The notes beneath the pieces were generated by a model. That model made no database searches. It saw only the letters and a program-made list of their open reading frames with translations, and was not told where the DNA came from. Below are positions 1 through 64,000 of a DNA stretch of 64,000 nt, one piece after another. A program made the position numbers and the translations under genes. The number at the start of each line of letters is the position of its first letter. Position 1 is the stretch's first letter. Source of the stretch: Escherichia phage nepoznato; the sequence record NC_052658.1; one strand, given 5' to 3'.

Positions 1-1344
1 GCACGTCGCGCTGGTGTGTATGACAAATTGTGTGAAGGTATTGTGAAGGTGTATGGCTGGGAGGGAGAAGATGATCCAACCTGTTCAGGTGATTTTGCAA
101 TGAACGATATGACCTTCCCATATATTTCCTACAATGTCTCCACTGGTGAAATAAACGGTGTAACCAGCACCAGTGTTGATCGTTATCCAGACGCAGAACA
201 AACCACAGGAGGTTACATGTTAGATTTGATTCTTAAGAAATCAGGGTTATTGGGAATCGAAGACGTTTTCGTAGATGCAGATAGTTTATCATTAGGAGAT
301 GTTGTTAAACTACTGGTAGACTTTAGGTTTGCAACAGGTAAAAGCTTCTGGAAGCCAGAAGATGCTGAACGTTTGAAGACAATCGATCCAAGTATGTATG
401 AACTGCCACAATATAAAGATAAACAATTCCGCAAGGTTATCTTCTTTGATCGTCAAGCAGGCTTAGATGCAATGCATATTGAAGTTGGGGATTTACCACG
501 CCCACACTCTGCTGCTACTGGTGATCGCGGCCTTGTAGAAGTCACGGCTCAAGAATTTAAAAATATGTTTGCTGCGAAATACGATGAAGCTGCGCCTGTG
601 CCAAGTATTGAGGAGCAAGAGGAAGAACAGTTTGTAGCGGAAGATACTGCATTTGAATATCTGCCGAACACAGGTGTTATGCCTTCGGAAGATTTCGTGC
701 AGGTTCGCTTCAACAATGGTCAAACAGATGTTGCTAAGGGAACAGTGTTCACTTGGAATATCGACAATCTGGAAGAGTGGGCGATTAAAGAATACTTCAT
801 TCTCCCGCGCACGGCAAAATACAACTATAATAATGGTGGACACCGCCCTTGTGGTGGTCACGTAGAAGTTCTCTTTCGTGACGGAACTACGGATAGTGGA
901 TCGGCTACGCATTTCACTTGGGGTCATGTTGGATATGATCGGGATATTGTTGGTTGGCTTCCAACTAACAACCCTAAACCACGTTACCGTAAGCCTCGTA
1001 AGAAGCCTCCGGTAGGTAAGAAGAGTGTCGTTCGTGTCCTCTACACTACGCAACAGACCTACACATTTAAAAATGTGGTAGACGTGCAAGTAACCGAGGA
1101 GCGAGTTTATATCCAATATGATCGTGAAGTTACAGAGGGTATCAAAGAATCGGTTACTACCGAAATTGAAAATAAGCTTGTTATGGCAATCATTGTGGAA
1201 GAAAGTAAAGTAGAGAACGGTAAAGCCTATACTGTTCGTGATAGCTTCTTGCGTAATATCGATGGAACCTGGGATTACAATGGACACGATGGGACCGCTG
1301 TGAAGAACGGTAAGATCATGGGAAGACAATTCCTCTCCAAATGA
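1..1344 (+). CDS. Hypothetical protein, possibly 5' partial (frame is open back to position 1; GTG at 16 is the first possible start)
   Basis: Long ORF with no in-frame stop from position 1; lysine/proline-rich stretch PKPRYRKPRKKPPVGKK; no recognisable catalytic motif. Confidence 0.5.
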   Translation, partial: ARRAGVYDKLCEGIVKVYGWEGEDDPTCSGDFAMNDMTFPYISYNVSTGEINGVTSTSVDRYPDAEQTTGGYMLDLILKKSGLLGIEDVFVDADSLSLGDVVKLLVDFRFATGKSFWKPEDAERLKTIDPSMYELPQYKDKQFRKVIFFDRQAGLDAMHIEVGDLPRPHSAATGDRGLVEVTAQEFKNMFAAKYDEAAPVPSIEEQEEEQFVAEDTAFEYLPNTGVMPSEDFVQVRFNNGQTDVAKGTVFTWNIDNLEEWAIKEYFILPRTAKYNYNNGGHRPCGGHVEVLFRDGTTDSGSATHFTWGHVGYDRDIVGWLPTNNPKPRYRKPRKKPPVGKKSVVRVLYTTQQTYTFKNVVDVQVTEERVYIQYDREVTEGIKESVTTEIENKLVMAIIVEESKVENGKAYTVRDSFLRNIDGTWDYNGHDGTAVKNGKIMGRQFLSK

Positions 1345-1352
1345 TAAAACTT

Positions 1353-1377
1353 AAAGGCGCACTTTGCGCCTTTTTTG
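1353..1377 (+). terminator. Rho-independent terminator
   Basis: Hairpin GGCGCA-CTT-TGCGCC (1356-1370) followed by TTTTTT (1371-1376), just after the stop at 1342-1344. Confidence 0.7.
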
Positions 1378-1447
1378 ATTTCCCTCAAAGCTTTTTTCGG
1401 TTGAAAGAGGTAGAATAATAGTTCTACTCACAAAATAAGGATTAATA

Positions 1448-2320
1448 ATGAAAGATTTGTACCAAGATGTTTTTTCTTTTTTAGATCGCACTTCAGAAAC
1501 ATACACTAGAGAGAATGCAAACAAACCTTCCCACCTTGTTAACACGCACAGGGATCTCTTGGCGGGGATTTTAAGCAAACATATGGCAATGACACAGATA
1601 CTGCCAAAAAACTTGTCAGAATGGCATACAGAAGGTTTTGGACATATTCACGACTTGGATTATCTGCTCTCTCCTCTTACAAACTGTTGTCTTGTTAATT
1701 ATCAAGATATGTTAGAGAATGGTTTTAAGATCGGTGCTGCACAGATAGAAAAACCAAAATCTATTGGAGTAGCTACTACAGTGCTAACTCAAATCATCCA
1801 AGCTGTTGCCTCCAGTCAGTATGGAGGTCAGACGTGTGCGCACATTGATAAAGGTCTTAGTCCTTATGTTGAAGCCAGTTTCCTTAAAAACATGGAGATA
1901 ACCAAACGTCGCTACGGTTGTTATGCAAGGAAAGAAGCCCTAGAAATGACCGAACAAGATGTATATGACGCTATGCAAACTCTTTTGTATCAGGTTAACA
2001 CTTTAATGAGTGTTAATGGACAATCTCCTTTTATTACAATCAGTATGGGTCTGGATACCTCTGTTTTTGGCAGAATGATCACAGCTAACTATCTTAAAGT
2101 GCATAGTAACGGTCTAGGTAAAGATCATGTAACGCCTGTATTCCCTAAAGTTATTTTCTTTTTACAAGAAGGTGTTAACATGAAACCTAGTGATCCTAAC
2201 TACGACCTTAAGCAACAAGCTTTGGCATGTTGTGCTGATCGTATTTATCCAGATTTTATTTCTGTTCCTTTGAACAAAGAAGTTACGGGATCAGCAGATG
2301 GTACCGTTACGAGTATGGGT
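1448..2320 (+). CDS. nrdD: Anaerobic ribonucleoside-triphosphate reductase NrdD, exon 1
   Basis: Class III RNR N-terminal/catalytic region (e.g. KPKSIGVATTVLTQIIQAVASSQYGGQT, DPNYDLKQ). Exon ends after ...TSMG; the last exon base is T, as expected at a group I 5' splice site. The ORF as read runs on to a stop at 2327-2329. Confidence 0.8.
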
Positions 2321-3090
2321 AAACTATAACTGCTCATGTAAAATCTGCCTAAACGGGGGAACTCTCAACAGAGACAATCCCGTGCTAAACGTAACAGAAC
2401 TCCCAACACAGAAGAAGGGGGTACTGATATGAGAAAACAAATTCGTGATTTTGAAGGGTATGAAATTGACGAGCTTGGAAATGTTTATTGTACCAGGTAT
2501 AAGGATGAAAGAATCCTTCGCTCGTGGGAAGAAATAAACACAGGATACCAACTTGTCAGAATACGTAAAAACAAGAAAACTGTTTGCTTTCGGGTGCACA
2601 GACTTGTAGCTGAAGCGTTTTTACCCAATCCAGACAATTTACCTTATGTGAAGCATAAAGGTGACAATAGGAAAGACAACAGTGTATACAATCTTGAGTG
2701 GGGATCTTGTCCAGACAACACGCAAGAGGGTTACGATAATAACTGTTATGCTTTCTACACAAGGTGTCACAGTGTAAAAGCTACTCATAAGGCTACTGGT
2801 GAAGTTTTTTACTTTAAAAGTCTGAGATGTTGTGCTGACGCTTTAGGGTTGGACAGAAAAAGAATATCTGCAATCTTAAAACAAGGAGCACCAAATAATT
2901 ATGATTATGAGTTCTGTTACGAAATGCCTAACGACTAGCTGTGATGAATGTAGCAGCGTAGGGTGTAAGCCTATGACACCCCAAATGGTAGACATGCTTT
3001 AAGCATGAAGATATAGTCTGATCTGCATGGTGACATGCAGCAGCACGTAATGGTGCGGGAGTGGCCTTGCGAGCCACTTTGAACATAATG
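2321..3090 (+). mobile_element. Group I intron (T4 td/nrdD-like, IA2-type core) interrupting nrdD and carrying an HNH endonuclease ORF
   Basis: AAATCTGCCTAAACGGGGGAACTCTCAACAGAGACAATCCCGTGCTAAAC (about 2341-2390) closely matches the T4 td intron core as recalled; S-element-like AAGATATAGTCT at 3007-3018; intron ends in G (3090). Joining 2320 to 3091 gives SMG|CRSFL, matching E. coli NrdD PMGCRSFL. Exact boundaries are inferred, not verified. Confidence 0.7.
2429..2938 (+). CDS. HNH-family homing endonuclease (intron-encoded)
   Basis: ATG at 2429 with a GGGGG SD-like run upstream; HNH-type motif around VKHKGDNRKDNSVYNLEWGS; lies wholly inside the intron. Confidence 0.65.
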   Translation: MRKQIRDFEGYEIDELGNVYCTRYKDERILRSWEEINTGYQLVRIRKNKKTVCFRVHRLVAEAFLPNPDNLPYVKHKGDNRKDNSVYNLEWGSCPDNTQEGYDNNCYAFYTRCHSVKATHKATGEVFYFKSLRCCADALGLDRKRISAILKQGAPNNYDYEFCYEMPND

Positions 3091-4032
3091 TGTAGAAGTT
3101 TCTTGTCATACTATGCAACAGAGCAAGGAGAAAAATATGATGGACGATTCAACCTTGGAGTAGTTTCTATCAACTTGCCTCTGATTGCTGCGGAAGCGAG
3201 AAGTAAAGGAGAATCTTTCACCGATCTTCTTAATAAACATATGGAGATAGCCTACGATGCTCACATGCTACGTGTAAACCGTATCAGACATACCAAAGCA
3301 TCTGAAAACCCTATTCTTTTCATGGAAGGGGCTTTAGCGCGTTTAAATGCCAATGATGAAATTGGTGTTTTGTTTGAAGGTGGTTATGCTTCTATTAGTA
3401 TTGGTTATGTAGGTCTTGCCGAAGCTTTGGAAATCCTTTATCCAGAAGAAAAAGATAAAAAGGAACTTGGTAAAAACATTCTGCAACATATGAAAGATGT
3501 GTGTGCTGTGTTTAAAGAGCGATCTAAGCTGGCATTTAGTCTCTATGGAACTCCAGCAGAATCTTTGTGCTATAAGTTTGCAACAGCTTTAAATGAAAAA
3601 TACCCAGGTTTGGTAGAAAGAGACTATCTTACTAACTCTTTTCATCAACCTGTATGGTTGGTAACAAATCCTTTTGAAAAATGGGATTATGAAGCAGGTT
3701 TTGCACAGATTAGTAATGGTGGTAACATAAGTTATGTCGAAACACCAAACTTAAAGAATAACTTAGAAGCTTTGGAGACTTTAGTAGACTACGCTTATGA
3801 ACATATTCACTATTTTGGTATTAATCAGCCCGTGGATCAATGCTTTAAGTGTGGTTTTCATGGAGAATTTAAGGCAACGGCTAAAGGGTTTGAGTGTCCT
3901 GATTGTGGCAACCATGAAGAAGAAACTATTTCTGTAGTTAGACGTGTATCAGGGTATCTTTCTGCTCCTAATTCACGGCCTTATAACAAAGGTAAAATGC
4001 AGGAAGTTTTGCAAAGGGAGAAACATCTTTGA
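3091..4032 (+). CDS. nrdD: NrdD, exon 2 (glycyl-radical C-terminal part)
   Basis: CRSFL...GRFNLGVVSINLP, C-terminal zinc ribbon CFKCGFHGEF...CPDCGN and glycyl-radical motif RRVSGYL. The open frame begins at 3061 (GTG) but homology begins at 3091. Confidence 0.8.
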   Translation, partial: CRSFLSYYATEQGEKYDGRFNLGVVSINLPLIAAEARSKGESFTDLLNKHMEIAYDAHMLRVNRIRHTKASENPILFMEGALARLNANDEIGVLFEGGYASISIGYVGLAEALEILYPEEKDKKELGKNILQHMKDVCAVFKERSKLAFSLYGTPAESLCYKFATALNEKYPGLVERDYLTNSFHQPVWLVTNPFEKWDYEAGFAQISNGGNISYVETPNLKNNLEALETLVDYAYEHIHYFGINQPVDQCFKCGFHGEFKATAKGFECPDCGNHEEETISVVRRVSGYLSAPNSRPYNKGKMQEVLQREKHL

Positions 4033-4499
4033 ATTTTGCAGGATATGAACCTGTAGATCTTATTAATGGTGAGGGAGTTAGGTGCTCCCTCTGGGTTAGT
4101 GGTTGTAGCCACGGTTGTCGTGGCTGTTTTAACCAGAAAGCCTGGTCTTATTCTTACGGGGAACCGTTTACTCACGAAAATGTAGAGCAAGTTTTAAAAG
4201 ATTTGTCAAGACCGTTTGTAAAAGGTTTAACAATTTTAGGAGGAGAACCATTAGATCCGCAGAATATTTACAATGTTAAAAGCCTTATAGAAAAGGTTAG
4301 AGACGTTTATGGGTCAAGCAAAGATATAATGGTGTATACAGGATATACTTTTGAGGAAGTGCCTTTATATATTAAAAATCTTGTTGACATTATTGTAGAC
4401 GGAAAGTATGAAATAAACAATCCAACTACAAAACCTTTCAGAGGGTCAGATAATCAAAGATTATGGACCAAAACGGCAAGTGGTTGGCAATCAGATTAA
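4029..4499 (+). CDS. nrdG: Anaerobic RNR activating protein NrdG (radical SAM)
   Basis: Cysteine cluster CSLWVSGCSHGCRGCFN and LTILGGEPL; TTG start overlapping the nrdD stop; AGGGAG SD upstream. Confidence 0.8.
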   Translation: MNFAGYEPVDLINGEGVRCSLWVSGCSHGCRGCFNQKAWSYSYGEPFTHENVEQVLKDLSRPFVKGLTILGGEPLDPQNIYNVKSLIEKVRDVYGSSKDIMVYTGYTFEEVPLYIKNLVDIIVDGKYEINNPTTKPFRGSDNQRLWTKTASGWQSD

Positions 4500-4512
4500 C
4501 TTAGGAGGTTTC

Positions 4513-4704
4513 ATGGTTACATATTTTGCTGTAGGAGATAGAGTAGGGACGGCAGGAGAACTGTTGAAGAACAGTGATCGGGACGTTAAGGAGATTCTTG
4601 CAACCCTTGTGGATATTTTACAAAGAAAAGAGTTGCTTTCTGATCGAGATGTTGCTAAATTACTTGATATCGGAGGAGATGAACTTCAAAGACTTCCATT
4701 TTAA
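4513..4704 (+). CDS. Hypothetical small protein
   Basis: ATG at 4513 preceded by AGGAGG (4503-4508); 63 aa; no motif. Confidence 0.4.
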   Translation: MVTYFAVGDRVGTAGELLKNSDRDVKEILATLVDILQRKELLSDRDVAKLLDIGGDELQRLPF

Positions 4705-4719
4705 GTGAGGAGATAAGTA

Positions 4720-5325
4720 ATGCAACATAGTGTAGTAGTCAACATGCCGAATAGTGGGGATAAATCTTTTGGTGTCCCTGCTAAAAAAGTGTGGAAAGCC
4801 CATTTTCATCTTACTTTATCTAACGTTAGTTCTGAAGAGTTGATGAAAGCAGCTAAGATTATTGGTGCCAAATGCACAACAATTGATTTACATCGGGATA
4901 CAAAGTCTCAACGTGATCGTATGTTAACAAAGTATCAAAGCGATCTCGACACTACTTTAATGTTGCAGTGTGTAGAAAAACTTGAGAATGCAGGTTTCAA
5001 TGTTGTTCGTTACAAACTGGAACGAATGTTTAAACATGTTGCCTGTGTTCTTTTCATGGATCTAAGTAAAGAAAATTATGGAGAAGTTCACATTAAGACT
5101 TCAGCAAGTGATCCCGAAGTAGAAACAAACTTCTTCCGTATTTCTTCTAATGCTGAAGAAATTGATTACCGATTTTATAATGCTCGCTTATATTCCGCAG
5201 AAGATAAGTTGCGTTTCAATGAAGCGTATGATATGCTCTTGAACAGTGGGATACAGATAAAAGGCTACCACATAGAACAAGTGGTAGTGGACAGTAATCT
5301 TAACTTAGACGCATGGTGGGCTTAA
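4720..5325 (+). CDS. Hypothetical protein; weak 2H-phosphoesterase-like HxTx motif
   Basis: GAGGAG SD; one HLTL (H-x-T-x) motif near residue 30; a second canonical motif is not clear (VHIKTS). Confidence 0.45.
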   Translation: MQHSVVVNMPNSGDKSFGVPAKKVWKAHFHLTLSNVSSEELMKAAKIIGAKCTTIDLHRDTKSQRDRMLTKYQSDLDTTLMLQCVEKLENAGFNVVRYKLERMFKHVACVLFMDLSKENYGEVHIKTSASDPEVETNFFRISSNAEEIDYRFYNARLYSAEDKLRFNEAYDMLLNSGIQIKGYHIEQVVVDSNLNLDAWWA

Positions 5326-5326
5326 T

Positions 5327-5983
5327 ATGACTATTAAACATATCTCTTTTGATGTATGGAACACACTGATCACAGCAAACTCCAATTACGCAGACATGCG
5401 AGCCTGGACTATCGCAAAATATGGAGATATTACGGAAGTGGAAGCAAGAGCAGCTTATAAGAAGATCAAAAAGGAACTGGATAATGCAGCACTTCAAGGC
5501 AAAGCCGAGTGTGCAGCATACGCCTGGGAAAGACTTGGTTCTGAACTTGGGATAACACCTTGGAAGTCTGCAAAGCTTCGTTTCGAGTGTGAACAGTGGT
5601 TCCTTAAGTTTCCACCACACGTAGCCGTGGATCTGCCGATGTACTTGCTGTATCTTTCGGGACGTTATGATTTGAGTATTAAGAGCAATACCAACTTTAT
5701 ATCAGGGGATATCCTGCGTCGTGCTTGTAAGTTTGATAGTTGGAATTGTTTTGAGTTCACCCATTTCTCGGATGAAGCTTTACTTTGTAAACCAGATCCG
5801 CGATTCTTTGCTCGCACGCTCACATATTCTCCGATCCCTCTGTTAGGGCACGAAGTATTGCACGTAGGCGATAGTGAAGAATATGATGGAAAATGTGTTG
5901 ACTTAGGATTTAACTTCTGTCATATTAAGAACCCTAACGACTTACTAGAGAAACTTAAAAGAGGAGAAATTGTAAATGCGTAA
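5327..5983 (+). CDS. HAD-superfamily hydrolase-like protein
   Basis: N-terminal ISFDVWNTLI (haloacid-dehalogenase-type DxYGT-like motif I variant) and C-terminal HVGDSEEYDG (motif IV-like). Confidence 0.5.
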   Translation: MTIKHISFDVWNTLITANSNYADMRAWTIAKYGDITEVEARAAYKKIKKELDNAALQGKAECAAYAWERLGSELGITPWKSAKLRFECEQWFLKFPPHVAVDLPMYLLYLSGRYDLSIKSNTNFISGDILRRACKFDSWNCFEFTHFSDEALLCKPDPRFFARTLTYSPIPLLGHEVLHVGDSEEYDGKCVDLGFNFCHIKNPNDLLEKLKRGEIVNA

Positions 5984-6803
5984 TCAAACTCAAATTTTTG
6001 CAAATAAATTTGATGACCTGGAAACTGCTACTTTTGATATCCAAGATTATTCAAAATTGAAATTTGGTAGTAACCAAGCCGCGCGTCGTATGGGTAAAGA
6101 ATTGGCACTTCAGTTTTTTGCTCAAGTGGCAATGAAACATATTGGGGAACAATTTGTTATCATTCCTTCTCCTTACAACCATGTGCATAATGCTGCAACA
6201 ATGATGACAGATCATTTTATTAATTACTTTAACATGTTGCAATCACAATATAATCAAGGTCGTTCAGCAGAACTGGACATTATTCATCGTAAAGTTAGCT
6301 ATATCAACGATTATGGTTTCTTGGATAAAGCTAGTCGTAAGAAACTTATTGATGGGGATACATTCTACTGCAACAAAGAATTCTGGGGTGATAAGAAGCT
6401 TGTATTCATTGATGATGTAAATATCACTGGAACGCATGAAGACAAACTGATTGAGATTCTTGATGAAAATCAAGTTAAAAATGATGTTTACTTCCTGTAT
6501 TTTGCAAAATATGAAGGTAATCAAGCAGATACCGAAGCTAAACTGAATTTTAACTACATTAATACACCAGAAGCGTTTGTTAAAATGATTAATGAAGAAC
6601 GTGATGCACAGTGTCTTGTTCGTCCTATTAAATATCTTATGGGCCAAAATCATGAAGACTTCAAAATCATTCTTAGCCAATTGCCACACTACTATGTAGA
6701 GCAACTTTTCTTCGGCTGTTTAGCTGAAGGCTACAATCGAATTGCAAAGTATACTGAAAACTTTGAATTCTTGGATCGTTACACAAAACAACACATTCTG
6801 TAA
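5976..6803 (+). CDS. Phosphoribosyltransferase (PRTase)-like protein
   Basis: KKLVFIDDVNITGT resembles the type I PRTase PRPP-binding loop; GAGGAG SD; start overlaps the end of the HAD-like gene. Confidence 0.5.
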   Translation: MRNQTQIFANKFDDLETATFDIQDYSKLKFGSNQAARRMGKELALQFFAQVAMKHIGEQFVIIPSPYNHVHNAATMMTDHFINYFNMLQSQYNQGRSAELDIIHRKVSYINDYGFLDKASRKKLIDGDTFYCNKEFWGDKKLVFIDDVNITGTHEDKLIEILDENQVKNDVYFLYFAKYEGNQADTEAKLNFNYINTPEAFVKMINEERDAQCLVRPIKYLMGQNHEDFKIILSQLPHYYVEQLFFGCLAEGYNRIAKYTENFEFLDRYTKQHIL

Positions 6804-6817
6804 TAAGGAGCTAAAAA

Positions 6818-7291
6818 ATGCTTAAAATGAAAACAGGTAATCTTATTGATGCCGCTAAAGCAGGTGAAGTAACTGTTATTGCTCATTGTTGCAATTGTAT
6901 GTGTAATATGGGGGCAGGAATTGCTCCGCAAATTAAACGAGCATTCCCTTATGCATATGCGGCGGATTTAGACACAATGGCTGGTGATCAGAGTAAGTTA
7001 GGTTCTTTTAGTTTAGGGGTGCCAGACGAACAATCAGACCCTTTGGTATATAATCTATACGGGCAATACCGTTACGGATATAATGCTAAAGGTCGTCAGT
7101 TGGACTATGATGCCCTATACGATGCACTAATAGCTATGGCTAATGATTTGCTTCTCCGTGACCAAAAATGTAAGATCGGTTTACCTATGATTGGAGCGGG
7201 ACATGCCGGAGGTAATTGGGCTATCATCCAAGTGATGATTGAAGAAACTTTAGTAAAAACAGGTCACGATGTGACTATTTATAAACTTTAA
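6818..7291 (+). CDS. Macro-domain (ADP-ribose-binding/processing) protein, divergent
   Basis: VTVIAHCCNCMCNMGAGIAPQI aligns with the macro VxNAAN..LxGGGGVDGAI region; LPMIGAGHAGGNWAII aligns with the second macro motif; 157 aa. Confidence 0.55.
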   Translation: MLKMKTGNLIDAAKAGEVTVIAHCCNCMCNMGAGIAPQIKRAFPYAYAADLDTMAGDQSKLGSFSLGVPDEQSDPLVYNLYGQYRYGYNAKGRQLDYDALYDALIAMANDLLLRDQKCKIGLPMIGAGHAGGNWAIIQVMIEETLVKTGHDVTIYKL

Positions 7292-7303
7292 GAGGAGATT
7301 AGT

Positions 7304-7525
7304 ATGGGTGTTTTTGCAGGTATTGTTGCAGTGGTAAGCTTTTTTGTTATTGCTTTTATGCTTAGTTTGATTCCAGCTTGGTTACTGTTGCTGGCTTACA
7401 ACTATGTTGCTGAAGTTATGGGTCATGCAGATATCACTGTCCCAGTAACCTTCTGGACCGTGGTTTGTGTTTCGTTTATTCTGGCTGTATTACGAGGAAT
7501 CTTTTCCTCTCATTCAACAAAATAA
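7304..7525 (+). CDS. Small membrane protein (two predicted TM helices)
   Basis: AGAGGAG SD; hydrophobic segments FAGIVAVVSFFVIAFMLSLIPAWLLLLAY and TVVCVSFILAVL. Confidence 0.5.
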   Translation: MGVFAGIVAVVSFFVIAFMLSLIPAWLLLLAYNYVAEVMGHADITVPVTFWTVVCVSFILAVLRGIFSSHSTK

Positions 7526-7528
7526 GTG

Positions 7529-7557
7529 TTGACATAGTTCTTAAAAAGAGTAAGATA
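7529..7557 (+). promoter_or_regulatory. Sigma70-like promoter upstream of terC
   Basis: TTGACA at 7529-7534, 16-17 nt spacer, TAAGAT -10-like hexamer; followed by a leader hairpin GCGGGGA/TCCCCGC (7569-7587) before the SD. Confidence 0.45.
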
Positions 7558-7604
7558 TATCACATGAAGCGGGGAATAGTTCCCCGCAAAGAGAGGAGAA
7601 AAGA

Positions 7605-8579
7605 ATGCAACTCGGTTTCCCAATTATTGATGTAGTTGTTTTAGTTGGTATTTTGGCATTGTCTATTGGTATCGATTTCTTTGGTCATAAAGAGAATAAA
7701 GAAATTGGAATTAAATCTGCTTTGCTTTGGTCTATTTTTTGGATTGCTTTAGCTTTAGGATATTACGCATTCATTTGGGTAGAACATGGTAAAGAGTTTG
7801 CCGCGCTTTTCCTAAGTGGCTATGTGTTGGAAAAGAGTCTTTCTGTAGATAACCTGATGGTGTTCATGGCAATTTTTGCAAGCTTTGGAATTAAGAGCAC
7901 ACATCTCCAACATAAGATTTTACTTTGGGGGATTGCAGGAGCCATTGTCTTCCGAGGTATTTTTGTTGCAGCAGGCACCGCTTTGTTTAACCTTCATTGG
8001 TCGGTACAAGTGTTGTTCGGTTTGATTGTAGCTTGGTCTGCCGTAGCTATCATCAAAGGTGGTGACGAAGAAGAGGATATTGATTACTCTAAGCATTGGG
8101 CTGTTCGTTTAGTAGGTAAAGTTCTGCCTGTGCACAATGCACTGGATGGTGAAAAGTTCATTACCATTAAGAATGGTATTAAATATGCAACTCCTGCTCT
8201 TCTTTGTGTGTTTGTTATTGAGCTTACAGATATTGTCTTCTCTTTTGATTCAGTTCCGGCTGTGATCGGTGTGACACAAGAACCTCTGCTGGTTTATTCT
8301 GCAATGCTGATGGCTGTTCTTGGTTTACGTGCGCTTTTCTTTGTGTTAAGTGTAGCTGTGAAATATCTGGTTCACTTAGAGAAAGCTGTTGCTGTGGTTC
8401 TGGTGTTTGTTGGTGTTAAACTTATGTATCACCCGTTCGGTGAAACACTTCATGCCAAGTGGTCATTCCTCCCGCATGATATTTCCCCTAACGTAAGTCT
8501 GATGATTGTTCTAGGCACATTAGCTCTTGGTGTTATTGCAAGCTTTATCTTCCCTGAAAAAGAAGAAGCTGCTGTTTAA
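7605..8579 (+). CDS. terC: TerC-family integral membrane protein
   Basis: Multi-pass membrane protein with the TerC signature EKSLSVDNLMVF and a second SFDSVPAV segment; 324 aa. Confidence 0.8.
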   Translation: MQLGFPIIDVVVLVGILALSIGIDFFGHKENKEIGIKSALLWSIFWIALALGYYAFIWVEHGKEFAALFLSGYVLEKSLSVDNLMVFMAIFASFGIKSTHLQHKILLWGIAGAIVFRGIFVAAGTALFNLHWSVQVLFGLIVAWSAVAIIKGGDEEEDIDYSKHWAVRLVGKVLPVHNALDGEKFITIKNGIKYATPALLCVFVIELTDIVFSFDSVPAVIGVTQEPLLVYSAMLMAVLGLRALFFVLSVAVKYLVHLEKAVAVVLVFVGVKLMYHPFGETLHAKWSFLPHDISPNVSLMIVLGTLALGVIASFIFPEKEEAAV

Positions 8580-8585
8580 TAGATG

Positions 8586-8610
8586 AGCCTCCTTCGGGAG
8601 GCTATTTTAT
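8586..8610 (+). terminator. Rho-independent terminator after terC
   Basis: Hairpin AGCCTCC-TTCG-GGAGGCT followed by ATTTTAT. Confidence 0.65.
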
Positions 8611-8621
8611 AGGAGAGACTT

Positions 8622-8972
8622 ATGAATAATTTTGATGAAATTCAAGAACTTGTTTGGGATTTATCTGGTGATGTGGATTACATTTCAGATTATCTTTCAA
8701 AAGTTTACCCTGGGGTAAGCGTTATGATTGTGACCAAAGATCCGATTAATTTGCCTCCTAATGTGGTAGCTTGTTGTGGAAGTGGTTCAGGAGAAGTAGA
8801 GCCTGTATCTCGTTGGGAATTAACTAAAGCTGTTTCAAAACGAAACGGTGAAGTTTTGAATATTGATATTGAACAAATATGGACTTCTCCAGCAGCCAAA
8901 TGGAATGATCCGAATGGTTGGGATTTGTTCTTCTGGGATAATGAAACTGATGATGAGGTATTTTTAAAATGA
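8622..8972 (+). CDS. Hypothetical protein
   Basis: ATG with SD; 116 aa; no motif. Confidence 0.45.
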   Translation: MNNFDEIQELVWDLSGDVDYISDYLSKVYPGVSVMIVTKDPINLPPNVVACCGSGSGEVEPVSRWELTKAVSKRNGEVLNIDIEQIWTSPAAKWNDPNGWDLFFWDNETDDEVFLK

Positions 8973-9214
8973 AATACTTGTTGGTTGTGTTTGAAAATAT
9001 CTGTTTTGCAATAGGGTTGTTTGTTGTAATTTTTGTATTGACAAGCGTAATCAACGGCAGTAAAGTGAGTTTATACCGAGATGGAGAGCAAATTTATTGC
9101 TTCTCTGGAGATTTCAAACACAGATGTATTAATAGTCAAAATGAGGAAAGCAAATATGAAAAAACTAGCCCTGATTTTAATTGGTTGTATCTTTTTAACA
9201 GCTTGCGAGGATGA
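8969..9214 (+). CDS. Hypothetical small membrane protein (uncertain; overlaps the lipoprotein start)
   Basis: N-terminal hydrophobic segment LLVVFENICFAIGLFVVIFVLTSV; overlaps the next gene. Confidence 0.3.
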   Translation: MKYLLVVFENICFAIGLFVVIFVLTSVINGSKVSLYRDGEQIYCFSGDFKHRCINSQNEESKYEKTSPDFNWLYLFNSLRG

Positions 9215-9593
9215 AACAAATCCTGCACAATACCAACAACCTCCTCAACAATACGCCCAACAAGGATCTGATGGAGATACAACTATTATCAACAATGGTG
9301 GCGGTTCTAGTAGTAGCGGTGTTGGTGAGTTTGCTACAGGTATGTTGTTAGGGCATATGATGAGCGGTGGTAGTAATCGTAGTGGCGGGGATTATAACGA
9401 TAACAGAACAATTATTAATAAACATTATAACACACCTAAACCGAAGACTAATTTTTATGGTAAGCCTAAACAAGAGACAAAAACTTATGAAAAGCCGAGA
9501 CAAACTTTTAAAACAAATAGTAGCTATACAACTCGTAAATCTTACAATAGCCCTTTAAGTAAAAAGAGTTCATCTCGTAGCAAGCGACGTTAA
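9156..9593 (+). CDS. Lipoprotein (signal peptide plus lipobox), Q/G/S-rich with a lysine-rich C-terminus
   Basis: MKKLALILIGCIFLTAC lipobox; GAGGA SD at 9143-9147; alternative ATG at 9141; low-complexity mature region. Confidence 0.55.
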   Translation: MKKLALILIGCIFLTACEDETNPAQYQQPPQQYAQQGSDGDTTIINNGGGSSSSGVGEFATGMLLGHMMSGGSNRSGGDYNDNRTIINKHYNTPKPKTNFYGKPKQETKTYEKPRQTFKTNSSYTTRKSYNSPLSKKSSSRSKRR

Positions 9594-9608
9594 TAAGGAG
9601 AAAAAACA

Positions 9609-10052
9609 ATGACAATTTCTATCCGTACTTCCATTACAGGTGTTAAAAGTTTGCCTAATGCTTTGCAAATTACACGCGCTTTGAGGGATACGTTCTCCGC
9701 TGTGGATGAGCATAAGATGCTTGATAATCTCTCAAATTGGCCTTATTTTCATTATTTTAAAAATGAAGACGACGAGTTTATAGATGCTGTTTCTTATGGT
9801 TATGATTTCGGTAAGGAGGTTTCTCCTGAAGAATTTGTAGCTATGGTGTTCCCAAACGGTTTGCCTACTCGCAGTAAACGTAAAAAAGGACCAAAAAACA
9901 AGAAACGTGCTACTAACAAAGCTACCATTTTCTTTACTGATGGCACACAATATACGATTAAAGATTTTGAAGAGGTATCTTATACAGCAGGTGGGAATCT
10001 TTCTTTCTACACCATCAAAAAAACAAAACCCTACGTTCAGCCATGTTTCTAA
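9609..10052 (+). CDS. Hypothetical protein
   Basis: ATG with GGAG SD; 147 aa; basic patch KRKKGPKNKKR. Confidence 0.45.
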   Translation: MTISIRTSITGVKSLPNALQITRALRDTFSAVDEHKMLDNLSNWPYFHYFKNEDDEFIDAVSYGYDFGKEVSPEEFVAMVFPNGLPTRSKRKKGPKNKKRATNKATIFFTDGTQYTIKDFEEVSYTAGGNLSFYTIKKTKPYVQPCF

Positions 10053-10206
10053 CATGATTGAAATGTTAGTAGAAGATATTGAAAGCGTGGCTGTGTTAGG
10101 TATGCATAAAAGCTTTTTAATTACAAATATTTCAGATTTCAGTGCACGTTTATCTGGCCCTGATTTTGAAGCCACGACCACGCATTTCACTTTTAAGGTG
10201 TAAGTT

Positions 10207-10797
10207 ATGCATACCGAGAGAGACTTGCAACTCTTGTGGTGGGAAGTGATGCAGGAAATAAAAGAAGATTTTCCTGTTTACTACAACATGTTACGTGAAG
10301 CAGGATATAAAGCTTGCGTTAGAAACAAAGTGAATAACTCTTTTGGTTGGTGCAATTACCGAGATAAGATTGTTGTTGTAAATTGGCACTTGCATAAGAA
10401 CTCCACAAGAGATATGATCGTGGATACAATGAAGCACGAAATTGCTCACGCTATTGATGGTTGTATGGGTAAGTTTAGTAGGCATGGTGCTCATTGGCAA
10501 AAACTGGCAGCAGAATTAGGGGCTAATCCTAAAGCCACTTCCAAAGAGCCGTTGAACCACGAATATAAATATGTTCTTGTTCTGGTAGATAGGTTTGCGA
10601 CAAGATGTGTTAGAGGTTATAATCGTAAACCTAATCGCATGTACCCAGGTAAGCAACCTAACATGTGGTTGAAATCAGATAAAGAAGGAACTGAAGGAAA
10701 ATTATGGTTGTATAAATGGGATGATTGGGTTAAAGTAGCTAAAGAGTACGGTGTTTCACCATATATAAGAGATGCAGAAGAGGAGAATGAAGAATGA
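10207..10797 (+). CDS. SprT-like zinc metalloprotease domain protein
   Basis: HEIAHAID (HExxH) in a SprT-like context, followed by ...HGAHW. Confidence 0.5.
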   Translation: MHTERDLQLLWWEVMQEIKEDFPVYYNMLREAGYKACVRNKVNNSFGWCNYRDKIVVVNWHLHKNSTRDMIVDTMKHEIAHAIDGCMGKFSRHGAHWQKLAAELGANPKATSKEPLNHEYKYVLVLVDRFATRCVRGYNRKPNRMYPGKQPNMWLKSDKEGTEGKLWLYKWDDWVKVAKEYGVSPYIRDAEEENEE

Positions 10798-11906
10798 CAA
10801 GTCCATTTTTAAAAGCAGCTACTGGTGGTCAGAAGAAGTCTGAAATGAGTGTATTCGCTGCAACAACAGATGCAAGTAAATCTGTATTCGCTCCAAGTGT
10901 GTTAGATGCCAGTCCTGTTTATGCACCAGCAGCACCGCAAGAAGTTCCAGTTTTGCCTGCTATGACCCGACAAGAGATCGAAGAGATTGGGGCAGAGGCA
11001 GGAACAACCTTGCGTTCCTTGAATGCCGAGGTATTAAAACATCAACGTAGTAATCAAGGCGATCAGATGAGTGAACGACTCACAGCTTTGATTAAACAGG
11101 CAAAACAACTTGATCCAAATTCTATTAAACAAAGCAAGGGTATTACTAAACTCATTAAAAAAGTTATGGGTATGAAAGAAGACCTGTTCGGGGAGTTTGA
11201 TAATGTTAATAACCGTATTGAAGAGTTGGTAAAGAACCTTCAAATGGATATTCGCAAAGAAGAAGATTCCTTGGTATATCTTGAAAAGCTACATCAAGCT
11301 ATTGGACAATATGCTGCAAGTTTGAACCGAGATATGCAGCTTCTAACAGCAACCTATGAAAAAGAAGAACAAGCTTTGGCTGCTCTTCCAGAAGATGCAG
11401 TAGAACAGCGACAAGTGATCCGAGATACTTTGGATCTTCTGGAGATTCGTATTGCAGATTTAAAAGCATTGCGCCTACTGTGTGTCCAAATGGGACCGCG
11501 TGTACAAGGTATGCAAAAAGTTTCTGCAAGCTTAATGCGATCTGCGCGTAACATAGTAAATAATGTTATTCCTGCTTACTCTGCTAACTTCTCAATGTAT
11601 ATCGAGAGTTTACGTCAAATGAAAGCAGCAGAGACGCAGAATAACGTTCTTGATGAATTTAACCTGGCAATTAAACTGGGTAGCGATCTTGCCACACAGA
11701 ATCAGATCGAAGCAGCAGCACTGGCTAACCGTCAAGTGTTGGATATTGAAACTCTGCGTCACGATCAGGAAAACTTGGTTAAGATGTTGGAAGAAACTAA
11801 CCGCATCAATACGGAAGCCCGTGCTGCTCGTGTTGATTATATTAATGAAGTTCAATCTCTGGAAGACGGGATGGTAGCTGCTGTGAAACGAGGGCTTGGT
11901 AAATGA
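10794..11906 (+). CDS. Coiled-coil protein, tentatively TelA-like (toxic anion resistance family)
   Basis: 370 aa, largely helical/coiled-coil; size and context (terC/terD neighbourhood) fit TelA; no diagnostic motif verified. Confidence 0.3.
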   Translation: MTSPFLKAATGGQKKSEMSVFAATTDASKSVFAPSVLDASPVYAPAAPQEVPVLPAMTRQEIEEIGAEAGTTLRSLNAEVLKHQRSNQGDQMSERLTALIKQAKQLDPNSIKQSKGITKLIKKVMGMKEDLFGEFDNVNNRIEELVKNLQMDIRKEEDSLVYLEKLHQAIGQYAASLNRDMQLLTATYEKEEQALAALPEDAVEQRQVIRDTLDLLEIRIADLKALRLLCVQMGPRVQGMQKVSASLMRSARNIVNNVIPAYSANFSMYIESLRQMKAAETQNNVLDEFNLAIKLGSDLATQNQIEAAALANRQVLDIETLRHDQENLVKMLEETNRINTEARAARVDYINEVQSLEDGMVAAVKRGLGK

Positions 11907-12100
11907 GAATCCGTATCTATATAATTGATGAAGACATTGGTGTCCGTTATGATGACGAAAAACGATTCGCACCGATGGGAGGCATATATCCCCCAAGTGT
12001 TCTAGCAGTTTGTCGTGATTGTTATATTTATGAAGGTTGTCGTAACTTCCGTAAATTCCAACTACTTGCAGATATTGACTTCAACGAGGAGGAGGAGTAA
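11903..12100 (+). CDS. Hypothetical small protein
   Basis: Start overlaps the upstream stop (translational coupling); 65 aa; acidic C-terminus. Confidence 0.4.
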   Translation: MRIRIYIIDEDIGVRYDDEKRFAPMGGIYPPSVLAVCRDCYIYEGCRNFRKFQLLADIDFNEEEE

Positions 12101-12271
12101 TGAAAATATTACGAGTGAATATTGAAACTGCTTGGTGTGGATGCAATGAGGTTGTGGATATCGAAATTGAAGATGATATGTCTCAAGAGGATATAGAAGA
12201 TCTTGCACACGAAACCTTTCAGGACTATTGTAATTACGGGTTTCATATTTTAGAGGAGGAAGAAGATGTTT
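12100..12271 (+). CDS. Hypothetical small acidic protein (57 aa, below the ORF-track cutoff)
   Basis: ATG at 12100 preceded by GGAGGAG; translation MKILRVNIETAWCGCNEVVDIEIEDD...; stop at 12269-12271. Confidence 0.4.
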
Positions 12272-12469
12272 AACTACGATAACGATCCTAATATTATCCA
12301 GTTAACCCGACAAGAACTGATCACAATCATTGAAGATGCTTTTATTGATGGTTGGAATACACAAGATAATGATTGGGGTGGACCCGAAGCTTTTCTGGAA
12401 CATCATAAAACGTATGGAGACTTTTGTGAAACCACTGTAGCTCTTGATAATCTGAAGGAGGGTTTGTAA
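12266..12469 (+). CDS. Hypothetical small protein
   Basis: GAGGAGGAAG SD; 67 aa. Confidence 0.4.
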   Translation: MFNYDNDPNIIQLTRQELITIIEDAFIDGWNTQDNDWGGPEAFLEHHKTYGDFCETTVALDNLKEGL

Positions 12470-13029
12470 TGGGTTGTTTTAGTTTTTTGTGTAAGGAATC
12501 TGGAAAAGCTGCCCTTTCTACTTCTTTCGACGGATCACCTTGTTATCTCTTTCTTTTGAAGGACGGTGTTGTTATTGAAGAGATGTATGGCAACTATGAT
12601 AGTTATGGTTGTGTTTTCTCTGGAAAGGAGGATGAAAATGGCGTTCGTGAACGGTTCGAATGGGCTATGGATTGGGGTAAGGTTTGTGATTTAATGCATT
12701 CCTCAAATCCAAGGGACGGTATTGCTATGGTGCTGGAAGAGTACTTTACAGGTGAAATCCCTACAGAACAATCTGACGGAGATCCTAATCAAGGTTGGGG
12801 TGATGGTGAAGAAGATCCAGATTGTTTTTTCAGCACAGAAAAGAATAAGTTTAAACGTGTTGACAACCCTTATCACAAAGTGCATAATACTCTCATTGAA
12901 ACAGAAGATGACAAGATGGAAATTGAAGAAGATCCTCTTGTAACACTTCCTATAAGTGAGTTACAAAAGATCACTAAGGAAGCTTACGATTTGGGCTTCA
13001 AAATTGGTAGAGGAGGTATGCGTGTTTAG
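12469..13029 (+). CDS. Hypothetical acidic protein
   Basis: Start overlaps the upstream stop; 186 aa; very acidic C-terminal half. Confidence 0.45.
   Translation: MGCFSFLCKESGKAALSTSFDGSPCYLFLLKDGVVIEEMYGNYDSYGCVFSGKEDENGVRERFEWAMDWGKVCDLMHSSNPRDGIAMVLEEYFTGEIPTEQSDGDPNQGWGDGEEDPDCFFSTEKNKFKRVDNPYHKVHNTLIETEDDKMEIEEDPLVTLPISELQKITKEAYDLGFKIGRGGMRV
12860..12888 (+). promoter_or_regulatory. Sigma70-like promoter (inside the 12469 gene) ahead of the first Ter cassette
   Basis: TTGACA (12860-12865), 17 nt spacer, CATAAT (12883-12888). Confidence 0.45.
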
Positions 13030-13300
13030 ATTCAATATTCAAGAAGAAAAGTGTCAGGATTTACCTATTGCTTTCGAAGATCTTGGCATAGGGGCCACAT
13101 TCATGTATTATGATGCCTATGAAGACGCAGGGTTGGATACATACCGTAACTTGGTGTTCATTAAAAATTCCACAAACAGTGCGATCTGTATTAATGGATC
13201 ACTAGCACAACGAGGCTATACTCATTGCATCCCGCCAGATACAAATATGGTGGAAGTAGATTTAGAAGTTACCAACATTACACTTAAGAAGGAGAAATAA
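13022..13300 (+). CDS. Small protein, paralog A of a duplicated pair (cassette 1)
   Basis: GTG start with AGGAGG at 13011-13016; about 35-40% identical by eye to the 14322 protein (shared FxIxxxK, DLxxGxTFxY, GLD, VxLxVTxITLK). Confidence 0.5.
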   Translation: MFRFNIQEEKCQDLPIAFEDLGIGATFMYYDAYEDAGLDTYRNLVFIKNSTNSAICINGSLAQRGYTHCIPPDTNMVEVDLEVTNITLKKEK

Positions 13301-13301
13301 T

Positions 13302-14096
13302 ATGTCCGAGAAAATCAGCCTGAAAAAACGTCAAGAAAACCTTGCTTTCTCTCTGAAAAAGAATAAGAACCTGAATGAAGGTAAGATTGTTCTTCGTGTA
13401 GCATGTGCTCTAGATATTTCTGGTAGTATGCATGGTCTATATTCTAGTGGGGTAGTGAGTGATTTTGTAGGTAAACTGCTTCCTTTTGGTATGCTGTTCG
13501 ACGATAATCAACAAATTGATATGTGGGCCTTCAATACGAGTTCCCAAGAGCTTACTCCAGCAACAGCAGATGTTTACGATGACTATGTTGGTAAATGTAT
13601 GCGTAATGTTCGTATCGGAGGTGGAACAAATTACGCCCCTGTAATGGCGGATATCTACGATGAGTATTTTGGCACTGTTACTAAATATATTACCACTAAA
13701 CAAGTGGTACAAGAGGAGGCTCCAAAGAAAGGCTTCTTTAATCGTCTGCTTGGTAAAACTGAAACAGTGTCTGTAGAGCGTGAAAAAGTTGTAGCTGTAT
13801 CTGAACCAGGTGCTGACGTTACCCCTGGTGTTGTATTCTTCCAGACGGATGGTGAGAATGGTGATCCTAGTGCTGTTCGTCGTCTTATCGAAGAGAATAA
13901 GAATAAACCTATTTATTGGTTCATGGTTGGCGTTGGTAATGAGAAGTTCGGCTTCCTGAAAGAACTGGCAAATGCTTATGATAATGTTGGTTTTATTGGC
14001 ATTAAAGATTTAGACTTGACAGATTCAGAGCTTTATGACAAACTCTTATCTGAAGAGTTCGGAGAGTGGGTTGTTAAAGTAGGTGCTAAAAAATGA
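13302..14096 (+). CDS. vWA-domain protein with a TerD-type N-terminal ISLKK peptide (TerF/TerY-like)
   Basis: N-terminus MSEKISLKK...FSLKK, then vWA MIDAS motif LRVACALDISGSM (DxSxS). Confidence 0.55.
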   Translation: MSEKISLKKRQENLAFSLKKNKNLNEGKIVLRVACALDISGSMHGLYSSGVVSDFVGKLLPFGMLFDDNQQIDMWAFNTSSQELTPATADVYDDYVGKCMRNVRIGGGTNYAPVMADIYDEYFGTVTKYITTKQVVQEEAPKKGFFNRLLGKTETVSVEREKVVAVSEPGADVTPGVVFFQTDGENGDPSAVRRLIEENKNKPIYWFMVGVGNEKFGFLKELANAYDNVGFIGIKDLDLTDSELYDKLLSEEFGEWVVKVGAKK

Positions 14097-14341
14097 TCGA
14101 CGAGCTTGCCTCTCAAGTCATAGAAAATTATTGGCGCGAGAGAGAAGCTTTCATTATGCGCAGTCTCAAAGAGTATTTCATTGGGACTGTGCGAATGGAA
14201 GATATTGTAAGTAGAGTAGAGATTCATGTATGGCCCGATTATGAAGAATGGGTTGACAAAGAAAATGAAAATGCTATAATTCTTCGTATATACAAACCGG
14301 AGATAACATTAGGAGGAAGAAGTGTTAAACTTCGAAATTGA
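14093..14341 (+). CDS. Hypothetical small protein
   Basis: Start overlaps the upstream stop; 82 aa; contains the next cassette's promoter. Confidence 0.35.
   Translation: MIDELASQVIENYWREREAFIMRSLKEYFIGTVRMEDIVSRVEIHVWPDYEEWVDKENENAIILRIYKPEITLGGRSVKLRN
14253..14280 (+). promoter_or_regulatory. Near-consensus sigma70 promoter ahead of the second Ter cassette
   Basis: TTGACA (14253-14258), 16 nt spacer, TATAAT (14275-14280). Confidence 0.55.
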
Positions 14342-14591
14342 TGAGCAAAAAGTAAATAAACGATGCCTTACCATTAAAGATTTGGATGTAGGAGATACTT
14401 TCGTCTATGAAAATGCATTTGACGAAAATGGTTTAGACCTTAGTGAAATCATTGTTTATTTAAAAGTAGATGATGGGGAAAATGATTGTTCTGCTGTAGA
14501 ACTAAACCATCATGCACAATTAGTATCAATCCAAAACACATCTAAGCTTTTGGAAGTAGAATTGACTGTAACTGGTATTACACTTAAATAA
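14322..14591 (+). CDS. Small protein, paralog B of the duplicated pair (cassette 2)
   Basis: GTG start with AGGAGG at 14311-14316; paralogous to the 13022 protein. Confidence 0.5.
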   Translation: MLNFEIDEQKVNKRCLTIKDLDVGDTFVYENAFDENGLDLSEIIVYLKVDDGENDCSAVELNHHAQLVSIQNTSKLLEVELTVTGITLK

Positions 14592-14606
14592 TAGAGGAGA
14601 CAAAAG

Positions 14607-15209
14607 ATGACTGATAAAATTTCCCTGAAAAAAGGCTCTAGCGAAAAAATTTCCCTGAAGAAAGTTGCTCCGGCTCTGAAAGAACTGCGCCTGGAATTCT
14701 CTTGGAAATCTGATTCTAAACTGGATCTGGATGTAAGTGCACTGGTTTGTCGTCACAATGCCGCTGGCAATCCTGAAATGCTGTCTGCACGTCACCTGGT
14801 TTGCTATGCTAACAAGTTTGATCCTGAACGTTCTACCTTCGCTGGTGACGATGTTCGTGATGGAACTGGCAGCATGGAGCAGATTGATATTACTCTGGCT
14901 AAAATCTCTCCTGATGCACAAGAGATTGCCTTTGTTCTGACCATTGATGATGATACAGGTCTGAAACGTTTTGGTCATGCTTCTGAAGGTATGCTTAAAA
15001 TCTTTGACTCCGAGCGCAATGTGGAAATTCTGGATTTTGACTTCCTGGCTCCTGAAGTAGCTGGCAACACAATCTGCCACGTGGCTTCCTTGGTTCGTGA
15101 AGATGGGGAATGGAAGCTGAAAGCATATGGTGTAGGTAAAGCTGGTCTGGATATTTGTGATGTGGTCATGGCCTTCGGTGGTAAAAAAGAATGGTATGAA
15201 TGTCCATAA
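14607..15209 (+). CDS. terD: TerD-domain protein
   Basis: N-terminal double repeat KISLKKG...KISLKK, then TerD-family motifs DLDVSAL, GDDVRDGTGS, EWKLKAYGVGKAG; codon usage strongly biased to CTG/CGT/GGT. Confidence 0.8.
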   Translation: MTDKISLKKGSSEKISLKKVAPALKELRLEFSWKSDSKLDLDVSALVCRHNAAGNPEMLSARHLVCYANKFDPERSTFAGDDVRDGTGSMEQIDITLAKISPDAQEIAFVLTIDDDTGLKRFGHASEGMLKIFDSERNVEILDFDFLAPEVAGNTICHVASLVREDGEWKLKAYGVGKAGLDICDVVMAFGGKKEWYECP

Positions 15210-15227
15210 TAATTAACAAATGATTTT

Positions 15228-15247
15228 GAGGGGGAGAAATCCCCCTC
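15228..15247 (+). terminator. Hairpin after terD (weak terminator)
   Basis: GAGGGGG/CCCCCTC stem; no strong T-tract. Confidence 0.35.
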
Positions 15248-15276
15248 TTGCAATAAAGCCTCTATCGTGTTATACT
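15248..15276 (+). promoter_or_regulatory. Sigma70-like promoter for the SleB-like gene
   Basis: TTGCAA (15248-15253), 17 nt spacer, TATACT (15271-15276); AAAGGAGG SD before the TTG start. Confidence 0.45.
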
Positions 15277-15308
15277 AGAAATTCGTTAACTTAAAAAGGA
15301 GGCAAAAT

Positions 15309-15830
15309 TTGCTGATAAAAAACTTTGTAACAGTTGCGTTACTATCCTTAACTGCTTTTACATTTACACCTGTTGTGGCGAAAGCCGAAGCTGCAAACGT
15401 AAAAACCGCTAAAGTAGTTCACAAATGTACAAAGCAATATAATGATAAAATTCTATTAGCTTGTGCAATTTACGCAGAAGGTCGCGGTCTGGGTAAAAAA
15501 GGAATGAATGCCGTTGGGAATGTGGTAATCAACAGAAGAAATGATACCTACTTCCCTAACACAGTCAGAGGAGTCTTGTTCCAGAAAGGACAATTCTCAT
15601 ATGCGAAAACTTTTAACGTAACAGAGAAAGATAAGTGGCAGGAAGCAAAAGCAATAGCGGAGCGTTTACTTTATCTAGAGAAACATTTTCCTGAATTGCG
15701 GTCTGTTTTAGATGTTACTAAAGGTGCTCTATACTTCAAGAAACGGAATATAAAGACACACTGGGAACGTGATATGCGTCTTGTTTATCGAGATAAAGTG
15801 CATGGTTTCTATCTACCAAAGGGGAGTTAA
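15309..15830 (+). CDS. Secreted cell-wall hydrolase, SleB-like
   Basis: Signal-peptide-like N-terminus (LLSLTAFTFTPVVAKA), then CAIYAEGRG...GMNAVGNVVINRR...TVRGVLFQKGQFSY typical of SleB/Hydrolase_2; TTG start. Confidence 0.6.
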   Translation: MLIKNFVTVALLSLTAFTFTPVVAKAEAANVKTAKVVHKCTKQYNDKILLACAIYAEGRGLGKKGMNAVGNVVINRRNDTYFPNTVRGVLFQKGQFSYAKTFNVTEKDKWQEAKAIAERLLYLEKHFPELRSVLDVTKGALYFKKRNIKTHWERDMRLVYRDKVHGFYLPKGS

Positions 15831-15831
15831 A

Positions 15832-16116
15832 ATGCAAGAAGATAATACTGTTGTTGTAGCAAGTTACCTGGTTGTCGGTCTTACCGAAGAGGATGTATAC
15901 TACACCCGTAAGCATTTAGAAGCATACGCTACTTTGTTTATGGAAGATGAAAAGGATGTAGATAAATATAGCATTGATATGATCAACGACAGTATTTATC
16001 CTTGTATGGTTCTTAAAGTAGATGCTGTGTTGTGGGAGCGTTTTGCAAGGACTCATGATGCTGTAGAATGCTCCGCAGTAATGTCTCAAAACAACATTTT
16101 AGGGGAGATTCATTGA
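15832..16116 (+). CDS. Hypothetical protein
   Basis: ATG at 15832 with GGGGAG SD; the listed ORF begins earlier, inside the preceding gene. Confidence 0.4.
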   Translation: MQEDNTVVVASYLVVGLTEEDVYYTRKHLEAYATLFMEDEKDVDKYSIDMINDSIYPCMVLKVDAVLWERFARTHDAVECSAVMSQNNILGEIH

Positions 16117-16346
16117 TGGGAGAAGTCATTGAAGTCAATTTTCGCACTAAACAGAAAGTGCAAAAATATGTCGTTATTAAAAACATTTGCGTTGTCTGCT
16201 TCAATACAGTAATATACGACTCACGACGCGGAGAAAACGAAAATGAACCTTACATTGAAATTTCTAAGAACAAAGGTCAATGTATTTGTAAGAACTGTGC
16301 AGTAGCTATTAAGGAGGTTGTAAATGAAAACGCTTGGGACCAATGA
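16116..16346 (+). CDS. Hypothetical small Zn-ribbon-like protein
   Basis: ATG overlapping the upstream TGA; cysteine pairs CVVCF...CICKNC. Confidence 0.4.
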   Translation: MGEVIEVNFRTKQKVQKYVVIKNICVVCFNTVIYDSRRGENENEPYIEISKNKGQCICKNCAVAIKEVVNENAWDQ

Positions 16347-16515
16347 AACTGGCGAAATCTCTCTTCAAGAAGTGACAAACGACAAACTGATTAAGCTACG
16401 AGACGTAGCTCGTGACCATCTTCAAGAATCTTTTAAAGAATACATGGAAGCACGAGATCGTGTCATCCAAATCCAACAGGAAATGATTAAACGTGGGATT
16501 GTAGCCGACAGTTAA
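16324..16515 (+). CDS. Hypothetical small protein
   Basis: AGGAGG SD; 63 aa. Confidence 0.35.
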   Translation: MKTLGTNETGEISLQEVTNDKLIKLRDVARDHLQESFKEYMEARDRVIQIQQEMIKRGIVADS

Positions 16516-16531
16516 TATAACGGAGGGGAGA

Positions 16532-17095
16532 ATGATTTATTATATTACTCCCTATCTGACAGGAAATATCGGCAAGGCTATCAATGAAGCCATTGCCGTT
16601 CTTCCAGATGATAGTTGGGTGTGTTTAAGAGATACCGATACAATGTTCCTCCTACCTGATCAACCATCTATGCTTGAAGAGCTTGTTATGTCAAACCCGC
16701 CTTTTGATGTAATAGGTGCAACTTGTAACAGGTTAGGCAGTGGTTATCAACTTTTCTCTAACCAAATTAACGATGATCCAGATATTCTAAACCATATAGA
16801 ATATGCTAAGATTGCAAGAGAATATCATAAAGTGAGTGTTGAAGAAGTTCCTTTCGGAACACCTCTAGCAGGTTTCTTTTTGCTTTTTAGAAAATCCTTG
16901 TGGAATGAAATTCCTTTCGAAGAAAAATCTATCCAATTCGACTTAATTTTCTCTCGCACTTTACATGAAAAAGGAAAGAGGTTAGGATTGATGCGGGGAA
17001 TGTATCTATTTCACATTTACAGATTAGGTCAAACAAATCCTCAACGGTCTATACATCATTTATTACACTGTCACGATCACAGTAAAACTATTTAG
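16532..17095 (+). CDS. Putative glycosyltransferase (GT-A-like, tentative)
   Basis: GGAGGGGAG SD; Rossmann-like N-terminus and DTD motif; 187 aa. Confidence 0.3.
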   Translation: MIYYITPYLTGNIGKAINEAIAVLPDDSWVCLRDTDTMFLLPDQPSMLEELVMSNPPFDVIGATCNRLGSGYQLFSNQINDDPDILNHIEYAKIAREYHKVSVEEVPFGTPLAGFFLLFRKSLWNEIPFEEKSIQFDLIFSRTLHEKGKRLGLMRGMYLFHIYRLGQTNPQRSIHHLLHCHDHSKTI

Positions 17096-17103
17096 GAGAG
17101 AAA

Positions 17104-17787
17104 ATGGAAAATATTAAAATCGGAGTGGGTGTTATCACTGTAGGTGTCCGTCCACTTAAAGACTACCTTGTAACAGATCCACGTGCAGATTTTCGAGTAT
17201 TCAACGATCCAGACCGTAAAGGTGTAGCTTATGCCAGGAATGAACTTATGCACCAGTTTTATGAAGAAGGTTATGATTATTGGTTTATTTTTGACGACGA
17301 TTGTTACCCAGTCATGGAAGGATGGGAAACATACTTTGTAGATCAAGCTGTTTCTGGAGGATGGGATTTCTTTGGTATGCCGGAGTACTTCAAAGATAAA
17401 GTTGTTGGAAGCAAAGGAGAAGTTATTCTCTGGGAACTTGCAATGTGTCAATTTGCAATGTATTCTCGTGCCGTTGTTGAAAAGATGGGTTATTTCCGCC
17501 CTTACACTCACGGTTATGGTTTTGAAGATGCCGAATGGGGACACCGTTTGAAAGCTGCTGGTTTGAATCATGGTATTCAGGCAACACCTTGTCCACTTCG
17601 TATCATGGCTTATATCCACCCAGACGATGTTTTTGGAAACAATCCTATGCCTTTTGCTAATCTGACAAAAGAAGAGAAAGAAGCTGCTATCGAGATTAAC
17701 TGGGAAGAATATAAAGCATCTTTAGAGGATATTAAAAATGGGAAAATCCGAATTTCCTATGAGGAGGCACTAGCACATGTCAAATAA
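17104..17787 (+). CDS. Glycosyltransferase, GT-A fold (DxD)
   Basis: YDYWFIFDDDCYP (DxD) and GFEDAEWGHR. Confidence 0.45.
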   Translation: MENIKIGVGVITVGVRPLKDYLVTDPRADFRVFNDPDRKGVAYARNELMHQFYEEGYDYWFIFDDDCYPVMEGWETYFVDQAVSGGWDFFGMPEYFKDKVVGSKGEVILWELAMCQFAMYSRAVVEKMGYFRPYTHGYGFEDAEWGHRLKAAGLNHGIQATPCPLRIMAYIHPDDVFGNNPMPFANLTKEEKEAAIEINWEEYKASLEDIKNGKIRISYEEALAHVK

Positions 17788-18724
17788 AAAATGGTCTAAA
17801 CTAAAAATTGATGCAAAACCTCACAGCGGTTGTGACTATCATCGTATTGTTATGCCATTTAACAACAATAATATTCAACCTAAGAAAGATGTTGTTGTGT
17901 TTAACCGTATCCATTCTAAAGGTGCAGAATACGTTTTATCTTTGAAACGTCAAGGTGTTAAGATTGTTGTAGATTTAGATGATTTCTACCAACTTAATCC
18001 AGAACATTATTTAGCAAGTCTATACGAGTCAAACACTCATGCTATTGTAGCTATGGTTAAGCTTGCTGATGTGGTTATTGTGACTACGGAATATTTGGCA
18101 TATAAGATCCGTCACTTAAATAGGAATGTTGTTGTGATCCGAAATGCGCTTCCTTTTGATAGCGGACAATTTACTTTGTCAAATGACCGTTCATCCGGTA
18201 CCCCTATTGTATGGGCTGGAGGTGCTAGTCACGAACCCGATTTACGACTAGTCTCTAACACTTTTGATGATGAACTTCTTACTATTGCGGGGTATGAAGC
18301 TTCGCAGAGTATCACAGGGCAAGAGTGGATTAAAATCCGTAGAAATTTACCAAATGCCAAATATAAAGCTGCTGTAAAAGATTTAGATAATTACATGAGT
18401 GTTTACGAAAGTCATGCTATTGCTATAGCTCCTTTGGTAGATAATGATTTTAATAATTGTAAAAGTAATCTCAAAATCCTTGAAGCTGGGGCAAAAGGTA
18501 TTCCGATTGTTTGTTCTAAGGTATTACCTTATTTTAACCCTGTAGATGCTCGCGCTGTTGCTTACGCAGAGAATAAAGCTGAATGGCATTACGAAATTGT
18601 TAAGCTTCTTCGCAATCCGAACTATCGGGAAGATCGCGGCTTGTTCTTAGCGGAACATGTTCGAACACATTATAATCTGGCAGATGCAAACGAATTGCGA
18701 CGCCAGGTTATTGAAAGCTTGTAG
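17777..18724 (+). CDS. Glycosyltransferase, GT-B fold (GT1-like), paralog 1
   Basis: C-terminal NNCKSNLKILEAGAKGIPIVCS resembles the GT1 E-x7-E/EAxAxG motif; N-terminus HSGCDYHRIV. Confidence 0.5.
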   Translation: MSNKKWSKLKIDAKPHSGCDYHRIVMPFNNNNIQPKKDVVVFNRIHSKGAEYVLSLKRQGVKIVVDLDDFYQLNPEHYLASLYESNTHAIVAMVKLADVVIVTTEYLAYKIRHLNRNVVVIRNALPFDSGQFTLSNDRSSGTPIVWAGGASHEPDLRLVSNTFDDELLTIAGYEASQSITGQEWIKIRRNLPNAKYKAAVKDLDNYMSVYESHAIAIAPLVDNDFNNCKSNLKILEAGAKGIPIVCSKVLPYFNPVDARAVAYAENKAEWHYEIVKLLRNPNYREDRGLFLAEHVRTHYNLADANELRRQVIESL

Positions 18725-18731
18725 GTGAAGT

Positions 18732-19676
18732 ATGGGACAAATAATTCTTGACAATCGTAACGGAATCAATTATAGTGTCTGCGATTTCCATAGGGTAGTG
18801 CTGCCTTACTCAAGGCAGTTCTCTTCACAACCTAAACACAACGTTTTCGTTTTTAACGGAGTGCCAACAAAAGGTAAAGAGGGCTTTTTAGCCCTTAAAA
18901 ACCTAGGCTTTAAAATGGTTATGGATTTGGATGACTCTTTAGTTATTCCAAAAGGACACATGTTAGAAGGTATTTTTGAATCAGGTATTCGTGAACATTT
19001 AAAATGGTTTTTAGAGCACAGTGATCTTGTTACAACTACGACACCTGTCTTGCAAGTTGAACTTTCACAATATAATGATAATGTGCACATAATCCCTAAT
19101 GGACTTCCTTACGATGAAGGTCAATTTGTGTTGACCCGTGATCGCTACTCCAAAACTCCATTAGTCTGGGCTGGAAGTGAAACACATAAACAAGATTTGG
19201 CTATCTTACCCGATTTTGGTAAAGATCTTACAATATGTGGTTTTCGTAGGGATTCTGAAGTTTTAAGTAGTCGTGAATGGTCTTTAATCAGAGAAAATGT
19301 AGCACCAACTTGTGTTTATGAAGGTGTAAGACCATATGCCAACTACATGGAATCTTACGATGGTCATCAAATCAGTCTTGCACCATTGATCGATAACGTG
19401 TTTAATAATGCAAAAAGCAATCTTAAAATTCTTGAGGCAGGTGCTAAGGGTTTACCTTTAATCTGCTCTCCTCGTGAGAATTATCATACACAAGAGTTTA
19501 AAGATTTGTTATTCTTTGCTGAAACACCTTCCGAGTGGAAAGATATTACGGAATACTTATTAAGTGCTCCCGATGTTTGCATGGAGAAAGGATTAGCATT
19601 AGCTAAGTATGTCAGGACTCATTATCACATTGATGTGTTGAATGAGCGTCGTAGACTTTTATTTGAGGAGCTATAA
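18732..19676 (+). CDS. Glycosyltransferase, GT-B fold, paralog 2
   Basis: Collinear with the previous protein (CDFHRVVLP..., NNAKSNLKILEAGAKGLPLICS); tandem duplicate. Confidence 0.5.
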   Translation: MGQIILDNRNGINYSVCDFHRVVLPYSRQFSSQPKHNVFVFNGVPTKGKEGFLALKNLGFKMVMDLDDSLVIPKGHMLEGIFESGIREHLKWFLEHSDLVTTTTPVLQVELSQYNDNVHIIPNGLPYDEGQFVLTRDRYSKTPLVWAGSETHKQDLAILPDFGKDLTICGFRRDSEVLSSREWSLIRENVAPTCVYEGVRPYANYMESYDGHQISLAPLIDNVFNNAKSNLKILEAGAKGLPLICSPRENYHTQEFKDLLFFAETPSEWKDITEYLLSAPDVCMEKGLALAKYVRTHYHIDVLNERRRLLFEEL

Positions 19677-19954
19677 TGATTAACACTTTTGATTTTGAAT
19701 ACACCACTCGTAACGGGAAAGCCTTGGTCGTGGAGGTGGATTACTATTATGAAGAACCTAATCCACTTTCTCGTGAAAGCGATTGGGATTACCACGGAGG
19801 GCTTTTAATTGACGGTATTCGTTTTTATGAAGGATCTACAGAAGTTTTTGAAAAAGATTTAAATGTAACTGTAGCAGAAATTGCTTTCCAATTTAGAAAG
19901 CACATGGAAGAACTAGAAGCAGAATATATGATGGAGACTAACGAACCATTTTAA
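19676..19954 (+). CDS. Hypothetical protein
   Basis: ATG overlapping the upstream stop; 92 aa. Confidence 0.4.
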   Translation: MINTFDFEYTTRNGKALVVEVDYYYEEPNPLSRESDWDYHGGLLIDGIRFYEGSTEVFEKDLNVTVAEIAFQFRKHMEELEAEYMMETNEPF

Positions 19955-19966
19955 CAGGAGAACAAA

Positions 19967-21745
19967 GTGTCGCACATTATAACTAAATATGGATTTGATG
20001 TTGATCTTAGCAAGGAAGGACATACAGGTTGTCCGCGCTGCATGAAAAATGGCAAGGATCGCTCTCGTAATAACCTGATGGTTTACGGATTAGATTCTAA
20101 TGGAGAGCATAAAGGTGCTAAGTGCTTTGCGTGTGAATACACTATTCCTAGCGTAGAATGGTTACGAGAAAATGGTGAAGTTTTAGAAGAAGAGGAGGAG
20201 ATTGTGGGTTCGGAATTTAATAAACAGATTCATCGTAAAATTGTTCAAGAAACATCAACCAACCCACGTGGTTATCGAGGCATTAAAGAAAAAGTTTCAT
20301 CTTTCTATGGTGTTCGTTATGAATACCGTCAGGAAGGGGATCAGATGGTAGTAGAAAGTTGTTTATATCCAACTACCATCGGTAAAGAATTGGTTGGTTT
20401 TAAGCGTCGTATTCATCCTAAAGATTTCAGTAAACCTATTGGTCAAGTAGGTAAAGATGTAGATCTTTTTGGACAAATTCGTTTTGCAGACCGTTCTCAT
20501 ACTGTTGTAATTACAGGTGGTGAACACGATGCTCTGGCAGCTTATCAAATGCTATCTGAAAACTTGGACAGTAAATATGAGCTTCCAGCCGTAGTAAGTG
20601 GCACAACTGGTGAAACCAGTATGTATAAACAAGTTCAGGCACAATATCCTTTCTTTGAAAAATTTAAGAAGATTATTGTTTGCATGGATAACGACAAAGC
20701 AGGTAACGAGGCATTTGAAAATATTGTTAAGGTGCTGCCTCGTAACAAAGTCTACCGTATGCAGATGGATCTTAAGGATGCCAATCAGTATCTGGAAGAA
20801 GGTCGTGCAAAAGATTTCGTAAAAGCTTTTTGGAGTGCTCGTCTATACACCCCAGCAGGTGTTTATGCTTCTAATGTCTTGTATGAAGCTGCATTGGAAT
20901 GCTTGGAATCCAAGATGATTACCTTGCCTCCTTTTATGCGTGTTGCTGCAAATATGTTGGGTGGTGGTTTAGTAGAGGAAGAGATTACAGTCATCCTGGC
21001 AAAGACCAGTATCGGTAAAACTTTGATGGTGAACGAGATCACCAAACATATTATTGTTGCACACCCAGAACATACCCTAGGTATTCTGTCCTTGGAAGCA
21101 ACTTATAAAAAGTATTCTCGTAACCTGTTATCCTCTTTCCTACACATTCCTCTACACAGGAAAACACCAGAAGAGAAATTTCAAATCTTGGAAGAGAATA
21201 AAGAAAAAATCCTAGATTTTTACGAAAGAGAAGATGGATCACCACGTTTTTATGTGTGTGATGATCGTGGAGCAGATGTGGAGTCTATCAAAGAAAAAGT
21301 TTTGGAGATGATCATCTATTTTGGAGTAACAATTCTTGTTATCGACCCTTATTCTGATTTGCTTTCTGGTATGGATGTTCAAGCCCAGGAAGAGTTAGCA
21401 ACATGGTTGAAGCGAATCATGAAAGAGTATGCTATAACTATTATCGTCATCTCACACGTTAAGAAGTCAGCTAACGGTGGCAATGAGCACTTAACAGAGG
21501 ACGATGCAATGGGTAGTAGTTTCTTGGCTAAAGGTGCTGGTATTACCTTGGCTTTGGAACGAGATAAGGCTGCTGAAGATCCTGTAGAACGTAATACAAC
21601 TCATTGCTTTATCCTAAAAAACCGTGAGTTCTCGGAGACTGGTCCAGCAGGGCAGTTTTACTATGACATTAGAACTGCAACTCTTCACGACAAAGAGCAG
21701 TATTTTAACAACCCTGCTAACTTACCTACGGATAGCAACTACTAA
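19967..21745 (+). CDS. Bifunctional DNA primase/helicase (T7 gp4-like)
   Basis: N-terminal zinc ribbon (CPRCMK...CFACEY), TOPRIM-like VITGGEHDALAAYQM / CMDNDKAGNEA, helicase Walker A AKTSIGKT and Walker B VIDPYSDL; GTG start with AGGAG SD. Confidence 0.8.
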   Translation: MSHIITKYGFDVDLSKEGHTGCPRCMKNGKDRSRNNLMVYGLDSNGEHKGAKCFACEYTIPSVEWLRENGEVLEEEEEIVGSEFNKQIHRKIVQETSTNPRGYRGIKEKVSSFYGVRYEYRQEGDQMVVESCLYPTTIGKELVGFKRRIHPKDFSKPIGQVGKDVDLFGQIRFADRSHTVVITGGEHDALAAYQMLSENLDSKYELPAVVSGTTGETSMYKQVQAQYPFFEKFKKIIVCMDNDKAGNEAFENIVKVLPRNKVYRMQMDLKDANQYLEEGRAKDFVKAFWSARLYTPAGVYASNVLYEAALECLESKMITLPPFMRVAANMLGGGLVEEEITVILAKTSIGKTLMVNEITKHIIVAHPEHTLGILSLEATYKKYSRNLLSSFLHIPLHRKTPEEKFQILEENKEKILDFYEREDGSPRFYVCDDRGADVESIKEKVLEMIIYFGVTILVIDPYSDLLSGMDVQAQEELATWLKRIMKEYAITIIVISHVKKSANGGNEHLTEDDAMGSSFLAKGAGITLALERDKAAEDPVERNTTHCFILKNREFSETGPAGQFYYDIRTATLHDKEQYFNNPANLPTDSNY

Positions 21746-21764
21746 GGGCTTCGGCCCTTTTATT
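21745..21764 (+). terminator. Rho-independent terminator after the primase-helicase
   Basis: AGGGC-TTCG-GCCCT followed by TTTTATT. Confidence 0.6.
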
Positions 21765-21775
21765 AAAAATACCTG

Positions 21776-21804
21776 TTGACAACTTTGCGGAAGGGACTTA
21801 TACT
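21776..21804 (+). promoter_or_regulatory. Near-consensus sigma70 promoter
   Basis: TTGACA (21776-21781), 17 nt spacer, TATACT (21799-21804); strong SD GAGGAGAAG before ATG 21838. Confidence 0.6.
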
Positions 21805-21837
21805 TGTCTCATCAACCAAACAAGAGGAGAAGTAAAA

Positions 21838-22269
21838 ATGCGTATGACAATCGATCTGAATGCAAAAGTTAAAGCTGCTGGTGCTCTAGGTGCTGGTGTT
21901 ATTAAACACAAACAAGCGTTGGCATTTGCCATCCCACACATGATTGTTGAGGATCATCCTGAAGAGTTTGCTGTAAAAGTTGTTGAGAACAATGTCTCTG
22001 TTATTGAGTATATCCCAACTGGACGTTCTTACCGTGTTGTTTCTTCTAAAGGTTTCCGTTTCGATGTAAGCCCTTCTTTCACAAAAGGTGCTGGTCGTAG
22101 TAAAGTGGGTATTCTTTCTTACAAATATTATATCGATAAAGTTGCAGATGGTGTTGCATTCTGTCGTGTAAGTGAAGGTAAAGTAGATATCATCTTTAAA
22201 AATACCAAAAACATGGTTATTTCTGATGATGGTAAAGTTGACCTCACTATTGAGTTCGCTAACAACTAA
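21838..22269 (+). CDS. Hypothetical protein (likely abundant early/middle product)
   Basis: Strong promoter and SD; codon usage biased to host-preferred codons; 143 aa. Confidence 0.5.
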   Translation: MRMTIDLNAKVKAAGALGAGVIKHKQALAFAIPHMIVEDHPEEFAVKVVENNVSVIEYIPTGRSYRVVSSKGFRFDVSPSFTKGAGRSKVGILSYKYYIDKVADGVAFCRVSEGKVDIIFKNTKNMVISDDGKVDLTIEFANN

Positions 22270-22278
22270 GGAGGACTA

Positions 22279-23073
22279 TTGAGCAAGTTGAACACACTTG
22301 ATCAATATTACACTAACCCCGCTTATGCGGGGTTCTTATGTGATAAGATCAAAGAAATTTTTGGAGAGGAAGCTAACTACGTAGAACCATCTGCGGGAGA
22401 AGGGGCTTTCTCTTCTTGTTTTAAAAACATAACTTCTTTTGATATTGACCCTAAGTTTGAAGATTGTATTGAGGCAGATTTTTTAGCTCAATCTGTTGAG
22501 TCTGTTGGCAGTGTAACTGCTTTTGTCGGTAATCCTCCGTTTGGAAAAAATGCTAGTCTTGCCATTAAGTTCTTTAACCATTGTGCTGAAATGTTGGATA
22601 ACGAAGGTGGTATTTGTTTTATCTTGCCTCGCACATTTCAAAAAATCTTTTTTGCACACAAACTAAATCCCCACATGCATCTTCTTTACGAAGAAGAATG
22701 TCCAAAAGGATCTTTTATTCTTCATGGAGAACCTTGGGATGTTCCTTGTGTATTCCAGATATGGATTAAACGCAACGAGAAGCGTTCTCCCGTTGTTTTA
22801 GGAGAAAATCGACTATTCGTATTAGGCAACAGTAAAGACTACGACATAGCCGTTAGGAGAGCGGGAGCAAGTGCAGGTAAAGTGTTATCAGAAGAGGATT
22901 CTTTATCTGAAGCATCTACCTATTTTTTAAAAGCCTTGACTTCTGATCTTAAAACGCGTATCATTGAGGCTTACCCGTTACTTAAAGCTGAAGCTAGTAA
23001 AACTGCGGGAGTAAGAAGTTTAAGTTTAAAAGAACTTCAGTGGGTTCTGGAGAACATTAGAAAGGAGGAATAG
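22279..23073 (+). CDS. N6-adenine DNA methyltransferase (NPPF motif)
   Basis: Motif I-like EPSAGEGAF and motif IV GNPPFG; TTG start with AAGGAGG SD. Confidence 0.6.
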   Translation: MSKLNTLDQYYTNPAYAGFLCDKIKEIFGEEANYVEPSAGEGAFSSCFKNITSFDIDPKFEDCIEADFLAQSVESVGSVTAFVGNPPFGKNASLAIKFFNHCAEMLDNEGGICFILPRTFQKIFFAHKLNPHMHLLYEEECPKGSFILHGEPWDVPCVFQIWIKRNEKRSPVVLGENRLFVLGNSKDYDIAVRRAGASAGKVLSEEDSLSEASTYFLKALTSDLKTRIIEAYPLLKAEASKTAGVRSLSLKELQWVLENIRKEE

Positions 23074-26000
23074 TGAGTAAGTTTACATGGGATATTGAAG
23101 CAAACGGATTGTTGAATAATGATACTATTGATTATTTAGCTAGTCCTTATCGTCTCAAAGACACATTTCAAATGCACTGTATTGTCTTAGAGAACCATGA
23201 AACAGGAGAAATAGTAGCTTTCCACGATGGCCCTAAATACATTTTTGATGGTCGTCCTTATGAAGAGTCAGATGATAAATATACATATGTTCTTAAAGAA
23301 TATGTGGCGCAAGATTACACACATTTTCAACTAAAAGATTTCCCAGATTTTATTAATCATGAAGGTTATTTTAAAGACAAGCCTGAATATTTGGTTGAAA
23401 TGGCTGTGGCACACAACGGTATCAACTATGACTGGTTGGCTACAAAACTGTTTTATGGATTAGATTACAGTGTTAAATATAACACGTGGGGTAAAAGCAA
23501 GGTAAAACTTATTGACTCCTTAATTTTGAGTAAAGTGTTAAACCCAGATCGAAAGATTGAGGGCAAATCAGGACATAGTTTGGCAGCACTTTCTCGAAAG
23601 GCAGGCGGGGATGTAAAAATAGATTTCCGTAAAGAGATTCCAGAAGAAGATCGATTTAAGACTTTTGCTGCGGATATGCTTTATTACTGTATCTATGATA
23701 ACAAAGCCAACACAAGTGTATATAATTACCTCATGGAAGAATGGGGTGATTATGATAAATGGGAAGGTCCATTTGAACTTGAACAACGTGTAGCAGACAT
23801 TATCACGCGCCAGGAACACCGTGGGTTTGCTTTTAACATGAAGCAAGCAGAAGAGAACCTTGCTTTTTTGGATGCAGAAATGGAACGTCTTCGTTTACTC
23901 GTTGAGCCTATTTTGCCACCTAAACCAGCAACAAAAGGTTATCTTAAAGCTTTTATTCCGCCTAAATTGCAAATTAAAAAGAACCTCGAACCAACTAACC
24001 ATATGATCAATTTTGCTAAAAAACATGATGGTCATTTGGAAGAGAGGGATGGCGATTGGTGGTTAGTTATGTTGGGGAAAGAGTGGAAACTGCCAGTTGC
24101 AGCAGATGAGCCTTTGTGTGATCCTAATATCCCTGCAACATTGAACGATACAACCCATATTAAAAACTGGCTTGTAGGATTAGGTTGGGTACCGTCTGAA
24201 TATAAAGATAAAGACTTGACTCTTAAATCTGGCACCAAGATTAAAAAGAGTGAGGAAGAACTTCAGAAAGGTATTCGAGCTTACATTGAGCAAACTCTAT
24301 CTTCTAATTTTTGTCAGGATCGTTGTGATCATCTGGAGTGCACACCGGAAACCTTGGAAAGGAAGATTCAAGAGCGTATAGCAAAAGGTAAAGGTCGCGG
24401 TCTTAAAGTATTGACTAACCCATGTTTTACCAAAGGTCAGGAAAAAGAAATTTGTCCTAACCTGCAAGCTTTGGGTGAGAAATTTCCTTATGCTACACAG
24501 ATTGTAGAATACTTAACGTATAAACACCGTAGGAACTCTATTTTAGGTGGTGGTGCCGATTGGGAAGAAGACGAAGAAGATCAAGAATACAACAAAGGTT
24601 TCTTGGCAGCAGTTCGTGCAGATGGACGTATACCTACGCCAGCGGCTACATGCGATGCAGCAACCTCTCGTATGAAGCATAGGTCTGTAGCCAATATTCC
24701 TCGTGTTACCTCTTTGTTTGGATGGCAGATGCGTAACCTGTTTGGTGTAGAGGTTCCTAAATACTTCCAGATTGGTTATGACTTTGATTCATTAGAGGCG
24801 AAGATTGAGTCGCATTATACGTGGAGATATGATAATCCTGATCATGCTTACTGTAATGCACTTCTGTTAGAAAAACCAAACGATGTGCATACTATGATGG
24901 CAAAACATATTACTGATATTATTGGACGTAAGTTTGAACGTGGTCCTGCTAAGAGCGTTAAATACGGTTGTGTACCTGTAGATAATACGGAAGTGTTAAC
25001 AAGAACGGGTTGGAAGAAACGTAAAGATCTTTTTGTAGGGGATGAAGTTTTATCTTATAATACTCACACCGCTCTTTACGAATATACCCCTATTCTTAAG
25101 CTGTGGGACTATAACGATGCAGAAGTTGTCTCTCTCGGTAACAAGTGGTTCAAAGTAGAAGTTACTAACGATCATATGTGGATTAACGCACAGAGAAAAA
25201 CTATGCGATCAGATGGTAACAATGTTAAGTATATGCAAGTGGAGCGTAGATCTACAGAGGATTTAAACTCGGAGTCAAACATAATTGCAGCAGGGCGATC
25301 TGGTGTGGTGTCTACTCTAACAGTGGAAGAAGGTCGTTTCTTAGGCTGGCTTCTTTCGGATGGCTACTATAAGTGGTCTGGCAAAGCCAGAAATAAAGTA
25401 ATGGGTATTACAGTCACGGTAGATCAAGATGAGAAAAAATTCTTAGAAGAAGCACGTGAGGCTGTGGGAGATATCTTCACATTTGACGAGTATGTATCTG
25501 GAACGATGCATTCATTACGTCCTAATAAGAGTCAGTTTAGGGAATTTTTGACTAAATGTGGCGTTGAAGTGGGTCAAAATAAGCACGAAGTGGACTGGTC
25601 TACATTAATTGCTAATCAAGGTCAAGCTGTGTTGGAAGCATTCTTAGAGGCATTCTGGATGGCAGATGGTCATAAGCGTCCAAACGGCAGTCTTGTTATC
25701 CGTCAAAAGAAAGGTAAGATTAGCGACGCTGTTTCTTTGGCTATCAATATGACAGGTAATATTGCGTATGGTTCTGTTCAAAAAGATGGCATGTTAACGT
25801 TGGCAATCAATAACGGACAAACTATTTCAGGACAGAGGTTGACAAAAGCTTTTTCACGAGTAACAGATGTATTCTGTATCTCAACCAAGAATGAATCTTT
25901 TGTTATGCGTCAGAATGGTTTTATCACGTTGACAGGTAACTGCACGTACGGCGCTCAAGCAGACAAGGTTGCTAAAACAATTGGTAGCGATAAATACACA

Positions 26001-26642
26001 GGGCAACTGGTGTTCGATGCTTTCTGGGAAGCTGCATTCCCACTGGCGCGTCTTAAAGAACGTTTAAACGATTTCTGGGTTAAGACTGGTAAACAGTATG
26101 TTTTGGGTATTGACGGTCGTAAGGTTCCTACTCGTTCTGCTCACGCGATTCTTAACTCTCTGTTCCAAAGTGGTGGGGTTATCTGTGCTAAACGTGCAAT
26201 GGTTATTTATGACGACATGATCGAAGAAGAAGGGCTAAGTGTTGACTTCTTTAAAGATGACTGGAAGAATAAAGACTTCGTGCAACAAATGATTGCATAT
26301 CACGATGAAGCCCAGCTTGAAGTTTCTCGTAGCCTTGTAGAATTTAAATGGTTTTCACCTGAATCATTAGGTTGGAAGAAAGTAGACGATCCTGAAGAAC
26401 AAAAGAAAATTGATAAAGAATGCCTTGCTAAAGTTGAAGAATGGAAGCATAATAAGGAAAAAGAGACAGGGCAAATTTGGGCTAACATTCATGAATCTCC
26501 CAAAGGTGGATGGTTTACAGCCTATAGTCGGGCAGGTGAACTTGCTGCTTTAGCTGTTACTAAGGCTGGAGAATTTTACAATCTTAATGTTCAGCTTACT
26601 GCCGGATATGATGTGGGTAACTCCTGGGCGAGCTGCCATTAG
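23073..26642 (+). CDS. Family A DNA polymerase with 3'-5' exonuclease, interrupted by an in-frame intein
   Basis: Exo I WDIEANGL; Pol A motif A IGYDFDSLEAKI; motif B RGPAKSVKYG|[intein]|CTYGAQADKVAKTIG; motif C YHDEAQLEV; GTG start with AAAGGAGG SD. Confidence 0.8.
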   Translation: MSKFTWDIEANGLLNNDTIDYLASPYRLKDTFQMHCIVLENHETGEIVAFHDGPKYIFDGRPYEESDDKYTYVLKEYVAQDYTHFQLKDFPDFINHEGYFKDKPEYLVEMAVAHNGINYDWLATKLFYGLDYSVKYNTWGKSKVKLIDSLILSKVLNPDRKIEGKSGHSLAALSRKAGGDVKIDFRKEIPEEDRFKTFAADMLYYCIYDNKANTSVYNYLMEEWGDYDKWEGPFELEQRVADIITRQEHRGFAFNMKQAEENLAFLDAEMERLRLLVEPILPPKPATKGYLKAFIPPKLQIKKNLEPTNHMINFAKKHDGHLEERDGDWWLVMLGKEWKLPVAADEPLCDPNIPATLNDTTHIKNWLVGLGWVPSEYKDKDLTLKSGTKIKKSEEELQKGIRAYIEQTLSSNFCQDRCDHLECTPETLERKIQERIAKGKGRGLKVLTNPCFTKGQEKEICPNLQALGEKFPYATQIVEYLTYKHRRNSILGGGADWEEDEEDQEYNKGFLAAVRADGRIPTPAATCDAATSRMKHRSVANIPRVTSLFGWQMRNLFGVEVPKYFQIGYDFDSLEAKIESHYTWRYDNPDHAYCNALLLEKPNDVHTMMAKHITDIIGRKFERGPAKSVKYGCVPVDNTEVLTRTGWKKRKDLFVGDEVLSYNTHTALYEYTPILKLWDYNDAEVVSLGNKWFKVEVTNDHMWINAQRKTMRSDGNNVKYMQVERRSTEDLNSESNIIAAGRSGVVSTLTVEEGRFLGWLLSDGYYKWSGKARNKVMGITVTVDQDEKKFLEEAREAVGDIFTFDEYVSGTMHSLRPNKSQFREFLTKCGVEVGQNKHEVDWSTLIANQGQAVLEAFLEAFWMADGHKRPNGSLVIRQKKGKISDAVSLAINMTGNIAYGSVQKDGMLTLAINNGQTISGQRLTKAFSRVTDVFCISTKNESFVMRQNGFITLTGNCTYGAQADKVAKTIGSDKYTGQLVFDAFWEAAFPLARLKERLNDFWVKTGKQYVLGIDGRKVPTRSAHAILNSLFQSGGVICAKRAMVIYDDMIEEEGLSVDFFKDDWKNKDFVQQMIAYHDEAQLEVSRSLVEFKWFSPESLGWKKVDDPEEQKKIDKECLAKVEEWKHNKEKETGQIWANIHESPKGGWFTAYSRAGELAALAVTKAGEFYNLNVQLTAGYDVGNSWASCH
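24969..25940 (+). mobile_element. Intein (324 aa) with a LAGLIDADG-type homing endonuclease domain, inserted in Pol A motif B
   Basis: Begins with Cys (CVPVDNTEVLTRTG), block B TNDHMW, LAGLIDADG-like LGWLLSDGYY and EAFWMADGHK, ends ...FITLTGN followed by extein Cys; removal rejoins KYG + CTYGA into a canonical motif B. Confidence 0.7.
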
Positions 26643-26659
26643 TTAACTCATTGTTTTAT

Positions 26660-26677
26660 AAGGGGCTTCTGCCCCTT
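26660..26677 (+). terminator. Hairpin after the DNA polymerase (weak terminator)
   Basis: AAGGGGC-TTCT-GCCCCTT followed by TATAGG; short T-tract. Confidence 0.35.
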
Positions 26678-26690
26678 TATAGGAGGAGAT

Positions 26691-26882
26691 ATGCATTACG
26701 ATTTAGACTGTCTTGGTATGCCTTACCTACCAGATGAATTTGAAGGTGAAGAAGAACGTGAATGGGACGATGGGGATATCCGTTGTTGGTCTTGTGGTAA
26801 AGATATGTCTTATGAACAGCATATGCACAACGATGGCTACTGCATACATTGCTATAATGAAATTGATCTGGAGGAAGATTAA
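26691..26882 (+). CDS. Hypothetical small acidic Zn-ribbon protein
   Basis: AGGAGG SD; CWSCGK...CIHCYNE; acidic termini. Confidence 0.45.
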   Translation: MHYDLDCLGMPYLPDEFEGEEEREWDDGDIRCWSCGKDMSYEQHMHNDGYCIHCYNEIDLEED

Positions 26883-27049
26883 TGGGAAATGGTATCATGA
26901 TTTGCTATAAAATTGTGCGTATTGTCGGAGACGAAATTACCACTCGGTATTTTATGATAGAGTCTCAAGCCGATGATGTTTACAATGACTGGCTTGAAAA
27001 AGGTGGATACGATTTTGTATCTAAAGAAACTTTCCGTTTAGAAGTATAA
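26882..27049 (+). CDS. Hypothetical small protein (55 aa, below the ORF-track cutoff)
   Basis: ATG at 26882 overlapping the upstream stop; open to 27049. Confidence 0.3.
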   Translation: MGNGIMICYKIVRIVGDEITTRYFMIESQADDVYNDWLEKGGYDFVSKETFRLEV

Positions 27050-27059
27050 GGAGAAAACA

Positions 27060-27278
27060 ATGCGTAAATTAGTGAGCTTTAATGTTTCAATTCTTGTTGA
27101 TGAACAAAATGAAGATGTTATTAAAGGTCTTGCAAATAAGATTGAAGGTGGAATGACGGAAGCAGAAGTATGGGAAGAATGTGCTCGACTTTATGAGGAA
27201 GGTGTTATTGAGGTCTTGGGGGATGAGATTAATATGGACGATGTTGTAAAAGTAACTGTGGAGCGTATCCATGACTAA
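27060..27278 (+). CDS. Hypothetical small acidic protein
   Basis: AAGGAG SD; 72 aa. Confidence 0.45.
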   Translation: MRKLVSFNVSILVDEQNEDVIKGLANKIEGGMTEAEVWEECARLYEEGVIEVLGDEINMDDVVKVTVERIHD

Positions 27279-27864
27279 ATCAAAACAAATCAATATTGCC
27301 AAAGAAATTCTTACCGTATTAAAGATTGCTGATCCTAATTCTGTCTTGGCTGGCGGCGCTGTTCGTGATTGGCGTATTCTTGATATTGCTGGACGTGATC
27401 TGGATTTTTACACGTCTCTTCCTGCACATCGATCAGAAGAGCAAATACAAGAATTGATTGCATCTGCTTTGATGGGAACTAATGTTCGTAAATTAGGAAA
27501 CAAAGAGGCTTCTGACAATTATGAGGGTGTTACTGGTCTTAAACACGTTTTTGAGTTTGAACATGATGGTCAGCTTTGCAACCTTATGATTATGGAACCA
27601 AGCGTAATGACAACCTTTCTAAATGAGTTTGATCTGTCCATCTGCCAGGCTGCATTTGATGGGAAGGATTGCTATTATTCTAAAGATTTTGAAACAACCT
27701 TGGAAACAGGGATCTGCTTCTTGCACAAAGATGTTAGAGAAGATGCCAAACACGTTATTAAAATTGCTACACGTTTCCCATATCTTCGTTTTGTGAAAGA
27801 GGTTAAGGTTCCACGTCCACCTCAAGTAGATACCAGATTGGAAGAAGATGATATTCCTTGGTAA
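27271..27864 (+). CDS. Minimal Pol-beta-superfamily nucleotidyltransferase (CCA-adding/poly(A) polymerase head-domain type)
   Basis: LAGGAVRDWRILDIAGRDLDFY matches the GGxVRD...DxD head-domain signature; 197 aa; ends EEDDIPW. Confidence 0.55.
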   Translation: MTKSKQINIAKEILTVLKIADPNSVLAGGAVRDWRILDIAGRDLDFYTSLPAHRSEEQIQELIASALMGTNVRKLGNKEASDNYEGVTGLKHVFEFEHDGQLCNLMIMEPSVMTTFLNEFDLSICQAAFDGKDCYYSKDFETTLETGICFLHKDVREDAKHVIKIATRFPYLRFVKEVKVPRPPQVDTRLEEDDIPW

Positions 27865-27871
27865 TTAAAGC

Positions 27872-27902
27872 TTGACAATATTAAACATTTTATGATAGGA
27901 TA
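27872..27902 (+). promoter_or_regulatory. Sigma70-like promoter
   Basis: TTGACA (27872-27877) with a downstream TAGGAT/ATAGGA -10-like element; precedes ATG 27910. Confidence 0.35.
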
Positions 27903-27909
27903 GCATTCA

Positions 27910-28302
27910 ATGACTGAACGTTCTAAGATAGCTGTTGAAACTGTTTATGGAAACTACACCAGTTTGACACTAGTTGAGAAAAATGTTGTAGGTCTTGACA
28001 ACTCTTTTTATTTTCAAATTTTGGTTATTCAAGGTGGAAACAAGAAGCTAACTGCTCGTGTCGAAACATCTGAAATAATTGAAACCACTGTTACAAACAA
28101 AGAATTCATTTCACTGCAAGATACAATCCGAAACGTTATAGACGAAGAAGGCAAAGCTGCCACAATTAAACTCGGAGGTTTCCCAGTGCAAATAGTTCAT
28201 TTTCCTAATGGTGAAATTGGAGTTGGAATAGGTAAAGGTAAATACCTGTTAGAGCAAGATGATATGGAAAGACTCCGCTCTTTCTGTGCAAAATTAATGT
28301 AA
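27910..28302 (+). CDS. Hypothetical protein
   Basis: 130 aa; no motif. Confidence 0.45.
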   Translation: MTERSKIAVETVYGNYTSLTLVEKNVVGLDNSFYFQILVIQGGNKKLTARVETSEIIETTVTNKEFISLQDTIRNVIDEEGKAATIKLGGFPVQIVHFPNGEIGVGIGKGKYLLEQDDMERLRSFCAKLM

Positions 28303-28318
28303 TATAGAGGAGATAATA

Positions 28319-29206
28319 ATGTCCATAATTAATACTGAAACTGATCGTAAAGGCAAAACCGTAACTTATGCAACTGGTATCGTAGACTACGTTAAACTGG
28401 ATAAATTCGCTGAACCTAAAACTTTTCATTGGGAAGGAAAAACGATTGTTTCAACTCACCGAGCTTCTCTTGTTCTGAAAGAGAAAGGTGCTAAACCAGA
28501 GGAGAAAGGTGTTTGGATTTCTCTTGGTGATATTGAACTGAAAGAAGGTTATGAAAACCTGCAAGTTAAAGAAGGTGATAACTGGATCACTATTGAAAAA
28601 GGTGTAGAAGTAAGTATTGATATTGATCGCGTTGACAATAAAGGCGGTAAAACTTACTACAATACTAAAAAATCTCGTATTACAGTATTGTCTACCGATG
28701 GTGTTCAGAAGTCTAACAAATCTTCTGGCAATAAGGGTTCCAACGATGCTGCTCCTAAACAGTCCTATAAAAAACGTGATACTGTAGGTCTGGAAACTGG
28801 TCACGCAGTAAATGGTGCGCTGGAACTGATTCGTAATGGTGTTAAAGGCGATGCTTTTGATATCGCTGGGGTTGTTCAATCTGCGACTGTCACGTTGAAA
28901 TCGGAAATTGCTGAATCTCGTGGCGTTGATATTAATGATTATGATCTTGGGGCAGCTGTTGGTCACGCTATTCTCAATGCTTGTAAAGACCATACCATTA
29001 AGACTGTCTCTGTAGAAGATCTGATTGATTCTGCTCGTAAAGTTCTGGCTCTGTCTGATAAAGTTGCTGCTGCCATTCGTGGTTCCGCAGAACAACCTAA
29101 GAAAGAAGAGAAGAAAGAAGTTAAAAAGCCTGAACCACAACCAGAACCAACTCCAAGCAATCAAGAAGAACCTCCAATGGACTTCGATGATAATATTCCT
29201 TTTTGA
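28319..29206 (+). CDS. ssb: Single-stranded DNA-binding protein with an E. coli-type acidic C-terminal tip
   Basis: C-terminus ...NQEEPPMDFDDNIPF is nearly identical to the E. coli SSB tip ...EPPMDFDDDIPF; flexible G/S/K linker before the tail; host-optimised codon usage. Confidence 0.65.
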   Translation: MSIINTETDRKGKTVTYATGIVDYVKLDKFAEPKTFHWEGKTIVSTHRASLVLKEKGAKPEEKGVWISLGDIELKEGYENLQVKEGDNWITIEKGVEVSIDIDRVDNKGGKTYYNTKKSRITVLSTDGVQKSNKSSGNKGSNDAAPKQSYKKRDTVGLETGHAVNGALELIRNGVKGDAFDIAGVVQSATVTLKSEIAESRGVDINDYDLGAAVGHAILNACKDHTIKTVSVEDLIDSARKVLALSDKVAAAIRGSAEQPKKEEKKEVKKPEPQPEPTPSNQEEPPMDFDDNIPF

Positions 29207-29634
29207 TCAGTAAGTTATGCTCGTGTTGTGGGGCTGAAAAGCCCCTCAACATGTTCCAAGTAAGGAAGGCTTCTAAAGATGGCTATACGGCATCCTGTAA
29301 AGCTTGCTTAAAAGAACGTGACCGTATACGAGATCAAGACCCTAATCGTAAAGCAGCAAAAGAAAAGTATGTAAAGGGAAAAGGAAAGGATAAAGCAGAC
29401 GCGGCTAAAAAACGTTGGCAAGAAAAGAATCCCAAGAAGCGTAGTGTTCACGTTTTAGTTGGCAACGCACTCCGAGATGGAAAGTTAGTAAAACAACCTT
29501 GCCAAGTGTGTGGGTCTGTTGATGTTCATGCTCATCATTGTGATTATGATAAACCGTTAGATGTTCTATGGCTGTGTCCTCTGCACCATGAAGCTTGGCA
29601 TCAAGAACATGGGGAAGGGTTGAACGCTGAATAA
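29203..29634 (+). CDS. HNH endonuclease-like protein (free-standing)
   Basis: C-terminal HAHHCDYDKPLDVLWLCPLHHEAWH (HNH zinc-finger type); start uncertain (TTG 29203 or ATG 29251); a GGGGC/GCCCC hairpin lies at 29228-29243. Confidence 0.55.
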   Translation: MISKLCSCCGAEKPLNMFQVRKASKDGYTASCKACLKERDRIRDQDPNRKAAKEKYVKGKGKDKADAAKKRWQEKNPKKRSVHVLVGNALRDGKLVKQPCQVCGSVDVHAHHCDYDKPLDVLWLCPLHHEAWHQEHGEGLNAE

Positions 29635-29636
29635 AA

Positions 29637-29668
29637 GAAAGGAGCCAAATGGCTCCTTTTCTTATTTA
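29637..29668. terminator. Bidirectional terminator between the convergent early and structural blocks
   Basis: 10-bp stem GAAAGGAGCC/GGCTCCTTT(T) with loop AAAT, T-runs on both strands; lies where the plus HNH gene and the minus fibre gene converge. Confidence 0.6.
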
Positions 29669-32334
29669 TAATTGGAAGGAATGTTGTTATAATCAGAAAG
29701 TTTTGTGCAATACCTGAATAGGTAACTATTAGCTACTCCGCCTAATGTATTTGTTAATGTTGTTCCTGTTCCTGTAAGATTTGTGCATCCACTAAAGAAA
29801 GAAGATAATGCTCCACGTTTACCACAAACAGTTAACCCTGGGTTGTCATTAAAGATCTTATTAAAATCTGTAAGTCCTAAACAACCTTGGAATGTAGCTG
29901 TTAAAGAGGTCACTTTCGTTGGAATATTATCAAACATTCCTGCTGGAACTTCTGCAAGAGAGGTGCAATCTTTAAAGGTGTAAGAATATCTTGTAACTTT
30001 TGACAGATTCTTAAATAAATCTGAAGGAATAGATGTTAAAGATGTACAACCTTCAAACGTGCTTGACATTGTTGTCATTGAAGGAAATAAAGCATCACTG
30101 AATAATCCTTCAGGGATAGCTGTCAAACTTGTGCAGCCAGAGAAGATACCGCTTATAGATGTTCCGGTGTAAGATGTGTTACTAAAACAATCAGAAGTTA
30201 TTCGTCTTAAGTTAGCACAACCTTTTAAGAATTGTGAGGCTGGGCTTGTAGAATAACTAATTCTATTACCGCCCCAAAGTTCTAAAAGACTTTGGTTTGC
30301 TTCCATAGACACTTCCACACTATTAACTACGGAAGCACTTGCAAATTCAATAGCCAGTCTGTATTCTCCTGCTGGATAACTATCCACTGTAGAGAAAGCT
30401 TTGTTTCTAAATATTACCTTACTTGAAGGAACTACAACGTCATCCACCTTAACTACAAAGTTAGCTGGTGCGACAGTACCCGATAAAGTTGGGAACGTAA
30501 TCGCCCCATCTGCCGAGTGGTTGAAATATCCGTTTAGAACCGTTAAACTACTACTCGGAGATGGAGCTAACTCCTTTCCCGCAACAGCGTTCACCGTTAA
30601 ATAAGAACTATCAGAAGCGGTAACAACACCTTGATACGTAGCTGTGCAACCAATCCTACAACCACCATCACCAACACCAGTTATTACACCAGTTGTAGGA
30701 TCTACTGTAGCAACATTAGGATCTGTAGTTGTATACTCAACAACCATACCAGGTAAGCTTGCTGCTCCTGTTGGCGTTATTTCTGCTACTATTGTTTGTG
30801 TTGTTCCTACATCCATCGCAGATAAGCTAGGGGTGTAAACGCTCAATGTTGAAGCATATCCTCTAGAGGTATCTGATAAAGTTGTTCCTTCAGCGTTTAA
30901 GGCTGTCATACCTGCATCAAAACCACCTTCTGCTTGGAAAGTCATTAAGCCAGTAGATGATATTGTCATGTTTGCAGGGGCAGAAGAAGTGTATTTAATA
31001 TTGAAAAGTTTACCTCCTTCTGGGCTAACAGAATGTGTCAACTGTTTAGTTCCACCTACAATACAAATTCCTAAAGAATCTGTAGTTAAGCTAGTTGCCA
31101 GCACATCACCCGTAATCACGGAGCTTGCTATTGGTGTGAATTTATTATAGTTTAGACCACTATTGAACAGATATGACGCTTTCCCATCTTTCCAAATACC
31201 GGAATAATACATATCTCCATTATAAACGAAAAAGGTTCCTTGATAACCTAATTGGTTAGTAACATCCATATTCAGCGTATGAACGCTTGTGAGCTTGTTT
31301 ATATCCCAGGCACCCACTCCTTCAGGTTTAACTGGTTTTCCCACTTGGAGTGGATCTCCGCTCGCAGAATCATACCCCAAACCTAAGTTTGCCGTATAGT
31401 TCTTACCAATAGCCCACAAGGAATTATTAATCCCAACGAAAAAAGAGTGGCGGCTTGGTGGAAACTTCCATGTTGAGAAACCTGCTGCAAAGGTATCCAG
31501 TTTAGTGTAGGTTGTTTCTGTATTAGACCTAACATATAAGTAGTTTACTGTACCCGTGCCGCCGGAGGTATCTCCTACAACTATTGTCTGGGAAACTGTA
31601 TTGATGTAATCTTTGACATACACTGTTTCAGTAGCGGATATTTTGGCATTGACAAAAGCTGTTGTTGTGTTATTATTACCTGCTAAACCTTTACTAGCTC
31701 CACAAACACGCAAGGTTCCCACATTGTTGACATAAGAGCATTGGTTGTAGCCTGCATCAAAAGCAACTGCTGCACTTGTTATCTGACGAGGAGTAGAAAC
31801 TTCGTTAGTAGTACTTGCACCTAAACTGCCTACTGTGTTTTGACCTGATCCATAAAGAACACCACTATTCATTAACCAGAGAGTGTTGTTATATCCTCCC
31901 TTAACCTCTTTAAGATTGGCTAAAGAGATAGTCCCTGTTATTACAGATGGAAAGCTGGTCCAAGTAGTTACACATGCATCCATACCACCTGCTGCTATAG
32001 ATCCTACCAACCCTGCTGTCAATCCTGAATATTGCCATCCCCCACTGTTAGTTTTAATAACAAAACAACGATCTGCGGTAAACACATCCGCTACTACAGT
32101 AGAAGCTAAGTGGAAATTATTGAATCGTGCACTACGAGTTCCATCTGCAATCTCACCAAAAAGGTTTGCGCCTTGAGTAAACAATCTACCATCATTAAGC
32201 AAAATTGCTAAACTGCTATTAGAATTACCAGCATTATCTGGGTAATCTAAAGTGATTACTTTTTTAACAATACCTGCTGGCAGAGGAACGACACCAGTGC
32301 TGGTCATAATAGTAAATATTGGAATTGGAAACAT
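29662..32334 (-). CDS. Tail fibre / receptor-binding protein with C-terminal BspA-type leucine-rich repeats
   Basis: 890 aa; repeated F-x-x-C-T-x-L-T-x-I/P units near the C-terminus (FSGCTSLTAIPEGLFSD, FEGCTSLTSIPSDLFKN, FKDCTSLAEVPAGMFDN, FQGCLGLTDF, FSGCTNLTG); GGAGGG SD. Confidence 0.55.
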   Translation of the reverse strand: MFPIPIFTIMTSTGVVPLPAGIVKKVITLDYPDNAGNSNSSLAILLNDGRLFTQGANLFGEIADGTRSARFNNFHLASTVVADVFTADRCFVIKTNSGGWQYSGLTAGLVGSIAAGGMDACVTTWTSFPSVITGTISLANLKEVKGGYNNTLWLMNSGVLYGSGQNTVGSLGASTTNEVSTPRQITSAAVAFDAGYNQCSYVNNVGTLRVCGASKGLAGNNNTTTAFVNAKISATETVYVKDYINTVSQTIVVGDTSGGTGTVNYLYVRSNTETTYTKLDTFAAGFSTWKFPPSRHSFFVGINNSLWAIGKNYTANLGLGYDSASGDPLQVGKPVKPEGVGAWDINKLTSVHTLNMDVTNQLGYQGTFFVYNGDMYYSGIWKDGKASYLFNSGLNYNKFTPIASSVITGDVLATSLTTDSLGICIVGGTKQLTHSVSPEGGKLFNIKYTSSAPANMTISSTGLMTFQAEGGFDAGMTALNAEGTTLSDTSRGYASTLSVYTPSLSAMDVGTTQTIVAEITPTGAASLPGMVVEYTTTDPNVATVDPTTGVITGVGDGGCRIGCTATYQGVVTASDSSYLTVNAVAGKELAPSPSSSLTVLNGYFNHSADGAITFPTLSGTVAPANFVVKVDDVVVPSSKVIFRNKAFSTVDSYPAGEYRLAIEFASASVVNSVEVSMEANQSLLELWGGNRISYSTSPASQFLKGCANLRRITSDCFSNTSYTGTSISGIFSGCTSLTAIPEGLFSDALFPSMTTMSSTFEGCTSLTSIPSDLFKNLSKVTRYSYTFKDCTSLAEVPAGMFDNIPTKVTSLTATFQGCLGLTDFNKIFNDNPGLTVCGKRGALSSFFSGCTNLTGTGTTLTNTLGGVANSYLFRYCTKLSDYNNIPSNYK

Positions 32335-32345
32335 TTAAACCCTCC

Positions 32346-32372
32346 ATAAAAAGAAAGCCCCTTTCGGGGCTT
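32346..32372 (-). terminator. Rho-independent terminator (minus strand) after the collagen-like fibre gene
   Basis: Minus-strand hairpin GAAGCCCCGAAAGGGGCTTTC followed by TTTTTAT. Confidence 0.5.
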
Positions 32373-32375
32373 CTG

Positions 32376-34400
32376 TTATCGTGTTACAACAACCATGTCC
32401 ACGATATTACCCACACCAGGATACGTTAATTGCAAAATTGTTACTGCGTTGGCAGTAGTTGCTATTTCTGTATCATTCAGTGCTCCATAAGACGCATCTA
32501 GTGTAACCGTGTGTCCCGTTGTATCTTGAATCAAATAAATCATTGCTGAAAACGCTTTAGGCTTTGTAGAGCCAGTGACACCAGGCCATGCTCCAACTGT
32601 TAAAGCATCGGTTACTGTAACAACATACATATTGGAAGTTCCAGAAGGAGTCCAAGATGCTCCAGAGTTGGCAGTAGTTGTTTCAAGTTCCATGAAACCT
32701 GCTGTAACTCTAGTTGGTGTTATAGCTTCCGTAGGATCTGATCCTGATATTTCAATCCAGTTTCCATCAGAACGACCATAAGTCAAGCCGTCTTGAGGGG
32801 CTTCTGGTATACTAGGAAGAGTTCCTATAAGTGTCCACGTAGAAGAATCTGTTTTCTTAAATACTGCTCCAGTGGTAGTATTGAAGGCGTAATCATTGAT
32901 AACACCGTCTCCTGCGACTGGATTAGTTGTTGCTACAAACCACTGTGCGCCGTCCTTACCGTTGGCCCCATCAGTACCGTTGGTTCCGTTTGTTCCAGGA
33001 TCACCCTTATCTCCTTTATCCCCTTTTTCACCTTTGTCGCCCTTAATACTTCCCATGTCAACAAAAGATGCGGAATTGGTGTCTTGATCGTAGGTATAGA
33101 TGTAAAGATTACTGGTATCCTCAGTTAAGTAGGCATCACCATAGTTATTATAAACAGGGAGAGCTTCTCCGTTTGCAACATGACCTTTAGCTGTAATAGA
33201 TCTGCCTCCCAAACTGCCTACATTGAGCCAAGTTTGGTTGTCATCAATCCACACATAAAGTTCATTTTTTATGATGTAGGCATCACCGACCTCCGCTACA
33301 GAGGGTAACTCTGAAACATCTGCCAATTCTCCGTTTACAGAAAGACCTGCACCAACTGGACCTTGGATACCTTGAACACCCTGTTCACCTTGTGGACCAG
33401 GATCTCCCTTCTCGCCCTTGTCTCCCTTTTCACCTTTTAAAGCAGCAACAAAATCTACTTCTGTCCCTTCATTACCAGCGTCCAGCCAACTTTGATATGC
33501 AGATTTCCCTTCGTCTCCATCTGTTCCATCTAGACCGTCTTTACCTGCCTCACCTTGTGGACCTTGAGGACCAACAATATTACCCATGTTGACCCAAGCT
33601 GTCCCATTAGAGACATAAAGATTACCATTAATAGAATAAGCTTGGCTTACGTTTTCAGAGTTAGGTTGTGGTAAGTTACTTGTAGAAGGCAAATCTCCAC
33701 GGTAATCAAAACCATTAGCGTTGACACCAGGTGCACCCTGTGGACCTGTAGGACCAACGTCTCCTTTATCACCTTTTATAGAGGCAAGAAAGTCATAAAC
33801 AGATCCTGTATTACCATCTGCCAACCATACCTCGTAAGCTGATTTCCCTTCTGGTCCAAGAGAAGAAATAAGTTTCCAAACAGAACCGTCCCAAGCGTAA
33901 ATCACATCACCTACGATATAACCATCCCCTGCAACGTTACCTGTAGATGGTAGTTCACTAGTGCTTGCTAATGATCCTTTAATATTAAGTTGAGCACCAG
34001 TATCCCCTTTCAAAGAAGCAAGCCATTGTGCTTCTGTTCCAACAAAACCATTATCAAGTGCGATCTGATAAGCCGATTTACCAGCTTCAGGTATTGCTTC
34101 TGACAAATCATCGATCTGTTGTTGCACTGCCGTAAACTTGGCATTGATAATTGCTATATCATCAGCAGTCCCAACACTTTGCCATGCAAGGGAAGAAATA
34201 CCACCTGTGGTGGCTGGCGTAGAGTTTGCTGGAACTACTTTAGGAAAAGTTCCTTTCCATTGGTAATAATTCCCTTCTGCCGCTAACAGCAAAACTTCAC
34301 GGGAATTACGTAATGTAAAACCTGCCTCAAAACTGCGACGTTTTCGATAAGTAGCTTCTACCAGATCGGCTATCGCACTATTAGGTCTTGTTAAATTCAT
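32376..34400 (-). CDS. Tail fibre protein with collagen-like Gly-X-Y repeats
   Basis: Runs of GEKGDKGEKGDPGPQGEQGVQGIQGPVG and GDKGEKGDKGDKGDPGTNGTNGTDGANGKDG. Confidence 0.65.
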   Translation of the reverse strand: MNLTRPNSAIADLVEATYRKRRSFEAGFTLRNSREVLLLAAEGNYYQWKGTFPKVVPANSTPATTGGISSLAWQSVGTADDIAIINAKFTAVQQQIDDLSEAIPEAGKSAYQIALDNGFVGTEAQWLASLKGDTGAQLNIKGSLASTSELPSTGNVAGDGYIVGDVIYAWDGSVWKLISSLGPEGKSAYEVWLADGNTGSVYDFLASIKGDKGDVGPTGPQGAPGVNANGFDYRGDLPSTSNLPQPNSENVSQAYSINGNLYVSNGTAWVNMGNIVGPQGPQGEAGKDGLDGTDGDEGKSAYQSWLDAGNEGTEVDFVAALKGEKGDKGEKGDPGPQGEQGVQGIQGPVGAGLSVNGELADVSELPSVAEVGDAYIIKNELYVWIDDNQTWLNVGSLGGRSITAKGHVANGEALPVYNNYGDAYLTEDTSNLYIYTYDQDTNSASFVDMGSIKGDKGEKGDKGDKGDPGTNGTNGTDGANGKDGAQWFVATTNPVAGDGVINDYAFNTTTGAVFKKTDSSTWTLIGTLPSIPEAPQDGLTYGRSDGNWIEISGSDPTEAITPTRVTAGFMELETTTANSGASWTPSGTSNMYVVTVTDALTVGAWPGVTGSTKPKAFSAMIYLIQDTTGHTVTLDASYGALNDTEIATTANAVTILQLTYPGVGNIVDMVVVTR

Positions 34401-34436
34401 TTATCTCTCCTATTATTAGACCATTCTATTGGAAGA

Positions 34437-34455
34437 AGAGGGGGAATCCCCCTCT
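34437..34455 (-). terminator. Intergenic GC-rich hairpin (possible terminator)
   Basis: AGAGGGGG-AAT-CCCCCTCT between two minus-strand fibre genes; weak U-tract. Confidence 0.3.
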
Positions 34456-34464
34456 CTATTTCCA

Positions 34465-37400
34465 TTAGGTTGTTGGCACATCTACCACTGGTGTTGGGCG
34501 AATAACCGCAGTATTACCTACAGAAACATTACTAGAATCGTTAGGTATGGTTTTGATTCTAACTCCAGCACTCGTAGGCGTTACAATTGGATCTGCAATG
34601 TCTATTTTAACTGGGTTAGTCCACGTATCATTATCTTGATAAGGTGCACGAGTGATAACTGTGTCCAAATCTGCTCCACCTACACCAGCACCAGGAATAC
34701 GGATACGTGTTCCTGCTGACAGAGGATAGTGATACAACCAAGAAGCGTTTGTTGCTGTCCCATTAGGAGTCAAGTTCTGGGTCAGGAAGGTATCTCCTGC
34801 TTGTGTAGCTCGAATACCGAAAGCTGGGATATCTGGAATGTATGCCCCACTTGTTGTTACAAGGAAGAACGTATTATCCGCTTTGACTATCATATCCCCT
34901 TTGTCAAACTCCTTCCCTGTTGGGAAATGCATCCCATCAATGTTTCGGCTAGGGTTAGGCTCTAAGTAATAAACTTTGCCAGTTGTCCCTACAATAGCTC
35001 CAATACCACCTGCGATATTGGTATACATATTAGCTTCAACATTACAGTTGACACGATGAATATCCGAGTAACGGCAACGGCTCCACTGTGGACGACCAGT
35101 AACCATCGTCTTGCCATCTGGGTAACAGTTTACGTTAACCATCTCAAGAACAGATTTTTCTCTACGGAAGAATCCATCATAAAATGTCCCTGGACCAGAT
35201 TCAGGTTGACCAACACAATCGAAGATATTACAGGTGATGTTAGACATTGAAAGCCAAGAAGCTATACCGAACAACTGCAATGCGGCGCAACGAATATTTT
35301 CAAAGCTAACTCTGTTTTCATAACCTGGCCCAGCGGAAACTCCCGCAAAAACACGCCCAGTTTTGGTGTGAATGTTACGAACAGAATAGTTAAAGCATGG
35401 ATTTGAAGGTCTACCCTGTGCCGGAACTACCGGATTACCCTCTTCGTCCAGAACTGCGTTAGTTCCCCACTCCAAATAAATCATACGGATATTACTTGCA
35501 AGTGTGCTACCGTCTGTTTTAGGCTCTCCATAAACACCATCAATCGTAAAGTCTTTACTTCCATACATTACAACTGCGCCAGTTGCCAAACCTGTCCCAA
35601 CAGATACAGTTTGGTCTGGATCGCCATGAATGTTTTCGATAGAGATATTACGACCAACTTCTACGTGGACAATCTGACGACAACGTTTTGCAAAAACGTT
35701 ACGAATTGTAATATTCTTGCAATATTGATCATCAGGAATTCCGTAACCATATGGTCCTTTACCAGCTACACCAATACCGATACCCCAGTTGGACAGAGGA
35801 ATAGGAGCGTTAGTCCCATCGATATTAGACAGGTAAATATTCTCAATCACACAACCATCATCATAATGTTTATTGATGACGTTCAGTTCTATTGCATCAC
35901 CTTGCATGTCCATGAAGGTAAGGTTACGGAAGACACCGCGTGTTACTGGTTCCCCTGTTCCTTGTTGAAGGATGCCATATAACCCGTTTTTAAAAGTACA
36001 ATTATCAATTTCAAAAGTACCTGATATTGGGTTGCCTTGGAATACCAAGCTACCAACTTGACCTGCGCGAGGAGCACCGTCCCACAAACAATCGAACATG
36101 CGCACAGCACCACCCCAATACATAACACGAGAGTTACGGAAAGTTGTGCCTTCTACTGTAGCATTTTGCACACGATAGTCACGTTGACCACGGAACACAC
36201 CCCCACGCAAAGTGATACCTTGAATATCAAAAGAGCTTGTCGTGAAAGTCATATCGCAACCGTAAGCATCGAGAATCTTGCTTTTCGAAGCTTTTGCTGC
36301 TAACAGTGCCGCCTGGAAAGCTGCTTCTGGTGTGGTATAGGTAGTTGTATTGTTAGCAAATTCGGACAAGTAGACAACATCGAATAAATCGTTGTATGTT
36401 CCACCACGAGGGGTTAACAGTCCTTCTGTATTGGTCAGAACCCATGCATTTGGACCTAATCCACCGCTTGTCTCCAATGTATCAGAGGCCAAAATACTTT
36501 TTGGTAAACTTCCAGCCCAACGATAACGACCAGCACCACGTCCAATCGTCTGATTTTTAGCTGTCAGAGTTACGTTATTACCAAAGCTTGTAGGCAAATG
36601 AACAAACTGTCCACGTTCAACAGCCAGTGCAGAAAGATCTACGGACCCCCCAGAATAAGTCATTACTCCAGAAACAGATAAGGATGTTAAAGTTCCTGTG
36701 ATGTTAGGAGGTAATGTGTAGGAAGACTGTGCTACTGGATCATACAGAGCTTTAATCCCTGTTAACGATTGACCTGCTGTTGCGTAAGCCACCTCATCAT
36801 CTAACAAACCATATTTACGAGCAATAGTTTGCAGAGGGACTTTATCCATGCTTTCTGTTAGTTCTTCCGTTTTTGTTTCTAAACTAACAAGACGGTTCTC
36901 TAGATTAGGATCTGTATCTGCTGAAGCTACGATTTTACCAATATAAGCAAAAAGCTTGTTTGGTAGTCCTGTTGCAGGATCGTGTCCCAAAGGTTCAGAT
37001 AAAATGATTTTACTATCTTCTATGCGGAAAGCTTCTCCCAGAACCTGAATAACACCATTGATTGTAACAATAGCACTATCAAAGATGTAGGGAGGACTGA
37101 TTACTGTTTCATAACCAGTTGCACCAGAATATACCCAAGGGGTGACTTCTGTTGCTAGTTGTTCTGTCTTCAGTCCCCACAATACCCAGTTGTTATCTCC
37201 TACTGGAGTCCCTTGCATAGGAATTGGGTTTACCAGCGTAGCATTAGGCGCATAGTAATAACCACTCAACACTCCGTTCTGGAAATAACGAAGTTGGTTA
37301 AAAACTGTTTCGTTTGTGCCTTGCGCCCAATCTAATGGACTTTTAAAGAAAAAGTTGTCAACAAGGGCTTTTCTCAGGGTTGGTATCAACCCTGATTCTG

Positions 37401-37518
37401 TTTCAATACTCTCTGTAGCACTTCCATTAATAACATCATGGAGTTGGTTAGACGAGAAAATAACCAGATCTACGCCCTGTTCGAGAGACGTTGCTGGATA
37501 TGTTGGGAATGTTGCCAT
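34465..37518 (-). CDS. Tailspike with right-handed parallel beta-helix (putative polysaccharide depolymerase)
   Basis: 1017 aa; repetitive beta-helix rungs (NCTFKNGLYGILQQG, VFRNLTFMDMQGDAIELNV, ITIRNVFAKRCRQIVHVEVGRNISIENIHG). Confidence 0.55.
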   Translation of the reverse strand: MATFPTYPATSLEQGVDLVIFSSNQLHDVINGSATESIETESGLIPTLRKALVDNFFFKSPLDWAQGTNETVFNQLRYFQNGVLSGYYYAPNATLVNPIPMQGTPVGDNNWVLWGLKTEQLATEVTPWVYSGATGYETVISPPYIFDSAIVTINGVIQVLGEAFRIEDSKIILSEPLGHDPATGLPNKLFAYIGKIVASADTDPNLENRLVSLETKTEELTESMDKVPLQTIARKYGLLDDEVAYATAGQSLTGIKALYDPVAQSSYTLPPNITGTLTSLSVSGVMTYSGGSVDLSALAVERGQFVHLPTSFGNNVTLTAKNQTIGRGAGRYRWAGSLPKSILASDTLETSGGLGPNAWVLTNTEGLLTPRGGTYNDLFDVVYLSEFANNTTTYTTPEAAFQAALLAAKASKSKILDAYGCDMTFTTSSFDIQGITLRGGVFRGQRDYRVQNATVEGTTFRNSRVMYWGGAVRMFDCLWDGAPRAGQVGSLVFQGNPISGTFEIDNCTFKNGLYGILQQGTGEPVTRGVFRNLTFMDMQGDAIELNVINKHYDDGCVIENIYLSNIDGTNAPIPLSNWGIGIGVAGKGPYGYGIPDDQYCKNITIRNVFAKRCRQIVHVEVGRNISIENIHGDPDQTVSVGTGLATGAVVMYGSKDFTIDGVYGEPKTDGSTLASNIRMIYLEWGTNAVLDEEGNPVVPAQGRPSNPCFNYSVRNIHTKTGRVFAGVSAGPGYENRVSFENIRCAALQLFGIASWLSMSNITCNIFDCVGQPESGPGTFYDGFFRREKSVLEMVNVNCYPDGKTMVTGRPQWSRCRYSDIHRVNCNVEANMYTNIAGGIGAIVGTTGKVYYLEPNPSRNIDGMHFPTGKEFDKGDMIVKADNTFFLVTTSGAYIPDIPAFGIRATQAGDTFLTQNLTPNGTATNASWLYHYPLSAGTRIRIPGAGVGGADLDTVITRAPYQDNDTWTNPVKIDIADPIVTPTSAGVRIKTIPNDSSNVSVGNTAVIRPTPVVDVPTT

Positions 37519-37521
37519 TAA

Positions 37522-37857
37522 TTACCCCTTATTCTGTGTACGTTTAACTATGTCATCTAGCATCATTTGGATAGTCGCATTCTTGAGGTCCATAATCTTT
37601 TCAATCTTTTGCTCAAGAGTGTTATTATTTGCCATTAATGTAGAGTTAATTTGATTTAGCATCTGGGTAAGTTCGGCTTTAGTTGCATAAGTTGATTCAA
37701 CAAAGACCAACTTCTTCTCTAGCTCTCGACTTTTCTCCTCCATTTCCTCAAGATCAGAGCCGAATTTATCCATTTTTTGTTTGAAAAAGAACCAGATGAC
37801 TCCGATTAAAGGGATAATTGCATCCTTAGCAAGTCCCCATGCTTCTTGAAATTCCAT
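37522..37857 (-). CDS. Small membrane-anchored coiled-coil protein
   Basis: N-terminal TM segment IIPLIGVIWFFF, then charged coiled coil; 111 aa. Confidence 0.4.
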   Translation of the reverse strand: MEFQEAWGLAKDAIIPLIGVIWFFFKQKMDKFGSDLEEMEEKSRELEKKLVFVESTYATKAELTQMLNQINSTLMANNNTLEQKIEKIMDLKNATIQMMLDDIVKRTQNKG

Positions 37858-37867
37858 ACTGTATCCC

Positions 37868-38407
37868 TTACTGAGTAGGTCTATCAGGCCACTGAATGTT
37901 GTTCAAGTCTTTCAGATCTAATAGAACTAAAGATGCTCGATATAATTTAACAGCTTTTAACCATTTTTCTTGTGTCTCTGACAAACCTTGTAACTCTTGC
38001 AAATCTGTCAAAGCACCTATTTGGTTTCCAGCCCACGTTAATTCTGTCTCTAAGGTAGTATCCACATCTTCTTGTGTCCAAGTGTTGTGTTTTTCAAAAG
38101 TTATTCCATTATATCTCCATTGTCTTGGATATTCAGTCATACCTTTTGGAACATTATCTGTAACAACAACACGCATATTGTGGGGGAATAATCCTGCTGC
38201 GTCCTCCCCTACACCTAAAACTAAATTATCAGTGTTTAAGCTAACAAAATATGCATCAGGATACTTAGCATCCAACTCTTTCGACAAATCATACCAATCC
38301 CTGCCAGACGAATCCTTTAGAAATCCTACTCCTAAACTAATTAAAAAGAGCGTATCCTCATTAGGTTCTGGAGTATATAGTTCAAAACCATCGTAAACAA
38401 TATTCAT
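37868..38407 (-). CDS. Tail fibre assembly (chaperone) protein
   Basis: C-terminal LSETQEKWLKAVKLYRASLVLLDL resembles Tfa-family proteins; lies immediately downstream of a fibre gene. Confidence 0.5.
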   Translation of the reverse strand: MNIVYDGFELYTPEPNEDTLFLISLGVGFLKDSSGRDWYDLSKELDAKYPDAYFVSLNTDNLVLGVGEDAAGLFPHNMRVVVTDNVPKGMTEYPRQWRYNGITFEKHNTWTQEDVDTTLETELTWAGNQIGALTDLQELQGLSETQEKWLKAVKLYRASLVLLDLKDLNNIQWPDRPTQ

Positions 38408-38422
38408 TATTTATTCTCCTAC

Positions 38423-39454
38423 TTAATAGCTTACTGTTACCCATCCACCATTCACATAATACTGCAATGGCCCAGACCAATAAGAAGCACCACGAAGTTC
38501 TTTCTTATTACCGAAAGCCCAACCAGTCATAACGTGACCAGCATAATAAGGTGACTCTGATACACCTAATTGGATACGTCCGTTAATACGAACTGCTGTT
38601 ACACGGGCATTAACTTGATTTTGAAGTGAGTTTATTTGATTTTGTAAGCTGTTCTGCAAATTATCAATACGAGAATTTAAATTGCTGTTAACGTTATTCA
38701 AATTATTTTGAACACTGTTAATATTTGTTTGTAATGTGTTTTGAAGAGAGCTTAAACGAGAGTTCAAATAATCCAAGCGAACCAAGGCATTTCCGTTAGA
38801 AGTGTCTTGTCCATTGTTTGATCTTGGATTATCTATTAGAACATAACCTGCATCATATAAACGAACACCTGCGGCTACACCACCTGTGCTAGGATTTCTA
38901 CGATAAATATAAAGTTGACCTCCACTTTGATATTCCGCAGAAATCTCTCCGTTAGTTTGTCCTGCAAAGTTCTTGAAAAACAGGGTTGCAGGATCTGTTG
39001 TGGAAGTACCGTTAACATAAACATCACCACCATAAATAGCACCACCTGCATCACGTTTTACCAACACGTTTGGTGTTACTATTGAACTAGTAGCATCTGT
39101 AATGTTTGCCGATAAGTGATTATGACTGTTATCTTGAACTTGGATAGATAAAGTAACTTCTTTATTACCATTCCAAGTAGCCTCACCAGTAGCATCACCT
39201 GCCATTGTAATCTTAGTTCCAACTAAAGGCAAGTAAGTATTAGGTAAAGTTGGAATAAAGTCATCCACCAAATAACGAATCCATAAACCGATATTATTAA
39301 GAATCCAGTTCATTTCTTCGCAAGTCATGATTTGACCATAATCCATACCAACTGTGCGGATGGTTTCTTTAGGTCTAATTTTGTTTGTGTTTAAAGTTCC
39401 TGGGAGCGTTACAGTTTGTGTAGCCCAGTCAGGATAATATATTGGCTTCGCCAT
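38423..39454 (-). CDS. Tail fibre protein
   Basis: Heptad-like repeat block NSRLSSLQNTLQTNINSVQNNLNNVNSNLNSRIDNLQNSLQNQINSLQNQVN. Confidence 0.6.
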   Translation of the reverse strand: MAKPIYYPDWATQTVTLPGTLNTNKIRPKETIRTVGMDYGQIMTCEEMNWILNNIGLWIRYLVDDFIPTLPNTYLPLVGTKITMAGDATGEATWNGNKEVTLSIQVQDNSHNHLSANITDATSSIVTPNVLVKRDAGGAIYGGDVYVNGTSTTDPATLFFKNFAGQTNGEISAEYQSGGQLYIYRRNPSTGGVAAGVRLYDAGYVLIDNPRSNNGQDTSNGNALVRLDYLNSRLSSLQNTLQTNINSVQNNLNNVNSNLNSRIDNLQNSLQNQINSLQNQVNARVTAVRINGRIQLGVSESPYYAGHVMTGWAFGNKKELRGASYWSGPLQYYVNGGWVTVSY

Positions 39455-39463
39455 TTAAACTCC

Positions 39464-40093
39464 TTAATCTATTTGCTTGAGAAGCGTACACATGCGTCCT
39501 GTTTCATCCCCAGTAGATTCCATGTACAGGGAACCTAAACCACCAATACCATGAGGCGGTTTGGTAGCATAATAAGAACTAAAACCAAAAGCTGATCCTG
39601 CTTTTGCTCCAAGACGGTAGCTGCTAATAATAGGAAAAACACTTAGCAACTGCTCTAAAGCTTGATCAGATTGAAGACACAGGTTGTAGAAAAACACGTC
39701 AAAGGTTTTATTCAAACCTACATAAGTATTAAGCGTTTCACGCTCGGTTCCTGTGAAACGGGCGAAGATATCAATTATGTCACCACGAGTCCCCGATGAG
39801 GCTACGCGGTAAGCCCTGATTTTTAATATTGTTCTATACTCTTCATCATCAGAGCCATTACGTTCGATCCCCATTTCTTCTCCTAAGATATCTAGGTATT
39901 TGCCTGTGGCTGTGGAGATCAAGCGGTGTTTAGCAAGATAGATCATTGCCTGATCTATCTTTTGCTTTTCACTGGATACGATGTAGAGGAGCTTGACAAT
40001 GTTAGGAGAAGATTTAAAATCTTCAATCAGAAGGTTTTTAACGTCTTCATTGATACTGGCCCAAGTTGTTACATGGTCAACACTCACTGCCAT
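39464..40093 (-). CDS. Baseplate protein (position equivalent to P2 gpI)
   Basis: Positional inference only, between a J-like gene and a fibre gene. Confidence 0.35.
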   Translation of the reverse strand: MAVSVDHVTTWASINEDVKNLLIEDFKSSPNIVKLLYIVSSEKQKIDQAMIYLAKHRLISTATGKYLDILGEEMGIERNGSDDEEYRTILKIRAYRVASSGTRGDIIDIFARFTGTERETLNTYVGLNKTFDVFFYNLCLQSDQALEQLLSVFPIISSYRLGAKAGSAFGFSSYYATKPPHGIGGLGSLYMESTGDETGRMCTLLKQID

Positions 40094-40095
40094 TT

Positions 40096-41583
40096 TTACA
40101 CTCCATACTCGTAAGAAATGTTATCAAGGTCAAAAGAAGGGACAACATTATAAGCAGGAATTATATTATTCTCTGTATATTTACTGTCATCCTCAGTATT
40201 AAGTTTAACATAAACACGAAGAGAAGTCAAGCGTCCAAAAGCAAGTGCTGCATAAATAACACCTTTGATTTGATCGTTCGTTACTGAAGAACCTAACTCA
40301 AAGTAAGCTTGCAGGTTTTGTAAAGCTTCTACGATGTTTTGTTTTTCTGTTCCACTTAAAGTTGTTCCGTTGACAGTTTGATAAACAAGTTTTACGGAAT
40401 ACATAGCAGAAGCACCAGGAGAGAAGCGAATAATTTCTTGTCCTCCATCTTCTGTTGTAACTGTTATGTTAGTTGTTCCGTGTGTCAAAGTGTTGATTGG
40501 TTTGGTTTTATAGATAACATTTGCAATTTCTTCTGCACTGCCACCATAAACTATAGTCTGGAAAGTCATAGCTGGAGCGTGTTCTTGATCATGTAACGTA
40601 GGGTTATCATAAATCTTCACCTTAGTGACACCATCTGTAAGCAGTAGTGCTTTCACAATAGCTGCTCGTGTCCCTGCGTTAGCTTCGTCAACGTTGTCAT
40701 TGAAACGAGAGCGGAATTCTGCATCTGTCTCAACATCTCGACCAGGAGAAAACGAATAGAAGTTACCACTATCAAGATAACCTGTAAAGGTAGAAGATAT
40801 CCCTGTAATAGACTCCACACCCACCGGATTGTATCCTTTCTCTGCTGCAACTACCGGAATTTCACTCCATTTGGTTCCAACTGGAACACTAGCATAAAAT
40901 TTGATAGGAGTTACTAGTCCCACTGGAGTATCACTGGTTAAAGAAGTAAAACCAATTGACAAGTTACCAGAATCAGAAAATACAAGACTACGATCAGCCT
41001 CTGTTAAGTTTGCCTTGATAAAAGTTTCAAGATCGGCTATAAATGTAGAAGAACCAGGTGCAAGTGTTTTACTGTTTAGTCCTCCATCTATCGCACTTTG
41101 TGCATAAAAAGTAATATTTGGAACACCTGTAGCAGTGGCATTAGCACGAGAAATTTGATAAGCTGCAATCTTAGCATTCAACATAGTTGGTGTGCTAACA
41201 TAGTAGTTCATATCGCTATCAGAGTTGAAGTAAATATCTGTGCCTAACTCGTAAGTCCAAGCTGCTTTGTTATTACTTTTAACATATGCATAACCTGTAC
41301 TTGCTGCTGCCCCTGCTCGATAGAAACCACGTTTAGAAAAGATTTCGTCAAGATAAATACCTTCTGCACCATCCAGTGTTTGAGTATTATAAACCCCTTG
41401 CATACCTTCCCACAATGTGTAATCTGTGTATGCAATTATTCTAAACAGTTGTCCGATCACAGTATCTTCCGAAGTGGCTGCATCTACACCAAATGTGTTT
41501 TTTACTGCTGTCATGTAGTTGTTTAAAACATCGTCAAAAGTCGGGATTACAAATCCCGCATCTGTCAAACCATATTCGTCCAT
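40096..41583 (-). CDS. Baseplate J-like protein
   Basis: 495 aa; size and position in the baseplate cluster fit gpJ/gp6-like wedge proteins; not motif-verified. Confidence 0.4.
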   Translation of the reverse strand: MDEYGLTDAGFVIPTFDDVLNNYMTAVKNTFGVDAATSEDTVIGQLFRIIAYTDYTLWEGMQGVYNTQTLDGAEGIYLDEIFSKRGFYRAGAAASTGYAYVKSNNKAAWTYELGTDIYFNSDSDMNYYVSTPTMLNAKIAAYQISRANATATGVPNITFYAQSAIDGGLNSKTLAPGSSTFIADLETFIKANLTEADRSLVFSDSGNLSIGFTSLTSDTPVGLVTPIKFYASVPVGTKWSEIPVVAAEKGYNPVGVESITGISSTFTGYLDSGNFYSFSPGRDVETDAEFRSRFNDNVDEANAGTRAAIVKALLLTDGVTKVKIYDNPTLHDQEHAPAMTFQTIVYGGSAEEIANVIYKTKPINTLTHGTTNITVTTEDGGQEIIRFSPGASAMYSVKLVYQTVNGTTLSGTEKQNIVEALQNLQAYFELGSSVTNDQIKGVIYAALAFGRLTSLRVYVKLNTEDDSKYTENNIIPAYNVVPSFDLDNISYEYGV

Positions 41584-41846
41584 TAGTCATCCTCTTTGGT
41601 AGATTGTGATCTGCCCCAACGTAAATCAATAAGATTTTTCATGAGGCGAGAAGGGGTTATCATGAAAACAAAAGCCCAACCCATCCATTCAGGAATTTCT
41701 TTTTCTATTCCTAAAAAGATAAACATGCCTGTCATAACCGACATGCCTACAGCGTTCCAGACTTTCGTAGAGCTTACCCCGTTGCCGGGGTAAGTGCAGA
41801 ACATTCCGCGAATAAATTTTTTAAAACCGTTTTTCTCTTTAACCAT
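41583..41846 (-). CDS. Small membrane protein (two TM helices) embedded in the tail module
   Basis: Hydrophobic segments VMTGMFIFLGI and WMGWAFVFMITP; 87 aa. Confidence 0.4.
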   Translation of the reverse strand: MVKEKNGFKKFIRGMFCTYPGNGVSSTKVWNAVGMSVMTGMFIFLGIEKEIPEWMGWAFVFMITPSRLMKNLIDLRWGRSQSTKEDD

Positions 41847-41894
41847 GAGTACCTCTAAGTGAGATATAAAGATTGAAATACCGCCTAAGCGGTA

Positions 41895-44660
41895 TTATTT
41901 ACTTTCCAGGGTTGCAAGTCTTTCTTCAAGAGCTTTTAACTTTTTACGTTGATAAGCCATCTCAATAAAAAACATTTGGTCAGCGCGGATACCCCATCGC
42001 GATCCTGCTGGAATTATTTCGATAGTTTCTACAACATCTTCTACGATTGTTACTGGATTACCTTCTTCATCAATTACAACATTCCCTTCATCATCAAATA
42101 AAGGGATTTCTTTTTGTCCCGTAACAACACTATCGTACATAGCAGGGTATTCATCATAACACAGAAAAGCATACTTACAATCAGTGCTATTTTCATCCAT
42201 TAAACCATAATTAATCAGAATATCTCTTACATCTTGAGCTATAACACCAAAATGAATACGCGCAGAATCTCCTTTCTCCGCGATAGCACTCAGCCATTGG
42301 TAAGAGATTACATGAATATCTTCCCACGCTTTCAGTAAAATATCTTCAATCTCTGTAGGTTTAGTTTTTAATGTTCCATCTGAAGTATTAATGGTTCCTG
42401 TAGATGCGTACACTTCTGACCATCTATTAGATGCACCACCTAATGCAACTTGTCCATCTAAATACGGCATGAAATTATTTTGGGTATATGCTCCTCCTGG
42501 GGCATATAAAACTGCTCTGTTTGGATACGTATGGTTTGAACCATATAGTTGTAATAGCGATCCATCAGTAACGTAAGGAGTTTCTCCTCCACATAAGATT
42601 AGTCGCTGTTCAGAAGGATTTTTTATTGGGACATTTTTTGCAACAACCCCATAATCACCATCTAATTTTATTCTAACGGCAGATTGTTGTGTCCCATCAT
42701 GCTCAAGACCAGTAACTGTTAAAGAGTGTACTTGCACATCATTATCAAAAGTTACAGGGGCTGAGACATGCCTTACCCCATCCGTACCCATAGATACAGG
42801 CAATGTACGGTTTGGCGTAGCTCCATATTTGAAATCACGTGATACAAAATCATGTTCGGTAATCTTTAGTCTATAGCTATATAAATCGGCTGGATGACCA
42901 TCATGCTTGTACCATAATTTTTTACTATTATCCCCAATAGACCAAGGAGATAAGAAATCTTCGCCTCCAAAGATATAATATAACCAACCATCTTTAACAC
43001 ATACCGAACCAACACCACATGCAGAATTAACAATATGCCCTTGATACATCTGATCAGTGATATTAAACCATTGAACATCGGATAAAGATGCAGGCCATGC
43101 AGATACATTAATCTTGCACATAAACGTTCGAGGATACGTACCTTTATATCTATTATCTAGTTCTTCTCCTTCCCATTCTCCAAATGAACGTTCTGTACCA
43201 AAGATATAAAGGTAGTTACCAACTTTTGCAAATGGTAGGTTTGTATGATGAACGTTGTTAGGAAATCTTAAGTAATTCCAGTTTTCTCCAAGGTCAGCAC
43301 TCATTGCTAATGTAGAACCAGCAGCAGAAGTTGAAGTACCCCTAGTAGTTAAATATAAAATTCCATCATAATATTTAATGCAGGGTTCTGCTGCATTGTC
43401 AGCATATTCTTGACTAATTGTTCTACGAGTAAAAGAACTTGGGTCAGAGTAAGCATTATTGAAATACAAAATACCTAATCTTCTTGGGGAAACATCACCA
43501 TTGTGATAACCCACAGCAAAAGTGTAATTATCATCATCTATAACTGTAAAACTATGGGTTTCTGTAACACATAAGTCTGCATTAGTAGAATAGGCAACAT
43601 CTGGTAATTCTGTAATTTCCCAAGGGCTATCCCAGAAACGTGTTCCAAAATGCCAAGTAGTTCCTGTATTATCTATATTAGATGTGGCAGCACTCGCTAA
43701 TGTAACAGTAAATGTATCCTTGTTAATTACAGATGCAACAGTCATATTTCCAGATACACCAGTTGCACCTGAATTGGAAAAGTTAACAGCATCTCCAACT
43801 TTAAGACCATGTTTTTCTAAAACAATCGTCGCCGTAGTAGACCCAGAACTAATTGTTATACCTCCAGTCGGCCTTCTATAATAAGGCATTGGACGTGACC
43901 AAAGTTCTGCTTTCTTCAATCGCATGTTAGATAAGTAACGGGTTTCGATGACTGCATATAGGCGATTACCACATACGCCCATACTCATACAATGATAGTT
44001 AACTTTGTTTGCTGAAGAGGCATTATAATCAGGATGAATTGGAGTTAACCATTCTGGCATAGACCAAGTTTGTCCATCATCTCCTGATTTAACCCACGCT
44101 ACATGGAGGTTTTGTACACCATGACGTTCGCCAGCCATAAATGGTGCATATATGACATTGTCATAAACAAACGTCTTATCTTGCGTCCAAGCATTGTAAA
44201 ATGGTGTATCCGTAATCTTTGTCAGATTTCCATCGAAGAAACCTTCAGATACATAAGTAAGGGGTTGTCCAACAATACGCTCGTAAACAAAAGCAGCGTT
44301 TTTAAACTTGCTTATATCTGGTAGTGTTGTAACCTTGAAAGTGAGATTACGCCCATCAATAATCCATCCATCAGGCATAGCAGCAAGAAGCTGTGTTATG
44401 GCATTAGTATCGTCTGTTACTCCGTCACCTACTGCTCCCCATCCTCTAGGATCACCTTCATCTCTCCAGCGTGACATTTGAAGTTCTGGGTACTTGGTAG
44501 CTCCAGAAATATCTTTTAACTGGGTGGCTAAAACCACCCCAGTGTCAGTAAGAAAGTTGGAAACTGTGCTTTTAACAGTCTTATCAGGTTGGTCTAAAAC
44601 CAGGTAATCTGAACCATTAACTTTTGATGTTTCGGGTAAATTAGTAATTGTAGTTGACAT
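41895..44660 (-). CDS. Tailspike with C-terminal intramolecular chaperone (peptidase S74-like) domain
   Basis: C-terminal region ...TSDGTLKTKPTEIEDILLKAWEDIHVISYQWLSAIAEKGDSARIHFGVIAQDV is typical of self-cleaving endosialidase-type chaperone domains; 921 aa. Confidence 0.6.
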   Translation of the reverse strand: MSTTITNLPETSKVNGSDYLVLDQPDKTVKSTVSNFLTDTGVVLATQLKDISGATKYPELQMSRWRDEGDPRGWGAVGDGVTDDTNAITQLLAAMPDGWIIDGRNLTFKVTTLPDISKFKNAAFVYERIVGQPLTYVSEGFFDGNLTKITDTPFYNAWTQDKTFVYDNVIYAPFMAGERHGVQNLHVAWVKSGDDGQTWSMPEWLTPIHPDYNASSANKVNYHCMSMGVCGNRLYAVIETRYLSNMRLKKAELWSRPMPYYRRPTGGITISSGSTTATIVLEKHGLKVGDAVNFSNSGATGVSGNMTVASVINKDTFTVTLASAATSNIDNTGTTWHFGTRFWDSPWEITELPDVAYSTNADLCVTETHSFTVIDDDNYTFAVGYHNGDVSPRRLGILYFNNAYSDPSSFTRRTISQEYADNAAEPCIKYYDGILYLTTRGTSTSAAGSTLAMSADLGENWNYLRFPNNVHHTNLPFAKVGNYLYIFGTERSFGEWEGEELDNRYKGTYPRTFMCKINVSAWPASLSDVQWFNITDQMYQGHIVNSACGVGSVCVKDGWLYYIFGGEDFLSPWSIGDNSKKLWYKHDGHPADLYSYRLKITEHDFVSRDFKYGATPNRTLPVSMGTDGVRHVSAPVTFDNDVQVHSLTVTGLEHDGTQQSAVRIKLDGDYGVVAKNVPIKNPSEQRLILCGGETPYVTDGSLLQLYGSNHTYPNRAVLYAPGGAYTQNNFMPYLDGQVALGGASNRWSEVYASTGTINTSDGTLKTKPTEIEDILLKAWEDIHVISYQWLSAIAEKGDSARIHFGVIAQDVRDILINYGLMDENSTDCKYAFLCYDEYPAMYDSVVTGQKEIPLFDDEGNVVIDEEGNPVTIVEDVVETIEIIPAGSRWGIRADQMFFIEMAYQRKKLKALEERLATLESK

Positions 44661-44668
44661 TTTTACTC

Positions 44669-46822
44669 CTATATATAAAATTTTTGTGTTGTTACTAAAT
44701 CTTCTCCAGATTTAGTGGCTAATGTAATTCCACTTATGGTGGCAATCTCAACATTTACCTGTTTAAGAGTGATATCCTGTAAATAAACGTTCAAAGGCAC
44801 GTTACCCATATAGAAAACTTGGGATTGAGAATTAACTACCGTGATAGAATCATGCATTATTTGAGGATAGGCCCATATATATTGTGTAAGTCCGTCAAAC
44901 TTATTGGCGTTCAACACTATGTTACCTATAATCATCTTCCAAAGATATGTGCGGTAGTTTGATTTAGGATCAAAGCCATACAAAGGTGCAAGAGTAGCAT
45001 CTGGAACAAAACCTGCAAGATAATGTATCTTATCATAACTAAAACCTAATTGTTCATTAGGTATTGTGATAGCGTCAAAAGATTTTTCCATCTTACCTTC
45101 CAACAACCAGTCATAACATTCTGAACAATAAAAGTCGAAGTTTTCTGGGATATAATAATCTTTAGGGAAGTTAACAAACTCCATCATACCGTTACCTAAA
45201 ATGGATGGCACAAATGGTAATAATGTAACTTTAGCTCCAGGATAGGCTAATCTAGTATCTGTTGCAAACTTTGCAACTCTTAATCCTAGTTTACGAGACA
45301 AAAATGCATAGTATTCGTCAAACGGCGTTCCTGTTTTATAATTATCTATTGTTCCTACATCTTGTGCAAATAAACCTGTTTCTGTGTTGAATGCTAGTTT
45401 AGTAGTGTAATCGTATATACAAGGCATTTTACTCGCTGTATTATACCACCACCAAGGCTCACCAATTTGAATGACAACTGGAATATTATTAGCTTGCGAA
45501 ATAGATGCTATTTTATTAATAACATTTTGCAAATATTTCATACCTTCGTCAATAGTTGGAGACAACACATAACTAGGAGGCTCATACCCTGTTGCTGCAA
45601 GAGCATCGTTCCAATCATGCTGGACCCATTCGACAGGACAAACTGTGCTCATCAACTCAAAACTTAAAGAGTTCATTATTGTGTAACCCTTCTCGTTCGC
45701 TACAGAATGGAAACTATTTAGCCAAGCTTCTGTAGCTGGATTCAGGAAGACAGATCTATTTAAAGCCCAAGATGTTCCGTTCCATGAGAACTCATAATAG
45801 TGAGACATTCCATTGTAATGGTTAATCATTCCACGATAACCTAGTGCATATGTATTATAAATAACTCTCTCTGGAGTCAGGTTATACATATCGTCATAAG
45901 ATGTGCACATGCGAATATCATGTTCAGGCTGGACAAGGTTACTGACTTTCATCATACTATAACCAGAAGTAGGTTCAAGAAGAGTGAAAGTAAACCAAGC
46001 CTCTTGACTATCAATAGGCACAATCTCTTCTATTTCTTCATACCTTGCTGTAATCAAAGAGAAGAAAATATTATCTACAGCACTCATGTCCAAAGGAATA
46101 TCATTATTAGGACCAGAGAAGATATTACCAAAATCTAATTTGATTGTAGCTGTTTTACCATCTTCTGAAATATCTGAAGCATAAAATCCTAAACTAACAT
46201 AGTGGACACTTTTATCCAAGAGAGTTACAGTCAAAGTTGGCACCAAAGGTTCTTCTTTAAAACCTGGCATGTTTTGACTAATTTCCATTTTAAACCAAAG
46301 TTTCTCTGAACTTAAATCTGTGTGGGGTAAATACCCAACACCTTTATGGTCATATTTGTCAACTGTGCTCCAGATAACCCCTGCCAAACCTGCTGTTGTT
46401 CTGTTTACAAATCTTGCAGTAAAAGAGTCTCCATGAGATACAATAGAACAACTTTCCGTTGCTTGAGAATCTATTGTCCAATACATAGGAGAGAACATTT
46501 TAACGTCTTTTGTAGTCCAAGTTATTGGAGTAGTATTTTCTTGGATAGTAGTTATAATACAATTGATGGTCGTTTCAACCATCATGTTATTTTGACTAAT
46601 CCCTGAAACTTGGAGGGAGAAGTTAAGATCTATTGAGTTCTTTGGTCGTTCAAATACTTCAACCACAATGGTAGCAGAATCAGCATCATCAGGGAACACA
46701 AGTGTTCCCGATTTTGCTATATAATCTCTACCAGCGACTGCTGTTCCGTCAACAGTCGTGTAGTTAAATGAACTCGCATTTACTCTCTTGTCTCGCGTGA
46801 CAGTAAATATAGCTTGTTTCAT
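44669..46822 (-). CDS. Large tail-associated protein (putative tailspike / receptor-binding protein)
   Basis: 717 aa in the tail fibre cluster; no motif identified. Confidence 0.4.
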   Translation of the reverse strand: MKQAIFTVTRDKRVNASSFNYTTVDGTAVAGRDYIAKSGTLVFPDDADSATIVVEVFERPKNSIDLNFSLQVSGISQNNMMVETTINCIITTIQENTTPITWTTKDVKMFSPMYWTIDSQATESCSIVSHGDSFTARFVNRTTAGLAGVIWSTVDKYDHKGVGYLPHTDLSSEKLWFKMEISQNMPGFKEEPLVPTLTVTLLDKSVHYVSLGFYASDISEDGKTATIKLDFGNIFSGPNNDIPLDMSAVDNIFFSLITARYEEIEEIVPIDSQEAWFTFTLLEPTSGYSMMKVSNLVQPEHDIRMCTSYDDMYNLTPERVIYNTYALGYRGMINHYNGMSHYYEFSWNGTSWALNRSVFLNPATEAWLNSFHSVANEKGYTIMNSLSFELMSTVCPVEWVQHDWNDALAATGYEPPSYVLSPTIDEGMKYLQNVINKIASISQANNIPVVIQIGEPWWWYNTASKMPCIYDYTTKLAFNTETGLFAQDVGTIDNYKTGTPFDEYYAFLSRKLGLRVAKFATDTRLAYPGAKVTLLPFVPSILGNGMMEFVNFPKDYYIPENFDFYCSECYDWLLEGKMEKSFDAITIPNEQLGFSYDKIHYLAGFVPDATLAPLYGFDPKSNYRTYLWKMIIGNIVLNANKFDGLTQYIWAYPQIMHDSITVVNSQSQVFYMGNVPLNVYLQDITLKQVNVEIATISGITLATKSGEDLVTTQKFYI

Positions 46823-46830
46823 TTTACCCC

Positions 46831-49707
46831 TTACTCGGTAACGTCCACACTAATGTTTGCCATTGTCAAAACAGTAAGTGCAGGAATATTGCTCGAATCC
46901 AAAACAGGTAATGCATTTTGGGGATTAAGTTTTTTGTATAAAGCATACAACCCAAAACCACGTAACAACTCTCCAGCGTGGAAGCCAAAGAAGACTCCGT
47001 TATCACTATCTGGTCTAGGAGCGGCACTCCAACAACCATTCATGACGTGATTAGGACCAAGAACAATATAGTTTTCCTGAATAAGTTCAAAACAGCGGTC
47101 TGCTACTATTTTAATGTTAGGAATTTCTGAATCATATCCAGCCATCCCCATTATAGCACATCCCGCCATAAAGAGCGCAGACATGTGACTTGTAAAGTCA
47201 TCTACAGGCGCAGCCACTTCTCCATTGGGATAAAATATTGTTGGTGTTCTTCCTTCGTTGTTATCTTGGAACCATTTCAGATAGTTGATCCAGTTTTTAC
47301 AAACTGTTAAAAGTTTTTCAGGAACTTCGGCTCCTCGTTTTTTCAGTTCGTATACCGTATGACACGCACAGAAGAATGCTCGTGCTTCATAACCATCCCA
47401 AGCTTTATCGTTCCAATGATACATTGTGAACTCATTTTTGTTTCCATATTTATGAGCATCCCAACGATCCCAAACATAAGCTTGTGCCATTGGCCCAGGC
47501 ATTACAGGGGCAAACTTATTATAAAACCACATTTGTGAATCATATAAAAAGTCTATACTGTTGTTCATACGAACCCAGTCAATATCTCTCCCTTTAAAAC
47601 AATATAAGGATGGGTATTGATAACCTGGGTAAGGAATACCACGCCAACCGTCATATAATGCTGTATTAGGATCACTAATATTGGAAAATGGAATGATTCC
47701 TGGAGTATAATTCAAACTGTCAAGTTTGTAGTCCAGTATTGTACAATCTCCAAGTTTTGCTGTATAAGGATTTTCAGATGAAACTGTAACCCTGAAATAC
47801 ATTGTGTAATCATCACCAGTGGCTGAAGAATACAAAGATGGGATATCGTTAACGCAATAAAAATCGATTGCCCCTGTCAAGCCATTTGCAGGTTCAGAAT
47901 CCAATGCAATATTGATCTGATCAACAGCAGTCAGGTTTATTGACGAAGGTTTTGCCTCTGTGTCTTCGTGATTAGGTTGCCAAGTACTTAATTTGAAATC
48001 GGCAGGACTTAAAGCTTTAGTAACCCATGCAGAATTTGTTTTTTCTAACATGGCCCACCATCTCCAACCTGCGGAATCCGTAATAGTGATGTTAAAATCA
48101 TCTGTGTATGAACGATACGTAATAGATTTTAAATTGGCTGTTTTAGTTGGTGTTAACCAAAACCCAACAGTAAAACCACCATCTGAATCCATATTAGCAG
48201 AAACTATCTGATCACTATTTGTCCCAGCAATACCAGTTGCATATTTATATTGTATCACAGTATTGCTTCCCCAGTCAACAATAATTCTGGGTTCAGCAAT
48301 AATATATACACCACCTCCAGGAGGTTCGGTGCGCATAAAACTAGATAAAGGTATATCCATCTTAGTCATATTAGCTGCACCAAGAGGTAAGCCACAACGA
48401 TATGTCACTGTGTCTGTTTCACTCTTAGTTTTGCTTAATTCTAGCTCTGGACGGAAAAGAACACCTTCCCCTGCATCATCTACACCTTGAAACTCAATAC
48501 GCAGTTTTGAATTCTGATCTACTCTGAACCAAACTGCCTGTTGTTCTAGAGTTGTTTGTGCTGAAACATCTTGGCGAATTACTGTGTATCCTAATTCGTC
48601 ACGAGAATATTTAGGTATTGCTGTAGATGGGTATGAGTAATCATACGAGATACCATCTGTAAAAGGAATTATTGCTGTCGTAGATCTACGGAAGAATTTA
48701 TCAAACATATCGATGTTTGAGTAGTCTTGACACAACAATAAAGAAGATTGCCAGCAAAGCCAGTATTTTCTCTCTCCTGTGATCTGATACATCAAGTAGT
48801 TTGCATCACACCACCACGTTTCAGCATCGGAAGCATTATCTTGATAACCTAACTCTACCGGAACGTTTACAGGACGGTTATGCCACATCTCATTACGTTT
48901 AAGTAGATACCCACCGTGTTCTACAGGGTTGCATGTAGCGTAGTTGAATTTATAGTCACCGTTCACAGAAGCGTTTTTAAGTTGCACTGTTCCATATTCT
49001 GCAAAGCTATGACCAGTAGATAAAATGTTACCATCCCAATCAACTTTACGTCCTAGACGGTCTATAATCCATTCAACGTCCCACTGATCTCCATATTCTT
49101 TCCAGTTGGTTGAACCATCTGGGTTAGTTGCATACACTGTTGCGTTAACAGAGTTCCAACCAAGATTACCATTGAAAGCAAACCAAGCTTTATCTAAGTA
49201 TTCTCCCCAGTGTGGCGCACCTTTAGGAATAACAGTCCTTCCGTTAATCCAAGTCATCATGCTACCTTTGAACCCACCGTGCGTAGGATACCCATCATCT
49301 GTGAGAGGGTAATGTGCTAAACGTGGTTCTTTACCATTGATGATCCAGTTGGGACGATATTTAGCCGGAGGATCAGGAATAGGTTGGCCCCCGAAGAAGT
49401 GATCTATATAGGCTTGCCAATACTTCTCGGCAGATTCAAGATATTTTTTATCCCCTGTAGCCAAATATGCATAAGCAAAACCAGTGATAAGCACAGATTG
49501 ACCTTCGGTAGTAGCGTCACCGTTTGGTTGCCCTTCCTGCGCTGTCCAGTTAATAAAGTGTCTGTTGTTCGCCAATACGTTTTGTGGGTTGATAATGTAA
49601 TGCTGAACCGTAGGATCTATGGTAAGCCCAGTATTTCTTTCCAAAAACTGAACCAACCCTTCAATCAACTGAAACGTGTTGTCAATATTGTGCTTAACTC
49701 TTGACAT
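46831..49707 (-). CDS. Large tail-associated protein (putative glycan-degrading enzyme)
   Basis: 958 aa; Trp/Tyr-rich C-terminal half suggestive of a carbohydrate-active fold; position in the tail cluster. Confidence 0.4.
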   Translation of the reverse strand: MSRVKHNIDNTFQLIEGLVQFLERNTGLTIDPTVQHYIINPQNVLANNRHFINWTAQEGQPNGDATTEGQSVLITGFAYAYLATGDKKYLESAEKYWQAYIDHFFGGQPIPDPPAKYRPNWIINGKEPRLAHYPLTDDGYPTHGGFKGSMMTWINGRTVIPKGAPHWGEYLDKAWFAFNGNLGWNSVNATVYATNPDGSTNWKEYGDQWDVEWIIDRLGRKVDWDGNILSTGHSFAEYGTVQLKNASVNGDYKFNYATCNPVEHGGYLLKRNEMWHNRPVNVPVELGYQDNASDAETWWCDANYLMYQITGERKYWLCWQSSLLLCQDYSNIDMFDKFFRRSTTAIIPFTDGISYDYSYPSTAIPKYSRDELGYTVIRQDVSAQTTLEQQAVWFRVDQNSKLRIEFQGVDDAGEGVLFRPELELSKTKSETDTVTYRCGLPLGAANMTKMDIPLSSFMRTEPPGGGVYIIAEPRIIVDWGSNTVIQYKYATGIAGTNSDQIVSANMDSDGGFTVGFWLTPTKTANLKSITYRSYTDDFNITITDSAGWRWWAMLEKTNSAWVTKALSPADFKLSTWQPNHEDTEAKPSSINLTAVDQINIALDSEPANGLTGAIDFYCVNDIPSLYSSATGDDYTMYFRVTVSSENPYTAKLGDCTILDYKLDSLNYTPGIIPFSNISDPNTALYDGWRGIPYPGYQYPSLYCFKGRDIDWVRMNNSIDFLYDSQMWFYNKFAPVMPGPMAQAYVWDRWDAHKYGNKNEFTMYHWNDKAWDGYEARAFFCACHTVYELKKRGAEVPEKLLTVCKNWINYLKWFQDNNEGRTPTIFYPNGEVAAPVDDFTSHMSALFMAGCAIMGMAGYDSEIPNIKIVADRCFELIQENYIVLGPNHVMNGCWSAAPRPDSDNGVFFGFHAGELLRGFGLYALYKKLNPQNALPVLDSSNIPALTVLTMANISVDVTE

Positions 49708-50180
49708 TAAATAACTCCTGCTAAAACTAAGCTACCTGTCCAAGTTGCTCCATTATCATAACTGATAAACTCAAAAGTGTCTGTTGCACCTTGACGATAA
49801 CTCAAAACTGGGGAACGACCAAAACTCCATTTTACAGAAGAAGGCCATACGACTTTATTTGCACCACTTCCTTGACGCAAAGCTAAAGTAAAGTTTAAAA
49901 CTGCATTTGTTGCTACTGGAATATTAGTAAAACTAATTGTGCACGTTGCAGAAGATAAAGTTGCTGAAAAATATTCTGCCGAACTAATATCTAATGCCAA
50001 GGTGCTAGTTACTGTTCCCCGTGCATTCAGACGGTTTCTAGTTACCCCTGCACCACTCAACAGCACTTTCAAAGAAGTTTTCTTTGTTATTCCAGCCTGA
50101 TCTGTTACAAAGAAATCTGTATCAGACACAGAGGTTGTTTGTGTAAGATCAGAAATTTTGATCGTAGTTAAATCTGCCAT
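49707..50180 (-). CDS. Tail/baseplate protein
   Basis: 157 aa; translationally coupled to flanking baseplate genes. Confidence 0.4.
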   Translation of the reverse strand: MADLTTIKISDLTQTTSVSDTDFFVTDQAGITKKTSLKVLLSGAGVTRNRLNARGTVTSTLALDISSAEYFSATLSSATCTISFTNIPVATNAVLNFTLALRQGSGANKVVWPSSVKWSFGRSPVLSYRQGATDTFEFISYDNGATWTGSLVLAGVI

Positions 50181-50806
50181 TACTCTTCTACTCCTGTCAT
50201 AGCTGTTATACCGAAATTATTGTTTGTAGCTAATGCATCACCTTTTTCGTTAACCATGATTCTTTCCACTGCTGACTCTGTAGACCATTCATTCCACCAA
50301 GTAGAGTAGGTATCACGTGGCAAACCAACAAAGTTGATAAAGCGATAAAGTCTATTCGAATTCTCAACAATACTGTAAGCTTCACAAATGATCGCTGCAT
50401 TGTCTTCACCAGCTTCAGGGTAAATAAACTCTTCAGAAGGTTGAGTATTGAATATAGATGTTACTGTATCTGCTCCAACTGTGACCATAACTGTCATTGA
50501 GTAATAACGTTGATCCATGTCATAAGCAGATTTATAACTGTTTATTGTATCTATGTAAACGTTTTTGGCAATCTCCGCTAAAAATATTCTGTCTACAATA
50601 TCTTTCTTTCTAGCAACACCAATAATCTCTTGTAAGTAAGGAACACCGAAGTTAGTATTTAAAAACCACTCTCCACGATACGTGTTCAGAGTTATCCCAA
50701 GAGTTTGTGCTGCAATTTCTGTTCTGGTTGTGGTGAGGACCAAATCCCCATCGTCCATGATGAGGTCGTTGTTTGGTCCAAGCTTTAAGTCAAAAGGGAT
50801 TCCCAT
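50180..50806 (-). CDS. Baseplate protein
   Basis: 208 aa; position next to the spike gene. Confidence 0.4.
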   Translation of the reverse strand: MGIPFDLKLGPNNDLIMDDGDLVLTTTRTEIAAQTLGITLNTYRGEWFLNTNFGVPYLQEIIGVARKKDIVDRIFLAEIAKNVYIDTINSYKSAYDMDQRYYSMTVMVTVGADTVTSIFNTQPSEEFIYPEAGEDNAAIICEAYSIVENSNRLYRFINFVGLPRDTYSTWWNEWSTESAVERIMVNEKGDALATNNNFGITAMTGVEE

Positions 50807-50807
50807 G

Positions 50808-51542
50808 TTAGGCTCCTGTTGGTTTTAAGGACTCGGCACTTGAGCTACCGCTCTGAATGTTACGAACCGTGTGCGTGTGAGTATGGAATCCGATGCCATT
50901 ACCATCTGTCATCAAACCGTTCTGATCTATTTTAAGACCATTAATATCTGCTACGCCGCCTTTGAAAGTTAAATTACCACCTTTTAGATCCAAAGTCCCT
51001 GTGCCATCTGTAATAGTAATACCAGAGGTAGTAATATCTATTTTCATCCCTTGACTATTCCATATTGAAATATTACCTGTAGGGTCGAAAGAAGCGTACG
51101 TGTTTTTGTTATTAGAAATAACTACCTTTTCAGAATCTACAGCTTCTGTTGAATCTGTTCCTGTAGCTATTTTGGGAATAAAACAAATAGGGTATAATCC
51201 ACAAGGCTGCATAAAAGTGGATGATGAAGAGGTTTCCCCACTAGTTTGCAGTGCATTAGAAGGATCTCTTTCAGAAAATATAACAGTTCCTAAATCGCCA
51301 GCTTTAATAGGGAATGAGATTCTTCCTGTCCCACCACCATTAACCATAAAAGGAACATCTTCAAAAGTAGGGTAATCTATTTCATCTTCGCTAGATCGTG
51401 TGTTTTTAACAATAGATTCTAAGGTGACAGTCTTAGCACCATAATTAACGCCAGTCACACGGACTGGCAGGGCTGTATGGACTTCTGCTAATTGTTCTGT
51501 CATTAAGCCACGCATTGCTGTGACAAAATTCAATGCATCCAT
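50808..51542 (-). CDS. Baseplate central spike (P2 gpV-like)
   Basis: C-terminal beta-helix with HTHTHT motif (GIGFHTHTHTVRN), as in metal-binding spike tips of gpV-type proteins. Confidence 0.55.
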   Translation of the reverse strand: MDALNFVTAMRGLMTEQLAEVHTALPVRVTGVNYGAKTVTLESIVKNTRSSEDEIDYPTFEDVPFMVNGGGTGRISFPIKAGDLGTVIFSERDPSNALQTSGETSSSSTFMQPCGLYPICFIPKIATGTDSTEAVDSEKVVISNNKNTYASFDPTGNISIWNSQGMKIDITTSGITITDGTGTLDLKGGNLTFKGGVADINGLKIDQNGLMTDGNGIGFHTHTHTVRNIQSGSSSAESLKPTGA

Positions 51543-52552
51543 TATTTCTCCTTAGTCATTATTTCAGACACGGATACACACTCCACTTCAGTAACCCACT
51601 CTTTACCCTCTTTATCACCATTGTGAGAAACAGAAACAACTTTAAACGGACCATCATAATCTCGGCTTTTTAACCAGATTGTTTTTTCTGGTAATATTGC
51701 ACCATTCATTTGGCATTTGAATTTAACACCGTCTGTAGGTTTCTTTGCCTTCTTAGAGGACTTGGTAACTTTTTTAGTAGGTTTTATATCGTTGTGGAAT
51801 GGTTCTGGACTTCCTATCAGACCAGTTTCAGGGCTAATATAGGCGCTACGTGCACTAGACATTTGTGAACGAGGAGTGACATAAACAGATCCATCTTGTA
51901 TTGATACATTGTGATCAATACTTTTACAAATATGTTCTAGGTAATGTGAAGTGTTTCCACACATAGCTGTTGCTGAAGATAAGGTTTGATCATTATCTAC
52001 GTGTATATTACCTTCTGTAGTTCCTAAATCCTTTACCAAATCTGTCACAACACGTTTGATTTTAGTTCCTTTTGGATAACTGCGACTTGTTCTTGCTTCT
52101 GCAATGTTAATCCCGCCATCCAAACAGTGTAAAGTGGTTTTCCTGTCTACCGAGTCAAAAGTATCACTAACCCACTGGATAGTTCCTTTGAAGACCATAA
52201 CCAACTCTTCACCTTCGTATCCTACCGCTAAAGCAACAGCCAAGTTATTTCGGATACCACGGTTTATATAGTTAACAGTATCATCCGAAAGGTTATAAAC
52301 TACAATCTCTGCTTGGTTAGGATCTTTGTTATTATCTTTCTTAATACTGAAGGTTATTTGATGGTCTTGCAACAAATACAAATTAGAAGAGGATTTTTCT
52401 GTTGTCCCTAACTTGGTATCCAAATCTACTGTAGATTTAAATGCCGAGTTCTTAGTTCTCTTCTGTATTGTGTTTGTGGCAGAACCAATTAATAATTTGT
52501 ATGCCCTGTTTAAATTAGGGGCAGGAGCTTTTGTATACTCTCTTTCTGCCAT
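51542..52552 (-). CDS. Tail protein (hub / gpD-like position)
   Basis: 336 aa; positional inference. Confidence 0.4.
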   Translation of the reverse strand: MAEREYTKAPAPNLNRAYKLLIGSATNTIQKRTKNSAFKSTVDLDTKLGTTEKSSSNLYLLQDHQITFSIKKDNNKDPNQAEIVVYNLSDDTVNYINRGIRNNLAVALAVGYEGEELVMVFKGTIQWVSDTFDSVDRKTTLHCLDGGINIAEARTSRSYPKGTKIKRVVTDLVKDLGTTEGNIHVDNDQTLSSATAMCGNTSHYLEHICKSIDHNVSIQDGSVYVTPRSQMSSARSAYISPETGLIGSPEPFHNDIKPTKKVTKSSKKAKKPTDGVKFKCQMNGAILPEKTIWLKSRDYDGPFKVVSVSHNGDKEGKEWVTEVECVSVSEIMTKEK

Positions 52553-52561
52553 ATTATCTCC

Positions 52562-52975
52562 TTACGCCTGATTAGGTTTGTTATCAATATAAACCAATAC
52601 AAAACGTTTATCTCGACCTGTAGTTGTATACCCAGGACGACCATTAATCTTAACTGTATCTACTATATACAATTGACCATCTGGCACACTTTCAAGATAT
52701 TTATAAGGTTTAAGAAGATCTAAACCATTTGTAACTTTGAAACTTATACTTGGGTCATCTCCAGATAATCCAATCTGACATTGCCAAGACTCGTCCCTAG
52801 TGTTCCACCTTAAACGAATGTCATAATCAACTCCATCTAATGTAACTGTATATGTTTGATCAGGATACTCTTCAGTTTTCAGGTACCATGCAAAATAAGT
52901 AGAATGGTCCTCTAGATAAACTGCACTGTAGCCTGTATTACTTGTAGACCTTGTTGTTTTAGAATAAGTTGTCAC
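52562..52975 (-). CDS. Tail protein
   Basis: 137 aa; positional inference. Confidence 0.4.
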   Translation of the reverse strand: MTTYSKTTRSTSNTGYSAVYLEDHSTYFAWYLKTEEYPDQTYTVTLDGVDYDIRLRWNTRDESWQCQIGLSGDDPSISFKVTNGLDLLKPYKYLESVPDGQLYIVDTVKINGRPGYTTTGRDKRFVLVYIDNKPNQA

Positions 52976-52977
52976 TA

Positions 52978-53679
52978 TTAACCTCCGTTGTTTGTTGGGG
53001 TATTAGTAGCTTCAGCAGTTCTTACTGTAATATCTGACTTAGGACCATTCGAAGCAACTCGACCTTTCACATCACCACCAGTCGATTTATTTGGTGCTGT
53101 TTTTACAGCAATAGCATTAGTAGTGGCCTTAGAAACGAGACGGATTTGTTCAAACTCTAAATCAAATTGCATAGCAAATTCAGATTTATAATCATAAGAG
53201 TAGCCTTTGAGAATAACATTTTCAAAAGTCCTGTGTTCTGTCAAAAGAACTATTGGTTGTCTTGACTCAAATATTTGATCTAGATATTCTATTGCTTGAG
53301 AAATCCTTGCCCCATTTACACCTGCACTGTATAATTGATCTCGCATAAGCCGAATTGGTGTTTCGGTAATTATACCTGAAAGTTTAAATCTGTTGTTTTT
53401 TATTTGAACGTGGTCACTTACATCCGATCCTGATTCTACTGGAAAACTTGTAACATCTGCCTCACGAGTTACACCTACTTCAGGGACCGAATCGAAAGTA
53501 ATTGCTTTAAAGTTTTGAATGTATTGATCACTTGAACTATTATAAACACTTGCTAAAATGCAGAAACCATTATCACCCTTTACAGTAGATGCCGAGGTAT
53601 TTTTATTCTCGGTAGAGTTGATTTCCTGTTCTGCCTTATAGACGGCTCTCACCGACTGTTGTGGAGTCATTGCTGCCAT
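52978..53679 (-). CDS. Tail protein (gpU-like position)
   Basis: 233 aa; directly downstream of the tape measure gene. Confidence 0.4.
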   Translation of the reverse strand: MAAMTPQQSVRAVYKAEQEINSTENKNTSASTVKGDNGFCILASVYNSSSDQYIQNFKAITFDSVPEVGVTREADVTSFPVESGSDVSDHVQIKNNRFKLSGIITETPIRLMRDQLYSAGVNGARISQAIEYLDQIFESRQPIVLLTEHRTFENVILKGYSYDYKSEFAMQFDLEFEQIRLVSKATTNAIAVKTAPNKSTGGDVKGRVASNGPKSDITVRTAEATNTPTNNGG

Positions 53680-53774
53680 GATAACCTCGTAGTAATGATA
53701 ATGCCAAAAGGAAGATGCAAGATCTTCCCATATTGATTATTGTAACACATATAGAAACTTCGTGTCAAGGGAAA

Positions 53775-53798
53775 CGAAAAAACCCCGCCGAAGCGAGG
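53775..53798 (-). terminator. Rho-independent terminator (minus strand) after the tape measure gene
   Basis: Minus-strand hairpin CCTCGC-TTCG-GCGGGG followed by TTTTTT. Confidence 0.6.
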
Positions 53799-53805
53799 TA
53801 TTTTA

Positions 53806-55746
53806 TTAACCACCAGTGTTAGATTGTCCACTTAGAGTTGAAAGAGACAAACGTTGGAAAATGCTATTTCCGCTATTTTGAATTCTTGCATCAAGAATAT
53901 TTCCAAACTCTGAAGAAGGGCTGATCGTAACTTTGATAAGATCACTTGGTATTGCTACCGTATTCTCAACAACAGGTTGATTACGAGCCAAACTTACGTT
54001 AGGTGTATAGGCTGATTCACGTAAATCTTCAAGAGGATTACCAAATCCAAAAGCACGTGTCCTTGTTTGTTCTCCTCTCCACATACGACCAATATCTTGT
54101 GTATCAATACCTGTTAAATTGTACAACCAATCTGCTACAGGATTGCTGTCTCCACTTTGCGTTGCCTCGTATGCTTTTTGTGCCATAGATTTATTAGGAT
54201 CTGTGTTATCTCCGAATGTATCTGGGAATGTTTCTTTAAGCCAATTGGTAAAAGATCCGAAACCATCTCCCAATTCTTTAGCAAAACCTCCTAATTGAAC
54301 TGTTGTCTTACCGAGTTCTTCACCTAAATCTTTGGCAAACTGATCTAGCACTTTAACATTATCCAACCAAGAATCATCTTTAGGTAAGGCTTTCACAAAA
54401 CCCTCTAAGAAGTGGTTCTGCATACCTTGACCTACAAGCTGAACTGTTGCAGCAAAACGAGTAAACTCTTTAGAAGCATCTATTTGTTCTTGAGTTAATG
54501 TTGCACCTGTTCTTTGAAGCATTTTCAATACTTCATTATACCCTTCGCCGTTTTTACTAAACATACGTTGGTAGTGCATAAGGTCATCACCAAGGTTTTC
54601 AAGAAGTCGCCCGATTTGAGCAGAGTTCATACCTCGACGCTCACCTTCATTAACAGTAGCCTGAATAAAAGCTAAAGGATCGTTCTGTAAAGGTTTAAGC
54701 TGTTCTGGATTCCATCCAAACAAGTTCATAATGTCATTTATGCCATTATCACCGCCTTTCCACTTCCCTTCTTTCTCATTCCATTTTGAGGCTAAAACTG
54801 TATTACCAAGACGTTCACGAACGTCTTTAATATTATCTATTGACTTAATAATATTTGCAGAGTCTACACCGTTCTGTTCACCCCAAGCTGTCATTGCCAA
54901 AATAGCGTTGGCGTTTGTCTGAACGTTTTCAGCACCACGACTTACAAGTTTAATTCTTTCGTTAGTATTCATCAACGTGTTACCAACTACAGAACCACCT
55001 GCAAACAGCCCAGCACCTATTAAAGAGGATGCAATCATGCGTGGATTAAGACCTGCTGCACCTTCTTTTAATTGTCCATATCGACGATCACGATCACGTT
55101 TTTGTTGAGCTAATTCACGCTTACGGTTGCGTTCTATATCTCTAAGTTCACGATTTCGCATACGTATACGCATTTTAGCTTCTGCTTCTAGCTCTCTACG
55201 AATACGGCGACGACCGCGAACCTCGTCTTCTATTTCAGCATTCTTTTCACGATGAGATCTGCGTAAGGCATCTAACTGGTGAGCAAGAGCTTGGTTCATA
55301 CGTTGAAGAGTTATTTCACCCTTTTTGTATTGCTCTACAGCTTTACCCATAACGTCTCTAGCTTCTTGCATAGCGCCAGGACTGGCTTTACTAAATGCTC
55401 TTGCTCGATAGTTAAAGTTCTGCAAACGAAGATTACCTAAGTCTTCCCTACGTGCTGCTGCTTTAGCTTCGCGTTCAGCAGCTTTACGAGCTTTTTCTTC
55501 TTCTCTTCCTTGCGGGGTTTTAGGAGTTCTAGGTCTGCCAGATCCGCCTACAGGAGCACCCGCTCCAGCGGGAGTAGGTGCTCGCATAGGTTTTTGACTT
55601 TGAGTTTGAGCTTTCTTAAGTTCACGCTCAATCTCTTTCATTTGTTGTCTAAACTTGGTCATGTTCATAGTGGGTTGCATTTTATTTGCAAACTTCTGAA
55701 CACTCAACACGGCATCTTTTGCTTCCTTGAGACTGTTCTTGTCCAC
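53806..55746 (-). CDS. Tail tape measure protein
   Basis: 646 aa; long N-terminal Arg/Glu-rich coiled coil, central hydrophobic segment MIASSLIGAGLFAGGSVVG; downstream of the frameshifted chaperone. Start is GTG with an SD almost adjacent, so the exact start is uncertain. Confidence 0.65.
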   Translation of the reverse strand: MDKNSLKEAKDAVLSVQKFANKMQPTMNMTKFRQQMKEIERELKKAQTQSQKPMRAPTPAGAGAPVGGSGRPRTPKTPQGREEEKARKAAEREAKAAARREDLGNLRLQNFNYRARAFSKASPGAMQEARDVMGKAVEQYKKGEITLQRMNQALAHQLDALRRSHREKNAEIEDEVRGRRRIRRELEAEAKMRIRMRNRELRDIERNRKRELAQQKRDRDRRYGQLKEGAAGLNPRMIASSLIGAGLFAGGSVVGNTLMNTNERIKLVSRGAENVQTNANAILAMTAWGEQNGVDSANIIKSIDNIKDVRERLGNTVLASKWNEKEGKWKGGDNGINDIMNLFGWNPEQLKPLQNDPLAFIQATVNEGERRGMNSAQIGRLLENLGDDLMHYQRMFSKNGEGYNEVLKMLQRTGATLTQEQIDASKEFTRFAATVQLVGQGMQNHFLEGFVKALPKDDSWLDNVKVLDQFAKDLGEELGKTTVQLGGFAKELGDGFGSFTNWLKETFPDTFGDNTDPNKSMAQKAYEATQSGDSNPVADWLYNLTGIDTQDIGRMWRGEQTRTRAFGFGNPLEDLRESAYTPNVSLARNQPVVENTVAIPSDLIKVTISPSSEFGNILDARIQNSGNSIFQRLSLSTLSGQSNTGG

Positions 55747-56088
55747 CTTAAACGTAACAACGTTACTAATTTTTGCATTGTATTCGGGAAGATTCGTTAA
55801 TTCTTCCCCGCTTTCGCTGCTGTAAGTTTCCCTACAGATTAGACTATATCTTCATCTACATGAGACGCTTTGCGCTTCGGACCACTTGATCCTACTCCCT
55901 TTCGGGATAGTCGTTGAACCTTCTCCTAAACGGAGCTTGGCTGCTGATTACCCAATCCACACACTTTTCAAACCGTGGCTTCATCTTTCGATTCGCAGTG
56001 GTAGTGTGGCTCTAAGGGTGTCCCAGCAATTCACAAAGTTGATAATGTGTATCACTACACATTAGCCCCTAAGTTAAGGCGTTAATTT
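55747..56088 (-). other. 342-nt non-coding spacer between the zinc-ribbon/T5orf172 ORF and the tape measure gene
   Basis: No ORF on either strand in an otherwise tightly packed operon; contains short hairpins (e.g. TCCC-TTTC-GGGA near 55905-55916). Confidence 0.4.
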
Positions 56089-57405
56089 CTAACAAAGTAT
56101 TCCTCCATTATCTTCAAAGATTTTCATAATGTTTTCCAGGTTGTAGATATAAGTTGTCTCTGTCCACCCGTCTGGAATGTCTTGTTGGGAGAAAACTCCG
56201 CAAGGTAAAACGTCTTTCACTTCTTTCTCTGCGGTGCGACAAGCTGCCACAGTTTCAAATCTATATAACTTAAACTTGTGTAGTTTATATTTAGCAAGTC
56301 GATTTTGTTGCCTTATTCTTATTCTTGGATTTTTTGTTATTCCAAATTTAAGACCAATAATACCAAGACCCTCATCTTCCACCAGGTGAATATAAGCATA
56401 GGTCTGATTTTTACCTCTACATTCTGGACAACCTTGTTCACCGTGTATAAAGTTTGTGATTGATATTTGTTGGATGCCGTGGGTTTTGCAAGAGTATTGA
56501 AAAGAACTCTTATTTGATTTGTAATCAATAAGCTTTACAAAAGTGTATCCACGTTCCTCACAAACCTTTTTCAATTGTTCTTTCATGTCGGTTTCTGGTT
56601 TCGGTTTGTGTCCGTGACAAGTAATACAACGGTTTCCCGATAACAAACCAAAAACAGTCATCTCTATCTCACCACCATGTTCTTCGCAAAAAACTACGAC
56701 TTTTGAGCGATTACCTTTAAACTTCCCAATCCAACGAATAAAGCTATAAGGTGTTTCAGTGTTAATTCGTAAAATATATTGCTCTTCAGTGTATACATAC
56801 CTTGAAGAACAACGACAAGGTTTAGCACCCCTCAAAAGATTAGACTTCATGCCTTCAAAGATACCAGAGCAAAGTCCAGCTTTTACAAACTTATCATTTG
56901 AACATGTAGGGCAGGTAACAAACCAATAAGGACTCCAACCATTTTTATCTTTTCTTTCAGATTTGGTAAAAGTAGTCCCATCTTCAAAGAAGCCTGTTGC
57001 CAAGAAATCTTCAGCTTTTACTAAATCTTTTCTTTTCCTGGGATCTACACACTTTGGACAACCCACACCCTTTCGAATCGTTGAAATTATACCAGTGTTC
57101 CATTCCCCATGTTCAGGACAAACACAACGGATTTTTGTAGAACTTGAGCCTGTGTATTCTTTACTCCAACCTAAAAAAGTATATCCTAAAGCTTCTGTAG
57201 CTCTCTTTGCTACGATGTAGGCTTGATCTTCACTTAGTTTTGGACATTTTGAGCAACCACAAGGTGTTTGCCTACCAAAGTTACTTTTGAACATGCTGAA
57301 AGGTTGAGGATAAAGTTCTTTATCTTCTGAACAGATAGAGCATGTAACCAAAATTTTGTCTGGATTGTTTGGGTCTTGACCTATAATATTTAAAACGCCA
57401 CGCAT
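56089..57405 (-). CDS. Zinc-ribbon repeat protein with C-terminal T5orf172/GIY-YIG-like domain (putative homing endonuclease-like selfish gene)
   Basis: Repeated CxxC modules (CSICSEDK, CGCSKCPK, CPEHG...CPKC, CPTCSN, CITCHGH, CPECRG); C-terminal YAYIHLVEDEGLGIIGLKFGITKNPRIRIRQQNR...DGWTE; GGAG SD; inserted between the chaperone and the tape measure gene. Confidence 0.5.
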   Translation of the reverse strand: MRGVLNIIGQDPNNPDKILVTCSICSEDKELYPQPFSMFKSNFGRQTPCGCSKCPKLSEDQAYIVAKRATEALGYTFLGWSKEYTGSSSTKIRCVCPEHGEWNTGIISTIRKGVGCPKCVDPRKRKDLVKAEDFLATGFFEDGTTFTKSERKDKNGWSPYWFVTCPTCSNDKFVKAGLCSGIFEGMKSNLLRGAKPCRCSSRYVYTEEQYILRINTETPYSFIRWIGKFKGNRSKVVVFCEEHGGEIEMTVFGLLSGNRCITCHGHKPKPETDMKEQLKKVCEERGYTFVKLIDYKSNKSSFQYSCKTHGIQQISITNFIHGEQGCPECRGKNQTYAYIHLVEDEGLGIIGLKFGITKNPRIRIRQQNRLAKYKLHKFKLYRFETVAACRTAEKEVKDVLPCGVFSQQDIPDGWTETTYIYNLENIMKIFEDNGGILC

Positions 57406-57457
57406 GATGTTACTCCTCTATTCAATAAAAGAAGTATACCACCGTGACGTTTTAAAG

Positions 57458-58206
57458 TCAAACAAGTTTCTTAAACAAATCTGACATTTTATTTGTCTGG
57501 TTTTGATGTTTTCTCTTTATTGAAGTGTCTTTAACATACATGGCTTCAACATACTCTTCGTATGTTAAATACTCATATAGTTTTAAAAGATAATCTACAC
57601 CGTAGTTATCTAATGTTTTCAGTGTTTCCGAGGTATCTTTAACGACTTTGCAAAGAATAACCTCATACCACTTCAAAGTAAGGGTTTTCGTTGCTGTGTC
57701 GATAGCATGTTCAATCGCAGGTGTTAATTTGCTGCTAAACTCGTCATCGCCTGAAGCTGTGTGAACAGTTTTCCGAAACCTCGTTTGAAAAAAGGGCCGT
57801 AGTTTACCTCCAGAACTTTAGCAGTAAGATCTAACACTAGTTCTGGGTGAGCCATAAATAATTCATCAAAATTTTCTGCAACGTTATAACCGTCTTGGGT
57901 ATAAACCTCATCTAAAATTTTACGCAAAAAGACCGTTAAATTCTTTTCTTCCAAACCTGCAAAAAGTTGAATCAGTGCCATAGCAATACGTGACTCAAGG
58001 TCTTCGTCTGCGGACATTGTTGCTGTGCTATACATAGTCATAGGAACAACCAGAACACTACCCAATTCTGGAATCCTGTCAAACACTTTAGATGGACTCC
58101 ACTTCATAATACGGAAAGTAACAGATCTGTTTCCATCTAACGGAATCTCAACTACTTCTTCTGGTCGAGCATATTTTTGAATTGTGTTATCTTGTTCTTG
58201 TGACAT
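57458..58206 (-). CDS. Tail assembly chaperone, -1 frameshift fusion product (gpE+E' / gpGT analogue)
   Basis: Slippery heptamer C-CCT-TTT on the minus strand (plus coordinates 57796-57790) in the 0 frame; the -1 frame is open from there to the stop at 57458 and runs into the listed 57458..57676 ORF with no intervening stop. Confidence 0.55.
57724..58206 (-). CDS. Tail assembly chaperone (short, in-frame product; P2 gpE / lambda gpG analogue)
   Basis: 160 aa ORF between tube and tape measure; GAGAGGA SD; contains the slippery site near its 3' end. Confidence 0.6.
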   Translation of the reverse strand: MSQEQDNTIQKYARPEEVVEIPLDGNRSVTFRIMKWSPSKVFDRIPELGSVLVVPMTMYSTATMSADEDLESRIAMALIQLFAGLEEKNLTVFLRKILDEVYTQDGYNVAENFDELFMAHPELVLDLTAKVLEVNYGPFFKRGFGKLFTQLQAMTSLAAN

Positions 58207-58226
58207 ATTTTCCTCTCTAATGATAA

Positions 58227-58246
58227 AAAGGGCATTTCTGCCCTTT
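58227..58246 (-). terminator. Intergenic hairpin between the tube and chaperone genes (possible attenuator/terminator)
   Basis: AAAGGGCA-TTTC-TGCCCTTT; modest U-tract. Confidence 0.35.
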
Positions 58247-58251
58247 ATTTA

Positions 58252-58731
58252 TTATTGAATTGTCAGAGCAGAGATTGAGTTAAGGGTGCTCAAACCTACA
58301 CCAACTTCATTACGCAGAAGGCTTGCATCTTTAAGACCAATAACCCATTGGTTCTCTGTAATCATTTCGCCAATAGTATCTTCAGGCTGACTTTGAATCC
58401 ATCCAATCGTGCTAATGTAATAGCCACGTGGGTCTTCCAAGTAAACACTGAACGCTACTTGACGAGTAGAATACATTGTTTGTGCATATGTTGCAAGTAC
58501 TTCGTTAGCTGGAGATGTGCGTTGCAAAGACATTGTGAGTGTTCCCAAACGGTTACGACTCAAAGCTAGTGAAACGTCGCCATCAGTCCCTGAATAAGGG
58601 TTGATAATATCGTTAGATTTAGCAATAACGATTTTAGTATCAGCCGCAAAACCCCACGGTTCCCAACCACCTAATGAAAGGATAACTTGAGATGGGTCGT
58701 AGGCCATTACGCCAGTAAGCATTTTATCCAT
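58252..58731 (-). CDS. Tail tube protein
   Basis: 159 aa; immediately downstream of the sheath gene and upstream of the chaperone-frameshift-tape measure set; AGAGGA SD. Confidence 0.5.
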   Translation of the reverse strand: MDKMLTGVMAYDPSQVILSLGGWEPWGFAADTKIVIAKSNDIINPYSGTDGDVSLALSRNRLGTLTMSLQRTSPANEVLATYAQTMYSTRQVAFSVYLEDPRGYYISTIGWIQSQPEDTIGEMITENQWVIGLKDASLLRNEVGVGLSTLNSISALTIQ

Positions 58732-58746
58732 TATAGATCCTCTTTA

Positions 58747-58763
58747 TTTTGATAACGGGGGCT
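58747..58763 (-). terminator. Intergenic hairpin between the sheath and tube genes
   Basis: CGGGGG-CTTAA-CCCCCG; weak U-tract. Confidence 0.3.
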
Positions 58764-58777
58764 TAACCCCCGCCGTA

Positions 58778-60151
58778 TTAGTTTGCAGTACGGTTAGTCA
58801 GGACGTTGACCTGAACTTTAACGTAATGGAAGAAGCCAGCGTAAACATATTCAATCTTCATCCCATCGACCAGACGAGCATTGATTTGCGCATCAGTCAT
58901 ATCGGCACGAGAAGGAATATAAACAATAGGTTTCAGATCGACACGCAAACCAGTCTCTTCAGAAGTAACAACTTCATTAGCGATGGAACCGTTGAGGATA
59001 CCTACTTGGATCGGGTTAGCCAGAACAGCTTGTCGAATCAAAGCCAGACCGTTTGAAGTAGCACGAACACCACCACCCAGCATAGACTGTTGTTTAAACA
59101 GTGTAAACAGTGATTCTTCTGTGCGAGCTTTAAACCACAAAGCATGAACAACATAGTCAACAAAGAAACCGCTAACCATCAATCCATCACGATAGAACAG
59201 AGTTCCATGCTCTTTACGATAGATGTTACCGTTCTGTTGAACAATATTGTTTTCCGAAGTCTGATCCAGTTTCTCGATCTCTACACCTACCAGTGTTTTA
59301 CCGTGAAGAGTAGTTAAACCAGGTTGACGAGAACAGATTGCACCAACAACTGCCGCTTCTGGGAATACAGAATCTGCATCGGTCATCCACAAAGCAAAGC
59401 AAGTGTTATTATAACCGAGGTCATTCAGTCGTTCCAGAACGTTATCTTCTGCTTTCGTTTTAATTCCAGGTTCAGAGCTAGAGAAGAAGTAAACTTTATC
59501 ATTCTCTTCTACCCATGCAGCCAAAGCTAGAACATCTTCTGTTTCATGGGAATCTGAAAGGGTCCAGAACCAGCTACTATCAATATCATGCAGAGCAGCA
59601 ATATCTTCCGTAATAGCATTAGCATAGACAGTTTCTTGAGTGAAACCTGTGCTGTCAATAGAACCAAACTTACCTTCTACTGGAGTGAAAGTCATTGCAG
59701 CGCCGTTGTTAGCTACTGTAAACAGTGGGCCATAAACAAGATCTGCATTGATCATTTCAGTCAGACCAACTACAATCTCTTGTGCAGTTGCAGTGTCATC
59801 AGCAATGAATTTAAATTCTTTTTTCTTGGTACCATTTTTGATGGTAATTGTGTAAGTTGCACTATCTTCTACGATTGGAGTTAGAGTAAAGTTTGTAACT
59901 TCACGCTTACCAACCATGACTTGATCTGGTGGGAACAAACCGTTAAACAGTTTGACTGCCATAATATACGCTGGATCATTTAATCCATAACCTGCTTCCA
60001 AAAGTGCATCGGAAGAAGAGTAATATTGAATCGCTTCGCCAGTTACGTTCTGACCTGTAAGGATCAGGGGAATATCGAACTGGGTTTCACGAATTGATGT
60101 AGCACCATACAGTAAAGTTACGGTTGCTACCTTTTCACGAAAAGTTGCCAT
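58778..60151 (-). CDS. Tail sheath protein
   Basis: 457 aa; conserved position upstream of the tube gene; call is positional. Confidence 0.5.
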   Translation of the reverse strand: MATFREKVATVTLLYGATSIRETQFDIPLILTGQNVTGEAIQYYSSSDALLEAGYGLNDPAYIMAVKLFNGLFPPDQVMVGKREVTNFTLTPIVEDSATYTITIKNGTKKKEFKFIADDTATAQEIVVGLTEMINADLVYGPLFTVANNGAAMTFTPVEGKFGSIDSTGFTQETVYANAITEDIAALHDIDSSWFWTLSDSHETEDVLALAAWVEENDKVYFFSSSEPGIKTKAEDNVLERLNDLGYNNTCFALWMTDADSVFPEAAVVGAICSRQPGLTTLHGKTLVGVEIEKLDQTSENNIVQQNGNIYRKEHGTLFYRDGLMVSGFFVDYVVHALWFKARTEESLFTLFKQQSMLGGGVRATSNGLALIRQAVLANPIQVGILNGSIANEVVTSEETGLRVDLKPIVYIPSRADMTDAQINARLVDGMKIEYVYAGFFHYVKVQVNVLTNRTAN

Positions 60152-60185
60152 TTATGCTCCTGTTAGAAACTTAATTCCAATGAGT

Positions 60186-60845
60186 TTATTCGGTAGGGTT
60201 GTTAAATAATGATCCATTTTGATTAACTGACGAGTATTCGCCTGGAACCAAAGTAATTGCATAAACCCTGTTTAGAATTAAATCTAAAGGGATAGGATCA
60301 TTGTAACTATCTCTGAATGAACGGATGTGCATGTTGATTGCTTCTATTGGTGTAGTAGCAATATCTTCAATACTCATACGAGTGTTGAACGTCATAACCA
60401 TACGCGCTCTTAATTCAGTCTTATCTCCGTCTACAATCGTATTGGCTTGAGCTATATTAGAGGCTCCTAAAAAACCAAGACCTTTAGAATAGAGATGTTT
60501 GTATTTTAATTCCTCTGCACCACGGAGAGCAGCCAGAACATAGCTCATCAAAGTGGTAGGCCTTCCACGATAGGCTACAAGTTCAATCTCGTAGGTATTA
60601 TCCATCTCGTAGGAATACATATCATTTTGAATAGAGCTTCGGTAAGACCAACCTCCAGAATCGCTGGAAGTGATAATACGTAGTGCTAGGTAAGGAGTAT
60701 CCGGTTTAATGAATGGCTTATCCATAACATAGACTGGCAACCCCACTAATTCTTGAAGGAAGCCACCTATATTTAAGTAGATGGCATTTTCGTATGCTTC
60801 TATTTGTTGGTAAATATTAGCCAAAGTTTCCTCCTTCTGTTCCAT
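60186..60845 (-). CDS. Virion protein (head-tail joining / tail completion region)
   Basis: 219 aa; between head and sheath genes. Confidence 0.4.
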   Translation of the reverse strand: MEQKEETLANIYQQIEAYENAIYLNIGGFLQELVGLPVYVMDKPFIKPDTPYLALRIITSSDSGGWSYRSSIQNDMYSYEMDNTYEIELVAYRGRPTTLMSYVLAALRGAEELKYKHLYSKGLGFLGASNIAQANTIVDGDKTELRARMVMTFNTRMSIEDIATTPIEAINMHIRSFRDSYNDPIPLDLILNRVYAITLVPGEYSSVNQNGSLFNNPTE

Positions 60846-61266
60846 AAGACCAGGAGTTGTTTTGATCGTCTAATATTGCAACACAGTGATGATGGACTAA
60901 GAAAGATGTTCTGGTCCAATCTTTAAGGGAATAAACAGAATACCATTTACCATCTATCAATATCTGATCTGATAACTGTTCTGTTCCTTGTTGTAACCCC
61001 TTCATTTCTGTTTTAGTCCAGAAACTATATTGAGCCTTAGATCTGTAACCTTCAGGTAGTGCATTCAGTGTTTTACCAGATATCGGTTGTAAGCTTGCCG
61101 CTTCAATAGTAAATGGTTCATATTCTACACTACTTTCTAAGTTAGCAATAACTGAACCAACCGCCTCTTTGTAGACTCGTCTACGACCTTGGTATTCAGT
61201 TAGATCAAGGAGAGTAAATTGATCTAGTAACACTTGTATCTCCTTTTTAGTATACATCAAAAACAA
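60817..61266 (-). CDS. Virion protein (head-tail joining region)
   Basis: 149 aa; overlaps the downstream gene by 29 nt. Confidence 0.4.
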   Translation of the reverse strand: MFLMYTKKEIQVLLDQFTLLDLTEYQGRRRVYKEAVGSVIANLESSVEYEPFTIEAASLQPISGKTLNALPEGYRSKAQYSFWTKTEMKGLQQGTEQLSDQILIDGKWYSVYSLKDWTRTSFLVHHHCVAILDDQNNSWSYGTEGGNFG

Positions 61267-61278
61267 AGTTTATGCAAG

Positions 61279-61767
61279 TTATTTTTTAGACTTGCTTTTT
61301 GTGATTTTTGTTTCGATTGCATTTATCATGTATGCCGTATCTATTAAGATATGATTAGAATAGTTGCCTTTATCTTGTCGTATCTTAATTGTCACAGGAG
61401 ATAAAGGACGATAACGTTGCATTGCAATCGCTTGAGCTATTCCTTCTCTAGAGGCTCTCGCTATAGGCTCAAAAACAGCTAACCCGACATTATTCATTAA
61501 GTAATTTGCAAACACCTGCTTCATCTTTTTAGCGATATTGTTCTGTGAGATAACAGCACCATCTGTTATAAAAGGGCGAGCAGGTATGTTATTTGTTTCA
61601 TTACCATATTGTTGAATAGCTGCTATTGCAGGAATAGTGAGATCTGATTCAGGATGCCTTTTGTTTGTTAAAAAACCAGCTTCGATTTGAACTTGTTCGA
61701 GGTCCATCATCTTTTTGATAATGGTTTCCCAATCCGTATCATCACCTGGTAAGATCTCACTTTCCAT
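61279..61767 (-). CDS. Virion protein (head completion region)
   Basis: 162 aa; positional. Confidence 0.4.
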   Translation of the reverse strand: MESEILPGDDTDWETIIKKMMDLEQVQIEAGFLTNKRHPESDLTIPAIAAIQQYGNETNNIPARPFITDGAVISQNNIAKKMKQVFANYLMNNVGLAVFEPIARASREGIAQAIAMQRYRPLSPVTIKIRQDKGNYSNHILIDTAYMINAIETKITKSKSKK

Positions 61768-62315
61768 TATTTGTCCCTACGATAAAAAGAAACAGGTCCA
61801 TAATTTCGCAAATAATTAACGTTGCGTGTATTACGATCAACACTTGCAACATTACCAAGACCATTTACAGAGTTAGGATCGCTGTTTACTCGATCAATCT
61901 CACGAGCATCAACACCACCAATAAGAACTTTACTGGTTGCTCCTCGTCCTGCCGTGCACCCAGGAATGACCATAAGGCCATTTAAATAGTTATGATAAAT
62001 ATCTTCCCACGGAGACTTATAAGTTACTTGACCGTTGTTAAATTTAACTTCAACTTCGACTTCACCCATCTTTTCTCTGCGGGACATAGCTCCTCCTGTT
62101 TGAGTATTGTTATTAAGAACATCGTTGTTCCATAAATACTCTAAAACAGAAATCAAGCTGTTCCACAATACTGCACACTTATCCTTATCTTCATTCCCTA
62201 TAATATCAATCCAAGTCTGGATGATCTGAATCAGCATTGCATCTGGCAATACTTCTTGAGAAGGGTTATAAACAAGAATTCGGATCAGTGGTGCCAACTC
62301 TACCGCATTCAGCAT
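61767..62315 (-). CDS. Virion protein (head completion region)
   Basis: 182 aa; positional. Confidence 0.4.
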   Translation of the reverse strand: MLNAVELAPLIRILVYNPSQEVLPDAMLIQIIQTWIDIIGNEDKDKCAVLWNSLISVLEYLWNNDVLNNNTQTGGAMSRREKMGEVEVEVKFNNGQVTYKSPWEDIYHNYLNGLMVIPGCTAGRGATSKVLIGGVDAREIDRVNSDPNSVNGLGNVASVDRNTRNVNYLRNYGPVSFYRRDK

Positions 62316-62324
62316 AAGCCCACC

Positions 62325-62723
62325 TTATTTTTTACGAAGGGAACGTTTTTTAGCTGGAGTGTCTACCGCTTCTACTTTTAAAACTTCTTCTTTGATTTTT
62401 ACAGGTGCATAGTCTTCGTAACTTACAAGATAGTAACCCATGTGTTCTTCACTTGCAAAAGGATGTACAAGAATACCTGTTTCTTCTCTCAAACGCGTGA
62501 GGAAGTGAATGAAGTTTCCACCTAATGCAATACGACCATCTTTCAGATAGAAAGACATTGGTGGCGCAGATACTAATGTTTTATCAGCATCAATCAGTGG
62601 TGAAAGCGATTCGAAATCACGAATCATTTCGTGATAACTAAAGTAACGTTTCAATTCTGGGTTTGACATATCAATCTCCTCATTGTAAACTCTTGTTGTA
62701 AACAGAAAAGGCTCGCCCATCAC
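62325..62723 (-). CDS. Virion protein downstream of the major capsid gene
   Basis: 132 aa; positional. Confidence 0.4.
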   Translation of the reverse strand: MMGEPFLFTTRVYNEEIDMSNPELKRYFSYHEMIRDFESLSPLIDADKTLVSAPPMSFYLKDGRIALGGNFIHFLTRLREETGILVHPFASEEHMGYYLVSYEDYAPVKIKEEVLKVEAVDTPAKKRSLRKK

Positions 62724-62753
62724 GGACGAGCCTCTAATATTAACAGAGTTCTG

Positions 62754-63755
62754 TTAAGCCGTAGTCAGTTTAACTACCAGTTCTGGACGAGTGTTAACTG
62801 CGAGCAGCGAGAATTCAGACTGAAGCTGAATGGTGCGGTGCTGGCTGATCATGAAGGTATACAGTTCACGAGCCTGGGTGTTAGCCAGTTCTGGAGTATC
62901 CGCAGGAGCGTAGTGCGCCTGGAACATACCTTCGATACCCATAGGCAGAACATATGCTTCACCAGCAGGGATGTTACCGTGGATATCTTCAATGTAAGTT
63001 ACACCGTTCCATTCGAACACCTGAACATCCATGTTACCGCTAAGGCGGTCACGCAGAAGGTTAGGAGTTCCCTGGAAATACTGATATGCCTGGCGAACAA
63101 ATGGAGAGTTAACCAGAGATGCGAAAAATTCACGAGAACACAGAGCTACGATACGAGTAGCGGTAGAGCCATCTTGTTTAGTATCGATGATGTAAGCACG
63201 AGCTTCTTGCTCGATAGTGGTTGCTGGAGAAACAGTGGTAGAAGCAAAGTCTACAGCAACAGATTTCTGGGTAGCACCCCATTCGGTATACCAGTTGTAT
63301 GCAGAGTTAGCTGCACCACCTACGCCGTTATAGGCACGACCCATAACTGCTTCTGCAAAGATTTTCTCTTTGGTTTTTGCTACGTCACGCAGAATCTGGG
63401 ACATATAGCGGTTAACAACTTCAGCGTCTGTGCGCAGAGAGTCATTGATTCCTGCCATCGCAAAGCTACGGAAAGATTGAATATCTTGAGCTTTGATGTT
63501 TTTATCCAGAGGGAAGAACGGAATACGGAACGCTTTCAGTTCTGGATTTTTCATGGTCAGGAAGTTACGCTCACCACCACGCTCACGAGCGGAGATCAGA
63601 GCATCTTCAGCTTTTTCTTTACCGATTTCAATAGCGGTAGTTGAATGATAGTCAACGCTGAACAGATTCAGGCTGGCAATCAGTGTATCAGGGGAATCCT
63701 GAAGTTCGATCATAGGGCTGAAATCTACAACCTGATCTAAAATTACTGCTGGCAT
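62754..63755 (-). CDS. Major capsid protein (lambda gpE-like)
   Basis: 333 aa; C-terminal ...ANTQARELYTF... recalls the lambda gpE NTQARGLRTYG region; marked shift to host-optimal codons; AGGAG SD; follows a D-like gene. Confidence 0.6.
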   Translation of the reverse strand: MPAVILDQVVDFSPMIELQDSPDTLIASLNLFSVDYHSTTAIEIGKEKAEDALISARERGGERNFLTMKNPELKAFRIPFFPLDKNIKAQDIQSFRSFAMAGINDSLRTDAEVVNRYMSQILRDVAKTKEKIFAEAVMGRAYNGVGGAANSAYNWYTEWGATQKSVAVDFASTTVSPATTIEQEARAYIIDTKQDGSTATRIVALCSREFFASLVNSPFVRQAYQYFQGTPNLLRDRLSGNMDVQVFEWNGVTYIEDIHGNIPAGEAYVLPMGIEGMFQAHYAPADTPELANTQARELYTFMISQHRTIQLQSEFSLLAVNTRPELVVKLTTA

Positions 63756-63776
63756 TATATTAATCTCCTATTAAAA

Positions 63777-64000
63777 TTAAGAAGTGAAAACGACTTTTTC
63801 GGTCAGTTTCAGATCATGTGTTTCCAGTGCTGCTACGCCAGCGTCATCTACCAGGGAGCCATCTTTGTAGTATACTGCAAAGCGGTTCAGAGTAAGATCA
63901 CGTACGCCAACAACTGCGGTGAAAGTGTCACCTACTGCTACATCGTCAATACCGAACAGAGCATCAGTCCAAATCAGAACTTTAGCAGCATCGGCAGCTT
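63777..64000 (-). CDS. Head decoration protein (lambda gpD-like), C-terminal part only; the N-terminus lies beyond the window
   Basis: Open frame to the window edge, stop at 63777-63779; C-terminus ...KVLIWTD...RFAVYYKDGSL... resembles gpD (KLVAWDG...TLTFYKSGTF); host-optimal codons. Confidence 0.4.
   Translation of the reverse strand, partial: AADAAKVLIWTDALFGIDDVAVGDTFTAVVGVRDLTLNRFAVYYKDGSLVDDAGVAALETHDLKLTEKVVFTS

Follow-up and report, generated by a model that had tools for sequence, protein, structure and literature searches.

Side-by-side endonuclease gene and group I intron at the start of the tape measure gene of an Escherichia coli Phapecoctavirus

Genes at the chaperone/tape measure junction

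The stretch of DNA analysed (64 kb, here called the window) is from a Phapecoctavirus-type E. coli myophage and is 99.6% identical to phage ESCO5; all genes at the locus are on the minus strand, as are all features described below. The upstream neighbour of the inserted cassette is the 160-aa tail assembly chaperone gene (57724..58206), identified by its Pfam match (PF21822 Phage_TAC_15, E 1.3e-23) and by the ESCO5 annotation of the same gene. The -1 frame relative to the chaperone is open from 57817 (57458..57817), and frame analysis together with a slippery run (C CCT TTT TTC at approximately 57796-57787), a motif also found in contig L009, suggests that this is probably a frameshift (G/GT-like) extension of the chaperone. 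A "72-aa ORF" at 57458-57676 is the 3' portion of this frame, the TGA stop codon of which comes, in the window, from the first bases of the cassette. Downstream, ORF-calling puts the tape measure ORF at 53806-55746, preceded by a 342-nt tract.

The 438-aa ORF between chaperone and tape measure (56089..57405) is present as the original prediction described it, and we identify it as a separate gene for a predicted free-standing homing endonuclease of the T5orf172/GIY-YIG type, based on domain matches, predicted fold and conserved residues. Five CapR-type zinc-ribbon modules (residues ~15-330; PF21817, 2.7e-46, five stretches) precede a C-terminal T5orf172/GIY-YIG nuclease domain (residues ~333-438). 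At least six CxxC modules had been noted, and there are exactly six (residues 22, 51, 116, 165, 260 and 326) plus three CxC (residues 49, 94 and 197); the modules are marked as CapR-type by the Pfam profile and by the CxxC...CxC arrangement of their cysteines, as defined previously (PMC10448857, PMC8096241). The proposed GIY-YIG-like, T5orf172-type C-terminus is also real, with family-level and fold evidence for this identity, since the Pfam T5orf172 score of the 438-aa protein by itself (16.6 bits, E 0.011) is below the 20-bit cut-off. Among 30 homologues, 9 match T5orf172 and 8 match MUG113, a GIY-YIG alpha/beta fold is predicted with a pLDDT of 94.5, and Y338, K353, G355, E393 and E416 are invariant in the 30 homologues, with R363 conserved in at least 90%. 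Judged by conservation, the Tyr, Arg and Glu are candidate equivalents of Y6/Y17/R27/E75 of I-TevI.

A base-by-base comparison with ESCO5 (L001) and contigs L019 and L020 delimits an inserted cassette of 1359 nt (56101..57459), which comprises promoter, Shine-Dalgarno sequence and ORF, and stands in place of 17 nt (AATCCAACACGAGGAAC) of the empty alleles, in the gap that directly precedes the tape measure start. Its right edge can be placed only to within a few bases, as the GGAGGA there resembles the native Shine-Dalgarno sequence. The endonuclease ORF extends by its last 12 nt into native sequence, where it overlaps the start of the tape measure gene. The ORF has its own Shine-Dalgarno sequence (GAGGAG, 57418-57413), and a consensus scan detected directly 5' of the gene a σ70-type promoter-like site with an extended -10 box (57433..57461; TTGACT, 17-nt spacer, (TG)TATACT), with 10/12 consensus matches plus the TG. 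Equivalent sites are found at the same position in the diverged cassettes of contigs L006 and L009 (11/12 plus TG in each). As promoter-like sites occur in the region at chance frequency (6 found vs 6.4 expected), it is the positional conservation in the three cassettes that gives this site its weight, and from this we infer that it may function as the endonuclease promoter.

A group I intron within the tape measure gene

The 342-nt tract (55747-56088) had been taken for an ORF-free spacer, and it indeed has no sense-strand ORF of more than 30 aa, but it is not intergenic non-coding DNA: it consists of part of exon 1 of the tape measure gene (56077-56088), an intron (55776-56076) and the first part of exon 2 (55747-55775). 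That it might hold a structured RNA was borne out by a match to Rfam RF00028 (92.9 bits vs a gathering score of 50 bits, E 1.3e-23) over the full model (positions 1-253 of 253), which is the sole Rfam match in the 64-kb window. The homologous sequence in L006 scores 86.6 bits on RF00028, and the minimum free energy (MFE) of the intron has a z-score of -4.5. No tRNA or tmRNA was found in the 342-nt tract, nor does it contain the homing-target remnant that had been suggested. Elsewhere, a sub-threshold istR-like Rfam match at 53777-53882 was rejected, because it corresponds to the terminator hairpin that follows the tape measure gene.

The boundaries of the intron are fixed independently because intron-less alleles exist: ESCO5, L019, L020 and phage phiWec179 have GCCTC(C/A)AAAAT precisely where the window has 301 additional nucleotides (55776..56076). 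At the 5' splice site the exon ends in ...GCCU (56077), which pairs with GGGGC at 56069-65 and gives the U-G pair in P1, while the intron ends in ...AAUG with the terminal G at 55776. A 3' splice site at 55820, where the Rfam match ends, was rejected, as the spliced frame then runs into a stop codon. The intron folds into P1 (56080-56076/56069-56065), P2 (56064-56056/56051-56043), P3 (56038-56032/55874-55868), P4 (56028-56023/55947-55942), P5 (56019-56016/55953-55950), P5a (56009-56004/55962-55957), P6 (55940-55932/55926-55919), P7 (55912-55908/55846-55842), P7.1 (55907-55896, UCCC-GAAA-GGGA), P7.2 (55892-55879, GGAUC-AAGU-GGUCC), P8 (55867-55853) and P9 (55837-55820), with P9.1 (55817-55810) and P9.2 (55808-55786) as extra hairpins past the end of the Rfam model; for a P10 pairing no convincing helix could be drawn. 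The additional hairpins P7.1 and P7.2, which define subgroup IA (PMC3984707), are both present between the 5' strand of P7 and the 3' strand of P3, as in IA2-like phage introns. Rfam match, intron-less alleles, covariation and MFE thus identify the 301-nt element as an ORF-less IA-type group I intron, predicted to be self-splicing.

Covariation was assessed in three intron sequences from two lineages, covering 81 pairs, and its statistical weight is modest because of this small number of sequences. Standard pairs were found in 99.6% of the pair cells, including the P3-P9 core with the P3/P7 pseudoknot. There were five double compensatory changes (one in P2, two in P5a and two in P9), eight wobble-compatible single changes and a single broken terminal pair, whereas shifting the 3' partner by 1-3 columns as a control left only 33-45% paired and no compensatory changes. 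GNRA loops are retained in P2 (GUGA/GCGA) and in P7.1 (GAAA/GUAA/GCAA). The sequence comparison therefore indicates that the structure of the intron RNA is under selection.

Alignment with the intron-less relatives places the tape measure start at TTG 56095-56093 rather than at the predicted GTG 55746, behind a normal Shine-Dalgarno sequence (GGAGGA, 56106-56101) which is mostly inside the 3' end of the endonuclease ORF. The unusually placed Shine-Dalgarno sequence that had been noted is no regulatory peculiarity but an artefact, arising because the start was misplaced. Exon 1 (56077..56095, 19 nt, TTGTTAGAAATTAACGCCT) matches exactly the first bases of the tape measure CDS annotated in ESCO5, has the U of the P1 U-G pair as its last base, and is conserved in phi92, phiWec179 and L006, and in L009 with a GTG start. 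Exon 2 covers 53806..55775, and its in silico spliced translation (LLEINASKISNVVTFKVDKNSLKEAKDA) agrees with ESCO5. Precise excision in silico joins GCCU to CAAAAAUU and restores the host ORF: the spliced gene, join(56095..56077, 55775..53806), has 1989 nt and encodes 662 aa, as in ESCO5, with an N-terminus (MLEINASKISNVVTFKVDKN) identical to that of ESCO5, and the conserved 26-aa N-terminus of every empty allele is regained. The unspliced reading reaches a stop after 8 codons (LLEINALT*). We conclude from these alignments that the tape measure gene is split 19 bases past its true start by a group I intron that is predicted to be self-splicing. In this phage and in the sister contigs the gene is wrongly called, as a fragment of 620-650 aa that lacks the true start, and both the intron and the frameshifted chaperone extension are absent from the annotation.

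Two other readings of the tract conflict with these data. It could be a non-coding regulatory spacer or target remnant followed by a tape measure gene starting at GTG 55746, which is where ORF-calling and gene callers set the start, downstream of the tract. We find this hardly conceivable given the full-length Rfam intron match, the replacement of that GTG by GTT in sister contig L004, the substitutions that distinguish L006 from the window upstream of the GTG, of which 4/4 are synonymous in the tape measure frame, and the conserved N-terminus regained by splicing. Alternatively, the ORF directly abuts the ribozyme core, and the whole could be one composite mobile intron of ~1.7 kb containing the endonuclease ORF, with a 5' splice site upstream of 57405; the RNA polymerase gene of Serratia phage 2050HW has a superficially similar layout of endonuclease gene followed by intron core. 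Such an arrangement is very improbable here and is already contradicted by the sequence, as cassette and intron are separated by 24 native nucleotides (56100-56077) which include the TTG start, with GGAGGA just upstream, P1 with its U-G pair forms at the end of exon 1, the upstream frame stops so that no exon can be joined across the endonuclease gene, and L009 has the endonuclease gene without intron. These 24 nt likewise do not fit the original prediction of one gene followed by an intergenic spacer.

Distribution of the cassette and its alleles

The suggestion that a selfish element had been inserted at the chaperone/tape measure junction agrees with its distribution. The cassette is present in no phage record searched, including approximately 63 close Phapecoctavirus relatives (at least 95% identity), and approximately 58 close relatives among the matches listed have the same empty 1358-1359-nt junction; this synteny does not show gene and intron as a conserved core feature with a structural role. 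The same cassette is found on four further contigs, and a diverged cassette at the identical site in a second lineage (L006), with 68% amino acid identity for the endonuclease and 90% nucleotide identity for the intron, while phiWec179, the nearest relative of this second lineage (97.8% identical to L006), is empty. Overall, endonuclease gene and intron occur together, 24 nt apart, on seven contigs in two lineages, a free-standing endonuclease gene thus being adjacent to and co-inherited with an ORF-less intron. In a third lineage (L009), a homologous endonuclease gene is found at the same site without the intron. Empty alleles also exist in which the tape measure matches that of the window at 100% identity over its C-terminal 620 aa, and presence vs absence at one fixed site is clear from the comparison of the window with ESCO5, L019 and L020, with flanks that are 99.6-100% identical. 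The cassette is therefore polymorphic, with endonuclease and intron in two lineages, the endonuclease alone in one, and near-isogenic empty alleles.

No intron-only allele was seen, but a search with junction pattern ATTAAYGCCTTAAYTTAGGGGCT gave no matches at all in IMG/VR and JGI metagenomes, and is uninformative for intron-only or further cassette alleles. The WPEC1 record is rearranged or mosaic at this position and was discarded as a variant locus. The distant endonuclease homologues P0005 and P0008 are located among small early-type genes with no intron nearby, hence adjacency to an intron is not a family-wide property of the endonuclease. There is almost no co-conversion tract in the flanks, the only candidate being a change of TCC to TCA at position 2 of exon 2. 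An endonuclease-linked protective role for this change was rejected, as the empty phiWec179 also has TCA, and it is more likely to be a co-converted donor marker or neutral.

Between lineages the endonuclease genes are 71% identical vs 69-84% for the backbones, and such similar divergence fits a long vertical residence as well as it fits repeated homing inside each lineage. The same similarity would fit a domesticated or decaying endonuclease relative, i.e. an idle protein or a DNA-binding regulator like PLE CapR, as would the sub-cut-off T5orf172 score of the single protein; CapR itself is a domesticated relative acting as a repressor (PMC8096241). However, every contig has the ORF intact and at full length, the predicted GIY-YIG fold is of high confidence, with invariant Tyr and Glu residues and a nearly invariant R363, and in two lineages the cassette is either found or missing at exactly one site, in backgrounds that are 97.8-99.6% identical. 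We thus consider it quite improbable that the ORF has been domesticated, and equally so that the cassette is inherited only vertically or through ordinary recombination.

Proposed mode of movement and known systems

Taken together, the locus appears to contain two selfish elements side by side, which probably move as one cassette. The most likely mechanism would be collaborative or trans homing of this two-part cassette. In a mixed infection, the endonuclease would be expressed from its own σ70-type promoter and would cleave the empty chaperone/tape measure junction of a co-infecting relative, and recombinational repair off the cassette-bearing genome would then give the recipient both the endonuclease gene and the neighbouring intron. 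The carrier genome would be immune because the two insertions disrupt the long recognition site. Insertion in an essential late gene would be tolerated because the intron splices out, because the cassette provides a stop codon for the upstream frame, and because the tape measure gene keeps its Shine-Dalgarno sequence and start, with which the endonuclease ORF overlaps at its 3' end.

Strictly collaborative homing, with a recognition site that extends across the point of intron insertion, is quite possible if short of probable, and is weakened by L009, where an endonuclease gene without intron means that the intron is not needed for self-immunity in that background. Alternatively, in a form of trans homing or hitch-hiking, the endonuclease may cut only the intergenic site which its own cassette disrupts (intronless homing), and the intron may reside in the tape measure gene independently, with no endonuclease of its own, and simply be co-converted, being carried along because it is 24 nt from the break and within the co-conversion tract; we regard this alternative as possible and only slightly less likely than strictly collaborative homing. 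The L009 allele would be expected from it, the cassette replaces 17 native nucleotides and so could destroy the target by its own insertion, the cross-lineage identity of 90% for the intron vs 71% for the endonuclease gene fits separate histories, and trans homing has precedent (PMC2790892). On the other hand, the intron is always accompanied by the endonuclease gene in both intron-bearing lineages (seven contigs), and an endonuclease with five zinc modules would be expected to contact a site reaching 24 nt downstream. Furthermore, the intron is inserted where the gene start is best conserved, in a patch (TTGTTAGAAATTAAC) retained as far out as phi92, and conserved patches are typical endonuclease targets.

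With the intron 19 nt into the ORF, the tape measure start and first codons are in or beside P1. The endonuclease 3' end overlaps the tape measure Shine-Dalgarno sequence and start, and the σ70 promoter of the cassette would transcribe exon 1 and the intron early. Tape measure translation could conceivably depend on splicing and be coupled to that of the endonuclease, as a timing or dosage switch of this essential tail gene or an addiction-like dependency, which we think unlikely; in the addiction-like case, losing either part would be lethal or would expose the genome to cleavage.

The origin of mobile introns via "collaborative homing" rests on very few cases, and the locus described here is a tractable system in E. 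coli phages that are easy to grow and of interest for therapy. ESCO5, phAPEC8 and phiWec179 are natural empty recipients, and there are two diverged donors with endonuclease and intron and one endonuclease-only variant, an allele series suited to asking whether the intron protects against the nuclease of its neighbour, and what distance co-conversion covers within an essential structural operon.

The closest parallel is terL of ICP1, where the gene for the large terminase is spliced and a T5orf172 endonuclease gene lies beside rather than inside the intron (Barth, Dunham & Seed 2023, PMC10448857). Both loci have a T5orf172 nuclease with CapR-type zinc modules, encoded by a free-standing gene immediately upstream of the short first exon of an essential late gene, and in both the intron lacks an ORF and annotation pipelines miss the short first exon. 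They differ in host gene and phage (terminase of a vibriophage vs tape measure of an E. coli Phapecoctavirus), in the availability here of empty, endonuclease-only and endonuclease plus intron alleles in near-isogenic backgrounds, and in evidence, as terL splicing was shown by RT-PCR and splicing here is deduced from sequence. The T5orf172/CapR endonuclease family is abundant, yet homing by its members still awaits experimental demonstration, in ICP1 as elsewhere (PMC10448857).

Collaborative homing, as described previously (PMC10448857, PMC3984707), has cleavage at the intron insertion site as its defining property; at our locus such cleavage would be a prediction of the collaborative model. 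It has been reported for the DNA polymerase intron and free-standing HNH endonuclease of T3/PhiI-type phages and for the psbA intron and F-CphI of cyanophage S-PM2 (PMC3984707, PMC6083498); these endonucleases are HNH or EndoVII-like rather than GIY-YIG/T5orf172, and the locus described here differs further in having an endonuclease-only allele (L009). The ICP1 tape measure gene is likewise targeted by group I introns and endonucleases, but with three introns encoding HNH-3 endonucleases (PMC10448857), as opposed to a single intron at codon 7 with the endonuclease gene outside. From phage T4, the td, nrdB and nrdD introns with I-TevI-III and the trans homing by mobE are known (PMC2790892, PMC2988022). 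The T4 introns are also IA-type with P7.1 and P7.2, have an in-frame stop soon past the 5' splice site, and are associated with a GIY-YIG nuclease joined to separate DNA-binding modules, although in I-TevI the nuclease is N-terminal rather than C-terminal, and at our locus the DNA-binding part consists of five zinc ribbons and the endonuclease ORF is outside the loops of the intron. In T4, mobE mobilises the defunct I-TevIII intron (PMC2790892), a parallel to the trans-homing alternative, and here too a neighbouring endonuclease may mobilise an intron with no active endonuclease of its own. By analogy, the locus appears comparable to the ICP1 terL, T3/PhiI and S-PM2 psbA cases, and the pair of endonuclease gene and intron is a known kind of selfish DNA cassette, at a new location.

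Organisation of the tape measure locus and its intron

Every gene in this section of the window is on the minus strand, and the order of transcription is sheath (60151-58778), tube (58731-58252), tail assembly chaperone (58206-57724; Pfam Phage_TAC_15, 1.3e-23), a 72-aa ORF (57676-57458), a 438-aa ORF (57405-56089), a 342-nt tract without sense ORFs of >30 aa, and the tape measure gene as called by ORF prediction (55746-53806). ORF calling, Pfam searches and motif counts hence located every object described in the original prediction at the coordinates given there. Identity over the region is 99.6% with Escherichia phage ESCO5, and about 99% with phAPEC8 and some 60 further Phapecoctavirus records. 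Within the chaperone gene lies a canonical -1 slippery sequence (C CCT TTT TTC; 57787-57817 minus, frame on to 57458), and from 57817 the -1 frame stays open until a stop at 57458. Rather than being a gene of its own, the 72-aa ORF is therefore most likely the G/GT-type frameshift extension of the chaperone; most related records lack its annotation as a frameshift product. The stop codon of the tape measure gene is closely followed by a GC-rich hairpin (CCUCGCUUCGGCGGGG) and a U-run (53777-53805, minus), which gave a sub-threshold match to istR (24 bits, E 0.11) and look like an intrinsic terminator ending the tape measure transcription unit rather than an sRNA.

The 342-nt tract had been described as a non-coding spacer which might hold a structured RNA. 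The latter suggestion was borne out by an Rfam scan of 53000-59000, as the whole group I catalytic intron model (RF00028, gathering score 50) matched at 56088-55820 minus (92.9 bits, E 1.3e-23); no other Rfam family exceeded threshold in the 64-kb window, and a tRNA search of the tract found none. The junction spans 3001 nt in the window versus 1358 nt in relatives, which lack 1643 nt, and base-by-base comparison with ESCO5 resolved the extra sequence into two separate insertions. The ESCO5 junction reads ...AAGAAACTTGTTT-AATCCAACACGAGGAAC-ATACTTTGTTAGAAATTAACGCCT-CC-AAAATTAGT..., with its annotated tape measure CDS starting at the TTG of TTGTTAGAAATTAAC. In the window, a 1359-nt cassette (57459-56101) stands in place of the 17 nt AATCCAACACGAGGAAC, and is followed by 24 native nt (56100-56077) and a 301-nt insert (56076-55776), which is immediately preceded by U and ends in ...AAUG, after which native sequence resumes at 55775 with CAAAAATTAGT. 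Joining 56077 to 55775 in silico gives TTG TTA GAA ATT AAC GCC TCA AAA ATT..., i.e. LLEINASKISNVVTFKVDKNSLKEAKDA as in ESCO5, and a gene of 1989 nt, the ESCO5 length; the unspliced frame reaches a stop after 8 codons (LLEINALT*). Judged by its sequence, the supposed spacer is a group I intron within the tape measure gene, with splicing predicted. The proposed tape measure start at GTG 55746 also has to be abandoned, as this is an internal Val codon which is replaced by GTT in the sister contig L004, and all four differences between the window and the second-lineage contig L006 in the 29 nt upstream of it (4/4) are synonymous in the tape measure frame.

Helices P1, P2, P3, P4, P5, P5a, P5b, P6, P7, P7.1, P7.2, P8, P9, P9.1 and P9.2 were drawn from the Rfam alignment and by inspection. 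Placing the 3' splice site at 55820, where the Rfam match ends, was rejected since it would result in a premature stop, and P9.1 and P9.2 are therefore considered extra intron hairpins beyond the Rfam model. In P1, exon GCCU is paired with GGGGC and the splice site is marked by a U-G pair; the P7 strands (GACUA/UAGUC) agree with the family consensus, and P7.1 and P7.2, the criterion for the IA class (PMC3984707), place the predicted intron in this class, which is typical of phage introns. The MFE z-score is -4.5, and the second-lineage intron (L006-L008) at the identical site scores 86.6 bits with 90% identity. When the window, L004 and L006 were aligned, 99.6% of 243 pair cells held standard pairs, with five pairs changed on both sides while retaining pairing (P2, U-A to C-G; P5a, C-G to A-U and C-G to U-A; P9, U-A to C-G and G-C to U-G), eight one-sided, wobble-compatible changes, and a single broken pair, terminal in P9.2. 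Sliding the 3' partner by 1-3 columns as a control left 33-45% of cells paired and no compensatory changes. The GNRA tetraloops also survive loop changes (P2 GUGA/GCGA; P7.1 GAAA/GUAA/GCAA). This pattern, predicted for a functional ribozyme, indicates selection on the RNA helices, and is statistically modest as it comes from two lineages only.

The predicted endonuclease and its probable promoter

The 438-aa protein contains six CxxC and three CxC motifs, with Pfam matches to CapR (2.7e-46, five homology stretches) and DUF723 (6.6e-5), and a weak T5orf172 match below cut-off (residues 336-398, E 0.011). T5orf172 was matched by 9/30 homologues and MUG113 by 8/30, both domains belonging to the GIY-YIG clan; Y338, K353, G355, E393 and E416 are invariant in the 30 homologues, with R363 nearly so, and the AlphaFold2 model of residues 321-438 has a pLDDT of 94.5. 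This architecture agrees with the endonuclease family of ICP1 and many other phages, in which several CapR/DUF723 zinc modules (CxxC...CxC) are combined with a C-terminal T5orf172 domain (PMC10448857), and of which PLE CapR is a domesticated DNA-binding offshoot (PMC8096241). The ORF is thus predicted to be a free-standing T5orf172/CapR homing endonuclease.

The endonuclease gene does not lie inside the intron, as they are separated by the 24 native nt with the TTG start, where P1 forms. The first bases of the cassette provide the TGA stop codon of the upstream frame, and its last bases the GGAGGA Shine-Dalgarno of the tape measure gene, just upstream of the 24 native nt; the last 12 nt of the endonuclease ORF are native, and its TAG stop overlaps codons 2-3 of the tape measure gene. 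The Shine-Dalgarno of the endonuclease gene (GAGGAG, 57418-57413) is immediately preceded by TTGACT-17-(TG)TATACT, matching 10/12 positions, and the equivalent positions have TTGACA-17-(TG)TATTAT in L006 and TTGACA-17-(TG)TAAAAT in the endonuclease-only contig L009, kept in DNA which is otherwise barely alignable. Promoter-like matches were not enriched across the region overall. The endonuclease gene probably has its own promoter, which we infer to be used by host RNA polymerase. Position 57412, right after this Shine-Dalgarno, is T in the window and G in the sister contigs L003-L005 (GAGGAGT vs GAGGAGG), the sole difference common to all three in 2.4 kb.

Distribution of alleles in related phages

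Of 50,697 phage records, none spans 80% of the region, and all of roughly 58 close relatives among the matches listed have an empty junction, supporting the original prediction of an insertion between the chaperone and tape measure genes. The exact endonuclease gene and intron occur on four further contigs, from two NCBI assemblies and Logan runs, with 1-10 substitutions over 2.4 kb, while the short contigs L019 and L020 carry the empty allele with the C-terminal 620 aa of the tape measure protein 100% identical to the window. The second lineage (L006-L008) has a diverged endonuclease gene (68% aa) and intron at the identical site, and its empty allele is represented by phiWec179, 97.8% identical to L006; between the window and L006 the backbone is 69-84%, the endonuclease gene 71% and the intron 90% identical. 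L009 contains only a 47%-identical endonuclease homologue at the same site, with its own putative promoter and a contiguous tape measure gene, and also has the chaperone slippery motif. In the L009 endonuclease gene (4001-4927, against window 57405-56089) the initial ~125 residues, with two zinc modules, are missing, yet the putative promoter, the Shine-Dalgarno and the nuclease domain are kept. Similar natural losses of modules have been described for ICP1 gp174, and here target specificity could have changed as a result.

In the phage database, even the nearest relatives of the endonuclease have <40% identity, and remoter homologues are found at other locations without introns. The nearest relatives of the intron (about 77% identity) are in RNA polymerase genes of Pseudomonas phages. 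Its closest DNA relatives (71-78%), in Pseudomonas phages phPLST, HPP-Temi and PAP02 (L014, L015, L017) and Serratia phage 2050HW (L016), interrupt genes for virion or non-virion RNA polymerase, and most carry no annotation. In 2050HW (MF285618.1, 1470-2835) exon 1 of RNA polymerase beta is separated from the intron core by a "putative endonuclease" gene, outwardly the layout of the window, whereas in the Litunavirus records the endonuclease gene is 3' of the intron core. Escherichia phage WPEC1 (L002, PV659873.1) has unrelated early-type genes and a tRNA after the chaperone, in the place of the tape measure gene, with query matches at seven separate places in the record, and looks rearranged or mis-assembled at this locus. 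Campylobacter phage B15, Acinetobacter phage ABPW7 and Pseudomonas phage PsgM04F are 95-99% identical here to E. coli Stephanstirmvirinae phages, and the phi92-like Campylobacter phages A145 and A110a about 76%; the host labels of all five may be unreliable.

Homing models and known systems

The anatomy of the locus, the in-silico gene restoration and the nuclease fold with its conserved residues are clear, and the cassette is present or absent at one site in two near-isogenic pairs. During mixed infection the endonuclease would cut the empty junction, and repair would copy endonuclease gene and intron together into the recipient; in the carrier genome the insertions would interrupt the recognition site and so give immunity. 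In collaborative homing this site would span the intron insertion site, a version favoured by the constant pairing of endonuclease and intron in both lineages and by an intron insertion site in a conserved patch: TTGTTAGAAATTAAC, the tape measure 5' end, is conserved out to phi92, and such patches are the usual targets of endonucleases and introns. Alternatively, in trans homing with co-conversion, a passive intron 24 nt from an intergenic cut would be carried along; this version is favoured by the endonuclease-only allele of L009 and has a precedent in T4 mobE and I-TevIII (PMC2790892). In the window lineage only one flank marker goes with the cassette, a TCC to TCA change at exon-2 position 2. 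A protective role was rejected because the empty phiWec179 allele also has TCA, and a base co-converted from the donor is the better reading.

A literature search for introns in Phapecoctavirus found no report. The analysis corrects the annotation of an essential tape measure gene, and offers an E. coli phage system for direct testing of T5orf172 endonuclease homing and of the collaborative-homing model. The nearest precedent is ICP1 terL, where a T5orf172 endonuclease gene likewise lies beside and not inside the intron; terL is essential and spliced, its first exon being short and unannotated. The authors of that study, who also note that tape measure genes are often targeted, interpreted the arrangement as collaborative homing or endonuclease turnover (PMC10448857). 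The element in the window is a further case of this known category, but its phage genus and its site, codon 7 of the tape measure gene, are both new, and it is accompanied by a natural allele series.

Follow-up and report, generated by a model that had tools for sequence, protein, structure and literature searches.

The tail assembly chaperone gene of Escherichia phage nepoznato very probably gives rise to two proteins, a major 160-aa chaperone and a minor 249-aa form that would be made by tandem -1 ribosomal slippage on the decamer C CCU UUU UUC. The analysis covered a 64,000-nucleotide stretch of the phage genome (NC_052658.1), hereafter called the window, and the corresponding loci of related phages. 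We infer the ribosomal nature of the shift, and its efficiency, from the sequence. The site is an unannotated case of the well-known tail chaperone frameshift type.

Organization of the tail gene region

The region is 99.5-99.7% identical to that of phAPEC8-like phages (genus Phapecoctavirus, subfamily Stephanstirmvirinae). The genes lie on the minus strand in the order sheath (60151-58778), tube (58731-58252), chaperone (58206-57724), -1 ORF, an inserted 1.3-kb endonuclease gene and an intron-split tape measure gene that ends at 53806. The initial annotation had placed the chaperone gene between those for the tube and the tape measure protein. It does lie between the two, but the endonuclease gene and the intron break the simple array. 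In phAPEC8, the stop of the -1 ORF is separated from the tape measure start by 20 nt.

The chaperone gene encodes the short, G-like form of 160 aa and matches Pfam Phage_TAC_15. A search of PDB sequences with the chaperone profile returned a single marginal match (5ir0, E=0.036). Between the tube and chaperone genes there is a terminator-like hairpin (58246-58227, minus strand) with an 8-pair stem followed by a T-run, which is annotated as a terminator in the phAPEC8 record and would reduce transcription of the chaperone gene relative to the tube gene. No tRNA genes were found in the 64-kb window.

Two overlapping slippery heptamers near the end of the chaperone gene

Counting codons from the ATG at 58206, the chaperone frame reads GGC CCT TTT TTC across the slip site (57796-57787, minus strand). 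Two overlapping heptamers are thereby in X XXY YYZ phase: C CCU UUU (57796-57790), located 70 nt before the chaperone stop, and U UUU UUC (57793-57787), which sits 3 nt further downstream, shares 4 nt with the first and is located 67 nt before the stop. The former had been proposed as the slip site within the 160-aa ORF in the initial annotation, and its phase is confirmed. The class H_HH.U_UU.Y, which includes both heptamers, is among the most efficient in E. coli, and both heptamers give more than 0.1% shifting without any stimulator (PMC4066793).

In the -1 frame, a TAA at 57820-57818 is followed by an open stretch that begins at 57817 and ends with the TGA at 57460-57458. This stretch passes through a 72-aa ORF with a TTG start (57676-57458, minus strand) that is a separate entry in the ORF list. 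Translation agrees with the earlier statement that this frame runs through the 72-aa ORF to 57458 without a stop, and the fusion, previously put at about 249 aa, is predicted to contain 137 + 112 = 249 aa. Slippage at C CCU UUU or at U UUU UUC would give the identical protein (...GPFFQTR... / ...VNYGPFFQTRFRK...), for which the predicted tryptic peptide spanning the junction is VLEVNYGPFFQTR.

The T-like extension comprises 112 codons, including those of the slip site (57796-57458, minus strand). An Arg-Phe-Arg (RFR) motif, encoded by the -1 codons AGG UUU CGG (57781-57773, minus strand), begins 5 nt past the heptamer; after it come a variable linker rich in Gly and Ser and, at the C terminus, a conserved domain of some 70 aa. 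This T part matches phrog_16039 (E=1e-44) and its Vequintavirinae counterpart phrog_10409 (E=3e-9). The structure predicted for the T part alone had a pLDDT of 48 and was not usable.

In the proposed mechanism, the majority of ribosomes would stay in the 0 frame, terminate at the TAA (57726-57724) and release the short chaperone. A minority would slip backward by one base on the decamer, where the A-site tRNA-Phe, together with a P-site tRNA-Pro or tRNA-Phe, would re-pair one base upstream. The slipped ribosomes would then read the -1 frame to its TGA, and the long form would consist of the N-terminal 137-140 residues of the chaperone, the Arg-Phe-Arg motif, the variable linker and the roughly 70-residue conserved domain. 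If the two proteins behave like lambda gpG/gpGT, each would form a coat on the tape measure protein and be absent from the virion, and recruitment of the tube protein would fall to the extension carried by the long form.

Conservation of the slip site in three myovirus lineages

The comparison set contained 13 annotated GenBank loci, 39 IMG/VR loci and 1 Aeromonas phage, for a total of 53 loci (41 distinct) from three myovirus lineages, namely, Stephanstirmvirinae, Vequintavirinae and Plateaulakevirus (the Aeromonas phage). Within this set, the identity of the chaperone to that of the window goes down to about 25-30%. The heptamer U UUU UUC is nonetheless invariant and in phase in all 53 loci. 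C CCU UUU is present in all Stephanstirmvirinae-like loci and in that subfamily only; the corresponding codons are TGT TTT TTC in Vequintavirinae and AGT TTT TTC in the Aeromonas phage and one Serratia phage. The heptamer of the initial annotation is, then, kept in the subfamily of the window phage, but the deeply conserved one is U UUU UUC. In every one of the 53 loci, the -1 frame opens only 1-7 codons ahead of the U-run and remains open over 103-130 codons, with predicted fusions of 241-252 aa among the relatives. The +1 frame is not open in the related loci. The proposal of a programmed -1 frameshift yielding a fusion of the G-T type is supported by these 53 loci.

Synonymous variation is absent from the slip-site codons, Phe139 being TTT and Phe140 TTC in 40 of 40 sequences, whereas control codons for other invariant Phe residues vary (Phe31, TTC 23 and TTT 17; Phe117, TTC 30 and TTT 10). 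The codon preceding TTT TTC encodes Pro, Cys or Ser among the relatives, always with T as its third base. The freezing of TTT TTC could partly be a dual-coding constraint instead of selection for slipperiness; such a constraint would still imply that the -1 frame is read there. In Stephanstirmvirinae, the codon preceding CCT is GGC, GCC or TCC (Gly, Ala or Ser). Since this amino acid varies while the third base is always C, C CCU UUU also looks selected, although only locally.

The features of the run itself bear on a quite improbable alternative, transcriptional slippage, in which RNA polymerase would add one U on the T6 run and normal translation would yield the 249-aa protein. The product would be identical, and sequence alone does not separate a one-U insertion from a ribosomal slip. 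In its favor are the homopolymeric nature of the invariant core and the scarcity of TTTTTTC in the window (18 copies vs 30 expected); in addition, E. coli genes are said to avoid long U/A runs, possibly because of polymerase slippage (PMC4066793). The run is, however, exactly T6 in 53 of 53 loci and never longer. Known bacterial transcriptional slippage occurs on runs of about nine or more identical bases, typically A/T. Moreover, the run always stands in X XXY YYZ phase, to which a polymerase would be indifferent, and the subfamily of the window phage fixes the upstream C CC despite the amino acid change. This last feature matters only for ribosomal P-site re-pairing.

Coding character and beginning of the -1 frame

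Past the stop of the chaperone (G) frame, the differences between relatives at -1 codon positions 1, 2 and 3 number 2020, 1509 and 2999 in the Stephanstirmvirinae-like sequences and 3147, 2608 and 5449 in the Vequintavirinae-like sequences, and synonymous single-base changes exceed nonsynonymous ones. Judged by these substitutions, the pattern is of the coding type and points to selection at the protein level.

The point at which translation enters the -1 frame is indicated by the Arg-Phe-Arg motif. Of 15 distinct variants, 14 retain it by means of synonymous Arg codons (AGG or CGG for the first residue; CGG, CGC, CGA or AGG for the second), and the 0-frame residues that overlap it vary (Phe to Leu; Gly, Ala or Glu). 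Conservation of the motif while the 0-frame residues change indicates that the -1 frame is translated within three codons of the U-run and that the shift takes place upstream of the motif. The -1 frame of the Aeromonas phage opens just one codon ahead of the heptamer. These two observations together pin the shift to the U-run.

GGU UUC, an in-phase U_UUC tetramer within an invariant GGTTT block, was considered as the main slip site. It was rejected because FV3 (GGT TTA) and L035 (GGT TTG) keep the -1 Phe and Arg while the 0-frame residue is altered.

The same region allows an evaluation of whether the downstream ORF could be a separate gene, translated from TTG 57676 or by re-initiation after the chaperone stop, which we consider very unlikely. 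Many records do annotate this ORF as a separate hypothetical protein, as with gp105, the phAPEC8 counterpart of the 72-aa ORF, and a TTG is present in the window. No ribosome-binding site precedes this TTG, and a start there, within the conserved domain, would cut into it. Among 40 relatives, neither a start codon nor a ribosome-binding site is conserved for the -1 ORF: ATG, GTG or TTG is absent ahead of the conserved domain in at least 14 of the 40, and a ribosome-binding site is seen in only 1-2 cases. Public gene calls for homologues of the 72-aa ORF use at least 7 different starts and give products of 52-84 aa. In addition, the coding-type conservation of the -1 frame reaches upstream through the "intergenic" stretch and the overlap to the U-run, and two separate genes would leave the fixed slippery codons unexplained. 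The best-supported reading of the 72-aa ORF is that it is the 3' part of the frameshift product and not a gene of its own.

Slip motif and open frame against chance

The slip motif by itself is unremarkable. The decamer CCCTTTTTTC has 1 copy in the window vs 0.28 expected and occurs at least once in 25 of 100 shuffles, and 86 heptamers of the X XXY YYZ type are in phase in the approximately 19,300 codons of the window. Such frequencies would favor coincidence, that is, a heptamer and an open -1 frame that are functionless, with only the 160-aa protein being of importance.

The context of the motif is, in contrast, far beyond chance. A control based on the extension of the -1 frame past the stop of each gene was uninformative, given that neighboring genes dominate the distribution, and a heptamer-by-heptamer control was used in its place. 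At the other in-phase efficient heptamers in genes of the window (n=6), the -1 frame meets a stop after 2-15 codons. The chaperone site is the sole efficient heptamer of the window that leads to a long -1 frame, with 111-112 open codons; with a -1 stop frequency of 0.106 per codon, 111 open codons have a chance probability of about 4e-6. The arrangement is also kept in all the loci compared, across three lineages, the synonymous positions of the slip site are frozen, and the -1 frame shows the marks of protein-level selection, all of which makes coincidence scarcely credible.

Candidate stimulatory elements

A search for a downstream stimulatory structure, recommended in the initial annotation, found none. 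The 121 nt from the slip site fold with -19.4 kcal/mol vs a shuffle mean of -20.95 kcal/mol (z=0.5). The energies of consensus folds, computed from 11 Stephanstirmvirinae-like and from 15 Vequintavirinae-like sequences, were -0.25 and -2.74 kcal/mol, with no useful covariation near the slip site. Small hairpins around GGUUUCG were discarded, as their registers differ between the two clades and they are absent in the Certrevirus-like group. Since no stable or conserved downstream structure was found, the efficiency of the shift may be low.

The only candidate stimulator is a Shine-Dalgarno-like GGAGG inside the chaperone gene (57811-57807, minus strand), which precedes C CCU UUU by 10 nt and U UUU UUC by 13 nt. 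Stimulatory Shine-Dalgarno sequences of -1 shifts have a spacing of 9-14 nt (PMC5009743). Of 28 distinct contexts, 20 have GGAGG, GAGG or GGAG at the equivalent position and 8 have none of the three. Because GGAGG also encodes a conserved Glu-Val, its stimulatory role is put forward here as a suggestion.

Group I intron and endonuclease gene in the tape measure region

Compared with phAPEC8, the window has 1,686 nt (57459-55774) in place of 43 nt. The insert carries a promoter-like site (57461-57433) and an ORF (57405-56089, minus strand) for a 438-aa homing-endonuclease-like protein with CapR repeats and weaker matches to DUF723 and T5orf172 (phrog_681). The endonuclease gene is free-standing, just upstream of the tape measure gene, and its TAG overlaps tape measure codons 2-3. 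A group I intron of 301 nt (56076-55776, minus strand; Rfam RF00028, 92.9 bits vs a gathering score of 50) begins 19 nt into the tape measure gene.

With 56095-56077 joined in silico to 55775-53806, the frame is restored and a 662-aa tape measure protein results, which is identical to the phAPEC8 protein at 661 of 663 aligned positions. The 646-aa "GTG" ORF in the ORF list is accordingly an artifact of the intron. The intron is approximately 77% identical to introns of Pseudomonas phages, and at the megablast level the cassette of endonuclease gene and intron is absent from phage records. The intron and its adjacent endonuclease gene may be of more interest to researchers of mobile introns than the frameshift is.

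Relation to known frameshift systems

Among known systems, the lambda gpG/gpGT pair is one of the closest, with the G/GT proteins of other long-tailed phages (Levin 1993; Xu, Hendrix & Duda 2004, 2013, 2014; PMC5009743). As in lambda, two overlapping ORFs lie between the major tail or tube gene and the tape measure gene, the long form is the chaperone with a C-terminal extension, and a strong 3' structure is not needed. The presumed role, coupling of the tape measure protein to tube polymerization, is also shared, and it is by this analogy that we assign recruitment of the tube protein to the extension as its putative function. The lambda heptamer is G GGA AAG, and those of the window are U UUU UUC and C CCU UUU. 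The window chaperone differs from that of lambda in belonging to another sequence family (PF21822), its phage is a 150-kb, contractile-tailed one, and an endonuclease gene now stands between its chaperone and tape measure genes.

A -1 frameshift between TAC-N and TAC-NC, with an invariant GTTTTT, was proposed in December 2025 for Vandenendeviridae (Pakpunavirus) and Andersonviridae, on purely comparative evidence from the chaperone loci of these two families only (PMC12846349). Both families are related myovirus clades in which the chaperone gene occupies the same position and the -1 frame is open in every genome, and there too the downstream part is routinely misannotated as a hypothetical protein. 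The clade of the window has CCCTTTTTTC, with no G ahead of the T-run, vs the GTTTTT of those families.

The tail chaperone frameshift of phage P2 (E/E+E'), reportedly the subject of work by Christie et al. in 2002, is said to be similar in the contractile tail, the enterobacterial host, the -1 shift on a T-rich heptamer and the location between tube and tape measure genes, and to differ in protein family and phage lineage.

Outside the tail genes, T7 gene 10A/10B undergoes a -1 frameshift on G GUU UUC (PMC5009743), likewise with E. coli ribosomes and tRNA-Phe on an A-site motif of the UUU UUC type. It differs in its product, a capsid protein, in the imperfect P-site triplet and in its dependence on a distant 3' element. 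In E. coli dnaX, the heptamer A AAA AAG is flanked by a Shine-Dalgarno-like element on its 5' side and a hairpin on its 3' side (PMC5009743). Its internal Shine-Dalgarno-like sequence 9-14 nt upstream resembles the GGAGG of the window at 10 and 13 nt. The window site differs from dnaX in its heptamer, in having no 3' hairpin and in the partial conservation of the Shine-Dalgarno-like element.

Among the GenBank/RefSeq records inspected, none has a joined CDS annotation for this locus. Queries with the fusion and with the T part against a database of 5.8 billion proteins returned neither a full-length fusion nor a natural in-frame G-T fusion. Literature searches on frameshifting in phAPEC8, rV5, phi92, PVP-SE1, Phapecoctavirus and Vequintavirinae found nothing specific and no proteomic or reporter data on the fusion for this phage group; neither the rV5 proteomics paper nor the phi92 structure paper mentions a chaperone.

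Significance for annotation and phage biology

The locus would best be annotated as a single joined CDS with ribosomal slippage. Hundreds of phAPEC8-, phi92-, rV5- and PVP-SE1-like genomes are public, in which the second half is listed as a "hypothetical protein" with arbitrary starts, and many of these phages are therapy candidates.

In all three of the large myovirus lineages compared, if not in more, U UUU UUC lies within a conserved Asn-Tyr-x-x-Phe-Phe / Arg-Phe-Arg context. Possibly, though this is rather doubtful, it represents an ancient structure-free cassette, made tandem in Stephanstirmvirinae so as to offer two successive chances to slip, whose efficiency would depend on a Shine-Dalgarno-like contact on the 5' side or on the nascent peptide and not on a 3' structure. 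If true, the cassette would be a compact natural model of stimulator-poor -1 frameshifting on E. coli ribosomes.

The frameshift brings no new principle. Production of two tail chaperone forms by frameshifting is the rule in nearly all long-tailed phages, and the present case extends it to two more subfamilies. Its modest interest lies in a structure-free U UUU UUC that has been kept, as one invariant heptamer, in three lineages.

Group I intron and endonuclease-like gene

The tape measure gene of the window is split by a group I intron of 301 nt (55776-56076, minus strand), which lies 19 nt past the TTG start and scores 92.9 bits against Rfam model RF00028, the gathering score of which is 50. 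In silico splicing of the flanking exons (56095-56077 and 55775-53806, minus strand) gave a tape measure protein of 662 aa that is the same as that of phAPEC8 at 661 of 663 aligned positions. The listed 646-aa ORF that starts at GTG is an artefact. Comparison with the window revealed that the intron is missing in phAPEC8 and in a near-twin from IMG/VR (L016), and introns of Pseudomonas phages share approximately 77% identity with it.

The intron has no ORF of its own and adjoins a free-standing endonuclease-like gene of 438 aa (56089-57405, minus strand), which is inserted after the chaperone extension and ahead of the tape measure gene and shares the bases of its TAG with tape measure codons 2 and 3. 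The encoded protein contains five CapR-domain stretches, together with weaker matches to DUF723 and T5orf172, and matches phrog_681, "endonuclease". This pairing resembles "collaborative homing", where a free-standing endonuclease is associated with an intron. At the level of megablast, the endonuclease-intron cassette was found in no phage record.

The stop codon that closes the chaperone extension marks the exact start of a promoter-like site (57433-57461, minus strand; TTGACT, 17 nt, TATACT, with a TG; 10 of 12 matches). Given that this site is located just upstream of the endonuclease-like gene, the inserted cassette may bring its own promoter. In the gap between the tube and chaperone genes, a terminator-like hairpin with an 8-bp stem and a T-run was observed (58227-58246), which the phAPEC8 annotation lists as a terminator. 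Through this hairpin, the chaperone gene and the tape measure gene may be expressed at a lower level than the tube gene.

Chaperone extension and probable slip signal

The 3' half of the predicted frameshift product is annotated as a separate hypothetical protein in many genomes, including phAPEC8 gp105 (L001 5125-5343), FV3_00050, Av05_0089, SSE121 gp030, and others, and among proteins P0042 to P0060. Its annotated starts disagree across public records, with at least seven positions giving 52 to 84 aa, and the stretch carries no annotation in some records (alia, Hena1, and SF1-1).

TTTTTTC is rarer than expected in the whole window, with 18 copies on both strands versus 30.0 ± 4.6 in dinucleotide-preserving shuffles. 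The same in-phase slip signal is present, as AGT TTT TTC, in Aeromonas phage 4L372D (L055, NC_048771.1; 1836-2228), a Plateaulakevirus outside both Stephanstirmvirinae and Vequintavirinae. There, the -1 frame is open from one codon before the heptamer, runs for 130 codons, and ends in a domain that is recognizably related. Judged from these sequences, the shared signal and related -1 domain indicate that the slip signal predates both subfamilies of E. coli phages.
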